A stretch of 64,000 bases of DNA from a virus. Its lineage: Duplodnaviria; Caudoviricetes. The translations under genes were made by a program, and so were the position numbers. The notes under the pieces are model-generated. The model ran no database searches and had not been told where the DNA came from. It saw only the letters and a program-made list of their open reading frames with translations. The stretch is taken from the IMG/VR virus record IMGVR_UViG_3300009183_000045; one strand, given 5' to 3'. This document shows positions 1-64,000 of this stretch, piece by piece; positions within the stretch are counted from its first letter, which is position 1; each line of letters begins with the position of its first letter.

Positions 1-119
1 ACATATATGTGATTATTTTTAAGTCTTAAGTCTTTTAGATTTCTTTGCTCAAGCCTAAATCTTGGAGTTGTTTGTCTGCAATAATTAATTAATTTGTCGT
101 GTATATTTTTGTAATTCAT
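1..119 (-). CDS. 5' part of a probable free-standing homing endonuclease (runs off the window edge; not in the ORF track)
   Basis: ATG at 119 opens MNYKNIHDKLINYCRQTTPRFRLEQRNLKDLRLKNNHIY..., open to position 1. The N-terminus resembles that of the HNH ORF at 43675-44487 (MNYKSIYLKIC). It lies directly after an N-intein fragment, the usual position of the endonuclease in fractured loci. No catalytic motif is visible in the window. Confidence 0.6.
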   Translation of the reverse strand, partial: MNYKNIHDKLINYCRQTTPRFRLEQRNLKDLRLKNNHIY

Positions 120-160
120 AATCTCGTTACATAATTACTTATGCTCTGAGGTCATGGATA

Positions 161-1789
161 TTAAGCGTCTAATACAAGAATATCTGTTACAAGCAGATCT
201 TTTGCTTCCACATACCCTCGATTGTGAGTGTAAATCTTATGTTCTGGAGTGCATTGAATTGTATAACCGGTAGTTTCATCTTCAATTTCAATTAACTCTT
301 CAGATACACCGGTCTGTGCAAACGCACTAATTAATGAGACTGCATTAGTATCTGCTGCAATATCATATGATCTAATATGTACTGTACCTTCTTGCATATA
401 TTTTTCAAGATCTTTAATTTGAATTGTCAGGTCACCGTATATCGCGGTGCTGATATCAATTAAGGTTTCTCCAACTAAACACAGATTAGTCATAGATACT
501 CTCTCCAAAAAGGATCCGTGTTCATTGCAATGATCAATATTCATCACATATAGGCGACCAGTTTCAGTACGTTCCTTTACAAATTGAGACATCAAAGAAC
601 TGGCCTTCACTTTTCTCTTATAACGAATATTTTTATCTGATTCATATTTTTCATACAATTCATCAAAATGAGGAAGACCAAACGCTTCTGTCAAATCTGG
701 TACTTCATGTGAGGAAAACAAAGTGATTGATTCATTTTTCATGAAGCGTTCATAAAAGATCTTGGAAAATTGTATCACATAATCAACTTTACGAACTCGA
801 TTGTCTTCTGTTCCTCCGTTGTTTTTAAGAGATAAAACATCTTCTATTTCATAGTGCCAGAACGGAAAATTTACAGTAGCGCCGCCGCCACGAATTCCGT
901 TTTGTTGACAACTTTTGACGGTGGCTTCAAATACCTTGAGAAAAGGAATTACTCCAGTGTGAATAACGCTGCCATTTTTAATTTCAGTGCCGATACCGCG
1001 AATCCTTCCAAAATTTAATCCGATTCCGTATCGCTGAGTAGTAGCAAAGCCAGCAGCAGTATTGGAACTAAAAATAGACTCCTTAGTATCATCCACATCA
1101 ATGAGGCAACACGACGCATACTGTTTAAGCAAACCGCGGATACCCGCCATTTGGGGTGTGGGTAAATTGATTTTAAATTTACTAAATCGGTCGTAGGCTC
1201 TTTTAACATATTGTAATCGGTTTTCTGGTGGATATTTCATGTAGCTCACCATGGCTGCCATCATATAGGCAAACTGGGGTGTTTCGTAAATTTCTTTGCT
1301 CTTACGATTTTGAATCAAATATTTATCACACAATTGTTTGAGGCCTGAATATGTAAAGTCATAATCTCTGTTATGAACTATCTTTTCATCTAATTTATCT
1401 ATTTCCGCCTTGGTATAGTGTTGAAGAATCTCCGGGTGATATATTTTTCTTTCAACATTGGCTTCTATAAAATCATAAAATTTCGGGGGATTTTTTCCTC
1501 CCCACACATCTTTACGCAATTGATAACTTAATAACCGAGAAGCTACCCATTGATAATTGGGATTTTCTTCATTAAAAAGATTAATAGCAGATTCTACTAA
1601 CACTTTATGGATTTCTTTAGTAGAGATACCATCTACAAGGTTTAATTTGGTATTAATTTCAATGTCTGAAATACTAACACCGGTTATTTCTTGAGTTGCC
1701 CATATAATAACTTTGTTGATGTTGTCTACATTAAAAGGAACCAAGGTACCATCTCTTTTTCTGACTTTGAGGATATTATTTTCACTCAT
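161..1789 (-). CDS. nrdA: class Ia ribonucleotide reductase alpha subunit, N-terminal extein fused to a split-intein N fragment
   Basis: N-terminal ATP cone (KVRKRDG..VPFN), ETPQ..YM, INLPTPQMAG, YASCCL, QQNGIRGG, VKERTETGRLY..NIDHCN and MTNL. RNR similarity stops just before the radical Cys of the NLCxE motif. Confidence 0.95.
   Translation of the reverse strand: MSENNILKVRKRDGTLVPFNVDNINKVIIWATQEITGVSISDIEINTKLNLVDGISTKEIHKVLVESAINLFNEENPNYQWVASRLLSYQLRKDVWGGKNPPKFYDFIEANVERKIYHPEILQHYTKAEIDKLDEKIVHNRDYDFTYSGLKQLCDKYLIQNRKSKEIYETPQFAYMMAAMVSYMKYPPENRLQYVKRAYDRFSKFKINLPTPQMAGIRGLLKQYASCCLIDVDDTKESIFSSNTAAGFATTQRYGIGLNFGRIRGIGTEIKNGSVIHTGVIPFLKVFEATVKSCQQNGIRGGGATVNFPFWHYEIEDVLSLKNNGGTEDNRVRKVDYVIQFSKIFYERFMKNESITLFSSHEVPDLTEAFGLPHFDELYEKYESDKNIRYKRKVKASSLMSQFVKERTETGRLYVMNIDHCNEHGSFLERVSMTNLCLVGETLIDISTAIYGDLTIQIKDLEKYMQEGTVHIRSYDIAADTNAVSLISAFAQTGVSEELIEIEDETTGYTIQCTPEHKIYTHNRGYVEAKDLLVTDILVLDA
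164..481 (-). mobile_element. split intein N-fragment (IntN, 106 aa) in NrdA
   Basis: After MTNL the protein continues CLVGETLI (block A, Cys1) and CTPEHKIYTHNRGYVEAKDLLVTDIL (block B, TxxH), then stops 4 aa later. There are no block F/G or endonuclease motifs. Confidence 0.9.
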
Positions 1790-1831
1790 AAAATTATTGT
1801 TTGTTGTTTATTTAGACGGATCAAAGTCCAT

Positions 1832-2200
1832 TCACTTCTTCTTTCTTTTTTTAGATTTTGGTGCAGTTTCTGGGATAAGTTTTTGTACTTCTCTTTTATA
1901 TATTTTGTCGGCTAAATGTTTTAAAAATTCAGCAACTTCAAAAGAGGAACAAACGTTGATGATCCTAGATTCTGCATATTTAATGTCTGATTCCGGCCAA
2001 TCAGGATACAAGTAGTGGAGTAATTCATGAAAGGCTGTAGGAATTATATCTCTTCTATAATCTAATTCTATGTCAGTCCAGTAACAAAGACCTACAGAAT
2101 TGTTCATTTTTCTCAAATTAAAAAATTCTGGAGGTTTAGTTTTGACTAAATCTAAGGTTTTCTCGTAGAGATCTTTAACCTCTTTGTTTGTCAATTTCAT
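1832..2200 (-). CDS. small hypothetical protein with zincin-like HExxH motif
   Basis: 122-aa ORF containing AFHELLHYLYPDWPE, with a basic C-terminal tail. Confidence 0.55.
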   Translation of the reverse strand: MKLTNKEVKDLYEKTLDLVKTKPPEFFNLRKMNNSVGLCYWTDIELDYRRDIIPTAFHELLHYLYPDWPESDIKYAESRIINVCSSFEVAEFLKHLADKIYKREVQKLIPETAPKSKKRKKK

Positions 2201-2207
2201 TGAAAAA

Positions 2208-2540
2208 TTACTTTTTCTTTTTCTTGATATTGGCTTCTTTGGTTAAGACTGCCTGTGCTGCGGTTTTTTTGGCAGTCTCAAAACGACTCTCTGCAGCTTC
2301 AATAGTGTTACAAGTCCAACCCATGTTTCCCCATTGGGACCCACTAGGATATAGTTCACCGGGTTCAATGTAATTCCCATCAATGGTTATTCCATTATGA
2401 GAAGATATAATCACTACCTCAAAATGAGGATTCCTGGAGGAAGTAACTGGGTGTCTCTTATAAATTGCAACATTTTCTTCTCTCTTCAGCAGAAGGTGCT
2501 TAAATCCCTTTTTGATAAACTTTTCTGGTACGAGCTTCAT
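2208..2540 (-). CDS. hypothetical protein
   Basis: 110-aa ORF tightly packed with its neighbour and preceded by a promoter-like motif. Confidence 0.7.
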   Translation of the reverse strand: MKLVPEKFIKKGFKHLLLKREENVAIYKRHPVTSSRNPHFEVVIISSHNGITIDGNYIEPGELYPSGSQWGNMGWTCNTIEAAESRFETAKKTAAQAVLTKEANIKKKKK

Positions 2541-2575
2541 ATAATTATTATCTATGGTTTTGGGTTTGATGTCAC
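2541..2575 (-). promoter_or_regulatory. putative promoter GTGACA-N17-GATAAT-N6-ATG
   Basis: Sigma70-like spacing; identical geometry to the motif at 44916-44950. Confidence 0.5.
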
Positions 2576-2601
2576 GAGAAAATGGTGTATCATTGTGATA
2601 T

Positions 2602-3411
2602 ATGAATTTTAAAGAGTTGGTTCTTTTGGAAAGGGGATTTGAAGATGTAATTTTTTCTGAAAAGGATCATTCTTATAAAATAAGAGGAGAAAAGGCTTAC
2701 TCTTCTGTTACTCAACTGTTAAAAAAGTATGAAAAACCTTTTGATACTAAAAAATTGTCGAAGATTGTTGCAAACCGGCAAGGGGTTCTTGAAGAAGATA
2801 TTGTACACTTGTGGGATTTTAAAAGAGATTATGCATGTTTGAAGGGTACTTTGTTCCATTTGTATGTAGAAAATTTCTTACAGAAGAAAAGGTCTCCTTT
2901 AAACAAAAATGAAATTGAAGATTTTGTTAAAAATCATAGAGAGTATATTACTACAGAGGAATTTTATAATGACATAGCCTCTTATATTTCCAATTTTAAT
3001 AATTTTTATGAATGGTGGAAAGCAGATCATATTTTAGTGAGGCCAGAGTTAGTGGTTGGAGATGTTGCTACTGGAGTTTGTGGATGTGTAGATAACCTTT
3101 CTTTGAATTGTAAAACCGGTGAATTGGTTATATTTGATTACAAGAGTAACAAAGAAATTAAACAAAAAAGCAAAGACAGACTTCTGGGTATGTTAAGTCA
3201 CTTGGAGGCCACTACATTAGTAAAATATTCACTTCAAATGGCACTTTATTCTGAAATTATAGAAAGAAATACTCCTTTTAAAATTTTTGATAATAAAATT
3301 GTTTGGGTTGGGGGTTCTTCCTATGAATTAATTTCATGTCTTGATATGAGACAAGAGGCTAAAGCTTTACTAAATCAGGTTGAATTGCAAAAAGGTGTTG
3401 ATATAAAATGA
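2602..3411 (+). CDS. PD-(D/E)XK (RecB/Cas4-like) exonuclease
   Basis: SSVTQLL, GTLFHLYVE, RPE..V, CGCVDNL, IFDYKS and YSLQMALY motifs. Confidence 0.85.
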   Translation: MNFKELVLLERGFEDVIFSEKDHSYKIRGEKAYSSVTQLLKKYEKPFDTKKLSKIVANRQGVLEEDIVHLWDFKRDYACLKGTLFHLYVENFLQKKRSPLNKNEIEDFVKNHREYITTEEFYNDIASYISNFNNFYEWWKADHILVRPELVVGDVATGVCGCVDNLSLNCKTGELVIFDYKSNKEIKQKSKDRLLGMLSHLEATTLVKYSLQMALYSEIIERNTPFKIFDNKIVWVGGSSYELISCLDMRQEAKALLNQVELQKGVDIK

Positions 3412-3433
3412 CAATTCTTTAATATAAAATACT

Positions 3434-3829
3434 ATGAAATTTAAATATACAAACTCTAACAATGAGGAGGCTTTTTTTGAGGCAGTTCCGTTGACTACAG
3501 AACTTTATACAGAGTTGATAGAAATAGACAAAGAATTTCTTCAAAATGTTGCAGAAGGCAAAGAAGTTTTTTTTAAGGATGAGCCCTTGATAGAAGCGGC
3601 GAAAAGTTTGTTAATCTCTTTTGGTAAAGGAAAAGAAATTCAACCTTCTTCTCTTTCAGATACTCATGAAGTTCTATTAGTGACTTCAAAAACAATTCTC
3701 AAAGAGGCAGAAGAATATAAGAAAACCAATTACACACCCAAAAGAATTGTAAGAGATAAAATGATCACTAGTAAGATTAGATCCTTCAAAAAAGAAAAAA
3801 TGGAATTAAATTTTGATTTGGCCCACTAA
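3434..3829 (+). CDS. hypothetical protein
   Basis: 131-aa ORF filling the intergenic space, no recognised motif. Confidence 0.7.
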   Translation: MKFKYTNSNNEEAFFEAVPLTTELYTELIEIDKEFLQNVAEGKEVFFKDEPLIEAAKSLLISFGKGKEIQPSSLSDTHEVLLVTSKTILKEAEEYKKTNYTPKRIVRDKMITSKIRSFKKEKMELNFDLAH

Positions 3830-3852
3830 AAAGGTAAATATTGTTACAACAT

Positions 3853-4731
3853 ATGTCATTGCTCAACGCCTATACACAAATTTTAAATGAAAGTGGAAAA
3901 GACCACGAAGTTAAAGGAGCCGTAAAAAAGGGTCAAGATTTTGCCTCGGGTTTAAAGGTTAATAAACAAGAAGGACCCAAGGTTGAATCTCCTAAAGAAG
4001 ATAAAGAACATTCTGTAGATGGTGAAAACAATGGCGTTCCTAAGAAGTTAGCCAAAGAATCTTCTAATCCCTTTGATGCTATTTACAATAAAATCTTAGC
4101 CCAAGAAAATTGGGAAGCTGAAGAAGAAGCTAACGAACAACCTAACTTTGGATCACCCACTGGTCATGATTCCAACAATATGGAGTTTAGTGGTGACAAC
4201 TCTTCCGGAGAGGGTGAAGTTGAATTAACAGATGATTCGGATGAACATCCAATGAGCCAGGTCCTCTCTGCCTTAAAGGCCGCTGTCGAAGCTTTAGAAA
4301 AAGTTATCAGTCCAGAGAGTGGTGAAGAAGGTGAAGGTGAAGAAGAAGGTGAAGAAGGTGAAGAACACGAAGAGGATGAAAGTGACGAAGAAGAAAAAGA
4401 AGAACATCAAGAATTTGGTGAATCAACCGAGGAAGACGACGATGACGATGACGATGAAGATGAAGACGGTGATGTTAAAAAGGAAGAAGTAGATGCTCAA
4501 GTTTTGGGCCATGCTTTAATTGACTTGGAAAAATTGGCAGCCAGCTTAACGAGTCCTAAAAACCAAGTTGTTAAGGGAGCAGTGCCAGTTAATAAAGGAA
4601 AGGCTCAAGTGCCTAAGGGTGTTAAGACAACTCCAAGACCCACAGAATTAAAGGGCAAGGGCGAAAGTCTTCAAAGCAAAAAAGTTGACACTGGTTATGT
4701 CAAGAAAGACAAAAACTGGTACGATCAGTAA
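3853..4731 (+). CDS. highly acidic low-complexity protein (possible virion internal/scaffold-type protein)
   Basis: ATG at 3853 preferred over TTG 3841; TAAATA at 3835-3840. Long E/D tract at about 4320-4480 and a Lys-rich C-terminus. Function is not recognisable. Confidence 0.7.
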   Translation: MSLLNAYTQILNESGKDHEVKGAVKKGQDFASGLKVNKQEGPKVESPKEDKEHSVDGENNGVPKKLAKESSNPFDAIYNKILAQENWEAEEEANEQPNFGSPTGHDSNNMEFSGDNSSGEGEVELTDDSDEHPMSQVLSALKAAVEALEKVISPESGEEGEGEEEGEEGEEHEEDESDEEEKEEHQEFGESTEEDDDDDDDEDEDGDVKKEEVDAQVLGHALIDLEKLAASLTSPKNQVVKGAVPVNKGKAQVPKGVKTTPRPTELKGKGESLQSKKVDTGYVKKDKNWYDQ

Positions 4732-4748
4732 ATTTGATTAAACAAATT

Positions 4749-4778
4749 AAAAACTCCGCTTAAGCGGAGTTTTTTTTT
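4749..4778 (+). terminator. intrinsic terminator
   Basis: AAAAACTCCGC-TTAA-GCGGAGTTTTT perfect hairpin followed by a T run, just after the 4731 stop. The flanking A run could make it bidirectional. Confidence 0.85.
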
Positions 4779-4789
4779 CTAAATATATC

Positions 4790-5200
4790 ATGGAAGATAA
4801 TTTTTATTCTTTTTATAAAAAAAATCAGGGACTGCCTTCTGCTTTTACTAAGAGTCACGGTGTTACAAAAAATACCAGAAAACATCATCAGAGTGTCGAT
4901 AGACTTGCCAAAATAGGTCATCGCAAAAGTGGTAAGGTTAATTTGGTTGCGGCAAGTGAAAACCAATCCTTAAAAAATCCAGTAGTAAATGCTTTTGCAA
5001 ATTCTAATCGAACTTTTATAAAAGGATTAACTTGGGCAATAGTAAAACCTATACTAGATGCATACAAGATTCAACATGATGTAGAATCTGAAGAGACTTA
5101 TGATAAATCTCTTAATAGAGTTCAATGTAAATTAACCGGTGCTAAAATAATTATTCGTTATATTCCTCAAAACAAAACTTGGGTGCTTTTTAAGAAATAA
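4790..5200 (+). CDS. hypothetical protein
   Basis: 136-aa ORF; TAAATA 4 nt upstream of the ATG. Confidence 0.7.
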   Translation: MEDNFYSFYKKNQGLPSAFTKSHGVTKNTRKHHQSVDRLAKIGHRKSGKVNLVAASENQSLKNPVVNAFANSNRTFIKGLTWAIVKPILDAYKIQHDVESEETYDKSLNRVQCKLTGAKIIIRYIPQNKTWVLFKK

Positions 5201-5201
5201 T

Positions 5202-5831
5202 ATGGAAACTTTACGTTATCTTAATAAACAACACAACCAATCTGAAAGACAGAACTTTTCAAATTGGTGGAAGGAACAGATTCAAATTAATGGACAGGAA
5301 ATAGTTTATTATAGCAATCAAACCTCTTTATCCGGAAGCAATCCTCTATACGGAGAGCAACCAGACGCGGGGTTCGGAGATGGACATCCTTTGATAGTAT
5401 TAGGTAATTTAAACGGTGATTCTGTTTTATTATCTAAATTTGGTTTAATAGCAGACGGTGAATGGTCCGGAGTTCTACACAAAGATACCTATACAACTGT
5501 ATATGGTTTATCTTCTGAACCCAAAAGAGGAGATCTTATGGCGTTAGTTGAATACGGAGTAGATCGAATCAATTATCCTAAAAGAGGAACTACTATATAT
5601 GAATTAACAGATGTAGTTGACGAGTTTAAAGGAAATCCTTTGATGGGCCATTACGTGTGGTTTTTTACAGGCAAGAGATATGACTACAGCCAAGAACCAC
5701 ACAGTCCTGGTGCTGGTATGGGAAATCTTCCATTAGAAGATAATGATGTTATACAACAAATTGCAGACGAGAATTTTAATTATATAGAAGAAAACCCAGA
5801 CAGTAATACTAGTGTTTACGGTGAATATTAA
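5202..5831 (+). CDS. gp14: neck protein, T4 gp14-like
   Basis: NPLYGE...F and LSKFGL..D motifs typical of gp14 head-tail connectors. Confidence 0.55.
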   Translation: METLRYLNKQHNQSERQNFSNWWKEQIQINGQEIVYYSNQTSLSGSNPLYGEQPDAGFGDGHPLIVLGNLNGDSVLLSKFGLIADGEWSGVLHKDTYTTVYGLSSEPKRGDLMALVEYGVDRINYPKRGTTIYELTDVVDEFKGNPLMGHYVWFFTGKRYDYSQEPHSPGAGMGNLPLEDNDVIQQIADENFNYIEENPDSNTSVYGEY

Positions 5832-6166
5832 TATTCACGTAGACTTACATCTATTTCTGGAAACAATGCTTTCATTTCAGAAGAAGCATCTTCATTGTGG
5901 CATATGTTGATCTTATAATCTTCCATCAAGAGTTTGCGTAAATATATGTCCTGAGTAGACGACATATACTCTCGTATCTCCAGGGGTTTAAATTCAATCT
6001 TATCTAGCGGAATCTTTTTTTCTGTGGCTTTATCTGCTATAAGATTCACTGCTTCATATAGAGCAATCCACTTTGCCGTGGTTAAAGACTTCTCCTGAGC
6101 TTCGCCCCACCAGTCTAGAGGATTTTGATAGACTTCTGTTTCTTGTTTTGGATTAATGGTCTTCAT
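5828..6166 (-). CDS. hypothetical protein
   Basis: 112-aa ORF, last gene of a packed minus-strand block. Confidence 0.65.
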   Translation of the reverse strand: MKTINPKQETEVYQNPLDWWGEAQEKSLTTAKWIALYEAVNLIADKATEKKIPLDKIEFKPLEIREYMSSTQDIYLRKLLMEDYKINICHNEDASSEMKALFPEIDVSLREY

Positions 6167-6170
6167 ATTA

Positions 6171-6605
6171 TTACTTGGTGGCTGGGCCGGAAATAGTGGG
6201 CGCGGGCATCATAGGATCTGTGAATTCTGTAACTTTAGCAACTACAAAATTAATGTTTACCACATTCTTAGCATCACAATTTTGACACACGAATTCAAAA
6301 CGTTCATTTTGATCCGGAACAAACGTGTTGATGTTAGAGGCATTACACGCCGCACATTCAAGAATAGTTGAAAGGGGTGCTAATTTATCCAATTCCTTTT
6401 GTCGAGTTTGGTGGCTAAAGTAATTGTTGACAGTTCCGGCAATCACGGAAAACAGAATATATTGCATAGCCACTGCCAAGATAAAGGCAGGGAGAAATGG
6501 TTTGCCTGCTAGAACAAAGCCTAATCCAATTAGTGATGAGAGGAAACAAACGGTGGTGGTTGATTTTAAAAATTCAAATAAATTTTTATTAAGATATAGT
6601 TTCAT
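6171..6605 (-). CDS. membrane protein with C-terminal Zn ribbon
   Basis: Two hydrophobic segments (aa ~18-60) followed by CAAC...CQNC. Confidence 0.7.
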   Translation of the reverse strand: MKLYLNKNLFEFLKSTTTVCFLSSLIGLGFVLAGKPFLPAFILAVAMQYILFSVIAGTVNNYFSHQTRQKELDKLAPLSTILECAACNASNINTFVPDQNERFEFVCQNCDAKNVVNINFVVAKVTEFTDPMMPAPTISGPATK

Positions 6606-6616
6606 TAAGAAACATT

Positions 6617-7102
6617 TTACTTAGATTTTCCGGGAACTACCACCATATTTTTATTTATATCTCTTTCTTGAGCTGGATTTATACCCTCCAGACTAGAGGC
6701 TAAATCCATATAAAATGTTAATTTTGCATCCAAGTCCTTGATGGCACCTAGAATTTTGGCTGAATATGCAATTAAGGAATTTAATTTCTTTTTTTGTTTT
6801 GCATCCAACGTGGTGTTAAGTTGTAAACAATTTTCCATTTTATTGGAAGCTGTTAACAAATATATAAAACTATCAGCGAGATCATTGGTCACGGTCTGTA
6901 GTGGCCACGGCATATCTGCAGTTTGTTCTACAGGAGGACCAACTGCCGGAAAGAGTGGATTATTTTTTTGATATGGAAAATTATATCCTTGTTGATTACT
7001 TTGAGGGCCCCAGTCTTTTCTGGGTGCATCACTATAACCCCCGTAATTAGGATTATTGTACATGCCATCTAAAGCCTCATTCAAAGCATTATGCAAGTCC
7101 AT
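6617..7102 (-). CDS. hypothetical protein
   Basis: Start at 7102 (MDLHNAL) lies 1 nt after the upstream stop and is preferred over the track's 7138. Helical C-terminal half. Confidence 0.7.
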   Translation of the reverse strand: MDLHNALNEALDGMYNNPNYGGYSDAPRKDWGPQSNQQGYNFPYQKNNPLFPAVGPPVEQTADMPWPLQTVTNDLADSFIYLLTASNKMENCLQLNTTLDAKQKKKLNSLIAYSAKILGAIKDLDAKLTFYMDLASSLEGINPAQERDINKNMVVVPGKSK

Positions 7103-7103
7103 A

Positions 7104-7292
7104 TTAAGCCAATTTACCGATACGAACTCGATTACCACAACGACTACAATTCCATTTTACCAATTTTTCTGATTGTTTGGTTTTTGGATCTACATTTTCA
7201 ACAACTTGTCCTCTTACATAATCACCACAAAAATGACATGCAATGGGTTTATTTGTTACCGGCTGATAATCTGATTTTCTTTGATCGCTCAT
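7104..7292 (-). CDS. small Zn-ribbon protein
   Basis: 62 aa with CHFC...CSRC; TAAATA 7 nt upstream of the ATG. Confidence 0.7.
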   Translation of the reverse strand: MSDQRKSDYQPVTNKPIACHFCGDYVRGQVVENVDPKTKQSEKLVKWNCSRCGNRVRIGKLA

Positions 7293-7317
7293 ATCTTAAT
7301 ATTTAGCACTAAAAAGG

Positions 7318-8136
7318 TTAATTGCTAGGAAACATTTCTTTGGAAGAATCTTGTGTTTCAAACTTGTCATGGGTTTCAAGTTTACCAACGACAAATTTAA
7401 CAAATTCAGATCTTACAATGTCATCCTTATTAAATTGAAAGTGGTGCACACCATGTTCTTTACTAACCTCATCATTAAACATTTTACACATCCTACTAAA
7501 TCCTCCACTTTTGCTGTAAGGAAGATCTGATTGATATGGGTCACCCAAAAATATTATTTTTGAAAACTCACCGAGACGAGTGATTGTGGTAACTAATTCT
7601 TTGAAAGTTATGTTTTGGCATTCATCAACTATAATCACCTTGGCTGGCCAATGAAGGCCTCTAATATAGTTAACTGGCATAGCATTAACTCTTTTATCTG
7701 CATGTAATCTCTTAATCGTACTAGCATCTAAAAATTCTTCCATCTTTTCTGTGAAAGGTGCCATATATGCTTCAAATTTTTCATCTATAGTACCTGGCAG
7801 ATAACCTATTTTACTATCAGCACTTTCAACGGCACTTCTAACAAAGATAATATCAGATGCTTTTTTAAGTTTTAACAATTGTAAAGCAGCATAAACTGCG
7901 GTACTAGTTTTGGCACAACCAGCGGGTCCTTCTATAAAGACACATTTGGTGTGTTTGTCTAATAAAAGAGATATAAGTCCTTTTTGTTTTTCTGTCCACG
8001 GCAGTGGTCTGCAACTGAAATCAAAATTTATTTTATCTCTTTGAAATACTCTTGGTGATGTATCCTTTGGATGTTCCGTGTTTTCTAACACTTCTTCATT
8101 CATTGGCCGGCTTTTAGAGCGGGGTTTTTTGCCCAT
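7318..8136 (-). CDS. phoH: PhoH-like ATPase
   Basis: GPAGCAKT (P-loop), RSAVES, GYLPG, YIRG, IIVDECQN, TRLGE.SK..FLGD..QSD and DIVRS. Probable start MGKKP at 8136. Confidence 0.95.
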   Translation of the reverse strand: MGKKPRSKSRPMNEEVLENTEHPKDTSPRVFQRDKINFDFSCRPLPWTEKQKGLISLLLDKHTKCVFIEGPAGCAKTSTAVYAALQLLKLKKASDIIFVRSAVESADSKIGYLPGTIDEKFEAYMAPFTEKMEEFLDASTIKRLHADKRVNAMPVNYIRGLHWPAKVIIVDECQNITFKELVTTITRLGEFSKIIFLGDPYQSDLPYSKSGGFSRMCKMFNDEVSKEHGVHHFQFNKDDIVRSEFVKFVVGKLETHDKFETQDSSKEMFPSN

Positions 8137-8158
8137 GTTACAACTACTTACCACCGTG

Positions 8159-8590
8159 TTAGGGGATTATTGGATTTTGTCCGGCAGACGGTGAACTCGG
8201 AGAGGCTCCTGTGGGATTGGAACCAGTTGAATCCGGTACTTGGGCCTGAGCTTGGGACGGTGTCGTGGTTGTAGAAGTGGACGGTTTTGAAGATTTGCCT
8301 GCTTGATACGCATCAAATGCCGCTTTAACATCCGGACTTTGAGTCGCGGTAGAAATAGTCTGGCTGTTAATTTGAGGATTTGTTTGAGAATTTTTGGCAA
8401 ATGTATTATAAACATCCGCTATTCTCTTTTGATCATCTGGGCTCAACTGCAAAAAATTTTGTATAGGAAGATGTACATTGTCAGGTGAAGAGGCAGATGT
8501 ATCATCTTCATTCATTTGAAGCATGGCTGTGTTGAATACGTTATCAAAGGATTTCATAACGTTATTTAGTCTAAAATCCTCTTCAATCAC
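8159..8590 (-). CDS. hypothetical S/T/P/Q-rich protein
   Basis: 143-aa ORF with GTG start, divergent from the sheath gene. Confidence 0.6.
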   Translation of the reverse strand: MIEEDFRLNNVMKSFDNVFNTAMLQMNEDDTSASSPDNVHLPIQNFLQLSPDDQKRIADVYNTFAKNSQTNPQINSQTISTATQSPDVKAAFDAYQAGKSSKPSTSTTTTPSQAQAQVPDSTGSNPTGASPSSPSAGQNPIIP

Positions 8591-8629
8591 GATAGGGTCC
8601 CTGAATTAGGATAAATATTTTATAATTTT

Positions 8630-11107
8630 ATGTCAACAAGAACTATAACTTCACCAGGTGTACAGATTACAGAGATAGATCAGTCTCAAATTGCGCGCAA
8701 TTCAGCCGGAACAAATGTGTTTATGACCGGTTTTGCTTCTCAAGGCCCTACCGATGAGGTGGTTTACATTGGCAGCGTTTCTGAATTTGAATCCACTTTC
8801 GGCACACCTACAAATGAAGCGGAAAGATATTTGTACCATTCTGCCAGACAAGTTTTGGTTCAGTCTCCTGCCAATTTAAAGGTGACAAGAATGGCATATG
8901 GGTCAGGATCGGGAATAGGTTTTGGTAATTCTTACAGTGCTTTAGTGTTTCCTGTGAAGGGATATATTCAATCTGTTGCAAATCAATTGAGTTCAAATGT
9001 TATTAATTTTACTAATGACTCTTGGGGTGGAAGGAATGGATCTACCCCTGAACTAGCATTAAATGCATTTACACTAGACAGTATTGTATATGGTACTAGT
9101 GCTTATCATTATCAAACATTCTTTACAGATACTACAGGAAATTATAGACTTTCTATAACTGGAGCTACTAGTGCTTATACATTAACAATTAACAACAGTG
9201 CAGTTTTAAGCACTTATATTAATAATCTTCCTTCCAATTATAAGGATGCAAATTATTATGAAATTCAGCCGCCACAATCTGTGTTGTTAACTGAATCTGA
9301 ATATCAGGATGTTATATCTAATAACATTTCTTGGGATGCAAGTTATTCAGAACAAGATATAAACAGCAGTTCTAAATTAGGCCACAGTGGTATAATTGTA
9401 TTAAACCCCACAAAGGTTGCAGTGGATAATATACATCAAGGTTATTATATAGGATTTGCTGATAACAGGGATAATAATCCAGGATCAGATTTCAAGAGTG
9501 TAACCGGGGTTAAAGCTGTTGACCAAGTTTACAATAATCAATATCAAACTTTTACAAACATACCCACCAATCGTTTAAATTTTGCTTTGAGTGGTTCACA
9601 TTTAAATGTTTCTAATAGCATATCCCGCACGATGGAACAATATCCAACTGGATACGACTTTTCGTCTTCAACTTATAATGATTGCTTAACTTTGATGACA
9701 TTTAAGTTAAGAACTTCTATATATGCTCAAGACACAGTTACTTTGGATTACAGAGTCCAAGAAGGTTATACAGGTTCTTTATATAACAACAAAACCCAAA
9801 ATAATCCTAACGGAGGGGCCCCCGTTACTTTTGCATTAGAAAAAGTAGCTGCACAGAATTCAAGATCCTCTGATATGAAGGTTATAGTAAACCCGATTAT
9901 TTCTAGTACAGGAGATTGGATTTCTTCCGATGGTAAAACTCCTAAAAAATCAGTGAGGGTAAGTGATGCTGCCAGAAACATTTATTCTTTGGGTGTTTAT
10001 GTGTCTCAAACTGATACTACCAGTTGTGATATTGGAAATGTTCCTCTAAAACTTCAGAGAATTTTAAACAGACTGGATGACATGGATGAAGAAATAGATC
10101 TTATTCCTGAAGCTGGTTTAGGTACAATATGGGCAGGAGCTGCTGCTAAAAAGGCGTCTGTCTCTCCTGGCAATACTTCAGACGGTGGTTACTTTTTTGA
10201 TGAAAAGTATCCCATTTCTTCTGCTCTTATGGCAGAATTAAAAAATCAAACAGGCGGCAATGAAAGTATATTAAAGCAGAATTATGATTCAATAGTCCAG
10301 CAATTTTATACTTTTGCGGAAAAGACTCGTATGGATCATATGTTCATACCAGATCCTTTGCGTTATATTTTTGTCAATGGTCCTGATTTTAAAACCACCA
10401 AAATATCCACTTACAATTTTTCATTAGACATTTATTGGCCGTTGAAAAATCTTTTCGGAGATATTTCTTCTAGTTACGGAGCAACTTACGGCAACTGGAT
10501 CAAATTTAATGATGTTTATTCCAATCAAATGGTTTGGCTTCCAAACTCTGGTTACGTGGCTGCAGATATAGCATTTTCTTCTGCGGTTAATTTTCCGTGG
10601 TCAGCCCCTGCTGGTTTTAATAGAGGTGTATTAACCAATATTGTTGATATTGCAATTAATCCTACTCAAAAGCAAAGAGATCTATTATATAGAATTAATA
10701 TAAACCCAATTGCATATTTCCCAGGTGAAGGTTATGTTATCTACGGGCAAAAAACCTTAATGAATAAGCCATCTGCCTTTGATAGAATTAATGTTCGCAG
10801 ACTTTTCTTGACTCTTGAAAAGGTCACTAAAAATTTATTAAAATACTATGTGTTCGAACCCAACACCTTCGCCACCAGATCTAGATTAATAAATGCTTTA
10901 TCACCAACTTTTAATCAAGCAAAGGCGAATGATGGTTTATACGATTATAGAATTATTTGCGACGAAAGAAATAACACTCCAGATGTTATAGATAATAATG
11001 AATTGAAGATTTCCATTTATATACAAGCAGTGCGCACAGCTGAGTACATTTTAGCAGACTTTGTAGGCACTCGTACCGGGATAAACTTCAATGAACTAAC
11101 GTCCTAG
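8630..11107 (+). CDS. gp18: contractile tail sheath protein
   Basis: SPGVQITEIDQS N-terminus, GF...GP, PW.APAGFNRG, QRDLLY...INPI..FPGEG.VIYGQKT, SAFDRINVRRLFL and FEPN...TR. Confidence 0.95.
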   Translation: MSTRTITSPGVQITEIDQSQIARNSAGTNVFMTGFASQGPTDEVVYIGSVSEFESTFGTPTNEAERYLYHSARQVLVQSPANLKVTRMAYGSGSGIGFGNSYSALVFPVKGYIQSVANQLSSNVINFTNDSWGGRNGSTPELALNAFTLDSIVYGTSAYHYQTFFTDTTGNYRLSITGATSAYTLTINNSAVLSTYINNLPSNYKDANYYEIQPPQSVLLTESEYQDVISNNISWDASYSEQDINSSSKLGHSGIIVLNPTKVAVDNIHQGYYIGFADNRDNNPGSDFKSVTGVKAVDQVYNNQYQTFTNIPTNRLNFALSGSHLNVSNSISRTMEQYPTGYDFSSSTYNDCLTLMTFKLRTSIYAQDTVTLDYRVQEGYTGSLYNNKTQNNPNGGAPVTFALEKVAAQNSRSSDMKVIVNPIISSTGDWISSDGKTPKKSVRVSDAARNIYSLGVYVSQTDTTSCDIGNVPLKLQRILNRLDDMDEEIDLIPEAGLGTIWAGAAAKKASVSPGNTSDGGYFFDEKYPISSALMAELKNQTGGNESILKQNYDSIVQQFYTFAEKTRMDHMFIPDPLRYIFVNGPDFKTTKISTYNFSLDIYWPLKNLFGDISSSYGATYGNWIKFNDVYSNQMVWLPNSGYVAADIAFSSAVNFPWSAPAGFNRGVLTNIVDIAINPTQKQRDLLYRININPIAYFPGEGYVIYGQKTLMNKPSAFDRINVRRLFLTLEKVTKNLLKYYVFEPNTFATRSRLINALSPTFNQAKANDGLYDYRIICDERNNTPDVIDNNELKISIYIQAVRTAEYILADFVGTRTGINFNELTS

Positions 11108-11124
11108 TTGATAAGTATTGATAT

Positions 11125-11661
11125 ATGGCTGATATATTCTCAAATCAAAGTATACAAAATTTTTATCAAACTGCTTATAAAAAGGATTTTGCTAGGAAAA
11201 ATTTATTTAGAGTGATTTCTATAGAGACCGGCATTAATGGCCTTTCTTTTGATAACACTGATTTGGTTTATGTCACATCCACATCTTTACCTCAGAGGGC
11301 TATTACTAATATTAAATTGCCTTATATGGGAATGAGTTTTAATCTTCCAAGCACCGCCAGTTATCCTGGAAGTGATGCTTGGAAGATTAAATTCAGGATG
11401 CCACAAGATCTTTCCATAAGAGCTAAGTTAGAAGCGTGGACTAGAGTTATATTTAATGATGCCACGACTACAGGTTCCTATGAGTTAAAAAACTTGGGCA
11501 CTGTAATGCTTTCTTTGATGAGCAAAGGAGGACAACCTATTCGTAATTACAAATTAGTAGGTGCCTATTGTGTGTCCTTAGGAGACTATGCCTTAGATGT
11601 TGCTGATACTGGCTCTGTGGTGGAACAAGAAGCTACTCTTGCCTATCAATATTGGGAGTAA
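11125..11661 (+). CDS. gp19: tail tube protein
   Basis: Follows the sheath. FAR..LFRV, TSLP.R.I..I.LPYMG, final TLAYQYW. Confidence 0.85.
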   Translation: MADIFSNQSIQNFYQTAYKKDFARKNLFRVISIETGINGLSFDNTDLVYVTSTSLPQRAITNIKLPYMGMSFNLPSTASYPGSDAWKIKFRMPQDLSIRAKLEAWTRVIFNDATTTGSYELKNLGTVMLSLMSKGGQPIRNYKLVGAYCVSLGDYALDVADTGSVVEQEATLAYQYWE

Positions 11662-11687
11662 TTGAAATGCTTTAATAAGTATTTTCA

Positions 11688-12506
11688 ATGTCATTTCTAT
11701 CTAAAGCCTTTCAGCCTGTTAATCCTCTTAATAGTGGATTTGTTTCTAGGGCCGGTGGATCAGCAAATCCATTGACTCAGATGTTTAGTTTAAACAGTGA
11801 TGTATTAAACAAAGCACCTAGTCCATATTCCTTTTATTTAGACATATTGAGCCAGTGGCCTACTGCACCGGCTTTGGCTTCAATGTGGCTGGTTGTAATA
11901 AACCTGAGAAGTGTTTCTGCTCTGATGAATAATCCGGCGGCACTGGTTAGTCTCTTTGATTCAGGAGATTTTCAACCTTGGGAAATTTCTCAGGGCACGG
12001 TTGACGATTTAACAAAACCAGAATATCAACAAACTATAGAAAATCTTATGGGGTGTGTTTTTGCTCAGGAGGTTTCAATTCCAGGAGAAACTATAACAGC
12101 TACTCAAGAAAATTTAAATTGGGGAGGGTTACAAACTCCTTATATTATTAAAGGCAGAAACTCTTTTGACAAAATTAAAATGTCTTTTTTAGAAACTAAT
12201 GCCTCTTTTGCAGATTTAGTTATTCGACCTTGGATAGTATTGGCCAGCCATCTTGGATTAATTGCTCGGTCGCCTGGTTCACCAAAAAATGTAAAGTGTG
12301 ATTTCATGGATGTAATACAATTTGCAAAAACTGGTCCGTATTCCTCTGTTGCCATACGCAAGATTGTAAGATATTATGATGTGGTTCCTGTAACTCTGGA
12401 CTCATTAACTTTATCTCATTTAGAAGAGGGTTTAAAAAGAAGGAACGTTTCTTTTATATATAACGGTTATTCAGTCATGGAAGCCGGTACTGCAAATATG
12501 ATGTAG
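11688..12506 (+). CDS. tail-tube-like protein (gp54/gp19 paralog)
   Basis: FAQEVSIPGE, FLETN and final FIYNGY resemble the tube fold; sits after gp19. Confidence 0.55.
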   Translation: MSFLSKAFQPVNPLNSGFVSRAGGSANPLTQMFSLNSDVLNKAPSPYSFYLDILSQWPTAPALASMWLVVINLRSVSALMNNPAALVSLFDSGDFQPWEISQGTVDDLTKPEYQQTIENLMGCVFAQEVSIPGETITATQENLNWGGLQTPYIIKGRNSFDKIKMSFLETNASFADLVIRPWIVLASHLGLIARSPGSPKNVKCDFMDVIQFAKTGPYSSVAIRKIVRYYDVVPVTLDSLTLSHLEEGLKRRNVSFIYNGYSVMEAGTANMM

Positions 12507-12522
12507 ACCTGTAATTATATAA

Positions 12523-13449
12523 ATGGAATTATATTTGTATAGTGTAGAAATGCCTTTCTCTGGCGTTAAGCTTTTTTACAGAGAAATGTCTTCTAAAGAA
12601 CAAATATATGTCTCAAAGGCACATACCATGTTACCTTTAGACCCAGAATATACTGAAGACTATGGTCGAGCGTTACAGAAAGTTGTATTACAATGTGTAG
12701 AAAATAAAGAAGATTTTTACAAACTTAATATAATAGAATATATTTTATTTTTATGCAAGTTGCGTATTGTGTCTATAGGTGAAGAAATTGAATTACAATT
12801 TCAAAACCCAGTAGAAGAAGAAACTGATCAAAAAAAGATAAAGTTGACTTTAAACCTGTCAACTTTAATGAGAAATTTATACAACACAACAAAAGATATA
12901 TTAACAACTGAAGAATTGCAAATAGATCAGTTAAACATCAAGTTTGAATGGCCTTTAATAAATTCTGAACATTTTTTTTTAAAACCTAACAAAGACCTAT
13001 TAATAGATTCAGTGGCTTTATATATAAAAAGTTTTACTTTAAATGATAAAACTTTCCATATGAAAGATTTTAATACTTCTCAAAAATTAGAAATGTTTGA
13101 GAAATTTCCTATAAAATATCAAAGCAAAATACAAGATATTGTTTTTAATTATATTAAATTATTTTCAGAATCTAATATATTCACGGATCATTTAGCAGAT
13201 TATTTAAATTTTAATTTTTATAACTCATCATATCAAAGTATTTTGAGAATGTTTTTTACAGAAAATTTAAGGAATTTGTATCAACAATACTACATATTGG
13301 CCTCGAGGAAAATATCACCCTCTTATACAGACTCCATGACAATTGCAGAAAGGTCTATATATTATTCTTTTATAGAAAGTGAATCAGAACAACAAAATTC
13401 AGAAGAAGGAGAATGGTCTGAAGAAATGAATATTGATCCAACTGCCTAG
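12523..13449 (+). CDS. baseplate hub assembly protein (gp26-like)
   Basis: Y..EMPFSG.KL.YREM..KEQ and LCKLRIVSIGE.IEL resemble gp26. Confidence 0.6.
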   Translation: MELYLYSVEMPFSGVKLFYREMSSKEQIYVSKAHTMLPLDPEYTEDYGRALQKVVLQCVENKEDFYKLNIIEYILFLCKLRIVSIGEEIELQFQNPVEEETDQKKIKLTLNLSTLMRNLYNTTKDILTTEELQIDQLNIKFEWPLINSEHFFLKPNKDLLIDSVALYIKSFTLNDKTFHMKDFNTSQKLEMFEKFPIKYQSKIQDIVFNYIKLFSESNIFTDHLADYLNFNFYNSSYQSILRMFFTENLRNLYQQYYILASRKISPSYTDSMTIAERSIYYSFIESESEQQNSEEGEWSEEMNIDPTA

Positions 13450-13486
13450 AGAATAAAGTGATATAATCTCTAATTATTATTAATAT

Positions 13487-14296
13487 ATGTCTGAAAATTT
13501 AAATTTCAACGATGCTTTAAATACTTTAGAGGTTTTCAAAGAATTGTGTGTAGCTAAAGCGTGGTCACCTACTTTAGGTAAAAACATTCTTATTAAAGAA
13601 CTATCTGCTAAGCAGCAAAAGCAATTATTATCTTCGGCGGTAGAGTCCGCTTCTGAATATAAATCATATTTTATTAAAAATTTATATGAAATTTTATTAC
13701 AGAATTGCAATGAACCCAAAGAAACTATAAATTCTTTAAATTTTATTGATTATACATCTATTGTTATTTCTCTTCGCAAACAAACTTCTAAAGAAGTTTT
13801 AATATCCTTCAGTAAGGAAGATGATAAAAGGGTAGAAGAGGTAATAGATTTAGATGGGGTACTGGACAAACTTTCGGCTCTTGTAATTCCAATCCCAGAA
13901 AACATCGCGGTAAAAAAGGATAATATTGAAATCAACATATCGTTAAAGATACCCACTATTACAGATGATGTTACATTCTTTGAATTTTTACCAGCAGTTA
14001 AAAAACAAGATACCCAAGCAGAAACCTTGAAGCAATTAATTGCGGAAACTTATATGTATGAATCTGCAAAGTGCATAGACAAGGTTGAAGTGGCGGGCAA
14101 AGACTTGGGATATAACACCCTTTCCGTTAAACAAAAATATGCTTTAGTTGAAAAATTACCAGCTTCTTTAATTCAAAAATTGTTATCTCAGTATGCCTCT
14201 TGGAAAGAATCTGTTAATAAAGCATTAACCGTAAAGAGTTCTAATGGAATTGAAAAACAATTAGATATTGATTCTATCTTATTTTTAACTTCTTAA
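13487..14296 (+). CDS. second gp26-like baseplate assembly protein
   Basis: SPTLGK.I..KELSAKQQKQLL and D...I...LRK; tandem paralog-like with the previous ORF. Confidence 0.5.
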   Translation: MSENLNFNDALNTLEVFKELCVAKAWSPTLGKNILIKELSAKQQKQLLSSAVESASEYKSYFIKNLYEILLQNCNEPKETINSLNFIDYTSIVISLRKQTSKEVLISFSKEDDKRVEEVIDLDGVLDKLSALVIPIPENIAVKKDNIEINISLKIPTITDDVTFFEFLPAVKKQDTQAETLKQLIAETYMYESAKCIDKVEVAGKDLGYNTLSVKQKYALVEKLPASLIQKLLSQYASWKESVNKALTVKSSNGIEKQLDIDSILFLTS

Positions 14297-14323
14297 TCCT
14301 GCTATAGAATCTAAGTATTCTAT

Positions 14324-15967
14324 ATGGCACTATTTGACACCACAGAAGAAGTAAATCAACATTATATTGATTTTATGAACTCTCAAAAAGTGTCCATAGA
14401 AGAATTAAAAGCAATAAAAATGAGTTTATTTGAGCTCACTAAAGGTATACATACTACTCTTTTAGGGGCTACTAAAGAAAATACATCTACTCTTAAAGCT
14501 TTATACGATCACTTAAATCCTCCAGGAGCCGAGGCTCGGAGTTATAGTTCCTTAAAGGCAGGAGGGGACAGAGAAGGAGATAATGAAACTCTAAAATTTT
14601 TAAAAGACTTTATGTCTAAAATACCATTGCCGGGTCAAGGTGGCGGAAATGTAAAGACTTTATTAGATGAAATAGGAAGTTTAATAGTAACCGGTTTGTT
14701 GGCATTAGTGGCTCTGCCTTTTATGGGGCCCATTATAAAATGGTTTGATGATAATTTTGGAACCAACATTAAAGCTAGTTTTGATAAAATAATTCGTCCC
14801 TTTGAAGGTTATATTACTAGAGCACATGAAGCCGTGGTTACACTTACAACTTGGTTGCACAAAACTATAGATTGGTTTAAATTGCTAATGAATGATCCGA
14901 AAGAGGCTTTGCTTCAGGCATGGGAAGGTCTTAAAAATTTAGGGCACACTATATATGAAAAATTAAAGCCTTTTATCAAAGTTGGCGAAGACGTTTTTAA
15001 CTCTATATACACCTATCTTAAAGATCAACTTAAGATATATTTTGATCAATTTTTAGATTTTCTCGGAGGTGCCACAAAAACTAATAATGTTTTTGAAAAT
15101 ACCTATAATAAAATATCGAGTTATTTCAATAGTTTCATTTCTTCTATAGAAAAGTGGTCAGACAATAATGGGTTTCATGATGTCTTTCAAACCATGAAAG
15201 GATATTTCACCACAGTGTTAAAAACGGGAGAGTCTTTTATGGAAGAATTAAAGCCTTTATATGCAGGTTCAAAGAATATATTTGCCACTACAATGCATTT
15301 ATTGGGCACTATATGGGATTCCGGGGTCATACAACAAAAAATTACTAATATAGTGGGTGATGTAACTGACGCGGTCAAAAAAAAGGCTGATAAGCTTTGG
15401 GATTCTTTATCTACTATTTTAGAAAATTTATTGCAAAATATAGGGGATCGAATATTGTTGTCTATTGCAGGAAACGGTAAAAAAAAGAATGAAAAGGGAG
15501 ACGAGTGGAATTGGTTTTCAGATGTTGATCCCTCGGAATGGATTCCCGGAGTTAAAGAGGCTCGAGAAAGGATGAAAGAAAAGGAAAACAAAGAACTCTT
15601 AGAACAAAAGAAAACTATTAATGACAAAAAATTAAGAGATGAAACCTATGATAATTCTGTCCAAAATTTAAAAAATAAATTAGGAATAGAGTCTCCTAAT
15701 TTCAAAAGAGTAATGGATGGGCTGTCTGAGGGTGCTGCTTCTACTGAGAAAAGTTTAAGAGCACAGGCTGATTATATATCTGGTGCCATATCCGAAGCCT
15801 TAAAGGAGTATCAGGAAGCTGATAAACAACCCATTATAATACAGCCACCTGCAAAAAATTCTTCTCCCGGCTCTATGACTCCTATACCCACAATGCAATC
15901 TAATGAAGTGGGTAGAATAAGGGGGCAATTTTATTCCACAAGACCTTCCTTTGGTGTACTTGGTTAA
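14324..15967 (+). CDS. probable tape-measure / gp29-like baseplate hub protein
   Basis: 547 aa, largely amphipathic helical with periodic W/F, positioned after the gp26-like genes. Positional inference. Confidence 0.5.
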   Translation: MALFDTTEEVNQHYIDFMNSQKVSIEELKAIKMSLFELTKGIHTTLLGATKENTSTLKALYDHLNPPGAEARSYSSLKAGGDREGDNETLKFLKDFMSKIPLPGQGGGNVKTLLDEIGSLIVTGLLALVALPFMGPIIKWFDDNFGTNIKASFDKIIRPFEGYITRAHEAVVTLTTWLHKTIDWFKLLMNDPKEALLQAWEGLKNLGHTIYEKLKPFIKVGEDVFNSIYTYLKDQLKIYFDQFLDFLGGATKTNNVFENTYNKISSYFNSFISSIEKWSDNNGFHDVFQTMKGYFTTVLKTGESFMEELKPLYAGSKNIFATTMHLLGTIWDSGVIQQKITNIVGDVTDAVKKKADKLWDSLSTILENLLQNIGDRILLSIAGNGKKKNEKGDEWNWFSDVDPSEWIPGVKEARERMKEKENKELLEQKKTINDKKLRDETYDNSVQNLKNKLGIESPNFKRVMDGLSEGAASTEKSLRAQADYISGAISEALKEYQEADKQPIIIQPPAKNSSPGSMTPIPTMQSNEVGRIRGQFYSTRPSFGVLG

Positions 15968-15977
15968 CCTATAATAT

Positions 15978-18035
15978 ATGTCTTTTAATTTTTTCTCCAT
16001 ACAGCAAACACCTAATAGATTTCTCAAGACAACTACGGCTTTTTATCCAACCGCGGTGCCTACCGGTGGGTCTGGTACTATAGATGTATACGGTGATTTT
16101 AGATGGAAAAACACTGGTTCCATAGATGAGGTGCCTCAAATATTGCTATCTGAGTTTAAATTAAATACTGGAGCCCGGACTGCTAATTTATTAGAATTGT
16201 GGGGTGAGATGACCTCCAATCTTTCTAAATCTAATACAAGTAGTGTGGGCAACTTTGCTTCGTCAGCTGGAGGGATAGCCAAAGAAGCATTGGCGCGAAC
16301 CGTTTTTGGAGACCCGTATGAGGGGTTATATAAGGGAGAACCTACAGGGTTCTATTACAACCTGCCCTATATAAAAAACGGTTCCATAAGAGGTGATGGC
16401 ATGAAAAATAATTGGGCCAATGATGAGACAATATTTGATATGTTAGGCAAGGCGTTTCCCGCTTTAAAGAGTGTGGGAAATGCTATGGGCTCACTTGCGG
16501 CTCAATTAAAAGATGAAGCTTGGGGTGCGGAAGATATAAAAAAATTTACAGGGTCAAATGCTAGAACAGTTACTATCCAATTTCCTTTATATAATACCTA
16601 TTCTATAAAAGAGGCTAATGATAATTTTAGTTTTATAAGTTTGTTTGGATTTCAAAATTTAAGAACTAGAACTTCTTATATGACTTTTTTGCCTCCAAAA
16701 GTTTACACTGTAGACACCTTAGACGAAGGGGGCATATATATGCCAATTGCAGTGGTAACTGATTTTAAAGTGGAAAATATGGGCACTTTAAGGAGAATGA
16801 CTGATTTTGGCACTAGCATATCCGGACCGTCTGCCACTGGATATCGTTTGGTGCCGGAGGCTTATAAAGTAACTATAACCCTGACAGAACTTATACCAGA
16901 AACTACTAACATTATGCAAGGGGCTCTCGGCCACGGCAAAGTGCAGGTTATTAATAATTCTCTTGGAAGCAATATGGGTAATGTTGATTTGAATAACATA
17001 TCCTCAAGTGGGCTGTTTGATTTCTTAGACGGAAGCTCCGCTGGAACTCTCGGTGCCTCCACAGCAGACAATCTTTCACCTACTCAAGAATTTAATCAGA
17101 ATAATTCATGGAGTACTTCCGATTCCTTAACCTCTCCAGAAGTGCTATCAAGCACTGGTATGACAGATTTGGATAAAATAAAATTGGTGGAATATCAACA
17201 AGAGATCCAACAAGAAAAAACATTTGCAGATATGCAATTGAACAGCACGCCAATGTCTGAGGAACAAACTGCTGCAGTTGAGGCATATAGACCATCTCCA
17301 GTGGAACAATTACCGGGGATGAAAACTTCCTATCAATTGCCCGGCATGGAGATACCAGAAGTGGTATCTCCGGTGTATGAAAGAGAATTAATACCTGGTA
17401 TGGATTTCAATGCCCCCGAGGAATCTAATGTAAAACCTGAATTGACTGTCCCTGTTATAGAGGAGAGAGCACCTCAATATACACCGGAGGCACCTATAGA
17501 AGAAAATCGAATACAAATAAACACACCGGTAACTCTTCAAGATTCATCTCTTGAAGAATATACTGCCCCCCAAACTAAAGAATTTCTAGGAGGCGGTTTA
17601 AATGTTGATTATGAGTCTTCTTCACTCTCTTTTCAACCACCAGCTTTAATTACAAATACTGATACCACAAAACCTAGCATAGTATTAGACACTCAAAAAT
17701 CATTTAGTACAGTTGCTGGTGACGTAACAATACCTAGAGGTGAATTAGACATGGAAGCCTTTAATCTGGCAGTGAGAATGAGATCTGAGAGCGGTAAGAA
17801 TGTAACCTTTTTGCCAGATAACAACGGTGGTTACACGGTGGTTTCTGTGGATAAAAATGGAGTTGCCACGCCTTTTAATGTTTTAGATGCATTGCCAAGC
17901 GGGCAAACTGTGGGAGAATTAATAAATTTGGCGCCGACCAAAAAAGACGCCGTGATAATAAAAAAAGAATTATTGGCTGGAAGACCTCAATATGCAGGAA
18001 ACCAAGGCAATCAACCCTCACCAACTTCTTTATAA
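15978..18035 (+). CDS. baseplate/tail-tube junction protein (gp48-like) with long C-terminal extension
   Basis: TVTIQFPLYNT, PPKVYTV, IAVVTDFKVE and YKVTITLTEL match a tube-cap fold in the first ~310 aa; the rest is low-complexity. Confidence 0.45.
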   Translation: MSFNFFSIQQTPNRFLKTTTAFYPTAVPTGGSGTIDVYGDFRWKNTGSIDEVPQILLSEFKLNTGARTANLLELWGEMTSNLSKSNTSSVGNFASSAGGIAKEALARTVFGDPYEGLYKGEPTGFYYNLPYIKNGSIRGDGMKNNWANDETIFDMLGKAFPALKSVGNAMGSLAAQLKDEAWGAEDIKKFTGSNARTVTIQFPLYNTYSIKEANDNFSFISLFGFQNLRTRTSYMTFLPPKVYTVDTLDEGGIYMPIAVVTDFKVENMGTLRRMTDFGTSISGPSATGYRLVPEAYKVTITLTELIPETTNIMQGALGHGKVQVINNSLGSNMGNVDLNNISSSGLFDFLDGSSAGTLGASTADNLSPTQEFNQNNSWSTSDSLTSPEVLSSTGMTDLDKIKLVEYQQEIQQEKTFADMQLNSTPMSEEQTAAVEAYRPSPVEQLPGMKTSYQLPGMEIPEVVSPVYERELIPGMDFNAPEESNVKPELTVPVIEERAPQYTPEAPIEENRIQINTPVTLQDSSLEEYTAPQTKEFLGGGLNVDYESSSLSFQPPALITNTDTTKPSIVLDTQKSFSTVAGDVTIPRGELDMEAFNLAVRMRSESGKNVTFLPDNNGGYTVVSVDKNGVATPFNVLDALPSGQTVGELINLAPTKKDAVIIKKELLAGRPQYAGNQGNQPSPTSL

Positions 18036-18038
18036 TAT

Positions 18039-18398
18039 ATGAAACAATCAGACTTTTCAGAATTACCCGTTTTGTCTTCTTATAGATATGAAAACTTTTT
18101 CAACATTTATACTGATCCAACTAACAATGAAAAATACTACAATCTGCTAAGGTCTATAAATGTTTTTCCTGCTAATAGCCAGTTAGTAGAAGAGGATTAT
18201 ATTATAAAACATCATGACACTTGGTATGGTATTGCTTATAATTATTATAACACTGCAGATTTGTGGTGGCTAATTTGTACCTATAATCAAATTTTAGATG
18301 CCTCTAAATTACCAGAGCAGGGCACTTCTATAAAATTATTAAAACCACAATATGTGGGTTATATCTTACAAGAATTGACTCAGCAAGTAAATAGATAA
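18039..18398 (+). CDS. gp53: baseplate wedge LysM-domain protein (gp53-like)
   Basis: YENFFNIY, Y.IK..DTW..IAYNYY.T.DLWWLI..YNQI.D..P..GT.IK. Confidence 0.7.
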   Translation: MKQSDFSELPVLSSYRYENFFNIYTDPTNNEKYYNLLRSINVFPANSQLVEEDYIIKHHDTWYGIAYNYYNTADLWWLICTYNQILDASKLPEQGTSIKLLKPQYVGYILQELTQQVNR

Positions 18399-18399
18399 T

Positions 18400-21276
18400 A
18401 TGAGTTCTGGATTAAATGAAGATGATGATTTAGATCCGGAAGATGTTTTAGTTGACGGAAAATTTTATCAAGGCAATGAAAACATCCTGAGAAAGGATGG
18501 TACTTTTAAATGGACAGATGAAATGATTGCTGATTTTAAACTCTGCAATAAAAGCATACTACATTTTGCCGAAAACCATTTTTATATAGTTTCTCTAGAC
18601 AGAGGAAAAGAAAGAATAGAATTATACAAATATCAAAAAAGACTTTTAAAGGCATTTAAGAGTAATCGTTTTAATGTAGTATTGAGTAGTCGGCAAAGTG
18701 GCAAAGCCTTGGATATTAATACCCCTATTCCTACACCTAATGGAAATGTGAAAATGGGTGATTTAAAAGACGGAGATCAAATTTACGGACTAGACGGAAA
18801 TGTATATAATGTAATCAAGGCTCATGATTTTTTATACAACAGAAATTGTTATAAAGTAATATTTGATAACGGAGAAGAAATCATAGCAGATGAAGATCAT
18901 CTATGGTTTACACAGGAAAGATTGGAAAGAAAAAAGAAATTAGCTGGTAGTGTAAAGACAACAAAAGAAATTTTAAATACATTAACTGTTGGTAGTAAAA
19001 AGGAACCAAGACATCGTATACCCATGGCCAGAAACGGAATAATGGGAAAAGAAACAAATTTACCAATAGATCCGTATGTACTCGGTTTGTGGTTAGGAGA
19101 CGGAAATACAGACGGGGCAAATATAACTGTTGGTCCACGAGATGTTGAATTTTTACTTGAAAAATTAAATAACAACAAACAGTTTAATAAAATTACTTTA
19201 TATCAATTCAAAGAACGTTTGTGGGCTATAAATCCTACTCACACAGATAAAAAACAATCTCTTTGGTCCTGTTTAAAACAAAATAATTTATTAGGAAATA
19301 AACATATACCAGAAATATATTTTAAATCCTCTAGAGAGCAGCGTTTGGAGTTATTAAAAGGTTTGATGGACTCAGATGGTTATATTTCTCCATCTGGCCA
19401 AGCTAATTTTGATAATAGTAATTTGGAATTGGGACATCAAGTCATAAAACTTGTCAGGGAATTAGGATATAGTGTTACTCACATCATACACACTCCAAAA
19501 TTTAACGGCAAAGAATGTGCGGATTCTATGAGAGTTTGTTTTAAACCTCGGGAAGAAGTAGTGAGTATACCTTATAAAAAAAATAAATTAAAATTAACAG
19601 ATGAATTAAGAAGAAATACTTGGCATTATATTAAAGAAATAATTCCAGTAGAAAGCCGGCCAGTTAGGTGTATTACGGTGGATAGTCCAGATAACCTATA
19701 TCTTTGCGGCAAATCTCTTATCCCTACTCACAACACCACAACCATTACCATATATGCGTTGTGGATTGCTTGCTTTCAAAAAGATAAAAAAATAACCATT
19801 GTTGCAAATAAAGAAGCAACTGCAAAAGAAATATTTGCAAGAGTAAAAATGGCATATGAACAATTGCCTATTTATTTAAAACCCGCTATTAAATCCTGGA
19901 GAAAGGACGGTTTTCAATTATCCAATGATTCTGAAATAAAAATTAGTACCACATCAGGATCTGCTGGCCGTGGTGGCAGTAGTAATTTGCTTATCATTGA
20001 TGAAATGGCACACTGTCCTTCTGAGGTGATGAAAGAATTGTGGAGATCCGCTATACCCATTATTACCGCTTCAACCACTTCTCAAATTGTTATTATTAGT
20101 ACTCCAAACGGAACAGATAATAAATTTTATGAATTGTGTGAAGATTCTAAAAAGAAAAATAGTTCTTGGAATCTAGAAAGAGTTGATTGGACAGATGTTC
20201 CAGGGAGAGATGAGACTTGGAAAAAAATGACCATGGATTTGCTTGGCGGCAATGAAGACGACTTTAATCAAGAATATGGAAATGTATTCAATGTGCCTGG
20301 CAGATCTCTTTTAGATGCAAAATATCTAGAAGAACTAAAGGCTCAGTGTCCTGAACCTGTATTAGTTACGGACGAAGGGTGTTATAAGATTTTTCATTTA
20401 CCTAAACCAGAATCCTTTTATGTAATAGGTGTTGATGTTGGGGAAGGAATAGGCCGATCTAACAGTACAGCTCAGATTTTTGATGTGTCAAATCTTCAAA
20501 ATATTATACAAGTGGCTACCTATGCTGCAAATTCTATTAACCCTTATCATTTTGGGTCTAGGTTAATGAATATAATAAATGACTGGGGTAGACCTCCGGT
20601 TTTAGTGGAAAGTAATAATTATGGGCAGCAAGTATTAGATGTTTTACACCAAGCTCATAATTATGAAAACATTGTATCTTATCAAGCAACCGGAAGCAGC
20701 AAACATTATAAAACTGAACACCGGAAGGGTATTTTTAATCACACAAATACTAGATATAATGGCATTACAAATTTTAGATATTGGAGCAATAGTTTAAAAG
20801 CAGTCAAATTTAATGATCCAGAAACTTTATTTGAATTAAATTCTTTTGTAAGATTACCTAATTATACATACACCAAAAGAACCGATAAAGACTTGGATGA
20901 TAGAGTGTTTGGGTGTATTTGGGCATTGTATATTTTAATGCCGGACATAGTTTCTTCTTATTTTTACGTAAGAGAATATGATGACCAAGGCAAACCGACT
21001 AAAATTATTCCTTTAGTTGATAACAGTGATTTAATATTAAAAAGTCCACTCTTACACGGCAATGTAAGTAATATAATAAATAGTAAAAACAGAAGTGTCA
21101 ATGTTACTTCAGTTTTAATATCACCAAAAAATTCTAACACTTCTGCTTTAGATGATGAGGCAAGAGAATTGTGGAGGTGGTTACATTGTGATACTTTTAA
21201 AAGTAAAGAAGAAAATTCTTTTTTAGAAAATAAAGAAGAAACCGTTGAAGAATATAGGCCTATAATTTTATTTTAA
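18400..21276 (+). CDS. gp17: terminase large subunit with intein
   Basis: LYKYQK..L, SRQSGK|T Walker A split by an intein, VANKEATAKE, GRGGSSNLLIIDEMA (Walker B), ISTPNG.N.FY, F.QEY, and nuclease motifs IGVDVGEG and D..D.VF. Confidence 0.95.
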   Translation: MSSGLNEDDDLDPEDVLVDGKFYQGNENILRKDGTFKWTDEMIADFKLCNKSILHFAENHFYIVSLDRGKERIELYKYQKRLLKAFKSNRFNVVLSSRQSGKALDINTPIPTPNGNVKMGDLKDGDQIYGLDGNVYNVIKAHDFLYNRNCYKVIFDNGEEIIADEDHLWFTQERLERKKKLAGSVKTTKEILNTLTVGSKKEPRHRIPMARNGIMGKETNLPIDPYVLGLWLGDGNTDGANITVGPRDVEFLLEKLNNNKQFNKITLYQFKERLWAINPTHTDKKQSLWSCLKQNNLLGNKHIPEIYFKSSREQRLELLKGLMDSDGYISPSGQANFDNSNLELGHQVIKLVRELGYSVTHIIHTPKFNGKECADSMRVCFKPREEVVSIPYKKNKLKLTDELRRNTWHYIKEIIPVESRPVRCITVDSPDNLYLCGKSLIPTHNTTTITIYALWIACFQKDKKITIVANKEATAKEIFARVKMAYEQLPIYLKPAIKSWRKDGFQLSNDSEIKISTTSGSAGRGGSSNLLIIDEMAHCPSEVMKELWRSAIPIITASTTSQIVIISTPNGTDNKFYELCEDSKKKNSSWNLERVDWTDVPGRDETWKKMTMDLLGGNEDDFNQEYGNVFNVPGRSLLDAKYLEELKAQCPEPVLVTDEGCYKIFHLPKPESFYVIGVDVGEGIGRSNSTAQIFDVSNLQNIIQVATYAANSINPYHFGSRLMNIINDWGRPPVLVESNNYGQQVLDVLHQAHNYENIVSYQATGSSKHYKTEHRKGIFNHTNTRYNGITNFRYWSNSLKAVKFNDPETLFELNSFVRLPNYTYTKRTDKDLDDRVFGCIWALYILMPDIVSSYFYVREYDDQGKPTKIIPLVDNSDLILKSPLLHGNVSNIINSKNRSVNVTSVLISPKNSNTSALDDEARELWRWLHCDTFKSKEENSFLENKEETVEEYRPIILF
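18706..19734 (+). mobile_element. contiguous 343-aa class 3-type intein with LAGLIDADG homing endonuclease
   Basis: Starts ALDINTPIPTPNG (Ala1). Block B ADEDHLWFT (Trp), block F VRCITVDSPDNLYL (Cys), ends PTHN with +1 Thr. HEN blocks PYVLGLWLGDG and LLKGLMDSDG. Confidence 0.92.
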
Positions 21277-21277
21277 A

Positions 21278-21877
21278 ATGAATCAAACTATACTAAACAG
21301 ATCTCGTGCAGATAAATTTACTCTTGTTTTAGATTTGCCTATAGCCATGAAGCAAATGAAGGACAATGTAATGCAGGAATATTATAAACCAGATAAAATT
21401 GAATTTACTGTATTCGGCTCACCGGTGCCCAAAATAGAGGTTAAGTCTATAGATTTGCCCTTTAGCGGCCAACACATGAATATTACAAGCGGAGCCCGCA
21501 CTGATTACGGTCCTTTAAATTTAAAATTTTTGTTAGACAGCGGTTATCAAAATTATTGGACTCTTTGGAATTGGTTAAATCTTTTTAATAATAATGAATT
21601 GAGTAATTCAGATATTAATGAACCAGAGACTTTTCCGTGGAGTAGCAATTATCTCACCAAAAATCCATTCTCAAATTATGTCACAGATTTTGCCCTTTTT
21701 GCATTAGATGAATATAATAATAAAATAGTAGAATTTAAATATTCGGGAAGTTTTATAACTTCTTTAAGTGAAATAAGTTATTCACATCAAGATGAAAACA
21801 TTATATCTTGTACCGCTTCATTTGCCTACAATCAAATGATTGTAAAGTTGCTCAGAGATATAAATCGAGGAATATAA
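21278..21877 (+). CDS. tail tube terminator / tail completion protein (gp3-like)
   Basis: KF.LVL.LP, VP.I.V..I..PF, Y.PL...FLLD....NY..L..WL and final F.Y. Confidence 0.6.
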   Translation: MNQTILNRSRADKFTLVLDLPIAMKQMKDNVMQEYYKPDKIEFTVFGSPVPKIEVKSIDLPFSGQHMNITSGARTDYGPLNLKFLLDSGYQNYWTLWNWLNLFNNNELSNSDINEPETFPWSSNYLTKNPFSNYVTDFALFALDEYNNKIVEFKYSGSFITSLSEISYSHQDENIISCTASFAYNQMIVKLLRDINRGI

Positions 21878-21878
21878 A

Positions 21879-23483
21879 ATGGCATCAAATTCTACAAATC
21901 AAAATATAGATTCCCGTTTTGTTTATCAAATAGGACAAGATTTTTTTTGGGTTGAAGTGTGGATGTATAATTTTTTAGACAATTTTCCACCCACACAAAT
22001 ACCTTTTTTCTTTATTAATCAATTAGTTATAGAAGAAACTTTGAATGAATGGTCAACTCGTGGATACCTAGTATTGGAAAATGATTATGAAATATTAGAA
22101 AGAGGATCGCCTGCTTATGTAGGAGATACATCTAATAACAATAACAATTCTGGCGCTTATAAAGCACCTTATCTTTTTAGAACAGATGGCAGAAACAAGC
22201 TAAGTGTAAAATTGTTTCCTTATAAATCTTCTCAGGGTGATGTATCAGATGTATTGCCTCTTTCTCACTGGCAAATGTGTTTTGATTTTATTATATATGA
22301 TGTTCAAGACATTTCTCAAAATGAGCCAGGTAAAAAACTTAGAGCATATTATTTTAAAGATGAAAGACATCAAATATTTTCAGAGCGAAATTTAGAATGG
22401 TCTACTTCGATGAATGCTCCTATAGGAGCCAAAGATGCAGATAGAACTATGTATGCAAATGATGCCATAAAAAGTATCATCTCCGCGGCTACAAATTTAA
22501 ACGGATCTCCTTTAAAGATAGGATATACCACAAAAGGAGCCATAAATAAACCAGACATAAATTTAGATTCTTTTGATGACAATGCTTGGGCTGCAAGTCC
22601 CTCTGAACCAAGCGCAAAATTATTTTACACTTCTCCTGGACACCATACGGTATTAGATGATTTACAATATTTATTAACTCACGCAAAATCTTCAGATAAC
22701 AGTCCGGTCATTCTGCAATTTGGTCGCTCTGAGACAGATAAAAAATGGAAATTAATTCCACTATCAGCTCTCTTTAAATTATCTCAAAAAAATCAAGTAG
22801 AGAGATTAATGATTAATGATGGAGTGGACTCAACAAACTTTCCTCCTACAATTCCTAGGGCGGACTCCTCTCAATCATCTGCCATACATAATTTTACTTC
22901 AGGAACCGCTTCGATGATAACAAATTATCATTATGCTCCTATGGTTTCAACTGATGATATGTTGTTATGCAATTCGCCTTTATTTAATTATAATTTTTCT
23001 AATGCTTCATATAATGTGTTTTTTGAAAAAAACAAAATATCAAATGTGTTGTCGTCCGCTACAAAAATAGTTGAAAACGGATTATTTAATTTTTCATCTT
23101 CTAATCCAAATGGGCAGATACAGATGAATATTAATAAAACTAAACAATCAGGTATAATGAATAGAAATTATTTTACACCACAGAATTTTTTCTTAAAAGA
23201 TTTTCCTTTAATGAATATGTTGAAAGATTTAGTTTTTCTGTCGAGTGCTATATATTTTCAAGTTGCTGGATTAACTATTAGATCTCCTGGAAAATTTGTG
23301 TACATAGATCGATTGGGATCGGGAGACAAAAATGGCTTCGATGACAGATTTTTGGGCCAGTGGTTAATAACCAAAGTCACTCATTATTTCACCAAAAATA
23401 GTTATTTAAATGATGTAGTGGCTACAAAAATAGATTCATTTAGTAAAATATTTCCGGATCCTAAAAACGACACCTCTTATTAA
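21879..23483 (+). CDS. baseplate hub protein (gp27/GpD-like)
   Basis: C-terminal F.V.GLTIRSPGKFV.I...FLGQWLITKVTH.F is typical of hub proteins. Confidence 0.55.
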   Translation: MASNSTNQNIDSRFVYQIGQDFFWVEVWMYNFLDNFPPTQIPFFFINQLVIEETLNEWSTRGYLVLENDYEILERGSPAYVGDTSNNNNNSGAYKAPYLFRTDGRNKLSVKLFPYKSSQGDVSDVLPLSHWQMCFDFIIYDVQDISQNEPGKKLRAYYFKDERHQIFSERNLEWSTSMNAPIGAKDADRTMYANDAIKSIISAATNLNGSPLKIGYTTKGAINKPDINLDSFDDNAWAASPSEPSAKLFYTSPGHHTVLDDLQYLLTHAKSSDNSPVILQFGRSETDKKWKLIPLSALFKLSQKNQVERLMINDGVDSTNFPPTIPRADSSQSSAIHNFTSGTASMITNYHYAPMVSTDDMLLCNSPLFNYNFSNASYNVFFEKNKISNVLSSATKIVENGLFNFSSSNPNGQIQMNINKTKQSGIMNRNYFTPQNFFLKDFPLMNMLKDLVFLSSAIYFQVAGLTIRSPGKFVYIDRLGSGDKNGFDDRFLGQWLITKVTHYFTKNSYLNDVVATKIDSFSKIFPDPKNDTSY

Positions 23484-23491
23484 ATATAAAT

Positions 23492-23794
23492 ATGGACAAA
23501 GAACAATTACAAAAAAGGTTAGATGAAATAAAAAAATCTATGCCTCGCGAAGTTTCTTATCCACCAACACCTGAAATGTTAAAAAATGTTGCAAAGAGTA
23601 TTATAAATAATGCTCAAAATGTAATGAACGGAAACTCTTTAAGTGCTACATCTCAGGAGTCACTTCAACGATTAAATGTGTGCAGATCTTGTGAATTTTT
23701 TGATTATACACAAGAGAGATGTAAAAAATGTGGCTGTAAATTAGCCCTAAAAACTTATTTAAAAGCAGAAAAATGTCCTATAGGAAAATGGTAA
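23492..23794 (+). CDS. small Cys-rich protein
   Basis: RL.VCRSCE..D...RCKKCGC.L..K......CP.GKW. Confidence 0.8.
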   Translation: MDKEQLQKRLDEIKKSMPREVSYPPTPEMLKNVAKSIINNAQNVMNGNSLSATSQESLQRLNVCRSCEFFDYTQERCKKCGCKLALKTYLKAEKCPIGKW

Positions 23795-23795
23795 T

Positions 23796-25211
23796 ATGGC
23801 CACACAAATAACTAGTTGCTCGAGTCAGTCATCAAATCCTTTGATTGAAAAGGGTACACTTAGAGGAAATGATTCTATACCCTCTTTAAAAATACAAACA
23901 GGACTTACAGAAATAGAACTGGCTGTGCTGTATAACAACGGAGCCGGCAAAAATCTTAATCAATTTGCCGGGTACTTGTACACACTAGTTCATGGATGGA
24001 AGGCTTTTGATAAATCTTTTAGTTACCACACAGTTCTAGCTCCATATGTAGTGACTCCGGATACTTATAAAGACTTTATTAACAAAGAGGCAGGTATACT
24101 ATATAACTGCGGAATACTTGAAAAATGTAAAAAAACTTGTCCGGCGGGCAAAGTTGGGCAATTAAATGATTTAGGAAGACTGGGCCTCTTTAGTCGATTG
24201 ACCGGCTTTCAAATTACAAATCCAATGACAGGGCCAGCATCAACTTTGCCTCCTGGAGTAAAAGATACTTTAGACGCACAGCACAGTGGATTTGTGGACG
24301 GATTACAAAACTTTTGTGAGAGCATAAACACCCATGCTTATTTAAAATGTTTTGCTATAGGGTCTTATGGAGGCATTCAAGAAGCCGTTCACAGCCTCAC
24401 CAATGTTGTTCAAGATTTTTATAGTGCTATGTATGACTTATACCAGGACATGCAGCTTTTAATGATACAAGCTCAAATGGTTATACAGCAGTATATAGCA
24501 GATCTAGAATTCTTTTTAACTACAGAATTTTTAGGAGGAAAAATTGGGTTATTTCTGGCTATAATATGTATGATATTGTCCACAGTTCAAACTCTTATAG
24601 ATGACGTAGCATTTTTTGCGTCCCTATTTAATGGGTCTGATAATTTGTATGCAGTTTTAAATTCAATTCAATCTGTTGTTAATATAGGTGCGCAGGCAAT
24701 GGAGTATATATACCATCCAATAACCGCCGGATTACCAGCTGCTTTTCCTAAAGAAGCAAAACAAGTGGTAGATTTTATTAACAATTTAGGCAATGTGCCT
24801 TCTAATTATTTAGGTATTTTGTTAAAGCATTTTTCTTTTGGAAAAATAATGCATAACAAAGGAATAGCAATTGCAAATAGCATAATACAACATTATGGCT
24901 TAGGCGCTCAATTGGGAGATTTAAATCCCATGATGCAATCTTTTGGATGTGCTGCTCCTTCTGGAAACTGGCACAGGACCGCGCCTCCAGTGTTAAAGGG
25001 TCCTATTAAATTTAAAAATGCTAAAATTCCTTCTAATTTAAAAAACCGAGTCAAGGTAGATCCTTATAGTGTTTCTAGTTTGTGGCAGATGGTTAAATCT
25101 GATTTCTCTAATTTAACAACTGATGGCGGTGTATTAGAAAAAGATGTTGAAAAATTTGGTTCTCAATTGAAAGGAATTTTTTCGCCTTCTAATGTGGTGA
25201 CTGGAAATTAA
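23796..25211 (+). CDS. hypothetical baseplate-region protein
   Basis: 471-aa helical ORF within the structural operon. Confidence 0.65.
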   Translation: MATQITSCSSQSSNPLIEKGTLRGNDSIPSLKIQTGLTEIELAVLYNNGAGKNLNQFAGYLYTLVHGWKAFDKSFSYHTVLAPYVVTPDTYKDFINKEAGILYNCGILEKCKKTCPAGKVGQLNDLGRLGLFSRLTGFQITNPMTGPASTLPPGVKDTLDAQHSGFVDGLQNFCESINTHAYLKCFAIGSYGGIQEAVHSLTNVVQDFYSAMYDLYQDMQLLMIQAQMVIQQYIADLEFFLTTEFLGGKIGLFLAIICMILSTVQTLIDDVAFFASLFNGSDNLYAVLNSIQSVVNIGAQAMEYIYHPITAGLPAAFPKEAKQVVDFINNLGNVPSNYLGILLKHFSFGKIMHNKGIAIANSIIQHYGLGAQLGDLNPMMQSFGCAAPSGNWHRTAPPVLKGPIKFKNAKIPSNLKNRVKVDPYSVSSLWQMVKSDFSNLTTDGGVLEKDVEKFGSQLKGIFSPSNVVTGN

Positions 25212-25212
25212 T

Positions 25213-26952
25213 ATGAATCCAATATACGGCAATCATATAGGCATAGTTGTAAATTCAAATCCAGACCCCGAAGGAAGAGGAAGGGTTCAAATTTTTGTGC
25301 CTCATCTTTCCACTACATTATATGATAATTGGAATAAAGACGCCAAAGACATCAGTATTACTCAAGGCAGTTTGGCTGGTTTAAATGTAGGTGTACTACA
25401 AAGACTTCAACAAAATCTGCCGTGGGCAGAATACGCATTCCCTTTGTTTGGCTCGGGAGGTACTACATATGCAGACCCTTCTACAGGATTAACCAGACCC
25501 TCTCAGTCAAGCTCTGCACCTTCTGTTAATATATCTGGTATTAATGCTTTAGGGGCAGACAATAAAACTTCACCAAAAATAGACATACCCCTTTCAAATG
25601 AAAATGTTTCATCTTTAAATTTAAGTAATCAATTATCTTTAAATAATCAATTTCCTACAGCTTCATCTACTGTAAAAGCCAATGCGGCAAACAACCCAGG
25701 AAATTTGCATATTTATAACACGACATCTCCTAATTCAAACTATACAGGCCAAATAGGAATTACAGGTGATGTGAAGGACGGGCAGTATAGGGGTAGTATA
25801 GCAACTTTTGCAACTATGTCTGATGGAATAGCTGCTAATTTAAACCAATTAAACAAATATATTAACGGATCGGCAGCAGCTGCTCAATCAGCCGGAGGAC
25901 CTTTAGACACAATAAGAAAAATAGAAAATGCTTGGGTTGGAGGAGACAACCCAACAGCCGCTGGCGAGGTTTCTAAATTTTCTGGTATACCAATTGATGA
26001 AAAAATTGACCCCAATAATGCCAATCAAATGATGAATTTAATGGCTGGTATGATGAGGGTTGAAGCCGGCGGCATTCCTGCTAATTTTACAGAAAATTTT
26101 AAAACTGGTTTTGAAACTTTTCAACAAAGAAAAGGATTAACTACAGAATTGTCAGTGAGTCAAAATCAAACATATACAGGTAAAGTTTTAGACTCTACAA
26201 GGCAATTGCCTGGAGTAGATATGAGGCACCCCAACGGAGTCAATTCATTTCCACTACCGGGCACATTTGTTTGGTGTTTCTTTCTCGGCGGTGATATCCA
26301 ACGACCAGTTTATTTTGCAGGTGTGTCTGAAAAAAATTCAGCAGCGAGAACATCAAATATTCCCTCACAAGTTGTTCCTTTGGGAGTAAAGGGAAATACT
26401 TTAACCGGAAATTCGCTTTCTACTAACAGTGTGTTAATTAATGGAGGCACCGAAGGAACTAGTGTTCTCACAGATATAAACGGCAATCCAGTTAGGGATT
26501 CAGAAGGCAATCCAGTTTATGTAGATCCAGGCGCATTAAACTTGTTAGCAAAAGCCGCAACAAATGCAAATGTGGGTTCCTCACCCGGAGGATATTGTTA
26601 TTCAAATGTTAAAAATTTATTGCAAGCCGCGGGAATGATTAATAATGCCAATGATTTGAGGGGTGATTCTTCTTTTGCCTCAGCTTATATGGCAGCAGAT
26701 AATTTAACAAATATAAACACACAAGGAGGTTTAACGGAACCTTATTCCTGGCAGACCCTGCCTTCTACAGATGTTAGTAAGGCCCCTCCAGGCTCAGTTG
26801 TTGTGTGGGATAAAACAGATTCTCATCCAAACGGTCATATAGCTATTATAGACTCTTCCGGCAATCAAGTATCAGATTTTAGATCTTCTAATATGTCTAG
26901 TTTGCCTGTTAAAGCTATACTAGTTCCTATTAAAGCAAATACAAGAGCATAA
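25213..26952 (+). CDS. gp5/VgrG-like OB-fold protein with inserted lysozyme-like domain and C-terminal CHAP/NlpC-P60-like domain
   Basis: OB-fold halves YGNHIGIVV...DPEGRGRVQIFVP...LPWAE and NSFPLPGTFVWCFFLGGDIQRPVYF. Between them NNPGNL...F.T..DGI.A....L..Y...TI..I...W...RVEAG. C-terminal GYCY..V...PGSVVVW....HPNGHIAI. Confidence 0.75.
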   Translation: MNPIYGNHIGIVVNSNPDPEGRGRVQIFVPHLSTTLYDNWNKDAKDISITQGSLAGLNVGVLQRLQQNLPWAEYAFPLFGSGGTTYADPSTGLTRPSQSSSAPSVNISGINALGADNKTSPKIDIPLSNENVSSLNLSNQLSLNNQFPTASSTVKANAANNPGNLHIYNTTSPNSNYTGQIGITGDVKDGQYRGSIATFATMSDGIAANLNQLNKYINGSAAAAQSAGGPLDTIRKIENAWVGGDNPTAAGEVSKFSGIPIDEKIDPNNANQMMNLMAGMMRVEAGGIPANFTENFKTGFETFQQRKGLTTELSVSQNQTYTGKVLDSTRQLPGVDMRHPNGVNSFPLPGTFVWCFFLGGDIQRPVYFAGVSEKNSAARTSNIPSQVVPLGVKGNTLTGNSLSTNSVLINGGTEGTSVLTDINGNPVRDSEGNPVYVDPGALNLLAKAATNANVGSSPGGYCYSNVKNLLQAAGMINNANDLRGDSSFASAYMAADNLTNINTQGGLTEPYSWQTLPSTDVSKAPPGSVVVWDKTDSHPNGHIAIIDSSGNQVSDFRSSNMSSLPVKAILVPIKANTRA

Positions 26953-26978
26953 TAAGAGAAGTTTCCTAATTAATAGAT

Positions 26979-29039
26979 ATGTCTGATGTAGCTGATGGTA
27001 ATAATATATTAAAAACTGACACCATAAAGGGTATGTATGGGCATTTGAGTTTTAATAACACTCAAGTTGATCAAGGGATCGGCTCCACACTCACAGAAGA
27101 TTATTCTTATGTTCAATTAGCAAATAACGACAATGCTCAAATAAGTTTACAAGCCGGTGGTAAAATAAGAACAGATGCTCCTAGTGACATGTCTATAAAT
27201 GTTGGCAGGAATAAAATTCAAAATATTCTAGGAGACAGTCAACTCTCAGTAGGAAGAGATAATCACATAACTATAGACGGAAAGGTTTCTGTTAATATCG
27301 GTAAATACGGATCAAAGGAAAAAGAAGCCTATAAAAAGTTAACAGAATTGGCTTCTACTATACAAAAAGAATCCATAAGCACGGCCAAGACTACTACAAA
27401 CAACCGTATACCCTGCCCAGTTTGCAATTCAAAAGTATTGACCCAACCAGCCTCAGTTGCAGCTAAGATATCTTCAGCCAGAGCCGCAGAATTAATGAAT
27501 GATGTGAATACTGGATGGAAACATCTAATAAGAACATTTAAAAGAATCATTTGGCTTGTGCCAGATATTTTTAAAAAATCTACCACAGCATCTTTTCACC
27601 AAAAAACTGGTTCTTGTGGTTCTCCAGATTGTATAAACCACACGGTTCCGGATTTAAAATTATCATTAGACGCCTATAGTAAAAAGGCTACAGATTTAAT
27701 AGAGCAAAACAAAACCCAAATAGAACAACTTCAGACAGCTCTGGGCCAAAGTTCTGGAGGATTGACGTTAATAACCAAAGGTACCTGCTTTGTCAGTACG
27801 GGTTTGTATAAAAATGAATCAGTTACTGGATACGAACACGGGAATCATACGTTTCCTACGGGGTTTGTTGCGGGTCCTAGTGGTAAGGGTCCTGCCTTGT
27901 CTTCTGCCGGTGCTCCTAAAAGGACTATACAAGTAGGTGCCATACGTCTCACAGAGGGTGACATGTACTTAAACTCTTCTGAAAAGTTTACAGTCAATGC
28001 AGGAGCTCCTGGTATTGCTTTAGAAACAAATGGTCCTTTAAATGCTAGAGGAAATTCAGTGGAGATAAGAGCAACAGACGGAGAGGCACATTTTTCTTCC
28101 GGTAATTTAACTGTAATAAGTGGTGCCACAGTTTCTATTAAGGGGGGTTTAAAAACTGGAGAGACTGGAATAGTTTTGCAATCTGAAAAGGTGCATGTTG
28201 CTGGTGGGTTAACTGTGCAGGGTAATATGATTACAAAAGGAGGAGGCCACTTTGACGGGCCTTTAACTGCTCCTATTTTGAGTGTTCCTACATATGCTCA
28301 GCCGGTGACTCCTTCAAAACCCCCTCAAGATGTTTCTTCACACGGTTCATGGTTTCCTATGAATATAGTCCACAATACTTTACAGGAAGTATTGGATAAT
28401 ACTCAAAGAAACGTGCCAGATCCCTTTTACATATGCCAGGTAAGAATATTGACGGAATATGCAAAAAAGTGGTATAGTGAGGTAATGAGTGCTATACCTT
28501 TAGAATGCACTCTTACGGGATGGTGTCTTGTCACAACATGGGGAACTTTTTTTGGTACCACTGTGTGTGGTGCTGGCGCTGGTACATGCGTGGCTATGGG
28601 ATTTACATATGGAACAGATGCTGGATTTTGTCCAGTTTGGAATTTGCCTCATAATCATGCAAAATATAATGAATATCATGCAGGTGAAACGGTTTCACCT
28701 CTTATGTTGGGGCACGATCAATTTGAAGGGGCCACCGCCGCTGGAACATATCCAAGTCATATACCAATTCCCGCTCCAACAAAAACAAGCTTAGGAACAA
28801 GACCTGCTCCTTATAGTATGCCAGGACCATGTGGTGGTGGTGGACAGTTTATCAAGGATAGAAATTTAGATTATGGAGTTGATCCTTTAGATGCTTTTAA
28901 TGGTCTAAATTATGTAGACAGAGGAACTGATAACGGATTAAACACTTACACAACTCCTGGATTTACGCAATTTACCTATGGATTTAATACCCTGTCCGGT
29001 GTAGACACCACAGGAATTAATAATGTAGATTGTAAATAA
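26979..29039 (+). CDS. gp5 C-terminal-like central spike protein
   Basis: Beta-helix-like repeats (IRTDAPSDMSINVGRNKIQNILGDSQLSVGRDNHITIDG), CPVC/CGSPDC and HNH motifs. Confidence 0.6.
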   Translation: MSDVADGNNILKTDTIKGMYGHLSFNNTQVDQGIGSTLTEDYSYVQLANNDNAQISLQAGGKIRTDAPSDMSINVGRNKIQNILGDSQLSVGRDNHITIDGKVSVNIGKYGSKEKEAYKKLTELASTIQKESISTAKTTTNNRIPCPVCNSKVLTQPASVAAKISSARAAELMNDVNTGWKHLIRTFKRIIWLVPDIFKKSTTASFHQKTGSCGSPDCINHTVPDLKLSLDAYSKKATDLIEQNKTQIEQLQTALGQSSGGLTLITKGTCFVSTGLYKNESVTGYEHGNHTFPTGFVAGPSGKGPALSSAGAPKRTIQVGAIRLTEGDMYLNSSEKFTVNAGAPGIALETNGPLNARGNSVEIRATDGEAHFSSGNLTVISGATVSIKGGLKTGETGIVLQSEKVHVAGGLTVQGNMITKGGGHFDGPLTAPILSVPTYAQPVTPSKPPQDVSSHGSWFPMNIVHNTLQEVLDNTQRNVPDPFYICQVRILTEYAKKWYSEVMSAIPLECTLTGWCLVTTWGTFFGTTVCGAGAGTCVAMGFTYGTDAGFCPVWNLPHNHAKYNEYHAGETVSPLMLGHDQFEGATAAGTYPSHIPIPAPTKTSLGTRPAPYSMPGPCGGGGQFIKDRNLDYGVDPLDAFNGLNYVDRGTDNGLNTYTTPGFTQFTYGFNTLSGVDTTGINNVDCK

Positions 29040-29040
29040 C

Positions 29041-30522
29041 TTACATTTGCAAATAATCTGGTATAGGATCTGCTAAAGAAGCAAGGGCTCCTATATGTTT
29101 CTGATCTGCTACTAAATTATTTGCATTTATAAGCCCAACGCCCAAGGCATTGGCTATATATTCTTTTCTGTCCGGATAGTATCTTTTGAACATAAAATTC
29201 ATGTCCACAGTTTCTATTCTACCCGGCTTTCCAGGAGGAAATGCAGGACTGACTAATATTTTTTTTCCTGGAAACATAGGATCTTCCTTATAAACTGCGG
29301 GACGAGCTGGTGGTGCTGGAGCATCGGGGTCATCCCTGTCAGGATAACCATAAGGGTTATAGGCACTACCCGATTCTTTCTCTTCTTTATACCCGCCTAA
29401 ATAACTGTACACAAAATACATTATTATTCTTCTATTGCCATTGCCGTTATGATCCTCCGGATCGGGTTCTATTATATATTGTCCTATAACATTATCTTCA
29501 GGAAAATCTGGAGGATGGGGGCGATATTTTTGAACCTCATTTTCGCCTACTAAGATAACTTCCATAGCAGGATCTTTTTCAATAATTTCTTGTGTTAATT
29601 TTATAAAAAACATTCCCGGCCCCTTTAAATAAATGGGTTGAGCAGTCCAGGGCAAAGCTACTTTAGTGGGGTTGGTGCTTAAGGTTCTAGGAGCAATGTC
29701 TAGAAAATTAACATGTAAATATTTTAAAAAGGCGTCTGCGTGGTCTGTAAAAGCTTTGTCTTTAGCGGCTGTAAACATTTTCTTCAACTCTTGAACAGTT
29801 GGTGGTTTGGTAATAGTTCCGGGCAATCTAGAATAATCTATAACCCCGTTTACATCAAATGAAAGAGCAGAATCCATCTGAGATGTAGGAATTGGATTTC
29901 CATCAGCATCACATATTACACCCCTTTCATTAACATATGTAGCAAGAGGAGTAATAGATTTTACAAAATTTGTAATTAAAGGAATGCCTTTTTGAAACAT
30001 GGTTTGCATTGCAGCGCCCAAGGACCATCTAGGATCACCCATTAAAGCATATGGGTTTAAATCTGGCATGAAACTTTTAGGATTCATTTCATGACTCAAA
30101 CCTGTAATATTTGAAGTTTCAAAGGTTTCATCCTTTGCCAACTGTCTGCCTAATTGAGCAATTAAAGGGCCCCTGTCTTTAATAAGAGTGGGGTTGTCTG
30201 GATCTGATCCCATAGGACTTGCCAGCCCAGCTGGAAAATTCGGATCTGGATATACCGCTGTTATTTCTGTAGCATGAACTACACCCATGTTGTGAGCGGA
30301 TTGTAGCGCTGAATTCTTATATTCTTCTTCTGTAGAAAGAGGACTTATAAGGGGTGTGCCATCTAAATGTGTGTTTAATACGCCTGGATAATATTCCTGA
30401 TCAGCTCCGGTATCGTGTTGAGTAAAATTTTCTACAGGACTTTCTTCGGCTACATAATTTGAAACAGTTTGTTTTTGCCCATAGGGCATGTCTACTACTG
30501 TTGTAGATACTAATTTAATCAT
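29041..30522 (-). CDS. hypothetical Pro-rich protein
   Basis: 493-aa intact ORF, convergent with the spike gene. Confidence 0.7.
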   Translation of the reverse strand: MIKLVSTTVVDMPYGQKQTVSNYVAEESPVENFTQHDTGADQEYYPGVLNTHLDGTPLISPLSTEEEYKNSALQSAHNMGVVHATEITAVYPDPNFPAGLASPMGSDPDNPTLIKDRGPLIAQLGRQLAKDETFETSNITGLSHEMNPKSFMPDLNPYALMGDPRWSLGAAMQTMFQKGIPLITNFVKSITPLATYVNERGVICDADGNPIPTSQMDSALSFDVNGVIDYSRLPGTITKPPTVQELKKMFTAAKDKAFTDHADAFLKYLHVNFLDIAPRTLSTNPTKVALPWTAQPIYLKGPGMFFIKLTQEIIEKDPAMEVILVGENEVQKYRPHPPDFPEDNVIGQYIIEPDPEDHNGNGNRRIIMYFVYSYLGGYKEEKESGSAYNPYGYPDRDDPDAPAPPARPAVYKEDPMFPGKKILVSPAFPPGKPGRIETVDMNFMFKRYYPDRKEYIANALGVGLINANNLVADQKHIGALASLADPIPDYLQM

Positions 30523-30527
30523 AAAAT

Positions 30528-31016
30528 TTAGTCCTCATCATCTTCGTCTTCATCTTCCTCATCAAATTCTCTATCTTCTAGGTCTAAAAAATTAGTTTGC
30601 TGTTGTTGAACAAATATTGTTTTTAAAAATTCTACAATGGCATCTCGATCTCGTGCATTGGTTGCATGTTGGACAATAATTCTTTCTCCTTTAGTATCAT
30701 ATCCAAATAATATATAACTATCTAGGTATTCTGTTATTACGGATTTTAAAAGTAAATAATCTCTTTCTTCTATGTTATTTTCTGAATGATTTTCTTTTAC
30801 CCAAGTATCTAAAGACTTTTGGAGTTCAGCATCATTGATGGAATTAAATATGTTATTTCTAACCTCTTCAAGAACTGCAGCAGTTGCTGTAGCGTCCATG
30901 CCAGATAAAGAAGGTACTGCTACTGAAATGTGCAGCCTGTTCTTTTCTGGTTTGGCTGTCTGGTCTTGAGAACCTTTCGAATTAACTTTAGGAGTTGGTT
31001 TCTTGCGAGGTGCCAT
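30528..31016 (-). CDS. hypothetical protein
   Basis: Probable start MAPRKK at 31016; acidic C-terminal tail. Confidence 0.65.
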   Translation of the reverse strand: MAPRKKPTPKVNSKGSQDQTAKPEKNRLHISVAVPSLSGMDATATAAVLEEVRNNIFNSINDAELQKSLDTWVKENHSENNIEERDYLLLKSVITEYLDSYILFGYDTKGERIIVQHATNARDRDAIVEFLKTIFVQQQQTNFLDLEDREFDEEDEDEDDED

Positions 31017-31326
31017 ATGTAGAAGACTTATTGTTGATACCAAATTTAACAAGGTATTCAATAATTACCTCAATAGAACTAGTTTTGATTTTGAACCTCT
31101 CTGGTATAAATTGACCTCCGTCATATATTTCAAAATATTCATCATCTATTTCTCTGTGATTGTTATAACATGTTACAAATACAGAAGCAATTCCTGGATC
31201 TATAATGACTGTCCAGGTTCTTGGGTCTATTTGAGAATAATCTGTAAATAATTTATCAGTTATATATCCACTGTCTCTTAGACGTTTAATAAAGTAGCTA
31301 ACAGTTGTAATTTTATTTTTAGACAT
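30988..31326 (-). CDS. hypothetical protein
   Basis: 112-aa ORF coupled to the clamp gene. Confidence 0.7.
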   Translation of the reverse strand: MSKNKITTVSYFIKRLRDSGYITDKLFTDYSQIDPRTWTVIIDPGIASVFVTCYNNHREIDDEYFEIYDGGQFIPERFKIKTSSIEVIIEYLVKFGINNKSSTYGTSQETNS

Positions 31327-31334
31327 AATTGATT

Positions 31335-32087
31335 TTATTTTACCAAAGCTGATATAATGTATTTTAACTCTACATTTTCTTCTTCTGTATTTTGAAAGAT
31401 AAAAACTTTATATTGAGAATTAAGTCTCACTCGAATATCTGATCTACAATGTGCTAGATTTTTGAACACTTCCATGCTCAAAGGAATAGCTTCTTCTATG
31501 GGCTCCCCTATAAACGTGGGTGTCACAATCAAATTAATGTGGTCCACGTTTTGTAGGGTTTTATCATTTATTTCTGCTACTACATTATTTTCTCGGGTTG
31601 AGAAATAAATTTTAGTAAGATCAGAGGCAAATGCATATCCTGCCATTAGCTGTTTAATTTTATTTGTGCTAATTACAAATTCTGTATCAAATTTGAGTGA
31701 TGCTATTTTATTAATGTTCACAGGAGCTTCTTTAACCACACTATCATCAACGAGATGATATTTAAAGAAAGTTTTTTCCTGTGTCTCGTGGTCAATATTT
31801 TGACACTTAATAAAATTAACATCACTCTCTATTGAAAATTCACCATTATCTCCTAAACATTCCAATCCTGAAAGTAACTTTTTAATGCTAATCAAATTTA
31901 ATCTAACTGGTGAACACATACTAGATGGTAATTTGGCTTTAGCATATAGAATTACGGTACTGTCTAATGAAGAACAAATAGTGTATAAAGATTCTTCATT
32001 AGCATTTAAAACACAGCTTTCCGTCAATCGGTTTACTGGTTTAAGTAATTTCTCTAGATAACTTTTAGGAAGAGGAATAAATGCCAT
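31335..32087 (-). CDS. gp45: sliding clamp
   Basis: 250 aa; LN...LKKL...L, FKY.L.D.SVV, F.I......LM...A pattern and replication context. Confidence 0.75.
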   Translation of the reverse strand: MAFIPLPKSYLEKLLKPVNRLTESCVLNANEESLYTICSSLDSTVILYAKAKLPSSMCSPVRLNLISIKKLLSGLECLGDNGEFSIESDVNFIKCQNIDHETQEKTFFKYHLVDDSVVKEAPVNINKIASLKFDTEFVISTNKIKQLMAGYAFASDLTKIYFSTRENNVVAEINDKTLQNVDHINLIVTPTFIGEPIEEAIPLSMEVFKNLAHCRSDIRVRLNSQYKVFIFQNTEEENVELKYIISALVK

Positions 32088-32584
32088 TATTTGGAGTTGT
32101 TAGTTTTTTCTTTATCCATAATAAAATTGAAGACTTTACCCATCATGCCTGCAATTTTACTGAATGTACCGTCTATTTTCAATAAAGTGGCTTTAATAGA
32201 TTTAATATCTTCTAAAAGTTCTGCTGTATTGACATTTGCTACTGGAATAACCGGGTCACGGGTGGTGACAAAAGGAAGTGGAGTAAACGTGCCACTTCCG
32301 CTGGGGGGACCCGTTATAACCGGAGAATTTTCAATTATATTAATGGACACATCAGGTGCCATTGACTGAACTAATGCCTCAGGAACATATCCTCTATTAG
32401 CTGGATCAAAGGGATTAGCCACAGGTGCTGGTCCACCTTTCAAGGGAGCCAAGAAATTGTTGATATCAATTCGATTAGCTGCCTGAGATCTATCAGATGT
32501 AATACTATCTACATGTTTAAGATGACCGCCGACCATGCCGGCTAGCATGGCGGCGTCTCTATCAAACTCTTTTTCAGATATCAT
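32087..32584 (-). CDS. hypothetical protein
   Basis: 165 aa with a C-terminal coiled coil; stop overlaps the clamp start. Confidence 0.7.
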   Translation of the reverse strand: MISEKEFDRDAAMLAGMVGGHLKHVDSITSDRSQAANRIDINNFLAPLKGGPAPVANPFDPANRGYVPEALVQSMAPDVSINIIENSPVITGPPSGSGTFTPLPFVTTRDPVIPVANVNTAELLEDIKSIKATLLKIDGTFSKIAGMMGKVFNFIMDKEKTNNSK

Positions 32585-32587
32585 AAA

Positions 32588-33436
32588 TTACTTTAAATCC
32601 CTGCCTGCGTTAATAACAGAAACCGCGATGCTAGAATGAATACTCTCATAATGATTGACAATTACGAGGTAATCCTTGATACGACCATCAAGATCTTTAT
32701 CCAATTCAACTGCAACTTTACGAACCATGTCTTCAACAAACACCGGATTTTCATACATTAATTCAGTTTGATAGGCTTCATCAACTCTCTTAAGAGCATT
32801 TACAATAGGAGCAGAAGAACTCTTTTCAACTGCAAGAATCAATTCTTCCAGCCAATAAATATTATCCTGATTAGCTGTGCCAACATTAGCCAATTCTACA
32901 GTCACATCTGCATAAGACTGCTGATTATGTGCACCATAATCAGAAATTTCCTTAGAACAAGGACACAGGGAAGCGTAAAGAACATTTCCGTGGAGATAAA
33001 ATTTCTTTTCCCCATTAATCAGGCGACCTTCAAGTGATCCTTGATAATCCATATGAGAAACCACCTTGGAAACTGGTGCTTCTTTCTTCAAGAAATAATC
33101 AAATTTGATTTTAATGTAAGCATTTTCACTCTTCAGGCGAAGCTTACATTCATCCAGCAGGATATTCATCACTTCATCAATGCGATGAGTTTGATTGGCC
33201 AATACTTCTTCTACCAAAATACGGTAGCGACTCATATTTGTGCCTTTAACCTCTGGAGTGAGGTCTGTATACATGCTGATAATTGCTTTGGTGGGATTAA
33301 TGGTTCCATCTCGGCGAAGAATCTGCATAGGGACTACAATATTGCGAGATCCAACCTTTGGAATATATTTCTTAGGAAATCCGTCGACGGTGTTTTGGAT
33401 GTCTGGAATGTCGTTATTTGTTTTGATACGTGGCAT
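32588..33436 (-). CDS. folE2: GTP cyclohydrolase IB (FolE2/MptA family)
   Basis: IPDIQN, I.KVG, KGTNMSR, F.YF.KK.APVS, SLCPCSKEISDYGAHNQ, KRVDE...TE..YENP.FVED.VR and ESIH. True start MPRIK at 33436; the track's 33661 start overlaps gp32. Confidence 0.93.
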   Translation of the reverse strand: MPRIKTNNDIPDIQNTVDGFPKKYIPKVGSRNIVVPMQILRRDGTINPTKAIISMYTDLTPEVKGTNMSRYRILVEEVLANQTHRIDEVMNILLDECKLRLKSENAYIKIKFDYFLKKEAPVSKVVSHMDYQGSLEGRLINGEKKFYLHGNVLYASLCPCSKEISDYGAHNQQSYADVTVELANVGTANQDNIYWLEELILAVEKSSSAPIVNALKRVDEAYQTELMYENPVFVEDMVRKVAVELDKDLDGRIKDYLVIVNHYESIHSSIAVSVINAGRDLK

Positions 33437-33460
33437 AATGTTGTTTTGTTTGTTGTTATT

Positions 33461-33466
33461 ATTATA
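33461..33466 (-). promoter_or_regulatory. -10 element TATAAT upstream of folE2, followed by an AAC-rich leader
   Basis: Perfect TATAAT then AATAACAACAAACAAAACAACATT-ATG; no convincing -35. Confidence 0.45.
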
Positions 33467-33494
33467 GTGGGTTGAGATTTTTTTTCTCCAAGAA

Positions 33495-34376
33495 TTAAAG
33501 GTCTTTGAGAATGTCTTTAATGCGGCTATCGACAGGAATTTCATCTTCATCTTCTGTAGAACGAGCGGGTTTTTCTGTAACTGATTGTGTCTTACTGGGT
33601 GTATAAGAAGGTGTATAAGAAGGTTCATCTTCCTCTGGTACTTCTGGAGTCTTTGTAGCAACTACTGCTTCTGTTTGTCCAAGAAAATGAATATTCAAAG
33701 CTTTTGAAACTTCTTCATAGCTCTTGTGTTCAAAAATGGTGTCCAAAGACTTAACAGAATTGTAAATTACATCTGTATCTGGATCTCCCTCAAGAGCTGA
33801 CGGACCAGTAAATTTAGAGGCAACATATGTAGGATAACCCCCTTCGTTGGTTTCTACCTTAATACGAAGATTGCATCCCTTTTCTGATAGATCAAAAATC
33901 TTTGCTCCCAAATCTTCTGCGTCATCTCCTGAAATTGCTGACGTAATAATCTTGTCCAGCTGTTTGCCGAATCGAAGAATCTTTACCTGACCCTGATTTT
34001 CGGGATTGGTTGGATCCTTGATGACGTATACATTGGCTAACCAGTTTTCATTGCGCTTGATGGGCTTAATGCGTTCAATTTCATTCTTGTCCTGGGTGCG
34101 ATAAATCTTGGAACGACATTCATCAATGGCACAGCGCTCTCCGTAAGTGGAAGGACATAGGCAAGATACCAATTCATTGGTAATAACACTATTCCACAAG
34201 TGGTGGTAATAGTGGAACATGGTGCGCTCGGGATTGGCTAGATTTGGAATAAGACGAACTAGATAAGTCTTACCAATTTCCAATTTCATAAAATCTTTAA
34301 AACTTCCTCCCTCTCCTGAGGATTTTTTAGTAAGGGCTTCTTTGATGGATTCGAATAGGTTGGCTGTGTATTTCAT
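33495..34376 (-). CDS. gp32: single-stranded DNA binding protein
   Basis: VRLIP, HYYHH.W, CLCPSTYGERCAIDE, W.ANVYVIKDPTNPENQGQVKILRFGKQL, IFD...GCNLRIKV, Y..SKF and an acidic tail. Confidence 0.9.
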   Translation of the reverse strand: MKYTANLFESIKEALTKKSSGEGGSFKDFMKLEIGKTYLVRLIPNLANPERTMFHYYHHLWNSVITNELVSCLCPSTYGERCAIDECRSKIYRTQDKNEIERIKPIKRNENWLANVYVIKDPTNPENQGQVKILRFGKQLDKIITSAISGDDAEDLGAKIFDLSEKGCNLRIKVETNEGGYPTYVASKFTGPSALEGDPDTDVIYNSVKSLDTIFEHKSYEEVSKALNIHFLGQTEAVVATKTPEVPEEDEPSYTPSYTPSKTQSVTEKPARSTEDEDEIPVDSRIKDILKDL

Positions 34377-34379
34377 AGG

Positions 34380-35069
34380 TTAGTTTGTGTTTGTATGGTT
34401 TGTATTAGTGATAATAATAGGTTGTTTGGAGGGGAGTTTCAACATTTCTTTTAAAAAAAGCTGAATTTTTTTAGTTCCTTCTTTGACCAAAGTTTTGGTC
34501 TTGAAAGAAAGGTGGTAGCGGTTACGAAACGCGAAAAAATGATCTACTAAATTAGAATCCCACACAACATTTTCAGTGTGTTCGTGTAGTCTTGAAAATT
34601 CTAAAAGTTCCATCAAGCAATAAGGATTTATTTGATGGGTTCTGTAATGTTCTAACCAAGCCGGTCCGTTTCCGTCTTTAAAAGAAATATAAGAATCTAA
34701 TTCAATTCGGTTTTTCAAACAAAAATGGGTTATAAATTCTAATCCTGCTTTAATTGCGTCAATCTGTTTTTCTGGTGATTGATTTATTCGTTGTTTTAAA
34801 ACTAAGGAATAATTTTTAATAGCTGCTCTGCCTATAAAAAATTTCAAAGGAGGAGTTTCTTCATCAGGATGTAATTCTTTCGCGGCTCCAAAAAAATCTT
34901 CTAATTTAATATAATTAAATTTTAGGAAAAATTGAGACAATTTTTGGAGATAAAGAACCGTAGAACTAGAAATATCTGAAAAATCTTTGCGAGGTTTCCA
35001 AGGACCACCGTTACGAAAATGTTTGAGGTGGCAATTATAGATTTGTTGTTCTAGAGAGGTAAGGTTCAA
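34380..35069 (-). CDS. hypothetical protein, possibly helicase-loader (gp59-like)
   Basis: Position between the helicase region and gp32; IYN.HL..., L.KL..FF pattern. Family assignment is weak. Confidence 0.4.
   Translation of the reverse strand: MNLTSLEQQIYNCHLKHFRNGGPWKPRKDFSDISSSTVLYLQKLSQFFLKFNYIKLEDFFGAAKELHPDEETPPLKFFIGRAAIKNYSLVLKQRINQSPEKQIDAIKAGLEFITHFCLKNRIELDSYISFKDGNGPAWLEHYRTHQINPYCLMELLEFSRLHEHTENVVWDSNLVDHFFAFRNRYHLSFKTKTLVKEGTKKIQLFLKEMLKLPSKQPIIITNTNHTNTN
34414..34442 (-). promoter_or_regulatory. sigma70-type promoter TTGAAA-N17-TATTAT upstream of gp32
   Basis: -35 at 34442-34437 and -10 at 34419-34414, followed by an AC-rich leader to the ATG at 34376. Confidence 0.6.
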
Positions 35070-35374
35070 GGTTCTGATTTAGTTTGTTGTTTTTGCTTAA
35101 ATCTAAAAATTTTCTTGTATATATTGGGTGTCAGACTTAGGTATGTTTTGATTATAGTCTGTAAATTGTGATCTCCAAGCAATTCAAAATATATTTTTTG
35201 AGTCTTTTTGTCCTCTATTAATATTTTTAGAAAATTTAAGAAATTTAATTTTTTGCCTCTTGCTATACAAACAAAGGACCCAAATTTTAAAGTTATGTTT
35301 TCAAATTCCGTCAAATCTGACATCTCAGACGGATTCATCAAATCTTCTATTTGTTGAGAGGATGTTATAATCAT
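35066..35374 (-). CDS. hypothetical protein
   Basis: 102-aa ORF with an overlap-coupled stop. Confidence 0.65.
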   Translation of the reverse strand: MIITSSQQIEDLMNPSEMSDLTEFENITLKFGSFVCIARGKKLNFLNFLKILIEDKKTQKIYFELLGDHNLQTIIKTYLSLTPNIYKKIFRFKQKQQTKSEP

Positions 35375-35377
35375 TGA

Positions 35378-36274
35378 TTATCTATTTACAGGCTGTAGGT
35401 TTTTTGTAACCTCCATGAAGAGAGGAGTTATTATACCACCTCCAGCATGAAGATGGCCACCCCCTTCACATATTTTTTCAGCAAAGACTCCTACATTTAT
35501 AGGATCTTCTTTGGTGTATTGTCTAATGCTGACTTTTTCGGTTTTGCTATTGATAAAAAAGAACACATCTGGTCGATGTCTTTGCATAAGAATATCATTA
35601 GAGACACTAGAAAAGTTTTCGGCCATAATTGCTAAAGTTTTTTTCTTTTTGGTTCCAAAATTAATATATCCCTCAAATAAAGGCAATTTGTTAGCAATTT
35701 CTTCTCCTTCTTTTTTGATAAAATTAATGGCTCTTTTTTGTCCATTACTAAATCCTCGAAAACCATTGAAATAATCTTTGATAAATTTTGTAAAATTGTT
35801 TCTATATTCTGACCAAAATAATATATTTAAATCATAAGATTCGGGAATTTCAAGACGATAACAATCATAATCATCAGCTAATGCTATAAGCATCTTTTGA
35901 TCATTTGTTCTTGTTGGAAATTTATCTCCTTTAAATATCTGGGCCATAAGGAGAGCATTGGATGAAATATTTTTGTGTATAATTTTTGCCTTTAAAAATC
36001 TTGGTATAAAATCTATAGAAGTATCGTGATGATCTATAAATGTTATATAGCTCTTATCTAATTCAGGAAGAAATTCTTCACGAAGAGATAAATCCAACAC
36101 AAATGTTTGACAGGGTTTATTAACTTTTTCTAAAGATTTTTTAATATGATCTATCTGTAAATTATTTACACTGTCGTATGTAATGGTGTCTTCTGGTAAA
36201 GCCCACAGTAATGTCAGTAAACTTACAGCTCCGTCAAGATCATTGTGGGTATATGCGTGATAACAATTAGACAT
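35378..36274 (-). CDS. DHH/DHHA1 phosphoesterase
   Basis: THNDLDG, VLDLS, FIDHH, ADDYD and GGGHLHAGG. Confidence 0.9.
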   Translation of the reverse strand: MSNCYHAYTHNDLDGAVSLLTLLWALPEDTITYDSVNNLQIDHIKKSLEKVNKPCQTFVLDLSLREEFLPELDKSYITFIDHHDTSIDFIPRFLKAKIIHKNISSNALLMAQIFKGDKFPTRTNDQKMLIALADDYDCYRLEIPESYDLNILFWSEYRNNFTKFIKDYFNGFRGFSNGQKRAINFIKKEGEEIANKLPLFEGYINFGTKKKKTLAIMAENFSSVSNDILMQRHRPDVFFFINSKTEKVSIRQYTKEDPINVGVFAEKICEGGGHLHAGGGIITPLFMEVTKNLQPVNR

Positions 36275-36303
36275 AAAAATAATTAAGGAATACTATATTA
36301 TAA

Positions 36304-37686
36304 TCACTCTTCATCCAAAGATTCAATTATTCTTATAGTGTCTGATACACTATTAATGTTGCTAGAAGAACCAGGCAAATTCTTTTTAGGAACTGTAAAG
36401 GATTTAGACACATCATCCGGATCCTTTAACGATAAAGTTGGATAGTCTATTTCTAATATGGTGTGACACTCTCGAGGGCCAAATCGATTCTTGGTGATGC
36501 CTAAATGAATAATTCCTAATTCAAAATCTTCTTCTTCTGTCCAGATAGGAAACTGACAATCAGCGGTGTGGGATAGACCCATGGATTCACTAGTGGTCTC
36601 AAGACCTGGATTAGATTCATTATAAGCTGATCTATTTGTCTGGGTTGCTGTGATGAGGGGGCAGCTAAAATAATAAGTTAGAGCCCTAATTTGTTCTGTG
36701 ATCTGCTTAATAGATTCATAGGAATTCATCCCCTTTTCTGGCGGTGCTAATAGATTAAGATAGTCCAAAACTATGATATCCGGCTTAATTCCCTTCCTCA
36801 CCAACCGATCAATGTAGGATTTAATTTGAAGAGGAGTGACTGATTTAGGAGGAAATTCTTTAATAATTAATTTAGACATCTTGTGTTGAATTTTATACTT
36901 TTCAACACTTTGTTTGAGAGGACCTATCTGCATGGACAGATCATTCATTGCTATTTTAGATAACTGAGAACTAATGCGCTTGGCGTATACCTGCTCAGAC
37001 ATTTCCAAAGAAATTAATAAAACAGTTTTATCTTGATCTAAAATATTTGTGGCTATATTTCCGAGAAAAATTGATTTACCCACATTAGTAACTCCATAAA
37101 ATACATACAAGGCCCTTCCGGCCGACATGAAGCCCCCACCAATTCTTTCATCCAACCATTTCCATCCTGAGGGAATTACTTTAAACACCTTCTGGAGGTC
37201 CTTACAGTGCTCATCTATGTCTTCTAGATAATCAAAGCCGTAATTTTCTACAAGGTTTATGTTACACGCTTCATCAAAGTCTTGTAATATTTTGGTGGTG
37301 TTTATTTCTCCGGACTGAACATCTATAGAAGTTTTCAATACTGTACTATAAACTGCCTTTTCTCTGAAAAACCTCTCAGAATTCTTCAACAATACATCCT
37401 TATCATAGGATTTATCTATAACCTCAAATCCCAAAGCTACCTGCTTCAAAGAATTGCGTTTTTCATTATCCACCATGTGGACCTTTAATTCAGTAATGTT
37501 GGGTATTTTGTGATAATTTGAGTAATATTCTGCCAAGGATTCAAAAACTGATCTAATGTTTTTGTCCTCAAAATAACTAGGTTTGGCATGTTCAATAATA
37601 CTTTCCAGGTAAACTGGATCCATCAAAGCGTTGTATATAATGAGCTTCTCAAATAGAGCAAGATCAATCGGCAAAGAAGACTTCAT
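36304..37686 (-). CDS. gp41: replicative helicase
   Basis: GVTNVGKS, ISLEMSE, IIKEFP, IVLDYLNLL, TATQTNR, SESMG and TKNRFG. Confidence 0.95.
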   Translation of the reverse strand: MKSSLPIDLALFEKLIIYNALMDPVYLESIIEHAKPSYFEDKNIRSVFESLAEYYSNYHKIPNITELKVHMVDNEKRNSLKQVALGFEVIDKSYDKDVLLKNSERFFREKAVYSTVLKTSIDVQSGEINTTKILQDFDEACNINLVENYGFDYLEDIDEHCKDLQKVFKVIPSGWKWLDERIGGGFMSAGRALYVFYGVTNVGKSIFLGNIATNILDQDKTVLLISLEMSEQVYAKRISSQLSKIAMNDLSMQIGPLKQSVEKYKIQHKMSKLIIKEFPPKSVTPLQIKSYIDRLVRKGIKPDIIVLDYLNLLAPPEKGMNSYESIKQITEQIRALTYYFSCPLITATQTNRSAYNESNPGLETTSESMGLSHTADCQFPIWTEEEDFELGIIHLGITKNRFGPRECHTILEIDYPTLSLKDPDDVSKSFTVPKKNLPGSSSNINSVSDTIRIIESLDEE

Positions 37687-37731
37687 ATAAAAAGTATAAA
37701 GGCTATTGACGGGAAGATCAATAGCCTTTAT
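37687..37731 (-). promoter_or_regulatory. promoter TTGATC-N17-TATACT-N6-ATG embedded in a perfect 14-bp inverted repeat
   Basis: Arms 37696-37709 and 37718-37731; -35 at 37721-37716; -10 at 37698-37693; ATG at 37686. Confidence 0.65.
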
Positions 37732-37751
37732 TCTTAATCTAAGAGGGAATC

Positions 37752-38183
37752 TTATTGGAAGGTTGCGGAGTTATCTGCATGCTCCCAAACCTCAACTTTG
37801 AACACTCTACATCGAGTTCCATACTTTTGTTTAATGATATTATCTGCTGCGTTAAAACACCATTCTGCTGTCTTTTCAATTCCTACTCCATCCATAATTC
37901 GAAGATCACATCCTTTTAAAATATGCAATTCTTCAAAATATCTTAACAACGGATCATCAGCTGCTACACAAAGAGTGTGGTCAAATTGATCCTGTAAAAC
38001 CTTTTTAAGATCTTTGAGATCTCCAAAATCTACACACCAATTTTTATCATCTAATTCTTTGCATTCAAACCAAAATTTGGCTTTAAGTTGGTAGCCGTGA
38101 ACGTATTGACAATGGGAGTGTTGTGCTCTCCATTGACGAAAAGCACAGCTACCCAATTCAATAATTTTTGTAGATTCAAACAT
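37752..38183 (-). CDS. queD: 6-carboxy-tetrahydropterin synthase
   Basis: AFRQWRA..SHCQYVHGY, W.VDFG, FDHT...A.DDP, G.E..AE and VEVWEH..NSA. Confidence 0.9.
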   Translation of the reverse strand: MFESTKIIELGSCAFRQWRAQHSHCQYVHGYQLKAKFWFECKELDDKNWCVDFGDLKDLKKVLQDQFDHTLCVAADDPLLRYFEELHILKGCDLRIMDGVGIEKTAEWCFNAADNIIKQKYGTRCRVFKVEVWEHADNSATFQ

Positions 38184-38188
38184 ATTGT

Positions 38189-39337
38189 TTACTCTTGCTC
38201 TTCTACATCATTATCTGGTTCTAAGACCGGAGAATCAACGGTTTCTTTGCGATATTTGAGTTGTTCTTGTAATTTACTTTCAATCTGTGGAAGAATCTTA
38301 TTCCATATTTCTTCATCAGCTCTCCAAGATTTATAATATCCTAATTTAGTCCCGTCAGCTAATGCAAAAGTGGCTCCGTTTTGAACAACTACACCATACC
38401 CAAGTGCCATTTCAAGAAGACCAGAATACTTGGCCAAACCCGACCTGAAATTGAGATATAATTCTGTTTCAAGAAAAGGAGGAACAATGCGATTCTTAAT
38501 TGTAAGAGCTCTTAAAGTCACACCGTTAACATCTTTTGCCATTGGTATAATTTCATCGGAAGCCTCTCTACTGCCATTGGAACCACCAGAAGCCTTTTCA
38601 TTTTTGACAGCCATCTGCACTAGCACAGAAGACATATACAAAGGACCGGAACCGCCAGACTGTTGCTTCACAACTCCTGGAAACATTTCCGAAGGATTTG
38701 TATAGATGTGATTACTGAATATAATAGGCACATCTGCTTTAGCTGCTTTATGTGTTAACACTCGAAGCATACTCTTGAGTCCCTTGGCTCTAGCTCCCAT
38801 ATCCATGGCTTCTTTGCCTGCAGACACATCATTCATCTCCTTAGTAGAAACTAAATTTCCTAGAGAGTCAATAGATATAATAAATTGACTCTTAAGTTTT
38901 TTTTCAATGACAGAATCAAGAAATTGACTAATCTGATTACGACACTGTTCAACTGTTTCAACCGGACAATATTTAACTCTAGAAGGATCTATACCCATGT
39001 TTGATGCAGATTGAGCATCTACTGCATTCTCTGTATCAAAGATAACAACATAGCGACCCGCTTTTTGAGCTTCTGCTAGAATTTTATTAATAACATAAGT
39101 CTTACCACAACTAGTAGGACCACTAAATCCAGTAATACGACCACTAGGAATTCCTTTATACAAAGAACCCCCTACAATGGCATTCAAAGCCATAGACCCT
39201 GTATCAATAAAACTACTAACATTAGACAATGTATTATTATCTAAAAAAGAAGCTTCTGGATTTAATCCATCTAAAACTTTAAAGGCAGATAACACATCTG
39301 CAGGATAATCTTTTTTTGCCATATTTTTATTCATCAA
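38189..39337 (-). CDS. uvsX: RecA-like recombinase
   Basis: IDTGS.ALN, G.PSGRIT.F.GPTSCGKT, DTENA, IDSLGNL, MGARAK, SGG.G and KNR. Real start may be MAKKDY at 39322. Confidence 0.95.
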   Translation of the reverse strand: MMNKNMAKKDYPADVLSAFKVLDGLNPEASFLDNNTLSNVSSFIDTGSMALNAIVGGSLYKGIPSGRITGFSGPTSCGKTYVINKILAEAQKAGRYVVIFDTENAVDAQSASNMGIDPSRVKYCPVETVEQCRNQISQFLDSVIEKKLKSQFIISIDSLGNLVSTKEMNDVSAGKEAMDMGARAKGLKSMLRVLTHKAAKADVPIIFSNHIYTNPSEMFPGVVKQQSGGSGPLYMSSVLVQMAVKNEKASGGSNGSREASDEIIPMAKDVNGVTLRALTIKNRIVPPFLETELYLNFRSGLAKYSGLLEMALGYGVVVQNGATFALADGTKLGYYKSWRADEEIWNKILPQIESKLQEQLKYRKETVDSPVLEPDNDVEEQE

Positions 39338-39719
39338 ACAAATTGACTACAGTATTATTTGTTTGCTGATTGGGTGCTGGCTGTTGGTTAACTGTACCTG
39401 GAGGCACAAATAAATTATTCTTATTAAATAATTGAGCATATTGGGCCAATAGACGAAAATCTATAGCAGAAATATTCGAAGTGGTGATCAATTTGTTTTG
39501 GAAAGTAAACTGAACATCATCTGCTTTATCTGCAAGAAATTCTCTAAAGAATAGAGGGTATAATTGTACAGTCATACCACCCTTTTCAGCGGGGACAACA
39601 TTTAAAATAACTGGATTGGTCACCACTGTGACATCTTCAGTTTGAGAGGTTAATTCTCCTAGAATGGTTCTTCCTACTGTATCTAGGAACACTGCGGTTT
39701 TTTTGGTTTCTTCACTCAT
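39327..39719 (-). CDS. hypothetical protein
   Basis: 130-aa ORF in the operon. Confidence 0.7.
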   Translation of the reverse strand: MSEETKKTAVFLDTVGRTILGELTSQTEDVTVVTNPVILNVVPAEKGGMTVQLYPLFFREFLADKADDVQFTFQNKLITTSNISAIDFRLLAQYAQLFNKNNLFVPPGTVNQQPAPNQQTNNTVVNLFDE

Positions 39720-39731
39720 TGTGTTAATTTA

Positions 39732-40538
39732 TTATATTACTAATATTCCATTTTTCAATGCAAATTCTTCTCTTTTTGGTTCTGTTGTTTCTGGAGATAA
39801 TATATCTTCTAGAGATCCTTCTGGACTAGGATGGGATAGTAAGGTGTTTTTGCGTGGTGTTTCTTTATTTTCTTTTTTAGTGGTAACAACCTCTAGAGCT
39901 TCTGCAATGGCCGGAAATAATTGGTTAAAACTTTCCTTGATAGAATTAGCTATTGTCCTGTGTTCAAGTTGAGTATCTACTTTGCACCTCAAATCAAAAT
40001 AATGGATCCAGGAACGAATGTTTCCGGACATATAAAGAGTTGTTTGTGTGCAAAGAGGTAAAACTTTACGAGCACTTTCTCTTGCTCCTCCTTTGGATAT
40101 TATATATTCATACAGATCAATGCCATCTGTTACATGATCTATTACTCTTTTAATATCTTCCTTGCTTAGTGGTAAAATATCTGTACTAGATTGACGATTT
40201 TTTTCTGCCTGAGCTCTAATATCGAAGGATTCAATTCCGGTTACCATACTGTATCGCTGGCTAAATTCTTGAAAAGCAAAAGACTTGTGTCTAATAATTT
40301 GAGCTGATATGTCCCTGCTAGTTTGAATTTCAACCGTCATTGAAGCTTGCTCAAAGATGGACCAATGGCCGTGTTCTATACAATATTTAATTAATTTTGA
40401 AGCAGATTCTAAGTTTAATTGATTAGATGGATTTGAAACTCTGGCACAATATACAATAAATTCTTCTGCGGTTAAAAATCTTGTATTATCTTCAGATCTT
40501 ATAAAGGGTTGAGTAACTGCTACTACTTTGGTGTACAT
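39732..40538 (-). CDS. thyX: flavin-dependent thymidylate synthase
   Basis: ARVSNP, HGHWSIFEQ, QIIRHKSFAFQEFSQRY, E.AR.VLP, SGN.RSW.H...R and Q.EHR. Confidence 0.95.
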   Translation of the reverse strand: MYTKVVAVTQPFIRSEDNTRFLTAEEFIVYCARVSNPSNQLNLESASKLIKYCIEHGHWSIFEQASMTVEIQTSRDISAQIIRHKSFAFQEFSQRYSMVTGIESFDIRAQAEKNRQSSTDILPLSKEDIKRVIDHVTDGIDLYEYIISKGGARESARKVLPLCTQTTLYMSGNIRSWIHYFDLRCKVDTQLEHRTIANSIKESFNQLFPAIAEALEVVTTKKENKETPRKNTLLSHPSPEGSLEDILSPETTEPKREEFALKNGILVI

Positions 40539-41332
40539 ATACCTTTAAATTTTAAAATGTTATGCTTAATAAGTTCTAAATTTGAAGAAGAAATTTCTGT
40601 ATCAAATAACTCTACCATTTTTTGAGGAGATTTGTCTAAAAGAGTTTCAATGTCATCATATGATTTACCAGAAATACCTGCCATAACGGGGTGGGATGTA
40701 TCTATACTATCAATAAAATTATATCTCATTGCTACATAATGACTAAATTCTGTAGGGACACCACATCCTAATAAATGATGTGGTTTATTTTTATTAATAA
40801 TACCCATTCCCACTAAGTGATTTATTAATTTAATGCGACCTACATTAAATCTATAAGCATTTGAATTGACATAATGTTCTTGTGTAGATTCTAGAAAATA
40901 ATCATAACCAAAACTAATTGCTATCTTATCAGCCTTTTCATTCATGAACCGATAACACTTTACAAGTTCTTGTAAAGTTTTGCCTTGCAAGACACCAATC
41001 TTTTTACCTGATAATTGAGACAAATCAAAATTATTTGTAAAAGATTCAAATGAACTAATATTGTGATCACAATCTTGCCATACGTCAGGCACTATATATT
41101 CATCTGGTTGAATTTCTAAAAGCCATTTGTAATATTTTTTTGAATCAAATGCTACACCTAATTCAAAAAGACTGCAATCCATAATAATTTGACGACCACT
41201 AATTTTAGCTTTCTTAAAAAATTCTAAATATGCAGGGTATTGTTCCAGTAGATGAACTAAACAATAATCATAATCTGTCATTGTTTGTATCTCGTCCATA
41301 ATTGACATTGGAGCTTCGTGTGCTATTCTCAT
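40523..41332 (-). CDS. dpdA: TGT-fold transglycosylase, DpdA-like (7-deazaguanine DNA base exchange)
   Basis: Motif series IIMDCSLFE / VPDV / GVLQG / AISFG / HHLLGCG / IDSIDTSHP parallels TGT DSGGFQ / LD / GIVQG / AIGG / YLMGVG / DMFDCVMP. No tRNA-TGT Zn site. Co-located with folE2, queD and queE. Confidence 0.7.
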   Translation of the reverse strand: MRIAHEAPMSIMDEIQTMTDYDYCLVHLLEQYPAYLEFFKKAKISGRQIIMDCSLFELGVAFDSKKYYKWLLEIQPDEYIVPDVWQDCDHNISSFESFTNNFDLSQLSGKKIGVLQGKTLQELVKCYRFMNEKADKIAISFGYDYFLESTQEHYVNSNAYRFNVGRIKLINHLVGMGIINKNKPHHLLGCGVPTEFSHYVAMRYNFIDSIDTSHPVMAGISGKSYDDIETLLDKSPQKMVELFDTEISSSNLELIKHNILKFKGICTPK

Positions 41333-41353
41333 ATTGTTTTAATAATAACCCGA

Positions 41354-43693
41354 CTATCCGAATAAATCAAACAAATCTGTCTGAACTTCTCTTCCTGTTT
41401 GTGGAAGTCTCCATCCAATACAATCATAAAACCTCTCTAGTGGAGGAGATACTATCTTGTCAAACATGGTTTGATAATCGGGTTTGACGTGTTCATAAAG
41501 TTCTGTAGGATATCTTTCCATGAAAGCCATACTTTTGTAATTGAAAGCGTTCTTGCTTGTGTAGAAATATTTCAATTTCATGGCACTTCCTATAGATTCA
41601 TACTGATGATCCAATTTATAATGCTTGAGGAGTTTATTAAAGTGAATAGCACTCTTGGCTTGGAGAGTTGTTCCCTTTCCTATTTGTCCAAAAGCGTCTA
41701 TTTTGGCTTCATATTTTTCATAATCAGAAATTTTGGTTCTAATTGAAATGTTTTCCACCGGCATACTACAAAAGTCTTCATGAGCTTTCTTAAATATGGT
41801 GTCTGCTTTCTTTTTATCTTGAGCCATCATTGCAGATTCAATCACACTTTTGATTAATTCTTTAACTTCCTTCGAGATTGTAGAGCGAGCTATCTCAACT
41901 CCTACATATTTGAAAGGTTTCTTCGGAATCTTGCCTTCTTTGTCTATAATGTGTAGTATATAGCGCTTCTTAGCATCAAATAAAGCTACATCACAAATTG
42001 TTTCTTGTTTAAAAACAAACCGTGGATCACTTACTTTCAGTTCTTTTCGAGCCCATATCTTGATTTGTTCATTGAGATATACGTCAATTTCCCCGATTAC
42101 CTTCCTGGCTCCTTCTGTAATCTTGCCGTTTTCCTGCAGATTGATGTTTAGGGTATTGAGGATGGGTTCGATGGAAAAGTAAGCAGAATCAGTATCTCCG
42201 TAGCGATACAGGTCGCCTTTCTTCCCGGTAAACCCTTGCTGCCGGGCATATTCTAAAACAATTTCTGGAGCTTGCTTGGCCACTGTTTGGCCTGTTAGAG
42301 TAATGCTAGCGGAATGATCAATGTCAAAAAGCGGAGAATATTTCTGTGCAAATACACCATAAATGGAGTTTAGAATCAACTTAAACACATTTTGTTGTGT
42401 GTCAAGGTTAAGAATCTCGGCTTCAAGCCGTAATTTTTCCTCTTTATCTGTTAATGTCTCTGCAATATCTGTTAATCTTGAGGCTTCTCTCTGAGTTTGC
42501 ACTCGTTCATCATACAATCTATCGATTAAAGCAGGCACAACACCACGAAATTTCTGTGTATACAATACATTATACTTAGAAATTGACAATTCTTCTTTCT
42601 GTACCAGGCGATTAAACTTTTCTTCAGAGAGAATTACTGTTTTTTCATTGGAAAGACGAATTGTATACTCATTATTTTCTATTTCGACTATTTTTCCTAT
42701 CTTTGTCTCCGGAGAAATGTTCAAAGTGATGATTGTATTTGGATATAGACTGTTTGCATCATAGCTTACCACAGATTTACACAGACCTCTCTCGGGTTCG
42801 TGTACATATCCACCTACATATTCATCTCTGATGCCGTCATTCTTGAATGTAGGGATGCGATATCCCTGTAAAAGAGCTTGATGAGCAACTGCTCCGGTGA
42901 TCATAGAGACCTTTCCGAGAGATTGTTCGAAGGGAATGAAACCTTTATAGGACAAAGCTCTAATCAATTTGAGAAATTTAAGCTTCTCTTCCATCTTTGC
43001 TAGCAGTCTTACATCTTGTATGTTGTAATCTACAAATAAATCCCAATCAGATTCTGAGAGAGCTGCTAGATTGGTGCCACCAACATCTGTTTTGCCTTCA
43101 TTCAATTCATATTCTGAAATATAATTCAAAGAATAAGACTCTCTGTCGCCGCGGGAGAAGGTTTTATACACCTCCATGTAGTCAATATTACTCACTCCAC
43201 GAATATACCACCTATCAATCATCTTACCCATCTTGTTCATTGCTACATTCTCTCGATAGTAGATAGCCCTTACCGGAGATAGACGAGAAGTCTCCTCTTG
43301 GCCCAAGAGTTTATTAATGCGATTCATTACATAAGGAACGTCAAATCCCTCAGAGTTCCAACCAACCATCATATCTGGAGGATCTTTCTCCCAGAAACTC
43401 AAAAAAGCATTTAATAATTCTGTTTCTTTTTTACAATATGTGTAAACAACATTATCTTCTTTAGGTTTATAGGGTTTCAATCCCCAAGAATAAAATTTTT
43501 GACTGATGGAATCAAAAATTGTAATTAAATTGATTGGGTCATTGGCTATTTTAGGCTCCGGAAATTCTCCTTGTTGACTATAACAAGAATTAAAGTATGA
43601 AGTCCAACACTGTTTATCTTCATCCCATACTTCATAATCTTCAAACATGTTGCTATTACGAAATTCTCCTAATTTTATTGTGGATTCAGCCAT
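41354..43693 (-). CDS. gp43: family B DNA polymerase, C-terminal fragment (ExoII-ExoIII plus polymerase domain)
   Basis: GEFPEP..A.DPINLIT, GWNSEGFDVPY, YNIQDV, YDANSLYP, QNVFKLILNSIYG, YGDTDS, KKRY, YVGVE and C-terminal clamp-binding-like QTDLFDLFG. ExoI is absent. Confidence 0.95.
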   Translation of the reverse strand: MAESTIKLGEFRNSNMFEDYEVWDEDKQCWTSYFNSCYSQQGEFPEPKIANDPINLITIFDSISQKFYSWGLKPYKPKEDNVVYTYCKKETELLNAFLSFWEKDPPDMMVGWNSEGFDVPYVMNRINKLLGQEETSRLSPVRAIYYRENVAMNKMGKMIDRWYIRGVSNIDYMEVYKTFSRGDRESYSLNYISEYELNEGKTDVGGTNLAALSESDWDLFVDYNIQDVRLLAKMEEKLKFLKLIRALSYKGFIPFEQSLGKVSMITGAVAHQALLQGYRIPTFKNDGIRDEYVGGYVHEPERGLCKSVVSYDANSLYPNTIITLNISPETKIGKIVEIENNEYTIRLSNEKTVILSEEKFNRLVQKEELSISKYNVLYTQKFRGVVPALIDRLYDERVQTQREASRLTDIAETLTDKEEKLRLEAEILNLDTQQNVFKLILNSIYGVFAQKYSPLFDIDHSASITLTGQTVAKQAPEIVLEYARQQGFTGKKGDLYRYGDTDSAYFSIEPILNTLNINLQENGKITEGARKVIGEIDVYLNEQIKIWARKELKVSDPRFVFKQETICDVALFDAKKRYILHIIDKEGKIPKKPFKYVGVEIARSTISKEVKELIKSVIESAMMAQDKKKADTIFKKAHEDFCSMPVENISIRTKISDYEKYEAKIDAFGQIGKGTTLQAKSAIHFNKLLKHYKLDHQYESIGSAMKLKYFYTSKNAFNYKSMAFMERYPTELYEHVKPDYQTMFDKIVSPPLERFYDCIGWRLPQTGREVQTDLFDLFG

Positions 43694-44487
43694 ATATTGC
43701 GCAGATTTGTTAAATTTTTATGTTTACAAGGAGATATATTCTCTATCAAATAAGATATAAATTCCTCTTCAGACATATTAGCGTATCTCTTACCCGAAAT
43801 CTCCCTTTGATTGGTTTTTTTACCCTTTTTGGCTTCTGATATCTTTCGTCCTCTTTCAATGTGGTTAACATTTTGGTTGTGCAAAGATTTTTTTAATCTA
43901 TTTTTTTTATCCTCAGCTGATAATTGAGATATATTTAATTTAGCCTTGCTGGATAGTTGCTGCCTCACCTCTAATGTATATCCTGCAGAGACTACCTTGG
44001 ACCTATCCCAGTGGCCGTAAATATATTTATTTTTTTTAATATTCACCCTATTGCCACATCCACATAAACAAATTGGTAAATTTTCTAATTTAATCTGATT
44101 TAAAATTAAATTTCTTTTTTGGTGGGATTCTGAGACCTTAAGGCGTGTCTCTGGATTTTTCATTGGATGATTGATTGAATATTCTTTCCTGGCAATTTCA
44201 AATTGTCTAGAAGTAGTTTTTCTATTTTTAGAATTATGAAAACACATTCGATTAAAAGCAGATGATAATTTAGTCTTTATCTGAATATTGTCTTTTTTAT
44301 ACATTTTACACAAAAGCCAATGAGCTATAAAATGTTCCCTGGCGGTGAGTAAACTAATATTGGAAGTTTCATTAGAACCCCCTAAACATTTAGGAATTAT
44401 ATGATGTCTTTCATAATATTGAAGAGTTAATTTAATTCTAGTTGTTCCTCTAGTACAGATTTTGAGATATATAGACTTATAATTCAC
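43675..44487 (-). mobile_element. free-standing MobE-like HNH homing endonuclease splitting the polymerase gene
   Basis: YERHHIIPKCLGGSN..SNI..LTAREHFIAHWLL, NUMOD3-like ETRLKVSES and RKISEAKKG, CLCGCG...GH. GTG start; 3' end overlaps the gp43 C-fragment start by 19 nt. Confidence 0.92.
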
Positions 44488-44505
44488 ATATATAATTATA
44501 AGTCT
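44473..44505 (-). promoter_or_regulatory. 12-bp hairpin enclosing the HNH start codon, with a late-promoter-like TAATTA in its 5' arm
   Basis: AGACTTATAATT-atatatGTG-AATTATAAGTCT; TAATTA at 44498-44493, 5 nt before the GTG. Confidence 0.7.
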
Positions 44506-44516
44506 CTAAGTCCCGG

Positions 44517-44915
44517 TTAAGATTTTTTTCTTATTTTAATTTTATGATCGTCCTTGTATCTCATACCGTACGTTTCAATGTCCCAAAAGTAAATCTTTAA
44601 AGGATTTGCCAGTGCTTCTGGCTTATGGATATCATCTTTGAATGAAGACAACAAAAATTCTTGTTCACAACTGAGATTGTGAAATATTCTTTTAATGGCC
44701 GTCTCGTTTACAAATTTATTACGTTCAAATTGATTTTTGAACTTAACTTTTTTTAGAGGTGTATTAAAAATAGAGACCGCATCTGTGCCGTATGCAGATT
44801 CTACGAACAGATGCGGTTCATAACTGGATTCTAATTTGATTCGTTTACCATTTTCATTCCACGTCCACAGATGGACACACTGTTTTGCGGAATCATAAAA
44901 GACATTTCGATACAT
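44517..44915 (-). CDS. gp43: family B DNA polymerase, N-terminal fragment (N-domain plus ExoI)
   Basis: MYRNVFYD....VHLWTW.ENGKRI....YEP.LF and PLKIYFWDIETY (ExoI DxE), then 16 extra aa and TAA. Confidence 0.9.
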   Translation of the reverse strand: MYRNVFYDSAKQCVHLWTWNENGKRIKLESSYEPHLFVESAYGTDAVSIFNTPLKKVKFKNQFERNKFVNETAIKRIFHNLSCEQEFLLSSFKDDIHKPEALANPLKIYFWDIETYGMRYKDDHKIKIRKKS

Positions 44916-44950
44916 CTCAATATTTTCATATCAATGTGATGGAATGTCAC
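44916..44950 (-). promoter_or_regulatory. putative promoter GTGACA-N17-GAAAAT-N6-ATG
   Basis: Same -35 hexamer, spacer and distance to the ATG as 2541-2575. Confidence 0.5.
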
Positions 44951-44951
44951 T

Positions 44952-45602
44952 CTATTTTACTTTCCATTTAACATCAAACTCGCTCCAATCTTCTGGAACA
45001 TCTTCAAATTTATTTTCTGTTAAAACTCCCCATCCAGATGAGCATTTTTTATAATTATCATCCAAGAAGACTTCAAAATTACTTAATTTGTTTTGAAATG
45101 TTTTAGATTTATTTGTGTAGATATTAGGTCTTCCGTCTTTTTCTACTTCACATTGTATTGTTTCTATAGATTTGTTATCTATTAGCAATTTTAAAGTGGT
45201 TAAAACTAAAAAATCACACCCCTGTAAATCACTTATATAAGTTTTAACACTTTTAATATCATTTTCTTCTAAAAAATTTATTAAATTTACAGTAGGCACC
45301 ACAATTTTTTCTTGGGTTTTAATTAAATGATATAAATTACTTTCTTTATTAGGTTCTAACAATGAACTAGAATCACCGTTGTTGCTTGATATGTAGAAAT
45401 ACATACTTTCATTATGTCTATCACACACAGCAGCATTAATTATTTTTACATGGGGGTGGGAGTTAAATCTTTGAAATAAAATTCTACAAAAATTTGGATT
45501 GGCTTCAAATATAAAAACTTTTTCATAATCATCAATCAAACCAGAAACACCATTTCCGTGATGGCCTCCTACATAAATTAAAACATTTTCGAATTTTTTC
45601 AT
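44952..45602 (-). CDS. FkbM-family SAM methyltransferase
   Basis: IYVGGHHG, FIFEANP, INAAV, N..SSSLL, V.TV.L and SDLQGCD..VL. Confidence 0.85.
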   Translation of the reverse strand: MKKFENVLIYVGGHHGNGVSGLIDDYEKVFIFEANPNFCRILFQRFNSHPHVKIINAAVCDRHNESMYFYISSNNGDSSSLLEPNKESNLYHLIKTQEKIVVPTVNLINFLEENDIKSVKTYISDLQGCDFLVLTTLKLLIDNKSIETIQCEVEKDGRPNIYTNKSKTFQNKLSNFEVFLDDNYKKCSSGWGVLTENKFEDVPEDWSEFDVKWKVK

Positions 45603-45605
45603 TTT

Positions 45606-46925
45606 TTATTTGGATAACTGATCTTGATTTAGTTTAATTAAATTAGGACTTTTTAAATTTCGCTCTTTAGATCCCCAATTAGTAAAATACATTGCCTCAA
45701 ATTCATCCAAATGATCTTCTAACCACAATTTGTCCGTAAAATCGTGAATATTTTTAGAAAGTTTCATATATCTGTCATAATCTGATGTAATGTGTTCTAA
45801 TTGGCTTATCAGATCAACACCTTTATCAAATTTTAACTCTGCATCTTTATATGTACAGAGATTTTGAAAGGTTCCTGGCATGCCAAATGCACCGGATTCA
45901 ACAATTTTAATGTTACTTTTAGATTTATTGAAAATATTATCTTGCAAGGGTGCAAAACTTACGTTACATGCTGCATCGTGTATGGCTTTGGGTAAATCAA
46001 ACAAAGAAGACCACGGTAAAAATTCCATTTCACCATTATCAATAAAGGGTTTAACCGAAAGTGGAAATGTTCCTTTCCAAACAAATTTAAATTTCTTGCG
46101 AGCCTTAATAATTTCATCAACAACGTGAGCAAAATCATCCTTTAGTCCAGTTTTATTGGCAACATCTATATGAGTGCCGGAACCAGCATACAATACTCGT
46201 GGTCTCCTCTTATGTTGATCATAAAGTTTTGCTATTCTATCTGGATAATAGTAATGTCCCAACCATTGTTTTGGAGCATAATTAGGAATGACTGTTACTT
46301 TCTTCGAACCAGTTTTTTCAATATAATAATCTTTCATATATTGACAGGTGACTGTCATCTCGTCCATCAATTCCATAATTTCTAAAATAGTGTTTTCCAC
46401 TTCTGAGGATGCAAAAGCTTCCTTGCATCTATTATAATCTGGAATATCATTTCGGAAGACCACATCATCAATTTCATACACCAATTTATAACCAATTTGA
46501 TCTTTATGTTTGTGAAGTTCTTGTATAAAACTTTTTTGTACCGGAGTTGCCTGTCTTTGCATTCTTATAGTTTTAATGTTTTGATAAAAACGCAAATCTA
46601 AAACCATACTAGTTAATCCAGATACACAAGCCTTATGATAAGCATTGAGAGAAATTTCGGGCCATATCATACGCCAGAAACCACAACCACCGTAATCTGC
46701 ATAATAGTTTAATGCTCGTGGTAAGTTGGCTTCTTGCATTACTACAGGTGCCTGCACTGGAATCCGAATAGGAACAGATGAGATGTATCGGTTCTTGGGT
46801 AAAAAAGATTGATAATGTCCAGATGGTAAATTTGGAATACCATGTTCCACAGAAGAATATTCGTAAACTATTTTATCATCTAAATTATGAGATGAATTGT
46901 CTGAAGATTTTAATTTTAAGGCCAT
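45606..46925 (-). CDS. GT-B glycosyltransferase
   Basis: NYYADYGGCGFWRM.WP, RMQRQ, YEIDD, VTC..MK.YY, VIPN, LYAGSG.H and APLQDN.FN.SKSNIK..E.GAFG.P. Confidence 0.8.
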   Translation of the reverse strand: MALKLKSSDNSSHNLDDKIVYEYSSVEHGIPNLPSGHYQSFLPKNRYISSVPIRIPVQAPVVMQEANLPRALNYYADYGGCGFWRMIWPEISLNAYHKACVSGLTSMVLDLRFYQNIKTIRMQRQATPVQKSFIQELHKHKDQIGYKLVYEIDDVVFRNDIPDYNRCKEAFASSEVENTILEIMELMDEMTVTCQYMKDYYIEKTGSKKVTVIPNYAPKQWLGHYYYPDRIAKLYDQHKRRPRVLYAGSGTHIDVANKTGLKDDFAHVVDEIIKARKKFKFVWKGTFPLSVKPFIDNGEMEFLPWSSLFDLPKAIHDAACNVSFAPLQDNIFNKSKSNIKIVESGAFGMPGTFQNLCTYKDAELKFDKGVDLISQLEHITSDYDRYMKLSKNIHDFTDKLWLEDHLDEFEAMYFTNWGSKERNLKSPNLIKLNQDQLSK

Positions 46926-46956
46926 TGAAATAAATAGAAAAATTTTTCAAATGTCA

Positions 46957-47709
46957 CTAGACTCTTAACGCTCTATCCCAAACCATTAAATGCAAACGAG
47001 GAGACATTTTAAATCCATACTGCTTACACAATTCTGCCACTGGTTCTGCATTATCTATATGTTCTGCTCTTGAACCGGCACATACCATAATCCATATAAG
47101 ATCCCGAGGAATCATAAGACCAGGGTGATTAATAAAATCTATAAACAACTCTTGCATATCAGTTTCATCCTTGATGACAAATTTAAAACAGGAATTGTGA
47201 TCTACATGAAATTTTAAAGCCTGTAAATTATAACGCTTTTGTTTAGAATCTCCGTTAGAGGATAATTTTGGAGACGTTGTAAAAGTTGCATTATATTCTT
47301 CTACCCATTTTGGATCCGGTAGAATGGTACCATTGGTCTCAAAATCTATACGAGGAAGAAATCCAAAGTGATTTTTAAAGGCTTCTACAAACTTTAATAG
47401 AGGTTCTTGCCGGAGCATGGGTTCTCCTCCAGTAATTTTCCATATATCACCTCGACGGAGGTTATCAGCTAATCCATTTTCTTTATAAAATTTGAACAAT
47501 TGTTCAAAACTATACTTATTTTTCTTAGACCAAGAGATATAAGAATCACAACCCCACGGAGAATCTGGTGATGCCCATCCGCGGCAGGTTAGGTTGCACC
47601 CAAACAGCCTCATGAATACACTCGGATAACCAATAAACTTTCCTTCACCTTCAATGGTATGAAAACCAGGTCCATCATCACTGATCAATAGATAATTTTC
47701 TTCAGACAT
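46957..47709 (-). CDS. queE: 7-carboxy-7-deazaguanine synthase (radical SAM)
   Basis: F.TIEGEG..IG.PSVF.RLFGCNLTC...CDS, ITGGEPML, FETNGT, T.SPKL, FKFV and SPRLH...W. Confidence 0.92.
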   Translation of the reverse strand: MSEENYLLISDDGPGFHTIEGEGKFIGYPSVFMRLFGCNLTCRGWASPDSPWGCDSYISWSKKNKYSFEQLFKFYKENGLADNLRRGDIWKITGGEPMLRQEPLLKFVEAFKNHFGFLPRIDFETNGTILPDPKWVEEYNATFTTSPKLSSNGDSKQKRYNLQALKFHVDHNSCFKFVIKDETDMQELFIDFINHPGLMIPRDLIWIMVCAGSRAEHIDNAEPVAELCKQYGFKMSPRLHLMVWDRALRV

Positions 47710-47718
47710 ATATTTATA

Positions 47719-49539
47719 TTACTGCAAAATTCTAGTAACGCCATCTTGTTTTTCTAAAAGAATGACTTGATCTATTCCGGCTCTGTCCGTGGCTTTGTTA
47801 TGTGATATGATATACACACTTTCCTGGTAGGTTTCTACCCGAGTCCGAAGAATATTAAGAATTTTGTCAACTCCCTTTTCATCTAGGGCGGAATCAAATA
47901 ATTCATCATACATACTCAAGGAGAAAGAGGTTCCAGCCTGCATGCGTAATACATCTTGGAACATAAAGAGGATGGCTAGATCTATTCTCTTCCGTTCTCC
48001 TCCGCTAAAATTAAAGTAAGAACATTCTATTCCTCTCTCGTTATAAATAGTCTCTTCAAACATTTCATTAAACTCACACTTACAAGGAGCTTCTAGAGCT
48101 TGTAGATAGAAATTAAGTTTTGAATTGAGGATATTTAACATCTTTTTAATGATGAAGGTTTTTACACCTTCTTCTGACACGATATACTTGGCAGATTCTA
48201 AAACATTTATCCTTTTTTGAATGTTAGATAGTTTTGTTTCCAGTTCTTCATTTTTTGAAGAAGCGGTGTCTATTAAAAGAGTAAATTGGTTGGGTTCGTT
48301 CTGTATTTCTAAAATTTCATTGTGAATTTCTTCATTACGGCCTTTAAATTGATTTATTTCCTGGGAGACCAAATTTAAAGAATTTAATTCTTTCCCATGT
48401 TTCTTAATATCTAAATTTAAATTATTAATAGCATCAGATATTATATTGCAATTTTCTTTCTGACTTTGTAATTCCTTAGAAGTAAACTTAATTAATTCTT
48501 GATCAATTTTTATATTAGAATCAAATTCTTGAATGAGCTGTTTAATATGTATTTCATCTACATTCTCAAAATCTCTTTTACACACCGGACAAGTTTTTGT
48601 GGTTTGCTGTAGTTTTAAAATTTCTTCTTTGTTTGTTTTTACGGAAAGATTTAATGCATTTATTTTTAAATTTATATCAAAAATCTTTTCGGAACATTCT
48701 AAAGACAGAGTTTGGAGTTGAGATATTTTAAATTCTTTCTTATCAATTAGTTCTTTTAAATTTTGTTGAGCATTTTCAACTCCTTTAATATCTGCATTTT
48801 TTTCTTCTAAATTTTTGATAGTTTCTAAATTTTCATTAACCTTTTTCTGCAAGGAAAATACTTTTAAATCTAGATTGTCTTTCCATTTTTTGGATTGATT
48901 TTTGTAAGTTTCTAGGTTTTTTTGATTGTCTAAAAAATTAAAACTGTCTTGTTCATTTTGTTTCTTACACTCATTAAGATCTGAGCGAACCTGCAATAAC
49001 ATTTCGCCGAAGATGCCTAGATGCAAAACGCCTTCAACAAATTTACGCTTGTCTACCTTCTTCTGAGCCATAAAAGGTAGTGTGTTATTAGCAGTCATAA
49101 TAACTGCATTCTGAAACACTTCTTCACTGGCTCCTATAATTTCTTTTATGAGTTCGTCTGTTTTGGGTAAGGAGGATCGTGTTATGTCAACTCCATTACA
49201 TAATAATTCTGTTTTGTTGGGTTCGGCCCTTCGTGTTAGTATATAACTGTCTATTTTCTTTGAAGTAATAACATCAAAATTTAAAACAACACAACACCCA
49301 CCTTTGGATTGATTGTGGATAATTTTATCTCTTTTAATGTCTCTTATGGTATTTCCGAATAATGTCCAGTAAACTGATTCAATTAGGGTACTTTTTCCTA
49401 CACCGTTGCGACCACCCTTGTCTCTATTTTCCCCAGTAATAAGACTTATGCCTGAATTAAACCATAACTCCAGAGACTCTTCACCAACTGAGAGAAAATT
49501 TTGTATAATTATTTTTTTAAATAAAATTTGCTTCACCAA
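47719..49539 (-). CDS. gp46: recombination ATPase (SbcC/Rad50-like)
   Basis: NFLSVG, NGVGKST, coiled coil with CPVC hook, FSGGE and YDELFD. Confidence 0.95.
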   Translation of the reverse strand: MVKQILFKKIIIQNFLSVGEESLELWFNSGISLITGENRDKGGRNGVGKSTLIESVYWTLFGNTIRDIKRDKIIHNQSKGGCCVVLNFDVITSKKIDSYILTRRAEPNKTELLCNGVDITRSSLPKTDELIKEIIGASEEVFQNAVIMTANNTLPFMAQKKVDKRKFVEGVLHLGIFGEMLLQVRSDLNECKKQNEQDSFNFLDNQKNLETYKNQSKKWKDNLDLKVFSLQKKVNENLETIKNLEEKNADIKGVENAQQNLKELIDKKEFKISQLQTLSLECSEKIFDINLKINALNLSVKTNKEEILKLQQTTKTCPVCKRDFENVDEIHIKQLIQEFDSNIKIDQELIKFTSKELQSQKENCNIISDAINNLNLDIKKHGKELNSLNLVSQEINQFKGRNEEIHNEILEIQNEPNQFTLLIDTASSKNEELETKLSNIQKRINVLESAKYIVSEEGVKTFIIKKMLNILNSKLNFYLQALEAPCKCEFNEMFEETIYNERGIECSYFNFSGGERKRIDLAILFMFQDVLRMQAGTSFSLSMYDELFDSALDEKGVDKILNILRTRVETYQESVYIISHNKATDRAGIDQVILLEKQDGVTRILQ

Positions 49540-49565
49540 TTTAGTTTAACTCAAACTAATGAAAA

Positions 49566-50207
49566 TTACACCAAAAATGAGGTGTTTTTAAAAACAGCTG
49601 ATAATATATTTGTTTGATTGTCAGACGGAACTCTAATACAATCCTCTACATTTGAAGAATTTATTAAATGATAACCAATTTCATTCATAAAATTGGTTAA
49701 AGAAGACAAATTAAAATGCCACAAATGTTCATCTGGTCTTCTATGTTTCCAATTTAAAAACCATTCATCTGAATTATAATGACATTCTGGGACAGATATA
49801 TAAATGTATTTTGTTTTTAATTTCTTAATTTCATATATGTCTTCAAAATGTTCCAACACATCAAAAAAACAAACAACATCATACGAGTCTTTGTAGATAT
49901 CATCTACACAAATGCAGCCACTTGGTGTTATATATTCATTGACCTCAAAACCAAAACAGTTTTGAATCTTGGATTTAGCTGCATTTAAAAAATCACCATT
50001 TCCGAAACCAACATCTAATATACTCGTTGGAACTTTGTCCAACGAGCCTATCAAATAACCCAATCGCAAGTATGACATATTAATAGATAATTCCTTATAT
50101 ACATCATATCTTTGTTTAATATAATCTATATTATATTCTTTTTTGTGTTTAAAAAAATTTTTCTGTTTTATTAAACCGTTTTTGAATTTTTCATAGTTGT
50201 CTACCAT
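49566..50207 (-). CDS. class I SAM-dependent methyltransferase
   Basis: ILDVGFGNGDFL, GFEVN and YDVVCFFDVLEHF. Confidence 0.85.
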   Translation of the reverse strand: MVDNYEKFKNGLIKQKNFFKHKKEYNIDYIKQRYDVYKELSINMSYLRLGYLIGSLDKVPTSILDVGFGNGDFLNAAKSKIQNCFGFEVNEYITPSGCICVDDIYKDSYDVVCFFDVLEHFEDIYEIKKLKTKYIYISVPECHYNSDEWFLNWKHRRPDEHLWHFNLSSLTNFMNEIGYHLINSSNVEDCIRVPSDNQTNILSAVFKNTSFLV

Positions 50208-50208
50208 A

Positions 50209-50916
50209 TTATATTTTTATCCAATTATTTTTAGTTCTGTGTGGTTCTTCGGGATTTCTACAATATTTTAAATCATGATGAAATAATTTACTGTTTGTAG
50301 ATATACTATCAGCTAGTAAATGAAAACAAGAATCAACTGCATGTATTTCTTTTGCATTTTCTATGAGTTTACAATAATCAAAAATTATAGGAGTTATGGG
50401 TTCAACAAAAATTCTTTTTATATCTGTTCTCAAACTTTCATACACTATACGATCACCACCAGAACTTCCGTTTTTGTGTATTAAAATATATTCTTGATTG
50501 TCGGGGTTTAAAATATTATATAGATTATTTTCTCTTTCTTTATCTCTATTAAATTTAAATCCTTCCCATCTAATGTTAAAATCTATCTCATATTGTTTGT
50601 AAAAAATTTCATCCCAGGTTAAAACATTGTTAGGATCTTTTTGCAAGGAACGCAAATGGTCAAATCCTATTTTTAATAAAGAGGGATGTGTCAAATTATT
50701 TTTTGAAATAAAATTATCAATTTGATGATATTGTCCGCTCAAATATTTTACACCATTTATGTCTCTATACATAAATTTAACAGATTCTAAATTTTGAGGA
50801 GTTACTGCAATGTGGGGTTCATCTATTTGATAAAGTTTAATAAGTTTTCTTACTAACCCGTTACAAATTATATGATCTCCTAATCCCAAGTGATGATAAA
50901 TATAGGTTGTTTTCAT
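50209..50916 (-). CDS. GT9-like glycosyltransferase
   Basis: HHLGLGDHI.CNGLVR and AKEIHAVDSCFHLLA resemble GT9 motifs. Confidence 0.55.
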   Translation of the reverse strand: MKTTYIYHHLGLGDHIICNGLVRKLIKLYQIDEPHIAVTPQNLESVKFMYRDINGVKYLSGQYHQIDNFISKNNLTHPSLLKIGFDHLRSLQKDPNNVLTWDEIFYKQYEIDFNIRWEGFKFNRDKERENNLYNILNPDNQEYILIHKNGSSGGDRIVYESLRTDIKRIFVEPITPIIFDYCKLIENAKEIHAVDSCFHLLADSISTNSKLFHHDLKYCRNPEEPHRTKNNWIKI

Positions 50917-51602
50917 TTTAATTTTAAATTAAAATTATTTTTACTTCTCTTGTTATAATTTATTTGATCTATAGAATAATACGCTTCATTGCGGACATAT
51001 AATTCATCGTATGTAGATTTTTGCCATGCTGGATGTTGGTGTTCTATGATAACTTTAGATGATTTATAAACTCTTTTTAACTGAATAGAAACTTCCGTAA
51101 ATTCATTATCACACCACAAACTAATATAATCTGGATGGTATATATAATTAAATCTTTCATAATATTTTTTGCCTAATATACTAAGAGTGTTTAACCTGTC
51201 TTGAGCACCATCGTGGTACCATAATACACCATCTGTGTCTTCAAAATTATTCTTCATGTCTTGACGAATAATTTCATCATACCCCATAATTATAGGAATC
51301 ATGTCATCAGACGCCAATAGTAATATATCCCAACCAGATACTTTTTCTAAATCTGCATTTACGGCTTGTATTTTGGTTTTACTATCTCCATAAAAATAAA
51401 TTAATTTTACTCTTTCTTGATATTTCTTCAATTTACAAATAATTTCTTCATTATTCATAAGAGGATCATCTGAATCCATTGAAATCAAAAATGCTATTTT
51501 GGATATATTAAATGCCTTTTCAATATATAAATCCAAAACTTCAAAGAATTTTTCAGATCTTCCACGAGTTGGAAATTTAATTAAAATTTTATAAGAGTTC
51601 AT
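50913..51602 (-). CDS. GT-A (GT2-like) glycosyltransferase
   Basis: KFPTRGR, SMDSDD, KIQAVN, LLASDDM and WCDNE. Confidence 0.75.
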   Translation of the reverse strand: MNSYKILIKFPTRGRSEKFFEVLDLYIEKAFNISKIAFLISMDSDDPLMNNEEIICKLKKYQERVKLIYFYGDSKTKIQAVNADLEKVSGWDILLLASDDMIPIIMGYDEIIRQDMKNNFEDTDGVLWYHDGAQDRLNTLSILGKKYYERFNYIYHPDYISLWCDNEFTEVSIQLKRVYKSSKVIIEHQHPAWQKSTYDELYVRNEAYYSIDQINYNKRSKNNFNLKLK

Positions 51603-51606
51603 ATAA

Positions 51607-52152
51607 TTAACCTGTTGTAGATGGATAATAAAAATAAATAGGATCTGTTATGTAAACTTCTGTAACTAATTCTTCTTTTAAACGGAGAGAATAATCTTTA
51701 TCTTCCTGATATGATAAATCAGGAAATCCTACCTTTAAAGCAATTTCTCTCTTTACTGGATTGAGATGATTTGGACATCTATAATATATGTTATTTTCTT
51801 CATACCATTCTTTATATTTTATAGAATGAATAAATTTGCGGGATCCTAGATGTTTTTGGGTAATAATTCCTTCTATTCCAACACAATCTGGTTGATCTTT
51901 TATGGCTTCTAATATACTAGATATAAAATAAGGAGACACCATATCATCATCATCTACAAATACGATGTAATCTCCTTGAGCAGCATTCAAGAGTTCATTT
52001 CTCTTGGCTCCTATGGTTTTTTCCCCGTCATCTATATTTGCCAACATTTCAACACTATTATTAGATTGAGCATTGAGAATCCGTGCTAGATTATGAAAAA
52101 CTAAAGACCTCTTGGTGAGCGTGGCGGTTAAAATGGAAAGTTTTTTTGACAT
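51607..52152 (-). CDS. GT2 glycosyltransferase
   Basis: LSILTAT, IGAKRN.LL.AAQGDYIVFVDDDD and EDKDYS.RL. Confidence 0.88.
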   Translation of the reverse strand: MSKKLSILTATLTKRSLVFHNLARILNAQSNNSVEMLANIDDGEKTIGAKRNELLNAAQGDYIVFVDDDDMVSPYFISSILEAIKDQPDCVGIEGIITQKHLGSRKFIHSIKYKEWYEENNIYYRCPNHLNPVKREIALKVGFPDLSYQEDKDYSLRLKEELVTEVYITDPIYFYYPSTTG

Positions 52153-52153
52153 A

Positions 52154-53629
52154 TTAAAAAGAAACCAAGTAATGTATATAGTTATCTACAGAAGTTGATA
52201 AAACAACTTGTTTTATATTATCTAAACAATTTGTTATGCCATCTATTTTATGAGATTCTAAATTACTATTTTTGTATGCATTAAATTTTTTCCCATTAAT
52301 TTCATGACATATATTTTCTTGAGGATCATTTAACCGGTGTATATGAGACACACTAAAAAATTTACCAAAGGGGTGTTTGTAAGGAACTAATCCCTCTCTT
52401 ACACATCTTTCATATAAATCATCATCTTCTTTGCCCCATCCTTCATACTGATTACTGTACCCATTGACCTTGATTAGATGATCTTTATTAAAGAGAACAA
52501 CCCCTCCCATGATTTTGTCCGGGATATTAACATAATTAAACTGACTACAATGACTACTAATGTGGGATGGAACGGAAGGATAACTGTAGTCTGCATATTC
52601 GGGTAATAGATCCACATCATGAAAACATATATAATCACCAGAAGACTTGGTGTACCCTATATTGTTCAACAAGCCCTTATTAAAGGGCTTGTTGTTATCT
52701 TGTTCCACAACAATAATTTCATAATTTTCTACTTGTCTGGAAACATAGGAATGAAGAGATGGAATAATTTTTTCTAAAGCATTCTTGCGATCTCTGTATG
52801 GAATTATTATAGAAAGTTTTTTGTCTTTATTAATTTCTTTTTTTCTGCTATAATTATTTTGTAAAAACATTAAAGAATAACATAAATTTTTAATACCCTC
52901 ATCTTCTATACTGTTTGTAAATTTGCCCCATTTATTAGTAAAATGTTTAGCAGAAACGTCCCAATTTTCTTTGTATTTGTCTTTATTGGTTATAGAAGAT
53001 TCTTCATTACTTCCTAGTATATCTGTTATATAATCTTGACTGTTTAATAAATCTGGAAAATACCAAAAAGGAGGTGCTACATTATTGGTAACTAAATTGT
53101 ATGCAAAATCTACATGCTCAAATGCATTTATATAAGTTTCATCAAAATATCCTAATTTAGTTACCAGATTAGAATGTATGTACATAAATGCTCCTTGAGG
53201 GTTGTGGTAAAACCCAAGTTTAGTGCCGTCTGGTTGTTCAAGAACAAATTTTAAGGTCTTTTCATTATTTGCCACCTTTTCAAAACACAGATGATGTATT
53301 CCTGTAGAATTTGCGGCTTTAATGTAAGCATTAAACACACCCGGATCTTTAATTAGAATATCATCTTCTATGAGAAATAAGTGTTTATATCCCTTATCAA
53401 TGAGATATTTTAGGAGTATGTTCTTGCTTTTGGCTACTCCTTTTTGTTTTTTGTTTAGGATTATATGATCTACATCCCACTGAGGAGTAGCATAACTATT
53501 TTCTCCATCATTAACAACAACAAGTGTTCCTATTTTATTTCTAGGAACACTTGCAAGAACTTGCTGATAATAATCAGGTCTATTGTAGGTTAATATACCT
53601 ACTCCTATTTCTGATGGTGAGATTTCCAT
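52154..53629 (-). CDS. two-domain glycosyltransferase (GT2 + GT7 galactosyltransferase-like)
   Basis: N domain ILTYNRP...VVNDG...LIEDD...AFEHVD. C domain IIPYRDR, EQD...FNKG.L.NIG, FHDVDLLP, GGV and NGYSN.Y.GWGKEDDD. Confidence 0.88.
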   Translation of the reverse strand: MEISPSEIGVGILTYNRPDYYQQVLASVPRNKIGTLVVVNDGENSYATPQWDVDHIILNKKQKGVAKSKNILLKYLIDKGYKHLFLIEDDILIKDPGVFNAYIKAANSTGIHHLCFEKVANNEKTLKFVLEQPDGTKLGFYHNPQGAFMYIHSNLVTKLGYFDETYINAFEHVDFAYNLVTNNVAPPFWYFPDLLNSQDYITDILGSNEESSITNKDKYKENWDVSAKHFTNKWGKFTNSIEDEGIKNLCYSLMFLQNNYSRKKEINKDKKLSIIIPYRDRKNALEKIIPSLHSYVSRQVENYEIIVVEQDNNKPFNKGLLNNIGYTKSSGDYICFHDVDLLPEYADYSYPSVPSHISSHCSQFNYVNIPDKIMGGVVLFNKDHLIKVNGYSNQYEGWGKEDDDLYERCVREGLVPYKHPFGKFFSVSHIHRLNDPQENICHEINGKKFNAYKNSNLESHKIDGITNCLDNIKQVVLSTSVDNYIHYLVSF

Positions 53630-54435
53630 ATCTGCTTTAAAGATTCTAACATATCTTTTTCAGAAGTAAACCTTTCCGGAGGACCATAATTGGTTACTAT
53701 TGAAAATTTATTTTTAGATATAAAAATATCTAAATTCTTTTTAAAATTTTCCATAAAATCTTGCTCAGATCTTATTTTACTTTGACCATGGTTTGCTACT
53801 ATATCCTTTACATACAATGAAGAATTTTTAACATCTGCAAACCATCTAAAAGGAGGATGATATCCCTTTAATGATATATGCAAGGTATGGTCTACGTGTT
53901 CGAGTGCATTATAAAAAGATTCATCCATTAATCCTACATCTTTTAAAACGTCTATATGAAAATAACTCAATGCCCCTAAAATATTAGGATAAAGATCTAT
54001 TATGGTTCCGTCTGGGTAATTAACACTCTTTCTTATAATTGGTTGTCCTTGTGGATCCAAATTATGATTTCCGTGTAGCCCAAAATTAAAATGTTTTATA
54101 CCGGTTGTTTTGCTGGCTTCTATGTAAAAATTAAAAACATTGTCATCAATAATTTCTATATCATCTTCTAAAATAAATATATGTTCACATCCCTTGTCTA
54201 TAAGAGATTTTAAAGCCAAATTTTTGGCTTTACCTACACCAATCTTGCCTTCAGTTTTAATATACCAATTAAGAAAAGGTGAGACAACCACACTCTCCAG
54301 TCCATCATCTACCACAACTGTGTAAATGTTTTTGTAAGCCTGCTTTATTTTAACTAGGGACGCTTCACATTGTTTAAAAAACTCAGGCCTATCACATGTG
54401 ATAATTGCTACGCCAATATTAAAGGGTTCTTGCAT
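53605..54435 (-). CDS. GT2 glycosyltransferase
   Basis: IITCDRP, VVVDDG, GVGKAKN, FILEDD and NALEHVD. Confidence 0.85.
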   Translation of the reverse strand: MQEPFNIGVAIITCDRPEFFKQCEASLVKIKQAYKNIYTVVVDDGLESVVVSPFLNWYIKTEGKIGVGKAKNLALKSLIDKGCEHIFILEDDIEIIDDNVFNFYIEASKTTGIKHFNFGLHGNHNLDPQGQPIIRKSVNYPDGTIIDLYPNILGALSYFHIDVLKDVGLMDESFYNALEHVDHTLHISLKGYHPPFRWFADVKNSSLYVKDIVANHGQSKIRSEQDFMENFKKNLDIFISKNKFSIVTNYGPPERFTSEKDMLESLKQIWKSHHQK

Positions 54436-55168
54436 AATTTTTCTGTATTAATTCCATGGATTTAAACATCTGATCAGCAGAAACACCTGTAGGATCATTT
54501 TGACCAGGAATAAATTGATGTTTGTTATAGAAAAGACCAAAACTAATTTCTGCAGACTTTTGTTCTGTAGTGTTAATTTTATTCATTTTAACCACAGACT
54601 TATATAATCCAGGACTAACACATGGATTGAAATGATTTGGGGGATATGTACCATCTGCTCGAAGTCTTAATATATAATCTAAAGTATCTAATTGATTATT
54701 ACTGTAAAGTTGTTCATTAAAGTAACCGTATCTTTTTATTAAATTAGAATATAAGAATATAACATCTGCATTTAATTCGGGAGAAATGTTTAATGAAATT
54801 TTCTTTTCTTCATCATCAATCACTAATGTATCAGATCCGGGACCCGTCATCATCCATGTTCCAAAATTAGAAGCAGTTATTATGGTTTTATTAAAAAATT
54901 CTGGATCTGTTAATGCATAATTAGAATTAATTAAAAATAAAAATTGTTTTTTTTGTAATCTAAAATGAGTCAATATTCTATTCTTAATGGAAGCAAAAGA
55001 AATTTCCTTTTCATGACGGACACTGTAAGAAGGGAGTGTATTTTTAGTATTTGATACGACAAATATATTATTAGTCAATTCTTTTGGAATAGATTCTAAA
55101 CAGTTGTTTAACTCTGTTTGACTGTATACATCTATTATACCTATTCCTATTTTTTCTGTTAAATTCAT
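54419..55168 (-). CDS. degenerate GT2-like protein
   Basis: Aligns by eye with the two downstream GT2 domains but has LINSN in place of LIEDD/ILEDD. Confidence 0.55.
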   Translation of the reverse strand: MNLTEKIGIGIIDVYSQTELNNCLESIPKELTNNIFVVSNTKNTLPSYSVRHEKEISFASIKNRILTHFRLQKKQFLFLINSNYALTDPEFFNKTIITASNFGTWMMTGPGSDTLVIDDEEKKISLNISPELNADVIFLYSNLIKRYGYFNEQLYSNNQLDTLDYILRLRADGTYPPNHFNPCVSPGLYKSVVKMNKINTTEQKSAEISFGLFYNKHQFIPGQNDPTGVSADQMFKSMELIQKNYARTL

Positions 55169-56082
55169 AAGTCTTTTAAAAAGTTATTAAAATATCCAAT
55201 AGGCGAAAAGTAATCTTCCCACAATTTTCTATTTTTGTCTAAATTAAATGTCCTTTCTTCAATAATAGATGGTAATTTATTAATATCCCCTTCTTTAATA
55301 AAGATTATATAATCTTCCCAATTTATAATTGATTCAAACGGCAAATTAACATCAGAATCAATTAATATTGGAACCCTTCCAAAGGATAAAGTTTCATAAA
55401 ATCTGTAAGAAAAATTACCATGACCCCTGTAACAAAAATGATACATATTTTCTGTTAAATTTTTATTAAATTCTCTTCGTGATTGTATTAATTTATCATT
55501 GTTATCTGCCCAGTGATGCCAATAGGCCTCTCTTATTATAAAATCTGTTTTACATCCAATTTCTTTTATTGAATCTAATATTTTATGTCTTCCGTGTTGA
55601 ACCCTTCCACAAAATCCCACAGCCTTTTCTGGAATTAAATTACTATATTTTTGATCAGGTGATATGAAGGGTAAAATTCTTTCATTTTTGTGTCTAACTG
55701 ATTTATACAAAGAAGATCTATACAAAATAACATTATCCGGCAAATTAAACATGCCAGAATTATCATCAAAATAAAAATTAATTATTTTTATGTTCAATTT
55801 ATTAGATAATTCTAAAAAAGGTTCAATGTCTGTTAAATTAAATTTAAACGGATTTATAATCACATCTGCTAGAGATGGGTCTTCCACTAAAATATGATCA
55901 CAATTTTTACCATTTAAAAAAAGAGAATGGATTATGTTTTCATAAATTAAATCTGATAATTGTACTTTTTTTATTTCTTGATAAGTTTCAATTTTAATAA
56001 AAGGAATAACACAAAAAGAACTATGCCAATCTGATAACTTTTCCGGCGTTAACTTATCTTGATTTAAAATGTAAATTTTCAT
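55165..56082 (-). CDS. exostosin-like (GT47) glycosyltransferase
   Basis: GFCGR, FCYRGHGNFSYRFYETLSFGRVP.LI...LPF...I.W. Confidence 0.85.
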   Translation of the reverse strand: MKIYILNQDKLTPEKLSDWHSSFCVIPFIKIETYQEIKKVQLSDLIYENIIHSLFLNGKNCDHILVEDPSLADVIINPFKFNLTDIEPFLELSNKLNIKIINFYFDDNSGMFNLPDNVILYRSSLYKSVRHKNERILPFISPDQKYSNLIPEKAVGFCGRVQHGRHKILDSIKEIGCKTDFIIREAYWHHWADNNDKLIQSRREFNKNLTENMYHFCYRGHGNFSYRFYETLSFGRVPILIDSDVNLPFESIINWEDYIIFIKEGDINKLPSIIEERTFNLDKNRKLWEDYFSPIGYFNNFLKDL

Positions 56083-56088
56083 ATATTT

Positions 56089-57147
56089 TTAAGATGCAAG
56101 TTTGAGATAAAGTTCATTCAAGTATTCATAAGTCTCATCTTTATGAGATATATCTAATGCTTGAATAAAATCTAAAATATTTTTAGTAATGTCTACAGAA
56201 TCAAAAGAATTATCTGAGTCATTTAAAGTTAAATCTTTATCTGCAATTTTATAATCTAATCTAAAAAATTGAGGTTTAAGTTTTTGCAATTTAGAAGATA
56301 TTAGACTAATTTCTTCTGGGGTTATATCTACATCAATTAAAAGACATACAATATTTCCAGTTACATTAGTTTTTATATAATCAGATGGTAATTCTTTAGA
56401 TAGAATTTTTGCCAAAGATAATTTGATGTGTTTAGGAGATACTGTATTTTCTATAAATTCAAATTTATTGGTAATAAGATCTAAAATATAAATGCCCCTT
56501 TCTTCATCAACATCTCCAAAATTTTGTTGGTAAGGACTACCCAAATATAGAATCTCTCCATTTTCATATTCACGATGAGTTCTTTTATGAAAATGACCAG
56601 TTATTACAAATTTTGATTTATTTAAAAGATCTGCAGATGACATACCGTGATCACATGTAGAGTGATTGTTCATCTTAAAACTTTTAATTTCAAAATGGCC
56701 TACAATATAATCCATATCTCCTGGTATGGATTTGATGTCGGTGCCCCAAGGAACCATACACAGTTGTTTTGTGGAATTAACTACTTGAAAAATGTGAGGA
56801 ATTTTATCAATGACTGTAATATTGTTCCAACCATCAAATAAAGATATAGAATTAACGTCGCTACGTTCTTTGTAATAGCAGTCATGATTACCCGTAGAGA
56901 TAAAAATTTTAAAATCACTTAATATGTCAAAAAATTGTTTTGCAGTACTTAAAGTGTTAACAGATATTTCATTTCTATTATGAAAAATATCTCCCGGGAT
57001 TAAAATTTCATTAATTCCATTTTTACTATAAACTTCTGAAGCCCAGGTTGCAAAATTTAATATGTTAGAGTGCCACGCAAGGCTGTCTTGACCCAAACCT
57101 ATGTGTATGTCGGAAAATATTCCTATACGTGACCCCTTAATTTTCAT
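56089..57147 (-). CDS. gp47: recombination nuclease (SbcD/Mre11-like)
   Basis: SDIHIG, PGDIFHNR, GNHDCY, VGHFE, TGHFH, YLGSPYQ.NFGD and RG.Y. Confidence 0.95.
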   Translation of the reverse strand: MKIKGSRIGIFSDIHIGLGQDSLAWHSNILNFATWASEVYSKNGINEILIPGDIFHNRNEISVNTLSTAKQFFDILSDFKIFISTGNHDCYYKERSDVNSISLFDGWNNITVIDKIPHIFQVVNSTKQLCMVPWGTDIKSIPGDMDYIVGHFEIKSFKMNNHSTCDHGMSSADLLNKSKFVITGHFHKRTHREYENGEILYLGSPYQQNFGDVDEERGIYILDLITNKFEFIENTVSPKHIKLSLAKILSKELPSDYIKTNVTGNIVCLLIDVDITPEEISLISSKLQKLKPQFFRLDYKIADKDLTLNDSDNSFDSVDITKNILDFIQALDISHKDETYEYLNELYLKLAS

Positions 57148-57149
57148 AT

Positions 57150-57788
57150 TTAATAATTGTTGCTTTGAGATATTCTTAATTGATTGTTCTTAACAACTGT
57201 TTTATAGTTTTCAGAAAATAACATTAATTCATTTTGATACTTTTCATGGGTATCTCTCAAGTGTTTTTCTTTTTTAATTCTATTACGGAAAGCATTAAAA
57301 GCAATGCGTGTAAAGTAAGAAAATGGATTTGAGCCCTTGGCGTGATCATATTTTTTAGAAGTTAATGCTTTAAACATGCGTATTATGCCGTCTCCCACCA
57401 TTTCTTCTCTGTATGTATAGTTGATAAAATTTGGTGCATAACTTAATTTGTTGGCAATTTTACTAACCATCAATGCCAAATTATCTGACATATGACCAGA
57501 CTTATAATAATCAATGATCTCGGTGTCAAATTCAACGGGATTTACGTAGAATTTTTCCTTATCAGTTGGTTTTTTCTTTTTAATGACCTCTTTAACTATT
57601 ATTTTTTCTTCTTCCTCTTCATCTTCTTCTATATCCTCATCATTATCATCTTCATCATCTTCTTCATCGTGTGAAGAAGGATGATCATATCCTAAAAATT
57701 CAGCCTCTTCTTGGGTATAAACAATTTCTGTGACGTCTTCATTTTCTAGAGAGGCCTTCTTACGAGATTTCCGTTTCGGTGTATTCAT
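57150..57788 (-). CDS. gp55: T4-like late sigma factor
   Basis: FYVN..EF, IA..LS..PNFINYTYREEM.GDG and NPFSYFT.IAFNAF.NRIKKEK. Confidence 0.9.
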   Translation of the reverse strand: MNTPKRKSRKKASLENEDVTEIVYTQEEAEFLGYDHPSSHDEEDDEDDNDEDIEEDEEEEEKIIVKEVIKKKKPTDKEKFYVNPVEFDTEIIDYYKSGHMSDNLALMVSKIANKLSYAPNFINYTYREEMVGDGIIRMFKALTSKKYDHAKGSNPFSYFTRIAFNAFRNRIKKEKHLRDTHEKYQNELMLFSENYKTVVKNNQLRISQSNNY

Positions 57789-59199
57789 ATTTTTCTAATT
57801 TGTATATTTTCTTTCTTTCTTCAACGTGTTTTTTGCCGTATTTGGTATTATCTGCAATATCAAATATTACAGCTTCTGATTTGGTGTGGTGAAGGCGCAA
57901 TACCCTACCAATGGATTGCATAATTTTTATCTTAGCTTTCCCGGCCGATGCAAAAATAATGTTGTGTAAATTAGGTATATTAATACCCGTACTAAAAATC
58001 TTAGAAATTGCAATAACTATAACATCACGGCGATCATCCATGAGTGTTCTTATTTTTTCCCTGTCCTCCATCTCTGTGGAACCTTGAATAAAATACACTG
58101 GTCTCAATGGAGTGGATGTAGGTGTCGTGAGTTCTAGTAGTTTATTGTAAAGGTTAATGCCGTGTTCAATACGGTCAACCATTATTAAAGTGTTTTCCTT
58201 TAACTTGAGAGATAAATTTGTAATAATTTCATTACGTCTTGCGTTAGCTTGTAAAAATTCTAATTCTTGCTGAAAAGCAAGAGCCGGTTGTGTTAAATCT
58301 AATTCTATATTAGGTAATACAGAATGAATAACTTTTAATATAATAATCTTAAAATTAGAAATATAAGATTGTTCCTTTAAGGTGTGGGTTTTTTGTTCAT
58401 AGGTAATAGGACCTATCTTGCCCACTATATTCCATTGATCGATTTTAGAGGATGGCATTGTTCCTGTAAATCCAAATTTAAATGGTGTATTAATAAATTT
58501 TAAAACATCATTTATTTTATTGCCTCTTTTTAAAGAATGAACTTCATCTACTAATAAAACATTAAAATCACTTAAAACTGATAAATCTGTTTTTTCTGAC
58601 ATTAAAATCTGTGTGCCCGCAACTACTATATCTGAAAAAGAATTATATTCATTATCACCTGACCACTTAGAAACATTTTTTAATCCATATTCTAAAAAGT
58701 CATTAGTGGTCTGCTCTACAAGTTGTATAGAAGGCACCAAAACTAATGTTTTAACTACCTCTTTTATTAAAGGTGTTATACTTTTAATAACACCCGCCAT
58801 TATTAAAGTTTTTCCTCCCGCTGTTGGGATGACTGTTACTCCCCTGCCCTGTTTTAATGATGTATAAATGCTCTTTTCTTGATAATCTCTGTATTGTTTA
58901 TTATCAAAAGATAAAATCATAGGAAATTCAAATCCTGGGTTGTATATATATTTTATTTCCTGGCTAACCTTATACTGATAATGATTTAGATCTAAAAATG
59001 ATAAAAGTTCTCCTAAAAGACCAGTATCAAATTTTCCCTGTGGAGTAATTGAATATAAACGAGTTGGTGTAAAGTGTGAACATCCCCTCCTGTATGAGGG
59101 GTTAGAAATAGAAAAATTCTCTCTAATTAAAGAGAGAATATCCTTTTCACAAATTATTTGAATTTGTTTATCTTTATTAACAAGAGAGAATTCAATCAT
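57760..59199 (-). CDS. uvsW: SF2 DNA helicase
   Basis: RDYQ, PTAGGKT, LVP...LV.Q, VDEVH, FGFTGT, STGINIPNLH and QSIGRVLR. Confidence 0.95.
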   Translation of the reverse strand: MIEFSLVNKDKQIQIICEKDILSLIRENFSISNPSYRRGCSHFTPTRLYSITPQGKFDTGLLGELLSFLDLNHYQYKVSQEIKYIYNPGFEFPMILSFDNKQYRDYQEKSIYTSLKQGRGVTVIPTAGGKTLIMAGVIKSITPLIKEVVKTLVLVPSIQLVEQTTNDFLEYGLKNVSKWSGDNEYNSFSDIVVAGTQILMSEKTDLSVLSDFNVLLVDEVHSLKRGNKINDVLKFINTPFKFGFTGTMPSSKIDQWNIVGKIGPITYEQKTHTLKEQSYISNFKIIILKVIHSVLPNIELDLTQPALAFQQELEFLQANARRNEIITNLSLKLKENTLIMVDRIEHGINLYNKLLELTTPTSTPLRPVYFIQGSTEMEDREKIRTLMDDRRDVIVIAISKIFSTGINIPNLHNIIFASAGKAKIKIMQSIGRVLRLHHTKSEAVIFDIADNTKYGKKHVEERKKIYKLEKYEYTETEIS

Positions 59200-59597
59200 T
59201 AGGTTGTCTCCAATTTATTAATTTCTATGATATTTTTTATATCATAGGTCATAGATCTGAGTATAGTCTCCACTTTTTCAAGATATTCAATCAAGAGTTC
59301 TGTTTCTTCTATGTCCTGATTGATTTTTTGTATAGTATCTGAATTTTCTATCTTCTTTTCTAAAGAGGCTTTAGGAATTCCGTTGGGAATGCCTTGTTCT
59401 TCTAAAGAAGAAAATACAGCTAGTTTAGACATTCTTTTTTTTCTTTCTAAACCATTAAGGTATCGCTTTTGTTCAATCAAGCGAAAAACCCATTTATGCT
59501 TAATTGAAGGAAGAGTCAATTGCTTCTGAGAAAGATTTAATTCATCAATTCTGGTGTCTTCTTTAAGTTCTTGACTAAGTTTATCAAAATCTAACAT
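59199..59597 (-). CDS. uvsY: recombination mediator
   Basis: D.RIDE.NL.....P..KHKW, LEKVE.I...MTYDIKNIIE..KLE; adjacent to uvsW. Confidence 0.75.
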   Translation of the reverse strand: MLDFDKLSQELKEDTRIDELNLSQKQLTLPSIKHKWVFRLIEQKRYLNGLERKKRMSKLAVFSSLEEQGIPNGIPKASLEKKIENSDTIQKINQDIEETELLIEYLEKVETILRSMTYDIKNIIEINKLETT

Positions 59598-59627
59598 AAA
59601 TATTAATATCTTTTATTATAATCCCTT

Positions 59628-59843
59628 ATGTCCACAAAATTTCAACAATTATTTTTACAACTCATGGAGGACAACTCAGCGGCTCCAGGAGGTGCTTTTG
59701 GACCCAATGACGCATGGTCTCCCGAAAATATCCCCAATAATGACACAAGAGCCACTATGTCTGTGGTAAACTGGGGAAAAGGAAAAAAAGAAAAAAAGAA
59801 AAAATTTCCGTTGATAAAAAGAAATTTGAATAGATCTTTATAA
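59628..59843 (+). CDS. small hypothetical protein
   Basis: 71 aa; stop is coupled to the next ATG (TAATG). Confidence 0.6.
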   Translation: MSTKFQQLFLQLMEDNSAAPGGAFGPNDAWSPENIPNNDTRATMSVVNWGKGKKEKKKKFPLIKRNLNRSL

Positions 59844-60268
59844 TGGCAACGGAAGAAACCACAGGACATTGGATATTATCCGATGGAATAATAATAAATG
59901 AATTAACCTTTGGCTTTATATATGAAATTACTAATAATATAGAAAATAAAATATATATTGGTAAAAAACAATGTAATTCTAGAATTAAAAGAAAACCATT
60001 AAAAGGAAAAACTAGAAATAGAATAGATTATAAAGAATCAGATTGGAAGACCTATACAAGTTCTTCGGAAAATTTAAATAATGATATTTTACGCCTAGGA
60101 AAAGAAAATTTTACATTCAAAATAATTAGAACAGGCACCTGTAAGTGGGAATTAGCGTATTATGAGGCTAAAGAACAATTTGATCGCAATGTTCTCTTTC
60201 AAAAAAATTATTACAATGGTATTATAAACTTAAGAATTGGTTCACCTCCTAAAAATTTAACAACTTAA
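59843..60268 (+). CDS. compact GIY-YIG (Seg-like) nuclease
   Basis: FGFIYEITN....K.YIGKK, W..Y..SS, F...I....E, YYN..I. No appended DNA-binding domain. Confidence 0.8.
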   Translation: MATEETTGHWILSDGIIINELTFGFIYEITNNIENKIYIGKKQCNSRIKRKPLKGKTRNRIDYKESDWKTYTSSSENLNNDILRLGKENFTFKIIRTGTCKWELAYYEAKEQFDRNVLFQKNYYNGIINLRIGSPPKNLTT

Positions 60269-60269
60269 T

Positions 60270-60809
60270 ATGTCACAATCACACTGTATATACTGCAATT
60301 CAGATTCTTTTGGAGTTCCTTGTTTGTTTTCTCCTACTAATACTCATGTACATATGGGAGAAGCTTCTAAATGTATATACTGTGGTTCAACCTCTGTTGG
60401 AAGTGGTTGTTTGTATAATCCTTATAATAAAATACACACCAGAGGGCCGGAATTTTTAAATAGATCTAATATACAGGCAGAAAGGGCTTTAATATTAAAT
60501 TATATAACAGACCAAATAACACAGGAGAATTCTTTAGATTATTTATCTCCTCTAGACAGATTTTATAAAAGAATTTCGTACATAATATCACACACTTCTG
60601 AACCTTTAATGGAAGCTCTTTCTTTACAAGAAACTCCAGTTTATTCTTCAGTAGAAAAATCTCATTTAATAAAGGCTTATAAATTAAAGATGGAAATTGT
60701 GCAAATTCTTGAAAATTTAAGAGAAGTGATTAAAGATGCCAGTTTAAGCATCACTCCAGAACTTGTAGAAGAAACTATATTAGATGCTATTATATCCGCT
60801 CAGGAATAA
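60270..60809 (+). CDS. hypothetical protein with two tandem Cys/His motifs
   Basis: HCIYCNSDSFGVPCLFSPTNTHVH and KCIYCGSTSVGSGCLYNPYNKIH. Confidence 0.75.
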   Translation: MSQSHCIYCNSDSFGVPCLFSPTNTHVHMGEASKCIYCGSTSVGSGCLYNPYNKIHTRGPEFLNRSNIQAERALILNYITDQITQENSLDYLSPLDRFYKRISYIISHTSEPLMEALSLQETPVYSSVEKSHLIKAYKLKMEIVQILENLREVIKDASLSITPELVEETILDAIISAQE

Positions 60810-60818
60810 ATATAGTAT

Positions 60819-64000
<3,182 letters not shown>

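What the first reader, a model, noticed from the sequence alone, without database searches (positions are those of the whole stretch)
41354..44915. DNA polymerase split by an HNH gene next to the proofreading ExoI motif, with no intein or intron to rejoin it
Seen: gp43 is encoded as a 132-aa piece ending after DIETY+16 aa and a 779-aa piece with its own ATG, separated by a MobE-like HNH ORF. Only 29 nt separate the first stop from the HNH start, and the HNH 3' end overlaps the second piece, leaving no room for a ribozyme core. Neither piece has intein termini (no Cys/Ser1, TxxH or HN). ExoI (D-x-E) is on one chain, ExoII and ExoIII on the other. Established: Aeh1 nrdA is split by mobE into two chains that reassemble, and known split T4-type gp43A/B enzymes are cut elsewhere (fingers region). 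Inference: a heterodimeric polymerase whose exonuclease active site is assembled in trans, a split site I do not know of in this family.
Basis: partly seen in the sequence, partly recalled or inferred. Interest (0 to 1): 0.85.

Follow-up and report, generated by a model that had tools for sequence, protein, structure and literature searches.

The report
Polymerase split by a self-clamping endonuclease cassette
A lake phage's DNA polymerase gene is cut in two next to its proofreading site by a mobile endonuclease gene that brings two short, oppositely charged peptide ends, which most likely clip the two protein halves back together without any splicing.

Summary
On the minus strand lie a 132-aa polymerase N piece (ends DIETY plus 16 aa), a 270-aa MobE-like HNH gene, and a 779-aa C piece. 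The gap is 29 nt and the HNH/C overlap is 19 nt. Independent assemblies and a 21-kb contig from another lake sample show the same layout.

No intron or intein was detected. The interruption is a conserved mobile cassette: basic tail, hairpin, HNH gene, acidic 37-aa head.
- It replaces 9 nt of an otherwise ~99% identical intact allele.
- It is scattered over the polymerase tree, needing at least 6 changes.
- Its own tree disagrees with the polymerase tree.
- Tail and head are under purifying selection.

The head occurs in 46 polymerase clusters. In 44 it is N-terminal; in two uninterrupted polymerases, and in cultured phage BUDD, tail and head are fused in frame.

Models place the DIE strand of the N piece into the exonuclease sheet of the C piece. 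Tail and head form one small domain.

This matches the Aeh1 NrdA/MobE "tails" system, so it is a new variant of a known kind: new gene site, catalytic residues in trans, and a whole family. Binding and activity are untested.

The parts
44517..44915 (-). Polymerase N piece (132 aa): N-terminal domain plus the first strand of the 3'-5' exonuclease domain.
   Evidence: ORF list. PHROG 262 DNA polymerase, profile 8-118 region, E 3.6e-11. It is 86-91% identical to the first 116 aa of intact relatives.
44574..44582 (-). ExoI catalytic motif D112-I113-E114.
   Evidence: Translation. Invariant in 53 aligned sequences, including 14 split N pieces.
44520..44567 (-). Cassette-borne basic C-terminal tail GMRYKDDHKIKIRKKS. 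With the preceding Tyr, which is native here, the 17-aa segment scored has pI 10.1.
   Evidence: Absent from intact alleles. The motif x[YF]Kxx..[IV]K[IV]RKK is conserved in 19 split alleles. pN 0.02 vs pS 0.50 against L001. All tail residues lie in the modelled interface.
44473..44505 (-). Perfect 12-bp hairpin (AGACTTATAATT / AATTATAAGTCT) enclosing the GTG start of the HNH gene. Its 5' arm carries a T4-late-promoter-like TATAATTA.
   Evidence: Sequence. Folds at -15.9 kcal/mol, z -4.6. The helix is conserved in 7 loci with some compensatory pairs, and relatives have TATAAATA in the 5' arm.
43675..44487 (-). Free-standing MobE-type HNH homing endonuclease gene (270 aa).
   Evidence: phrog_655 homing endonuclease, E 2e-39. 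42-44% identical to T-even MobE over 127 aa. dN/dS 0.10-0.30. All full-length relatives examined, down to 37% identity, sit at this same polymerase site.
43583..43693 (-). Cassette-borne acidic N-terminal head of the C piece (37 aa, MAESTIKLGEFRNSNMFEDYEVWDEDKQCWTSYFNSC, pI 4.1). The first 19 nt overlap the HNH gene.
   Evidence: Absent from intact alleles. pN 0.05-0.09 vs pS 0.52-0.80. The profile finds it in 46 polymerase clusters. It contacts the tail in the complex model.
41354..43582 (-). Native part of the polymerase C piece: rest of the exonuclease domain (ExoII 43340-43357, ExoIII 43013-43027), then palm, fingers and thumb (motif A 42740-42760, B 42356-42382, C 42185-42202).
   Evidence: Pfam PF03104 E 1.5e-17 and PF00136 E 3.3e-23. 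RB69 gp43 is the best solved relative, E 2e-57. Motif coordinates.

Best explanation
This is the T4-type family B DNA polymerase (gp43) of an uncultured freshwater myovirus on a contig of about 215 kb. The gene has been invaded, in the loop right after the ExoI Asp-x-Glu strand, by a mobile cassette. The cassette has four parts:
- 16 codons for a lysine-rich tail, then a stop codon;
- a short spacer whose hairpin buries the start of the next gene;
- a MobE-type HNH homing endonuclease gene;
- 37 codons for an acidic head, whose ATG sits inside the 3' end of the endonuclease gene.

Shown:
- The cassette is inherited and transferred as one unit.
- It replaces about 9 nt of the intact allele.
- Tail, head and endonuclease are all under purifying selection.

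Inferred:
- The endonuclease cuts cassette-free alleles at the conserved ExoI-coding sequence, and repair copies the cassette in (homing).
- The two polymerase chains are translated separately and are not spliced at the RNA or protein level.
- They reassemble non-covalently. The DIE strand of the N piece slots between two strands of the C piece's exonuclease sheet.
- The basic tail and acidic head pair into one small beta-beta-alpha-beta-beta domain that clamps the junction.
- Proofreading would then use catalytic residues from two chains.
For: Anatomy.

Intact versus split alleles:
- Intact relatives read DIETY-SP-GEFPEP, while split ones carry tail and head.
- L006 (split) and L009 (intact) are near-identical up to DIETYS and again from FPEP.
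- Split alleles are scattered in a 119-taxon tree, needing at least 6 changes. Each has a close intact sister.

The cassette moves as a unit:
- Window versus L006: HEG 68%, head 84%, tail 71%, but polymerase only 57-64%. Against L003 the pattern is reversed.
- HEG data reject the polymerase-like grouping, p-AU 3e-5.

Selection:
- Tail pN 0.02 vs pS 0.50; head pN 0.05-0.09 vs pS 0.5-0.8.
- N-piece core dN/dS 0.04. DIE is invariant.

Charge: tail pI ~10, head pI ~4-5, the same polarity as the essential Aeh1 NrdA tails (PMC3045599).

Spread:
- The head profile finds 46 polymerase clusters among 1.84 billion proteins.
- Two natural polymerases and phage BUDD carry tail and head fused in frame. The two ends are therefore compatible with lying next to each other.

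Complex model:
- ipSAE 0.81 versus 0.00 for the best of 3 controls. That mark was reached by 58 of 80 solved complexes and 2 of 110 mismatched pairs. These counts hold only roughly, because my own alignments were used.
- The three runs share at least 92% of contacts, and partner pLDDT is at least 85.
- N-piece residues 105-131 touch C-piece residues 1-12, 16, 19-23, 30, 36-40, 51-63 and 104-112.

Structure models:
- In the AF2 model of fused P0298 the module has pLDDT 81-87, and the rest superposes on the RB69 gp43 exonuclease domain (Z 29.9, rmsd 1.9 A, 265 residues).
- The module alone folds at pLDDT 81.
Against: - Nothing here is biochemical. Association, exonuclease activity and HEG cleavage are all untested.
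- The complex score may come from the model's memory of single-chain RB69/T4 gp43 structures. It shows likeness to those, not binding.
- No RNA data exist for this locus, so RNA splicing is excluded only by sequence arguments.
- No Shine-Dalgarno sequence or other obvious initiation signal precedes the C-piece ATG. How it is translated is unknown.
- The whole genome is not held, so a second polymerase outside the 64-kb window cannot be ruled out.
Confidence: 0.8

Rival explanations
1. The tail and head are the two halves of an extremely reduced split intein. They ligate the two chains by protein trans-splicing and leave a normal one-chain polymerase.
For: - The head is 36 residues followed by a position that is Cys, Ser or Thr in most clusters, like an IntC plus its +1 nucleophile.
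- 14 of the 50 best structural matches of the module model are inteins, aligned from their first to their last residues. Examples: 5bkh Z 3.8, rmsd 2.8, 53 aligned; 8cpo Z 3.1, rmsd 2.1, 53 aligned.
- HEG-split genes with real split inteins exist in aquatic metagenomes (PMC2677866).
Against: - Tail plus head total only 53 aa, against at least about 125 aa for known minimal inteins (my own knowledge).
- The first tail residue varies (Y, D, F, A, P, R), so there is no conserved nucleophile.
- There is no TxxH block.
- The last head residue is a conserved Ser, not Asn, Gln or Asp.
- No Pfam intein or Hint match was found even at E<=10.
- A profile search of PDB sequences finds no intein.
- All structural Z scores are below 4, a range where chance arrangements are common.
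Confidence: 0.03
2. The interruption is a group I (or other self-splicing) intron with the HNH gene in a loop. The tail and head are read-through of intron sequence, and the mRNA is spliced to an intact gene.
For: HNH-encoding group I introns in phage DNA polymerase genes are well known (SPO1 and Bastille, cited). With tail and head codons counted as intron, about 190 nt of non-HEG sequence would be available.
Against: - No Intron_gpI or any other ribozyme match in 41000-45300 at E<=10.
- Tail and head change mostly at synonymous sites, so they are constrained as protein.
- The head ORF with its ATG is conserved in 44 clusters.
- Natural fused alleles translate tail and head in frame as part of the polymerase.
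- The only conserved RNA structure found is a hairpin over the HEG start.
Confidence: 0.02
3. The N piece is a leftover that is no longer used. The 779-aa chain works alone, without ExoI and hence with poor or no proofreading, or another polymerase in the genome does the work.
For: - The head's C-terminal part (WTSYFNSCY) loosely resembles the native ExoI strand (IYFWDIETY) without the acidic residues.
- The whole genome could not be searched.
Against: - The N piece is intact at 132-135 aa in all 13 split clusters found.
- DIE is invariant.
- dN/dS between two split lineages is 0.04, as low as for the C piece.
- The complex model puts the real DIE strand, not the head, into the exonuclease sheet.
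- There is no second family B polymerase in the window.
Confidence: 0.05
4. The ~55-aa tail-plus-head module came first, as an ordinary in-frame insertion domain of some polymerases. The endonuclease gene later inserted into its hairpin turn. On this view the fused forms are ancestral rather than products of HEG loss. This rival concerns origin only. The mechanism today would be the same as in the best explanation.
For: - Fused forms exist in three divergent polymerases (P0296, P0298, BUDD).
- The module folds as one unit on its own.
- Dassa et al. proposed the analogous route for inteins invaded by free-standing HEGs.
Against: - Fused forms are rare (2 of 46 clusters).
- Module and HEG are gained and lost together between ~99% identical alleles.
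- The HEG 3' end and the head start overlap in every split locus examined, which points to long co-evolution.
- The head is too short for a reliable tree, so the direction cannot be decided here.
Confidence: 0.25

Closest known systems
Aeromonas phage Aeh1 nrdA-a / mobE / nrdA-b, 'genes in pieces' with cassette-derived tails (Friedrich et al. 2007, as cited in PMC3045599; Crona et al. 2011, PMC3045599)
   Same: - A MobE-type HNH gene lies inside an essential replication-related gene, between two adjacent beta strands of the active-site domain.
- The HEG 3' end overlaps the downstream piece (14 nt in Aeh1, 19 nt here).
- A hairpin lies upstream of the HEG.
- The upstream piece has a basic C-terminal tail and the downstream piece an acidic N-terminal head. 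Both are absent from uninterrupted homologues.
- Catalytic residues are divided between the chains.
   Different: - A different host gene: DNA polymerase rather than ribonucleotide reductase.
- The tails are not demonstrably homologous. 'YEVYEDE' vs 'YEVWDED' and 'FKVKKS' vs 'IKIRKKS' look alike, but the HMM E-value is only 0.04-0.17 for a search space of one.
- Aeh1 is a single case whose tails matched nothing. Here the module is a family of 46 clusters with fused derivatives.
- In Aeh1 the tails were needed for dimerisation of heterodimers, not for heterodimer formation. The role here is only modelled.
Split gp43A/gp43B DNA polymerases of Aeromonas phages 25 and 44RR (Petrov, Ratnayaka and Karam 2010, as summarised in PMC2988022)
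   Same: A T4-type family B polymerase encoded as two cistrons whose products co-purify and are active. In phage 25 a free-standing HEG lies between them.
   Different: - That split is in the palm/fingers region, corresponding to C-piece residues ~415/421 here (PHROGs 2062 and 1918). It is not in the exonuclease active site.
- The HEG there is a GIY-YIG seg type.
- An untranslated intercistronic sequence and a group I intron are involved.
- No conserved tail/head module has been described.
'Fractured genes': split inteins separated by a free-standing HEG in aquatic metagenomes (Dassa et al. 2009, PMC2677866)
   Same: - The gene order is the same: N part, hairpin, free-standing HEG, C part, in replication and nucleotide-metabolism genes of phage-like environmental DNA.
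- The head has the length of an IntC and is followed by Cys, Ser or Thr in most clusters.
- There is a weak structural likeness of the module to intein termini.
   Different: - There is no ~100-aa IntN, no catalytic blocks and no terminal Asn.
- The HEG is an HNH type, not Vsr-like.
- The product is expected to stay as two chains.
T4 topoisomerase gp39 / mobA / gp60
   Same: According to Crona et al., it is split by a Mob-type HEG, with tail-like extensions of similar charge distribution.
   Different: Not examined here. Its tails are untested, and gene 60 also involves translational bypassing.

Membership tests
Family B (T4 gp43-type) DNA polymerase | Exonuclease motifs ExoI (DxE), ExoII (Nx2-3FD) and ExoIII (Yx3D) | tested here: met
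   DIE is on the N piece. NSEGFD and YNIQD are on the C piece. All are invariant in the alignments.
Family B (T4 gp43-type) DNA polymerase | Polymerase motifs A (DxxSLYP), B (KxxxNSxYG) and C (YGDTDS), and curated profile matches | tested here: met
   DANSLYP, KLILNSIYG and YGDTDS are present. PF00136 scores 82.7 bits against a cut-off of 23, and PF03104 scores 64.3 bits against 23. RB69 gp43 is matched at E 2e-57.
Family B (T4 gp43-type) DNA polymerase | Single polypeptide carrying both activities | tested here: not met
   There are two ORFs in different frames, separated by an 813-nt gene. It is a split member of the family.
MobE-type free-standing HNH homing endonuclease | HNH catalytic motif and similarity to characterised Mob proteins | tested here: met
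   The HHIIPKCLGG...N...H motif is present. phrog_655 matches at E 2e-39. It is 42-44% identical to T-even MobE over 127 aa, E 2e-20. The Pfam HNH models score below their cut-offs (18.4 vs 27.5 bits).
MobE-type free-standing HNH homing endonuclease | Sporadic presence or absence among close relatives at a fixed site in a conserved gene | tested here: met
   7 of 120 listed relatives are split, the tree needs at least 6 changes, and ~99% identical intact sisters exist. All HEG relatives examined sit at the same site.
MobE-type free-standing HNH homing endonuclease | Site-specific cleavage of the cassette-free allele, and gene conversion | not testable with these tools
   This needs in vitro cleavage and mixed-infection assays.
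HEG-split gene reassembled by cassette-derived tails (Aeh1 NrdA type) | Basic C-terminal tail and acidic N-terminal head, both absent from uninterrupted homologues | tested here: met
   pI is 10.1 for the tail and 4.1 for the head. Both are absent from 110 intact relatives.
HEG-split gene reassembled by cassette-derived tails (Aeh1 NrdA type) | Tails retained in the mature proteins and required for activity | not testable with these tools
   Only indirect support is available: purifying selection and modelled tail-head contacts.
Split intein ('fractured gene') | N-intein with Cys/Ser/Ala at position 1 and a TxxH block | tested here: not met
   The tail is 16-19 aa, its first residue is variable, and there is no TxxH.
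Split intein ('fractured gene') | C-intein of about 35 aa ending in (H)N, followed by Cys, Ser or Thr | tested here: not met
   The length (36 aa) and the +1 Cys/Ser/Thr fit in most clusters. The terminal residue is a conserved Ser, and the residue before it is variable.
Split intein ('fractured gene') | HINT fold | tested here: inconclusive
   The module model gives only Z 2.4-3.8 to inteins, but 14 of the top 50 rows are inteins aligned end to end. Foldseek against the PDB gave nothing at E<=0.001. The AlphaFold DB search gave no row better than E 0.4. There was no sequence-profile match.
Group I intron with an HEG ORF | Conserved ribozyme core (P3-P9) detectable by covariance model | tested here: inconclusive
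   No RF00028 match in 41000-45300 at E<=10. An 813-nt ORF in a loop could hide a core from the model. The protein-level constraint on tail and head argues against an intron.

The most novel reading that the evidence does not exclude
The tail-plus-head module is the fossil of a split intein. It has lost its middle and all splicing chemistry, but kept the tight, charge-driven association of its two ends. It now travels with an HNH homing endonuclease as a portable 'cut-and-clamp' cassette. That cassette can break an essential enzyme inside its active site and hold it together non-covalently. When the endonuclease is lost, it leaves a small extra domain in the polymerase, as in phage BUDD.
Probability: 0.2. 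Interest if true: 0.8.

Novelty: new variant of a known kind. Interest (0 to 1): 0.62.

Why it matters
Crona et al. (2011) showed for one phage gene, Aeh1 nrdA, that peptides brought in by a homing endonuclease can neutralise the fragmentation of an essential enzyme. They proposed that this might be general. Their tails matched nothing else, so the idea stayed anecdotal.

Here the same solution appears in another enzyme, the replicative DNA polymerase, and differs in three ways:
- The break is next to the proofreading metal ligands.
- The tail/head module is conserved and selected, and is shared by 46 polymerase clusters.
- It has natural endonuclease-free, fused derivatives.

That gives a comparative data set and clear constructs for several tests:
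- how short tails reassemble a split active site;
- whether fidelity is affected;
- how selfish endonucleases avoid killing their hosts;
- whether such modules descend from inteins.

A small natural heterodimerising pair that tolerates insertion in an enzyme core could also be useful for split-protein engineering.

Tried and rejected
- **Rfam scan.** The E-value scan of 41000-45300 gave only chance-level snoRNA/sRNA rows and no intron.
- **Pfam on head and tail.** At E<=10 there were no families for the head alone or for the tail region.
- **Phage database.** tblastn of the N piece against cultured phages found no match at 1e-5. No cultured phage holds the same HEG cassette; the best match is ~31% identity.
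- **S-CAM1.** It looked like a head-bearing polymerase in tblastn. It is an ordinary uninterrupted gene, and the alignment extension was spurious.
- **Homology of Aeh1 NrdA tails to this module.** HMM E-values were 0.04-0.17 with a search space of one. This remains a lead only.
- **Duplicated ExoI strand in the head.** HMMER extends an RB69 alignment over the head, but the domain E-value is 0.33 and rests on the native FPEP...ITxxD part. The complex model does not use the head in the ExoI slot.
- **Whole-genome search for a second polymerase.** No genome is held for this window.
- **Expression and splicing from public runs.** No RNA holder is listed. A metatranscriptome from a holder's sample laid nothing.
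- **Joined, cassette-free form in the laid runs.** None was seen among their contigs. Contigs cannot show absence.
- **MAFFT with N-piece ends.** It repeatedly misaligned tails onto the beta-3 strand or onto the head. Tails were therefore left out of the fold alignments, and the tail part of the AF2 models rests on two sequences.
- **Module fold searches.** Foldseek against the PDB gave nothing at E<=0.001, and the AlphaFold DB clusters gave no row better than E 0.4.
- **PDB sequence-profile search with the module.** It returned only Kelch-like 'EVYD..kW' hairpins.
- **Polymerase tree test.** The polymerase data alone do not reject a (window, L001, L006) clade, p-AU 0.16. Only the HEG data reject the alternative grouping, and the groups were named after seeing the identity table.
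- **Literature.** Five full-text searches found no description of this split site. The library lacks most subscription journals.

Full report
**Observation.** The minus strand of 41354-44915 holds three ORFs in three different frames.
- A 132-aa ORF (44517-44915) ends ...PLKIYFWDIETY-GMRYKDDHKIKIRKKS-TAA.
- A 29-nt spacer follows.
- A 270-aa ORF (43675-44487) has a GTG start where relatives have ATG.
- A 779-aa ORF (41354-43693) has its ATG 19 nt inside the end of the middle ORF.

The outer ORFs together tile the PHROG DNA polymerase profile phrog_262. The N piece covers profile 8-128 and the C piece covers 128-845. The C piece passes Pfam's exonuclease and polymerase models, and its best solved relative is RB69 gp43. 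ExoI (D112, E114) is on the N piece. ExoII, ExoIII and motifs A, B and C are on the C piece.

The middle ORF is a MobE-type HNH homing endonuclease.
- It matches phrog_655 at E 2e-39.
- It is 42-44% identical to T-even MobE over its first 127 residues.
- At the DNA level it is 76-80% identical to mobE over 122 nt.

**Not an assembly artefact.** The same N piece / HNH / C piece layout is found in independent assemblies from other samples (L001-L007, L011-L014). One 21,433-nt contig of a different run covers 43307-44916 with 32 substitutions and no gap. The runs that hold the stretch are freshwater or lake metagenomes.

**No intron or intein detected.**
- An Rfam scan at E<=10 finds no group I intron or other ribozyme.
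- Pfam finds nothing in the tail or the head, even at E<=10.
- The tail's first residue varies and there is no TxxH block. The head ends in a conserved Ser, not Asn.

**What the interruption is.** A search with the C piece returned many uninterrupted relatives of about 857 aa, up to 87% identical. They read DIETY-SP-GEFPEP across the site. The same search returned other 779-782-aa alleles that share the extra 37-39 N-terminal residues.
- The 16-aa tail and the 37-aa head are absent from all 110 intact relatives.
- They are present, with recognisable motifs, in every split allele. The tail motif is x[YF]Kxx..[IV]K[IV]RKK. The head motif is M.E..I.L.[ED]F......YEVWD[ED]....W..Y..SCY.
- A split allele (L006) and an intact allele (L009) are nearly identical at the DNA level. 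They match up to ...GACATAGAAACATAYAGT (DIETYS) and again from TTTCC.GAACC (FPEP). The cassette replaces 9 nt.
- In a 119-sequence polymerase tree the split alleles are scattered and need at least six gains or losses. Each has a close intact sister.

**The cassette has its own history.**
- Window versus L006: HEG 68%, head 84% and tail 71% identical, but polymerase only 57-64%.
- Window versus L003 is the reverse: polymerase 67-68%, but HEG 53% and head 51%.
- The HEG alignment rejects the polymerase-like grouping at p-AU 3e-5. The polymerase data alone do not reject the HEG-like grouping (p 0.16), and the groups were chosen after seeing the identity table.
- HEG relatives down to 37% identity all sit at this same site.

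**Tail and head are translated and selected.** Between the window and L001, the tail has pN 0.02 vs pS 0.50 and the head has pN 0.05 vs pS 0.52. Between the window and L006, the head has pN 0.09 vs pS 0.80. The HEG has dN/dS 0.10-0.30. The N-piece core has dN/dS 0.04 between two split lineages, and its DIE is invariant in 53 sequences. These figures argue against an intron, against a dead N piece and against a decaying endonuclease.

**Breadth.** A 38-position profile of nine heads was searched against 1.84 billion representative proteins and gave 48 hits. Two are repeat proteins and probably spurious. The other 46 begin like polymerase C pieces, and wherever they are long enough they match the polymerase HMM.
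- They span polymerase clades well outside the window's own.
- Two of them (P0296, 891 aa; P0298, 1003 aa) are uninterrupted polymerases. There the tail runs straight into the head...DIEV-ASGCKHSKSHEIKIRKDNK-IQLVFLADFELEKTEEYEVWDEE...SCY-FETSEFPKP.
- The cultured Xanthomonas phage BUDD has a more diverged fused version.
- The two ends of the module can therefore be joined by a short linker, so they must lie next to each other in the folded protein.

**Models.** A two-chain model of the window's pieces scored ipSAE 0.81, against 0.00 for the best of three controls.
- The tool's mark was reached by 58 of 80 solved complexes and 2 of 110 mismatched pairs. These counts hold only roughly, because my own alignments were used.
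- The three runs share at least 92% of contacts, and partner pLDDT is at least 85.
- N-piece residues 107-113 (the DIE strand) pair with C-piece residues 56-63 and 106-110.
- The whole tail (116-131) lies in the interface with head residues 1-12, 16, 19-23, 30 and 36-40.
- Single-chain gp43 structures are solved, so this pass may reflect memory of the fold. It shows that the pieces fit the known fold, not that they bind.

An AlphaFold2 model of the natural fused protein (P0298:100-500) has the module at pLDDT 81-87.
- Its elements are strand LIKIKK (tail), strand ESKMT, helix INDFENN, strand YKVWD and strand RWT.
- The rest superposes on RB69 gp43 residues 99-384 with Z 29.9, rmsd 1.9 A and 265 aligned residues.
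- Folded alone, the 59-residue module keeps the same beta-beta-alpha-beta-beta order at mean pLDDT 81.
- In split alleles the chain break falls in the turn between the tail strand and the first head strand.

The tail has pI about 10 and the head pI about 4-5. MAFFT even aligns HKIKIRKK onto YEVWDEDK. That is the pattern expected for two strands with the same alternation and opposite charge.

**Regulation of the endonuclease.**
- A perfect 12-bp hairpin (44473-44505) encloses the GTG start.
- It folds at -15.9 kcal/mol, z -4.6.
- The helix recurs in seven loci, with compensatory changes at three pairs of its two main stems.
- A TATAAATA element, the T4 late-promoter consensus (my own knowledge), lies in the 5' arm of most relatives. 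The window has TATAATTA.
- This parallels the controls reported for Aeh1 mobE (PMC3045599, Figure 5 legend).

**Comparison with what is known.** The nearest precedent is Aeh1 nrdA, split by mobE.
- There, too, the HEG overlaps the downstream piece.
- The upstream piece has a basic tail (pI 10.4) and the downstream piece an acidic one (pI 3.8).
- Deleting the tails lowers activity about 2000-fold.
- The Aeh1 tails contain FKVKKS and YEVYEDE, reminiscent of IKIRKKS and YEVWDED here. The HMM match is not significant, so I treat homology as a lead only.

T4-type polymerases split into gp43A and gp43B are known from Aeromonas phages 25 and 44RR. They are split in the palm/fingers region, with a GIY-YIG HEG, an untranslated spacer and an intron. 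'Fractured genes' have the same gene order but carry real split inteins. Five full-text searches found no description of a split at ExoI or of this module.

**A possible origin.**
- The module model has no significant structural match.
- In an exhaustive comparison with 48,161 solved chains, 14 of the 50 best rows are inteins. They are aligned from their first to their last residue, but all at Z 2.4-3.8.
- The head has the length of an IntC and is usually followed by Cys, Ser or Thr.
- No sequence method supports intein homology, and the catalytic residues are missing.
- I therefore rate active splicing as very unlikely. Descent from a collapsed split intein is an open, interesting possibility.

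**Verdict.** The locus is best described as a split T4-type polymerase. Its two chains are most likely held together by a tail-head mini-domain supplied by the invading MobE-like cassette. It is a new variant of the Aeh1 NrdA kind, not a new category.

**Main gaps.**
- There is no biochemistry and no RNA data.
- How C-piece translation initiates is unknown; no Shine-Dalgarno sequence precedes any of the three cistrons.
- There is no view of the rest of the genome.

Noticed in passing
window 44916-44960 and the equivalent upstream regions in L003, L005, L011 and L013: None of the three cistrons has a Shine-Dalgarno sequence. In several relatives a TATAAT box sits 6-8 nt before the N-piece ATG, which would suit leaderless or near-leaderless mRNAs.
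   Followed up: no
L012:3376-3500: In this distant split allele the HNH reading frame is open upstream of the called ATG and encodes the HHIIPKC motif. The position of the usual ATG-AAT-TAT start reads CTG-GAC-TAT. The endonuclease may have lost its start codon while the split and the tail/head persist.
   Followed up: partly
L017 (Xanthomonas phage BUDD, ON758385) 2021-4789: A cultured phage encodes a 922-aa uninterrupted polymerase with a diverged, in-frame copy of the tail-head module after DIET. No endonuclease gene is present there. It is a ready experimental handle.
   Followed up: partly
window 39732-41332: Downstream of the polymerase lie a 269-aa ORF and a ThyX-type thymidylate synthase; Pfam Thy1 matches the equivalent genes of relatives. 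Other first readers flagged the 269-aa ORF as TGT/DpdA-like. I did not test that.
   Followed up: no
C-piece residues 415/421: PHROGs 2062 and 1918 are separate families for the two halves of polymerases split at the already known palm/fingers site. Their junction maps to residues 415/421 of this C piece, which is uninterrupted there.
   Followed up: no

What the first reader, a model, noticed from the sequence alone, without database searches (positions are those of the whole stretch)
43580..44567. The break falls inside a ~54-aa extra module that may act as a built-in association zipper (intein-like beta-hairpin relic?)
Seen: deleting GMRYKDDHKIKIRKKS (44567-44520) and MAESTIKLGEFRNSNMFEDYEVWDEDKQCWTSYFNSCY (43693-43580) gives DIETY-SQQGEFPEP, the spacing I expect for uninterrupted gp43-type ExoI regions. 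The N piece is strongly basic and the C piece net acidic, like the charge complementarity of split-intein halves. Joined, they read K-I-K-I-R-K-K...T-I-x-L-G-E-F...D-Y-E-V, reminiscent of the hairpin-helix-strand following block A in phage inteins, but without Cys1, and the junction is followed by Ser. Inference: a small insert domain, possibly a catalytically dead intein remnant, made the site tolerant of splitting and now holds the two chains together. It could be a general non-splicing route to gene fracture and a usable heterodimer tag.
Basis: inference. Interest (0 to 1): 0.75.

Follow-up and report, generated by a model that had tools for sequence, protein, structure and literature searches.

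The report
Mobile-element tails on a split polymerase
A phage DNA polymerase gene has been cut in two by a mobile homing-endonuclease gene whose cassette also supplies two short, conserved, oppositely charged peptide tails that probably fit together to help the halves reassemble; this trick is already known from one phage ribonucleotide reductase and is now seen as a widespread, conserved module in polymerases.

Summary
On the minus strand a gp43-type PolB is split right after ExoI (DIETY). The N piece ends in a 16-aa basic tail (44567-44520). An HNH homing-endonuclease gene follows (44487-43675). The C piece opens with a 38-aa acidic head (43693-43580).

- The two pieces are one conserved module. 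It has dN/dS 0.07-0.10 and recurs on at least 24 divergent split PolBs.
- It exists unsplit (53 aa) in one PolB lineage.
- It is predicted to fold as hairpin-helix-hairpin, with the break in the first hairpin turn.
- It was not a pre-existing insert of this polymerase. Relatives 87% identical read DIETY-SPGEFPEP, and the module travels with the endonuclease. Split forms are scattered over the PolB tree, and cassette identity exceeds host identity.
- Intein descent has no sequence support and every splicing residue is missing. A weak fold likeness to joined intein termini exists, but BRK/GYF domains match about as well.

The closest known case is Aeh1 nrdA split by mobE, with element-derived basic and acidic tails essential for activity (PMC3045599). 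I file this as a new member of that kind. The assembly function is inferred, not shown.

The parts
44568..44915 (-). Native part of the gp43 (PolB) N piece: N-terminal domain plus the ExoI strand, ending DIETY (116 aa).
   Evidence: ORF list. phrog_262 DNA polymerase 3.6e-11. Aligns to residues 1-116 of intact 857-aa relatives.
44517..44567 (-). Basic C-terminal tail of the N piece (16 aa, ends KIKIRKKS, net +5) plus stop codon; predicted beta strand 1 of the module.
   Evidence: Conserved H-x-[IV]-K-[IV]-R-K-K in all split lineages and in unsplit P0141. dN/dS 0.05-0.27. Residues 117-131 lie in the predicted interface.
44464..44514 (-). Conserved RNA hairpin over the endonuclease start. The 5' arm holds a T4-late-promoter-like box (TATAATTA at 44500-44493; TATAAATA in relatives). 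The 3' arm is HEG codons 2-5.
   Evidence: Inverted repeat I4. RNAalifold gives 21 pairs, 6 of them compensatory. 91% of cells are paired against 24-60% in slid controls; covariation is 0.238 against at most 0.076.
43675..44487 (-). Free-standing MobE-like HNH homing endonuclease gene (270 aa, GTG start); its end overlaps the C-piece start by 19 nt.
   Evidence: phrog_655 homing endonuclease 2.2e-39. Weak Pfam HNH/HNH_5 hits. tblastn hits to Mob-type endonucleases including Aeh1 mobE. dN/dS 0.10-0.19.
43580..43693 (-). Acidic N-terminal head of the C piece (38 aa, net -5); predicted strand 2, short helix and second hairpin (YEVWD..K.W) ending SCY.
   Evidence: dN/dS 0.07-0.11 with synonymous third-position changes. 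Profile hits. AF2 secondary structure. Residues 1-9 and 18-23 lie in the predicted interface.
43571..43579 (-). Ser-Gln-Gln, probably the 3' edge of the inserted cassette; it replaces Ser-Pro of intact relatives.
   Evidence: Ser is AGT here and TCA in intact L013. SQQ stands against SP, and QQG is shared with the distant split form L006. This is inference.
41354..43570 (-). Native part of the gp43 C piece: the rest of the exonuclease domain, then palm, fingers and thumb.
   Evidence: Pfam DNA_pol_B_exo1 1.5e-17 and DNA_pol_B 3.3e-23. 87% identity to intact P0002 over residues 39-779.

Best explanation
A free-standing MobE-like HNH homing-endonuclease cassette has inserted into the loop-coding DNA just after the ExoI motif of a T4-type PolB gene, splitting it into two separately translated genes.

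The cassette carries three things besides the endonuclease gene:
- a short basic, stop-terminated tail for the upstream fragment;
- a hairpin and late-promoter control region for the endonuclease;
- a start codon plus an acidic 38-aa head for the downstream fragment.

Tail and head are the two parts of one small hairpin-helix-hairpin module, broken in the turn of its first hairpin.

Shown: the module is cassette-borne, translated, under strong purifying selection, absent from the nearest intact polymerases, and present unsplit in one lineage.

Inferred: after translation, tail strand 1 pairs with head strand 2. This re-forms the module next to the native interface and helps the two polymerase fragments assemble or sit correctly around the split exonuclease site, as the MobE-derived tails do for Aeh1 NrdA. 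No RNA or protein splicing is involved.
For: 1. Architecture. N piece, HNH gene and C piece lie in three frames, with HNH overlapping the C start. The same layout occurs in L001, L002, L004, L005, L006, L010, L012 and L014.
2. Absence from intact relatives. 857-aa relatives at 87% identity read DIETY-SPGEFPEP.
3. Mobility. On a 71-row PolB tree the split state needs at least 5 changes, and each split form is nested among intact near relatives. For the window against L006, head identity is 84% and HNH 69%, while PolB is 57-64%.
4. Protein-level selection. Tail plus head has dN/dS 0.07-0.10, against 0.10-0.19 for HNH and 0.034 for the PolB N piece. YEVWD and SCY codons differ only at synonymous sites.
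5. One unit. Unsplit PolBs (P0141, P0153, P0154) carry tail and head joined as 53 aa.
6. Fold. AF2 gives strands at P0141 138-143 and 146-151, a helix at 152-157, and strands at 164-167 and 172-174. Core pLDDT is 74-86 in the module-only model. The strands are the same, but pLDDT is below 50 over residues 129-161, in the 470-aa model.
7. Complex model of the N piece with C 1-340: ipSAE 0.86 with best of 3 controls 0.00. That mark was reached by 58 of 80 solved complexes and by 2 of 110 mismatched pairs. Runs agree in at least 93% of contacts and partner pLDDT is at least 88. The interface lists head residues 1-9, 11-12, 16, 18-23, 25, 30 and 37-43, and N residues 105-131. PolB structures are solved, so the overall pass may reflect likeness to them.
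8. Charge signs are conserved.
9. Precedent: Aeh1 NrdA-a/MobE/NrdA-b. Its tails originated with the mobE insertion, have pI 10.4 and 3.8, and are essential for activity; mobE overlaps nrdA-b (PMC3045599).
Against: - No experiment shows that these fragments assemble or that the tails matter.
- The native N/C interface is very large (about 260 confident contacts), so the tails may not be needed for association. In Aeh1 the tails were not required for heterodimer formation, only for higher assembly and activity.
- The complex tool returns no coordinates, so direct strand 1 to strand 2 pairing between the chains is inferred from the unsplit model.
- In the 470-aa model the first hairpin of the module has pLDDT below 50.
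- No clear Shine-Dalgarno sequence precedes the C-piece ATG in the window.
Confidence: 0.7

Rival explanations
1. The module is a collapsed, catalytically dead Hint/intein remnant: the first hairpin and helix of block A fused to the block F/G hairpin. It keeps only the fragment-association property of split inteins. This concerns origin and is compatible with the assembly function.
For: - The module-only AF2 model has inteins or Hedgehog Hint domains in about 15 of the top 50 Foldseek PDB rows, though all have E of 2.7 or more and probability of 0.21 or less.
- Those alignments run from the intein's first to its last residues while spanning the module from its first to its last residue.
- Related polymerases carry true inteins elsewhere.
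- The Aeh1 authors raised the same idea for their tails.
Against: - No Hint family appears in Pfam at E up to 10 and no intein in PDB-sequence profile searches.
- hhalign against the inteins of P0154 and P0156 gives probabilities of 0.2% or less.
- Position 1 varies (G, I, T, S, V, C). There is no room for block B in 54 aa. The module ends S-[CDST]-Y, not His-Asn. The +1 residue varies (S, A, C, K, L).
Confidence: 0.18
2. One reading: the 54-aa insert was a resident domain of this polymerase's ExoI loop, and its presence made the site tolerant of later splitting by the endonuclease.
For: Unsplit polymerases with the module exist (P0141, P0153, P0154). A module-bearing ancestor invaded by an endonuclease gene is therefore conceivable as the origin of the cassette.
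Against: - 112 of the 120 best relatives are unsplit and none shows the module. They include forms 80-87% identical to the window's enzyme.
- Unsplit module-bearing forms were found in one PolB lineage only, which also has split members.
- In that lineage the module is 38-45% identical while the rest of the enzyme is 85-91% identical. The module was therefore imported repeatedly rather than inherited.
- Module similarity follows the cassette, not the host.
Confidence: 0.07
3. The tails are selectively unimportant by-products. They only provide a stop codon, a start codon and space for endonuclease control signals, and the fragments assemble through the native interface alone.
For: The predicted native interface is large. 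In Aeh1 the tails were dispensable for heterodimer formation. The tail-coding DNA (AAAATTAAAATAAGAAAAAAA) is AT-rich and nearly invariant at the nucleotide level, which could reflect a DNA or RNA signal.
Against: - dN/dS of 0.07-0.10 with saturated dS (0.8-1.9) shows amino-acid-level constraint on tail plus head.
- YEVWD, W and S-C-Y are invariant or nearly so across 36 heads from very different PolB subfamilies.
- YEVWD is less strictly kept in two unsplit forms (CKVWD, YKVFD).
- The charge sign is conserved.
Confidence: 0.12
4. [quoted passage not shown] The 'tail' and 'head' are then untranslated intron ends that happen to be open in frame.
For: Group I introns with HNH ORFs interrupt phage DNA polymerase genes elsewhere (references cited in PMC2677866 and PMC10580990). 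A U precedes and a G ends some possible splice points (by eye).
Against: - No Intron_gpI or any other Rfam match at E up to 10 in 43300-44800.
- Only about 29 nt lie between the N-piece stop and the HEG start, and none lies after the HEG.
- The flanks show codon-level purifying selection.
- Unsplit proteins contain the same residues in frame.
Confidence: 0.02

Closest known systems
Aeromonas phage Aeh1 nrdA-a / mobE / nrdA-b (Friedrich 2007; Crona et al. 2011, PMC3045599)
   Same: A free-standing HNH Mob-type endonuclease gene sits inside an essential enzyme gene, between two adjacent beta strands at the active site. Its end overlaps the downstream fragment's start. The upstream fragment has a basic C-terminal tail and the downstream fragment an acidic N-terminal tail, both absent from uninterrupted homologues. 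An RNA hairpin controls endonuclease translation. There is no RNA or protein splicing.
   Different: The host gene differs (PolB ExoI loop rather than the RNR barrel). hhalign finds no sequence homology between the tails. The Aeh1 tails are a single known case of unknown structure. Here the tails are a conserved family on many divergent polymerases, with a predicted fold and natural unsplit copies. Function was tested in Aeh1 and not here.
T4 topoisomerase gp39/gp60 split by mobA
   Same: A Mob-family endonuclease splits an essential replication gene. The Aeh1 authors noted tail-like extensions with similar charge distribution.
   Different: The role of the tails is untested there too. The gene is different and no conserved module has been reported. 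Nothing about it was compared here.
Fractured genes: split intein plus free-standing endonuclease (Dassa et al. 2009, PMC2677866)
   Same: The gene order is host N part, then an endonuclease ORF, then host C part, in environmental phage-like DNA. The halves carry short complementary, oppositely charged association segments, and the C-side segment is about 35-40 aa.
   Different: Those halves are true split inteins (about 100 aa plus about 36 aa) with splicing residues that ligate the exteins. Here the total is 54 aa, no catalytic residue is conserved, and there is no Hint sequence signal.
Split gp43 (43A/43B) of Aeromonas phages 25, 44RR and relatives (Petrov, Ratnayaka, Karam 2010; cited in PMC2988022)
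   Same: A T4-type PolB is encoded as two genes that co-purify and are active. One case carries a Seg (GIY-YIG) endonuclease in the gap.
   Different: The split site is further downstream, the endonuclease family differs or is absent, and no conserved tail module is described. L010 and L012 here carry a second, downstream split in addition to the ExoI split.
BRK / GYF-type small beta-beta-alpha-beta-beta domains
   Different: There is no sequence relationship. The likeness is to a low-to-moderate confidence model and probably reflects a common small fold.

Membership tests
Endonuclease-fractured gene with element-derived assembly tails (Aeh1 NrdA/MobE type) | A free-standing homing endonuclease gene lies between two fragments of one enzyme gene. 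| tested here: met
   The HNH ORF 44487..43675 lies between the PolB pieces. The same layout occurs in at least 8 lineages.
Endonuclease-fractured gene with element-derived assembly tails (Aeh1 NrdA/MobE type) | The tails are absent from uninterrupted homologues and are inherited with the mobile element. | tested here: met
   Intact 857-aa relatives lack them. The tree needs at least 5 changes of state. Cassette identity exceeds host identity.
Endonuclease-fractured gene with element-derived assembly tails (Aeh1 NrdA/MobE type) | The upstream tail is basic and the downstream tail acidic. | tested here: met
   +5 and -5 in the window. The sign is kept in six lineages.
Endonuclease-fractured gene with element-derived assembly tails (Aeh1 NrdA/MobE type) | The fragments are translated separately and assemble into an active enzyme, and the tails are needed for activity. 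| not testable with these tools
   Only a model is available: ipSAE 0.86 against best control 0.00, a mark reached by 58 of 80 solved complexes and 2 of 110 mismatched pairs, with tail and head in the interface. Purifying selection on the tails is indirect support.
Intein / split intein (Hint fold, protein splicing) | A Cys, Ser or Thr nucleophile at intein position 1. | tested here: not met
   Position 1 is G in the window and I, T, S, V or C in others.
Intein / split intein (Hint fold, protein splicing) | A block B TxxH motif and a complete Hint horseshoe of at least about 120 aa. | tested here: not met
   The module is 53-54 aa in all. No TxxH is present and no Hint Pfam hit appears at E up to 10.
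Intein / split intein (Hint fold, protein splicing) | A C-terminal His-Asn (or Asn) and a +1 Cys, Ser or Thr. | tested here: not met
   The module ends S-[CDST]-Y. The +1 residue is S, A, C, K or L.
Intein / split intein (Hint fold, protein splicing) | Structural similarity to the Hint fold. | tested here: inconclusive
Group I intron with endonuclease ORF | A conserved catalytic RNA core detectable by covariance model. | tested here: not met
   No Rfam match at E up to 10 in 43300-44800.
Group I intron with endonuclease ORF | The sequences flanking the ORF are non-coding RNA. | tested here: not met
   The flanks evolve as codons, dN/dS 0.07-0.10, and are in frame in unsplit proteins.
Mob-type free-standing HNH homing endonuclease | An HNH catalytic motif and family-level similarity. 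| tested here: met
   phrog_655 at 2.2e-39. The HH-I-P..LGG...N motif gives weak Pfam HNH/HNH_5 hits. tblastn hits mobE and mobD genes.
Mob-type free-standing HNH homing endonuclease | Cleaves the uninterrupted allele and spares its own. | not testable with these tools
   Only the sporadic phylogenetic distribution speaks for active homing.

The most novel reading that the evidence does not exclude
The 54-aa module is a collapsed Hint domain. On this reading an intein lost its catalytic core but kept the mutually docking N- and C-terminal hairpins. It now serves as a non-splicing, self-complementing clamp carried by a free-standing homing endonuclease. That would be a missing link between 'split intein plus endonuclease' fractured genes and intein-less fractured genes, and a natural minimal heterodimerising tag of 16 aa plus 38 aa.
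Probability: 0.18. Interest if true: 0.75.

Novelty: new member of a known kind. Interest (0 to 1): 0.45.

Why it matters
The authors of the Aeh1 NrdA work proposed that tails brought in by a mobile endonuclease could be a general way to neutralise the fracture of essential genes. They expected such tails to be too variable to find. Here there is a second system, in the replicative polymerase at its proofreading site, with several useful properties:
- The tails form a recognisable, conserved family spread over many divergent phage polymerases.
- Natural unsplit copies exist.
- A fold can be predicted.

That makes the idea testable. Tail deletion and tail swaps can be done between lineages, and split and unsplit alleles of nearly identical enzymes can be compared directly.

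It also matters for annotation. A 132-aa 'hypothetical' ORF, an HNH ORF and a 780-aa 'polymerase' are one gene system in many freshwater T4-like phage genomes.

Possible use as a small heterodimer tag is speculative.

Tried and rejected
- **Group I intron.** An Rfam scan of 43300-44800 at E up to 10 found only chance-level snoRNA and sRNA rows.
- **Expression or splicing evidence.** No RNA holder is listed for the stretch. Laying two DNA and two metatranscriptome runs gave no joints and essentially no RNA cover. This is not evidence either way.
- **Whole genome.** None is held for this window.
- **Close named phages.** The N piece has no tblastn hit in the phage collection, and the C piece is at most 30% identical to cultured T4-like cyanophages and pelagiphages.
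- **Homology of the tails to the Aeh1 NrdA tails.** By eye, YEVYEDEE and FKVKK in Aeh1 resemble YEVWDED and IKIRKK. hhalign gives probabilities of 0.5% or less, so I rejected it as unsupported.
- **Head as a diverged duplicate of the exon just upstream of the break.** MAFFT hinted at this. hhalign probability is 0.7%, so I rejected it.
- **Sequence link to inteins.** Pfam at E up to 10, PDB-sequence profiles and hhalign against the inteins in P0154 and P0156 gave nothing. The only PDB-sequence hits are the Kelch-blade hairpin motif (E 4.5e-6 summed over repeats) and a C-type-lectin W..Y..SCY strand motif. I read these as motif likeness, not homology.
- **ESM Atlas by features.** The search returned only PolB exonuclease clusters at 0.87, below the 0.9 lead threshold.
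- **Flanking direct repeats that could excise the cassette.** None were convincing.
- **Other copies of the endonuclease in the window.** None.
- **Ribosomal bypass over about 1 kb.** Considered and dismissed as mechanistically implausible.


Full report
**What is in the sequence**

On the minus strand of the window, three ORFs in three different frames lie head to tail.
- A 132-aa ORF (44915..44517). It matches the N-terminal domain of T4-type family B polymerases (phrog_262). It ends DIETY followed by GMRYKDDHKIKIRKKS and a stop codon.
- A 270-aa ORF (44487..43675, GTG start). It is a homing endonuclease (phrog_655, 2.2e-39). It has weak Pfam HNH hits and DNA and protein similarity to Mob-type endonucleases of T4-like phages, including Aeh1 mobE.
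- A 779-aa ORF (43693..41354). It carries DNA_pol_B_exo1 and DNA_pol_B domains. Its first 38 residues, ending NSCY, match nothing in cultured phages; alignments start at residue 39.

The window has 34.5% G+C. It is held by freshwater and lake metagenome runs, and no whole genome is held for it.

**Relatives with and without the interruption**

A search with the C piece found hundreds of close relatives. Of the 120 best clusters, 112 are continuous polymerases of about 857 aa. These cover only residues 39-779 of the query, at up to 87% identity.

Seven clusters are 779-782-aa C pieces that cover the query from residue 1: P0001, P0012, P0039, P0042 and P0051-53.

The continuous forms read WDIETY-SPGEFPEP. 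The 54 extra residues are therefore absent from this enzyme's nearest kin.

At the DNA level, the Ser after the module is AGT in the window and TCA in the intact locus L013, and SQQ replaces SP. The inserted block therefore probably runs from 44567 to about 43571.

**The same cassette in many lineages**

The contigs of five split forms show the same three-ORF layout. The N piece is 132-135 aa and the endonuclease 266-270 aa, starting MNY. The endonuclease overlaps the C-piece start by 16-19 nt.

Two far more distant T4-like polymerases (L010, L012) and a third lineage (L014) have it too.
- The N tails share ..D-[DE]-x-x-[IV]-K-[IV]-R-K-K.
- The heads share T-I-x-L-G-[DE]-[FIL]-R ... Y-E-V-W-D-[DE]-x-x-K-x-W-x-x-Y-x-x-S-C-Y.

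**The peptides are translated and constrained**

Differences in YEVWD and SCY codons are all synonymous. Nei-Gojobori dN/dS for tail plus head is 0.07-0.10, with dS between 0.8 and 1.9. The same measure is 0.10-0.19 for the endonuclease and 0.034 for the polymerase N piece.

Together with the empty Rfam scan, this excludes untranslated intron ends.

**The module belongs to the mobile element, not to the polymerase**

On a tree of 71 polymerases built from the part downstream of the module, the split state needs 6 changes. At least 5 are forced by well-supported branches. Each split form sits among intact near relatives; for example P0012 is sister to intact P0021.

Between the window and L006 the polymerase is 57-64% identical, but the head is 84%, the endonuclease 69% and the tail 69% identical.

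This is the sporadic, host-independent pattern expected of a homing endonuclease that co-converts its flanks.

**Tail plus head is one unit**

I searched 1.84 billion representatives with a profile of the 38-aa head. It found 24 proteins, all family B polymerases.
- In 23 the head is at the extreme N terminus and is followed by the ..FP.P.. exonuclease sequence. These polymerases belong to very different subfamilies.
- The 24th, P0141 (891 aa), is a continuous polymerase. In it the tail-like and head-like segments are joined as 53 aa between DIEVA and FETSEFPKP.

A further search found more such unsplit forms (P0145-P0154), all in one polymerase lineage. Split members of the same lineage also turned up (P0155, P0156; L014).

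Within that lineage the module is 38-45% identical while the rest of the enzyme is 85-91% identical. The module region has therefore been replaced repeatedly rather than inherited.

I read the unsplit forms as most likely cassettes that lost the endonuclease gene. Such alleles would also be immune to cleavage. I could not polarise gain against loss rigorously.

**Predicted structure**

AF2 on the unsplit form gives the following elements, in P0141 numbering:

| Element | Residues | Sequence |
|---|---|---|
| strand 1 | 138-143 | EIKIRK |
| strand 2 | 146-151 | KIQLVF |
| helix | 152-157 | |
| strand 3 | 164-167 | EVWD |
| strand 4 | 172-174 | |

- In the 470-aa model the module has low confidence: below 50 for the first hairpin and 71-81 for the second.
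- In the module-only model the core blocks reach 74-86, with mean pLDDT 67.6.
- The endonuclease gene interrupts the turn between strands 1 and 2.
- The YEVWD..K.W motif matches the classic Kelch-blade hairpin pattern in a PDB-sequence search. I take that as confirmation of a hairpin, not as homology.

**Complex model**

The window's N piece was folded with residues 1-340 of the C piece, each with its own alignment.
- The score was ipSAE 0.86 with the best of 3 controls at 0.00.
- That mark was reached by 58 of 80 solved complexes and by 2 of 110 mismatched pairs.
- The runs agree in at least 93% of contacts, and partner pLDDT is at least 88.
- The pairs with the least expected error rebuild the native sheet, with N 107-114 lying between C 56-63 and C 106-110.
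- The confident interface also lists head residues 1-9, 18-23 and 37-43, and N residues up to 131, which includes the whole tail.

PolB structures are solved, so the overall pass may come from likeness to them. No coordinates are returned, so tail-head pairing remains an inference.

**Intein question**

Every defining sequence feature of an intein fails.
- Position 1 varies.
- There is no block B and no room for one.
- The module ends S-[CDST]-Y.
- The +1 residue varies.
- No Hint signal appears in Pfam, PDB-sequence or hhalign tests.

Fold searches with the module-only model are suggestive but weak.
- Foldseek lists inteins or Hedgehog Hint domains in about 15 of 50 rows, all with E of 2.7 or more.
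- Those alignments join the intein's first and last residues to the module's ends.

I therefore keep 'collapsed Hint relic' as a minority origin hypothesis of about 0.18. It would not change the proposed function.

**Control of the endonuclease gene**

Between the N-piece stop and the endonuclease start lies a hairpin at about 44514-44464.
- Its 5' arm contains a T4-late-promoter-like TATAAATA, which is TATAATTA in the window.
- Its 3' arm is endonuclease codons 2-5.

Across six lineages:
- 91% of cells pair, against 24-60% when the partners are slid.
- Six pairs show compensatory changes.
- Covariation is 0.238 against at most 0.076 in the slid controls.

This is the arrangement described for Aeh1 mobE and T4 I-TevI. 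Read-through transcripts hide the start, and late transcripts that begin inside the stem free it (PMC3045599, Fig. 5 legend). The mechanism here is inferred.

**Comparison with what is known**

The closest case is Aeh1 nrdA split by mobE. Its unique tails originated with the insertion, have pI 10.4 and 3.8, and are essential for activity. They were proposed as a general antidote to fragmentation, and the authors also floated a degenerate-intein origin (PMC3045599).

The present locus has the same anatomy in a different gene, without detectable tail homology.

It differs from the other known arrangements as follows:
- Split-intein 'fractured genes' (PMC2677866) splice their halves; this locus has no splicing apparatus.
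- The known 43A/43B split of Aeromonas phage gp43 (PMC2988022) lies at a different site and has no described tail module.

**Verdict**

- The 'association zipper' idea is plausible and now has conservation, unsplit copies and models behind it.
- The 'pre-existing insert' order of events is contradicted.
- The 'intein relic' idea is unsupported by sequence and only weakly compatible by predicted fold.
- The principle is already published, so this is a new member of a known kind. Its added value is that it is a conserved, widespread and structurally predictable tail family.

Noticed in passing
window 44464-44514 (minus strand); A10 rows from L001-L007: A conserved RNA hairpin sequesters the endonuclease start. 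A T4-late-promoter-like TATAAATA sits in its 5' arm. Six base pairs show compensatory changes, and these also change endonuclease residue 4 (K, R or T).
   Followed up: yes
window 44485-44500: In the window the endonuclease starts with GTG, and the late-promoter-like box is degenerate (TATAATTA). In L001, L002 and L006 the start is ATG and the box is TATAAATA. This may be early decay of endonuclease expression, although the ORF is intact and under purifying selection.
   Followed up: partly
window 44952-45602 (minus strand): A 216-aa FkbM-type methyltransferase ORF (Pfam Methyltransf_21, 4.2e-7) sits between the 439-aa upstream gene and the polymerase N piece. L002 and L013 have no gene at this position, so it is another variable insertion next to gene 43.
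   Followed up: partly
L010 4471-6941; L012 4239-5862: The distant split polymerases in L010 and L012 carry a second interruption further downstream. A middle piece of 413-489 aa is followed by one to three small ORFs and then a 362-367-aa C piece. These enzymes are therefore encoded in three pieces.
   Followed up: no
P0154 (about 548-955), P0156 (about 398-800), ends of P0126 and P0135: Polymerases that carry the module also carry true inteins at other sites. P0156 matches Pfam Intein_splicing at 1.1e-12. The same genes therefore host several kinds of mobile element.
   Followed up: partly
L009 3275-3454 and 4201-4380 (Aeh1 nrdA-a end, nrdA-b start): By eye, the Aeh1 tails contain FKVKK and YEVYEDEE, reminiscent of IKIRKK and YEVWDED here. 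hhalign gives no support (probability 0.5% or less). This could be convergence on a charged hairpin.
   Followed up: yes
L014 2091-2101: In the P0141-type lineage the endonuclease (309 aa, starting MKLDYNEAY) overlaps the end of the N tail instead of following a hairpin-bearing spacer. Cassette architecture at the 5' junction therefore varies between lineages.
   Followed up: no
window 43694-43723: No Shine-Dalgarno-like sequence precedes the C-piece ATG in the window, L002 or L006, whereas L001, L004 and L005 have AAGAG or GAGAA-like stretches. How the C piece is initiated is open. Possibilities are coupling to the endonuclease ORF or leader-independent features.
   Followed up: no
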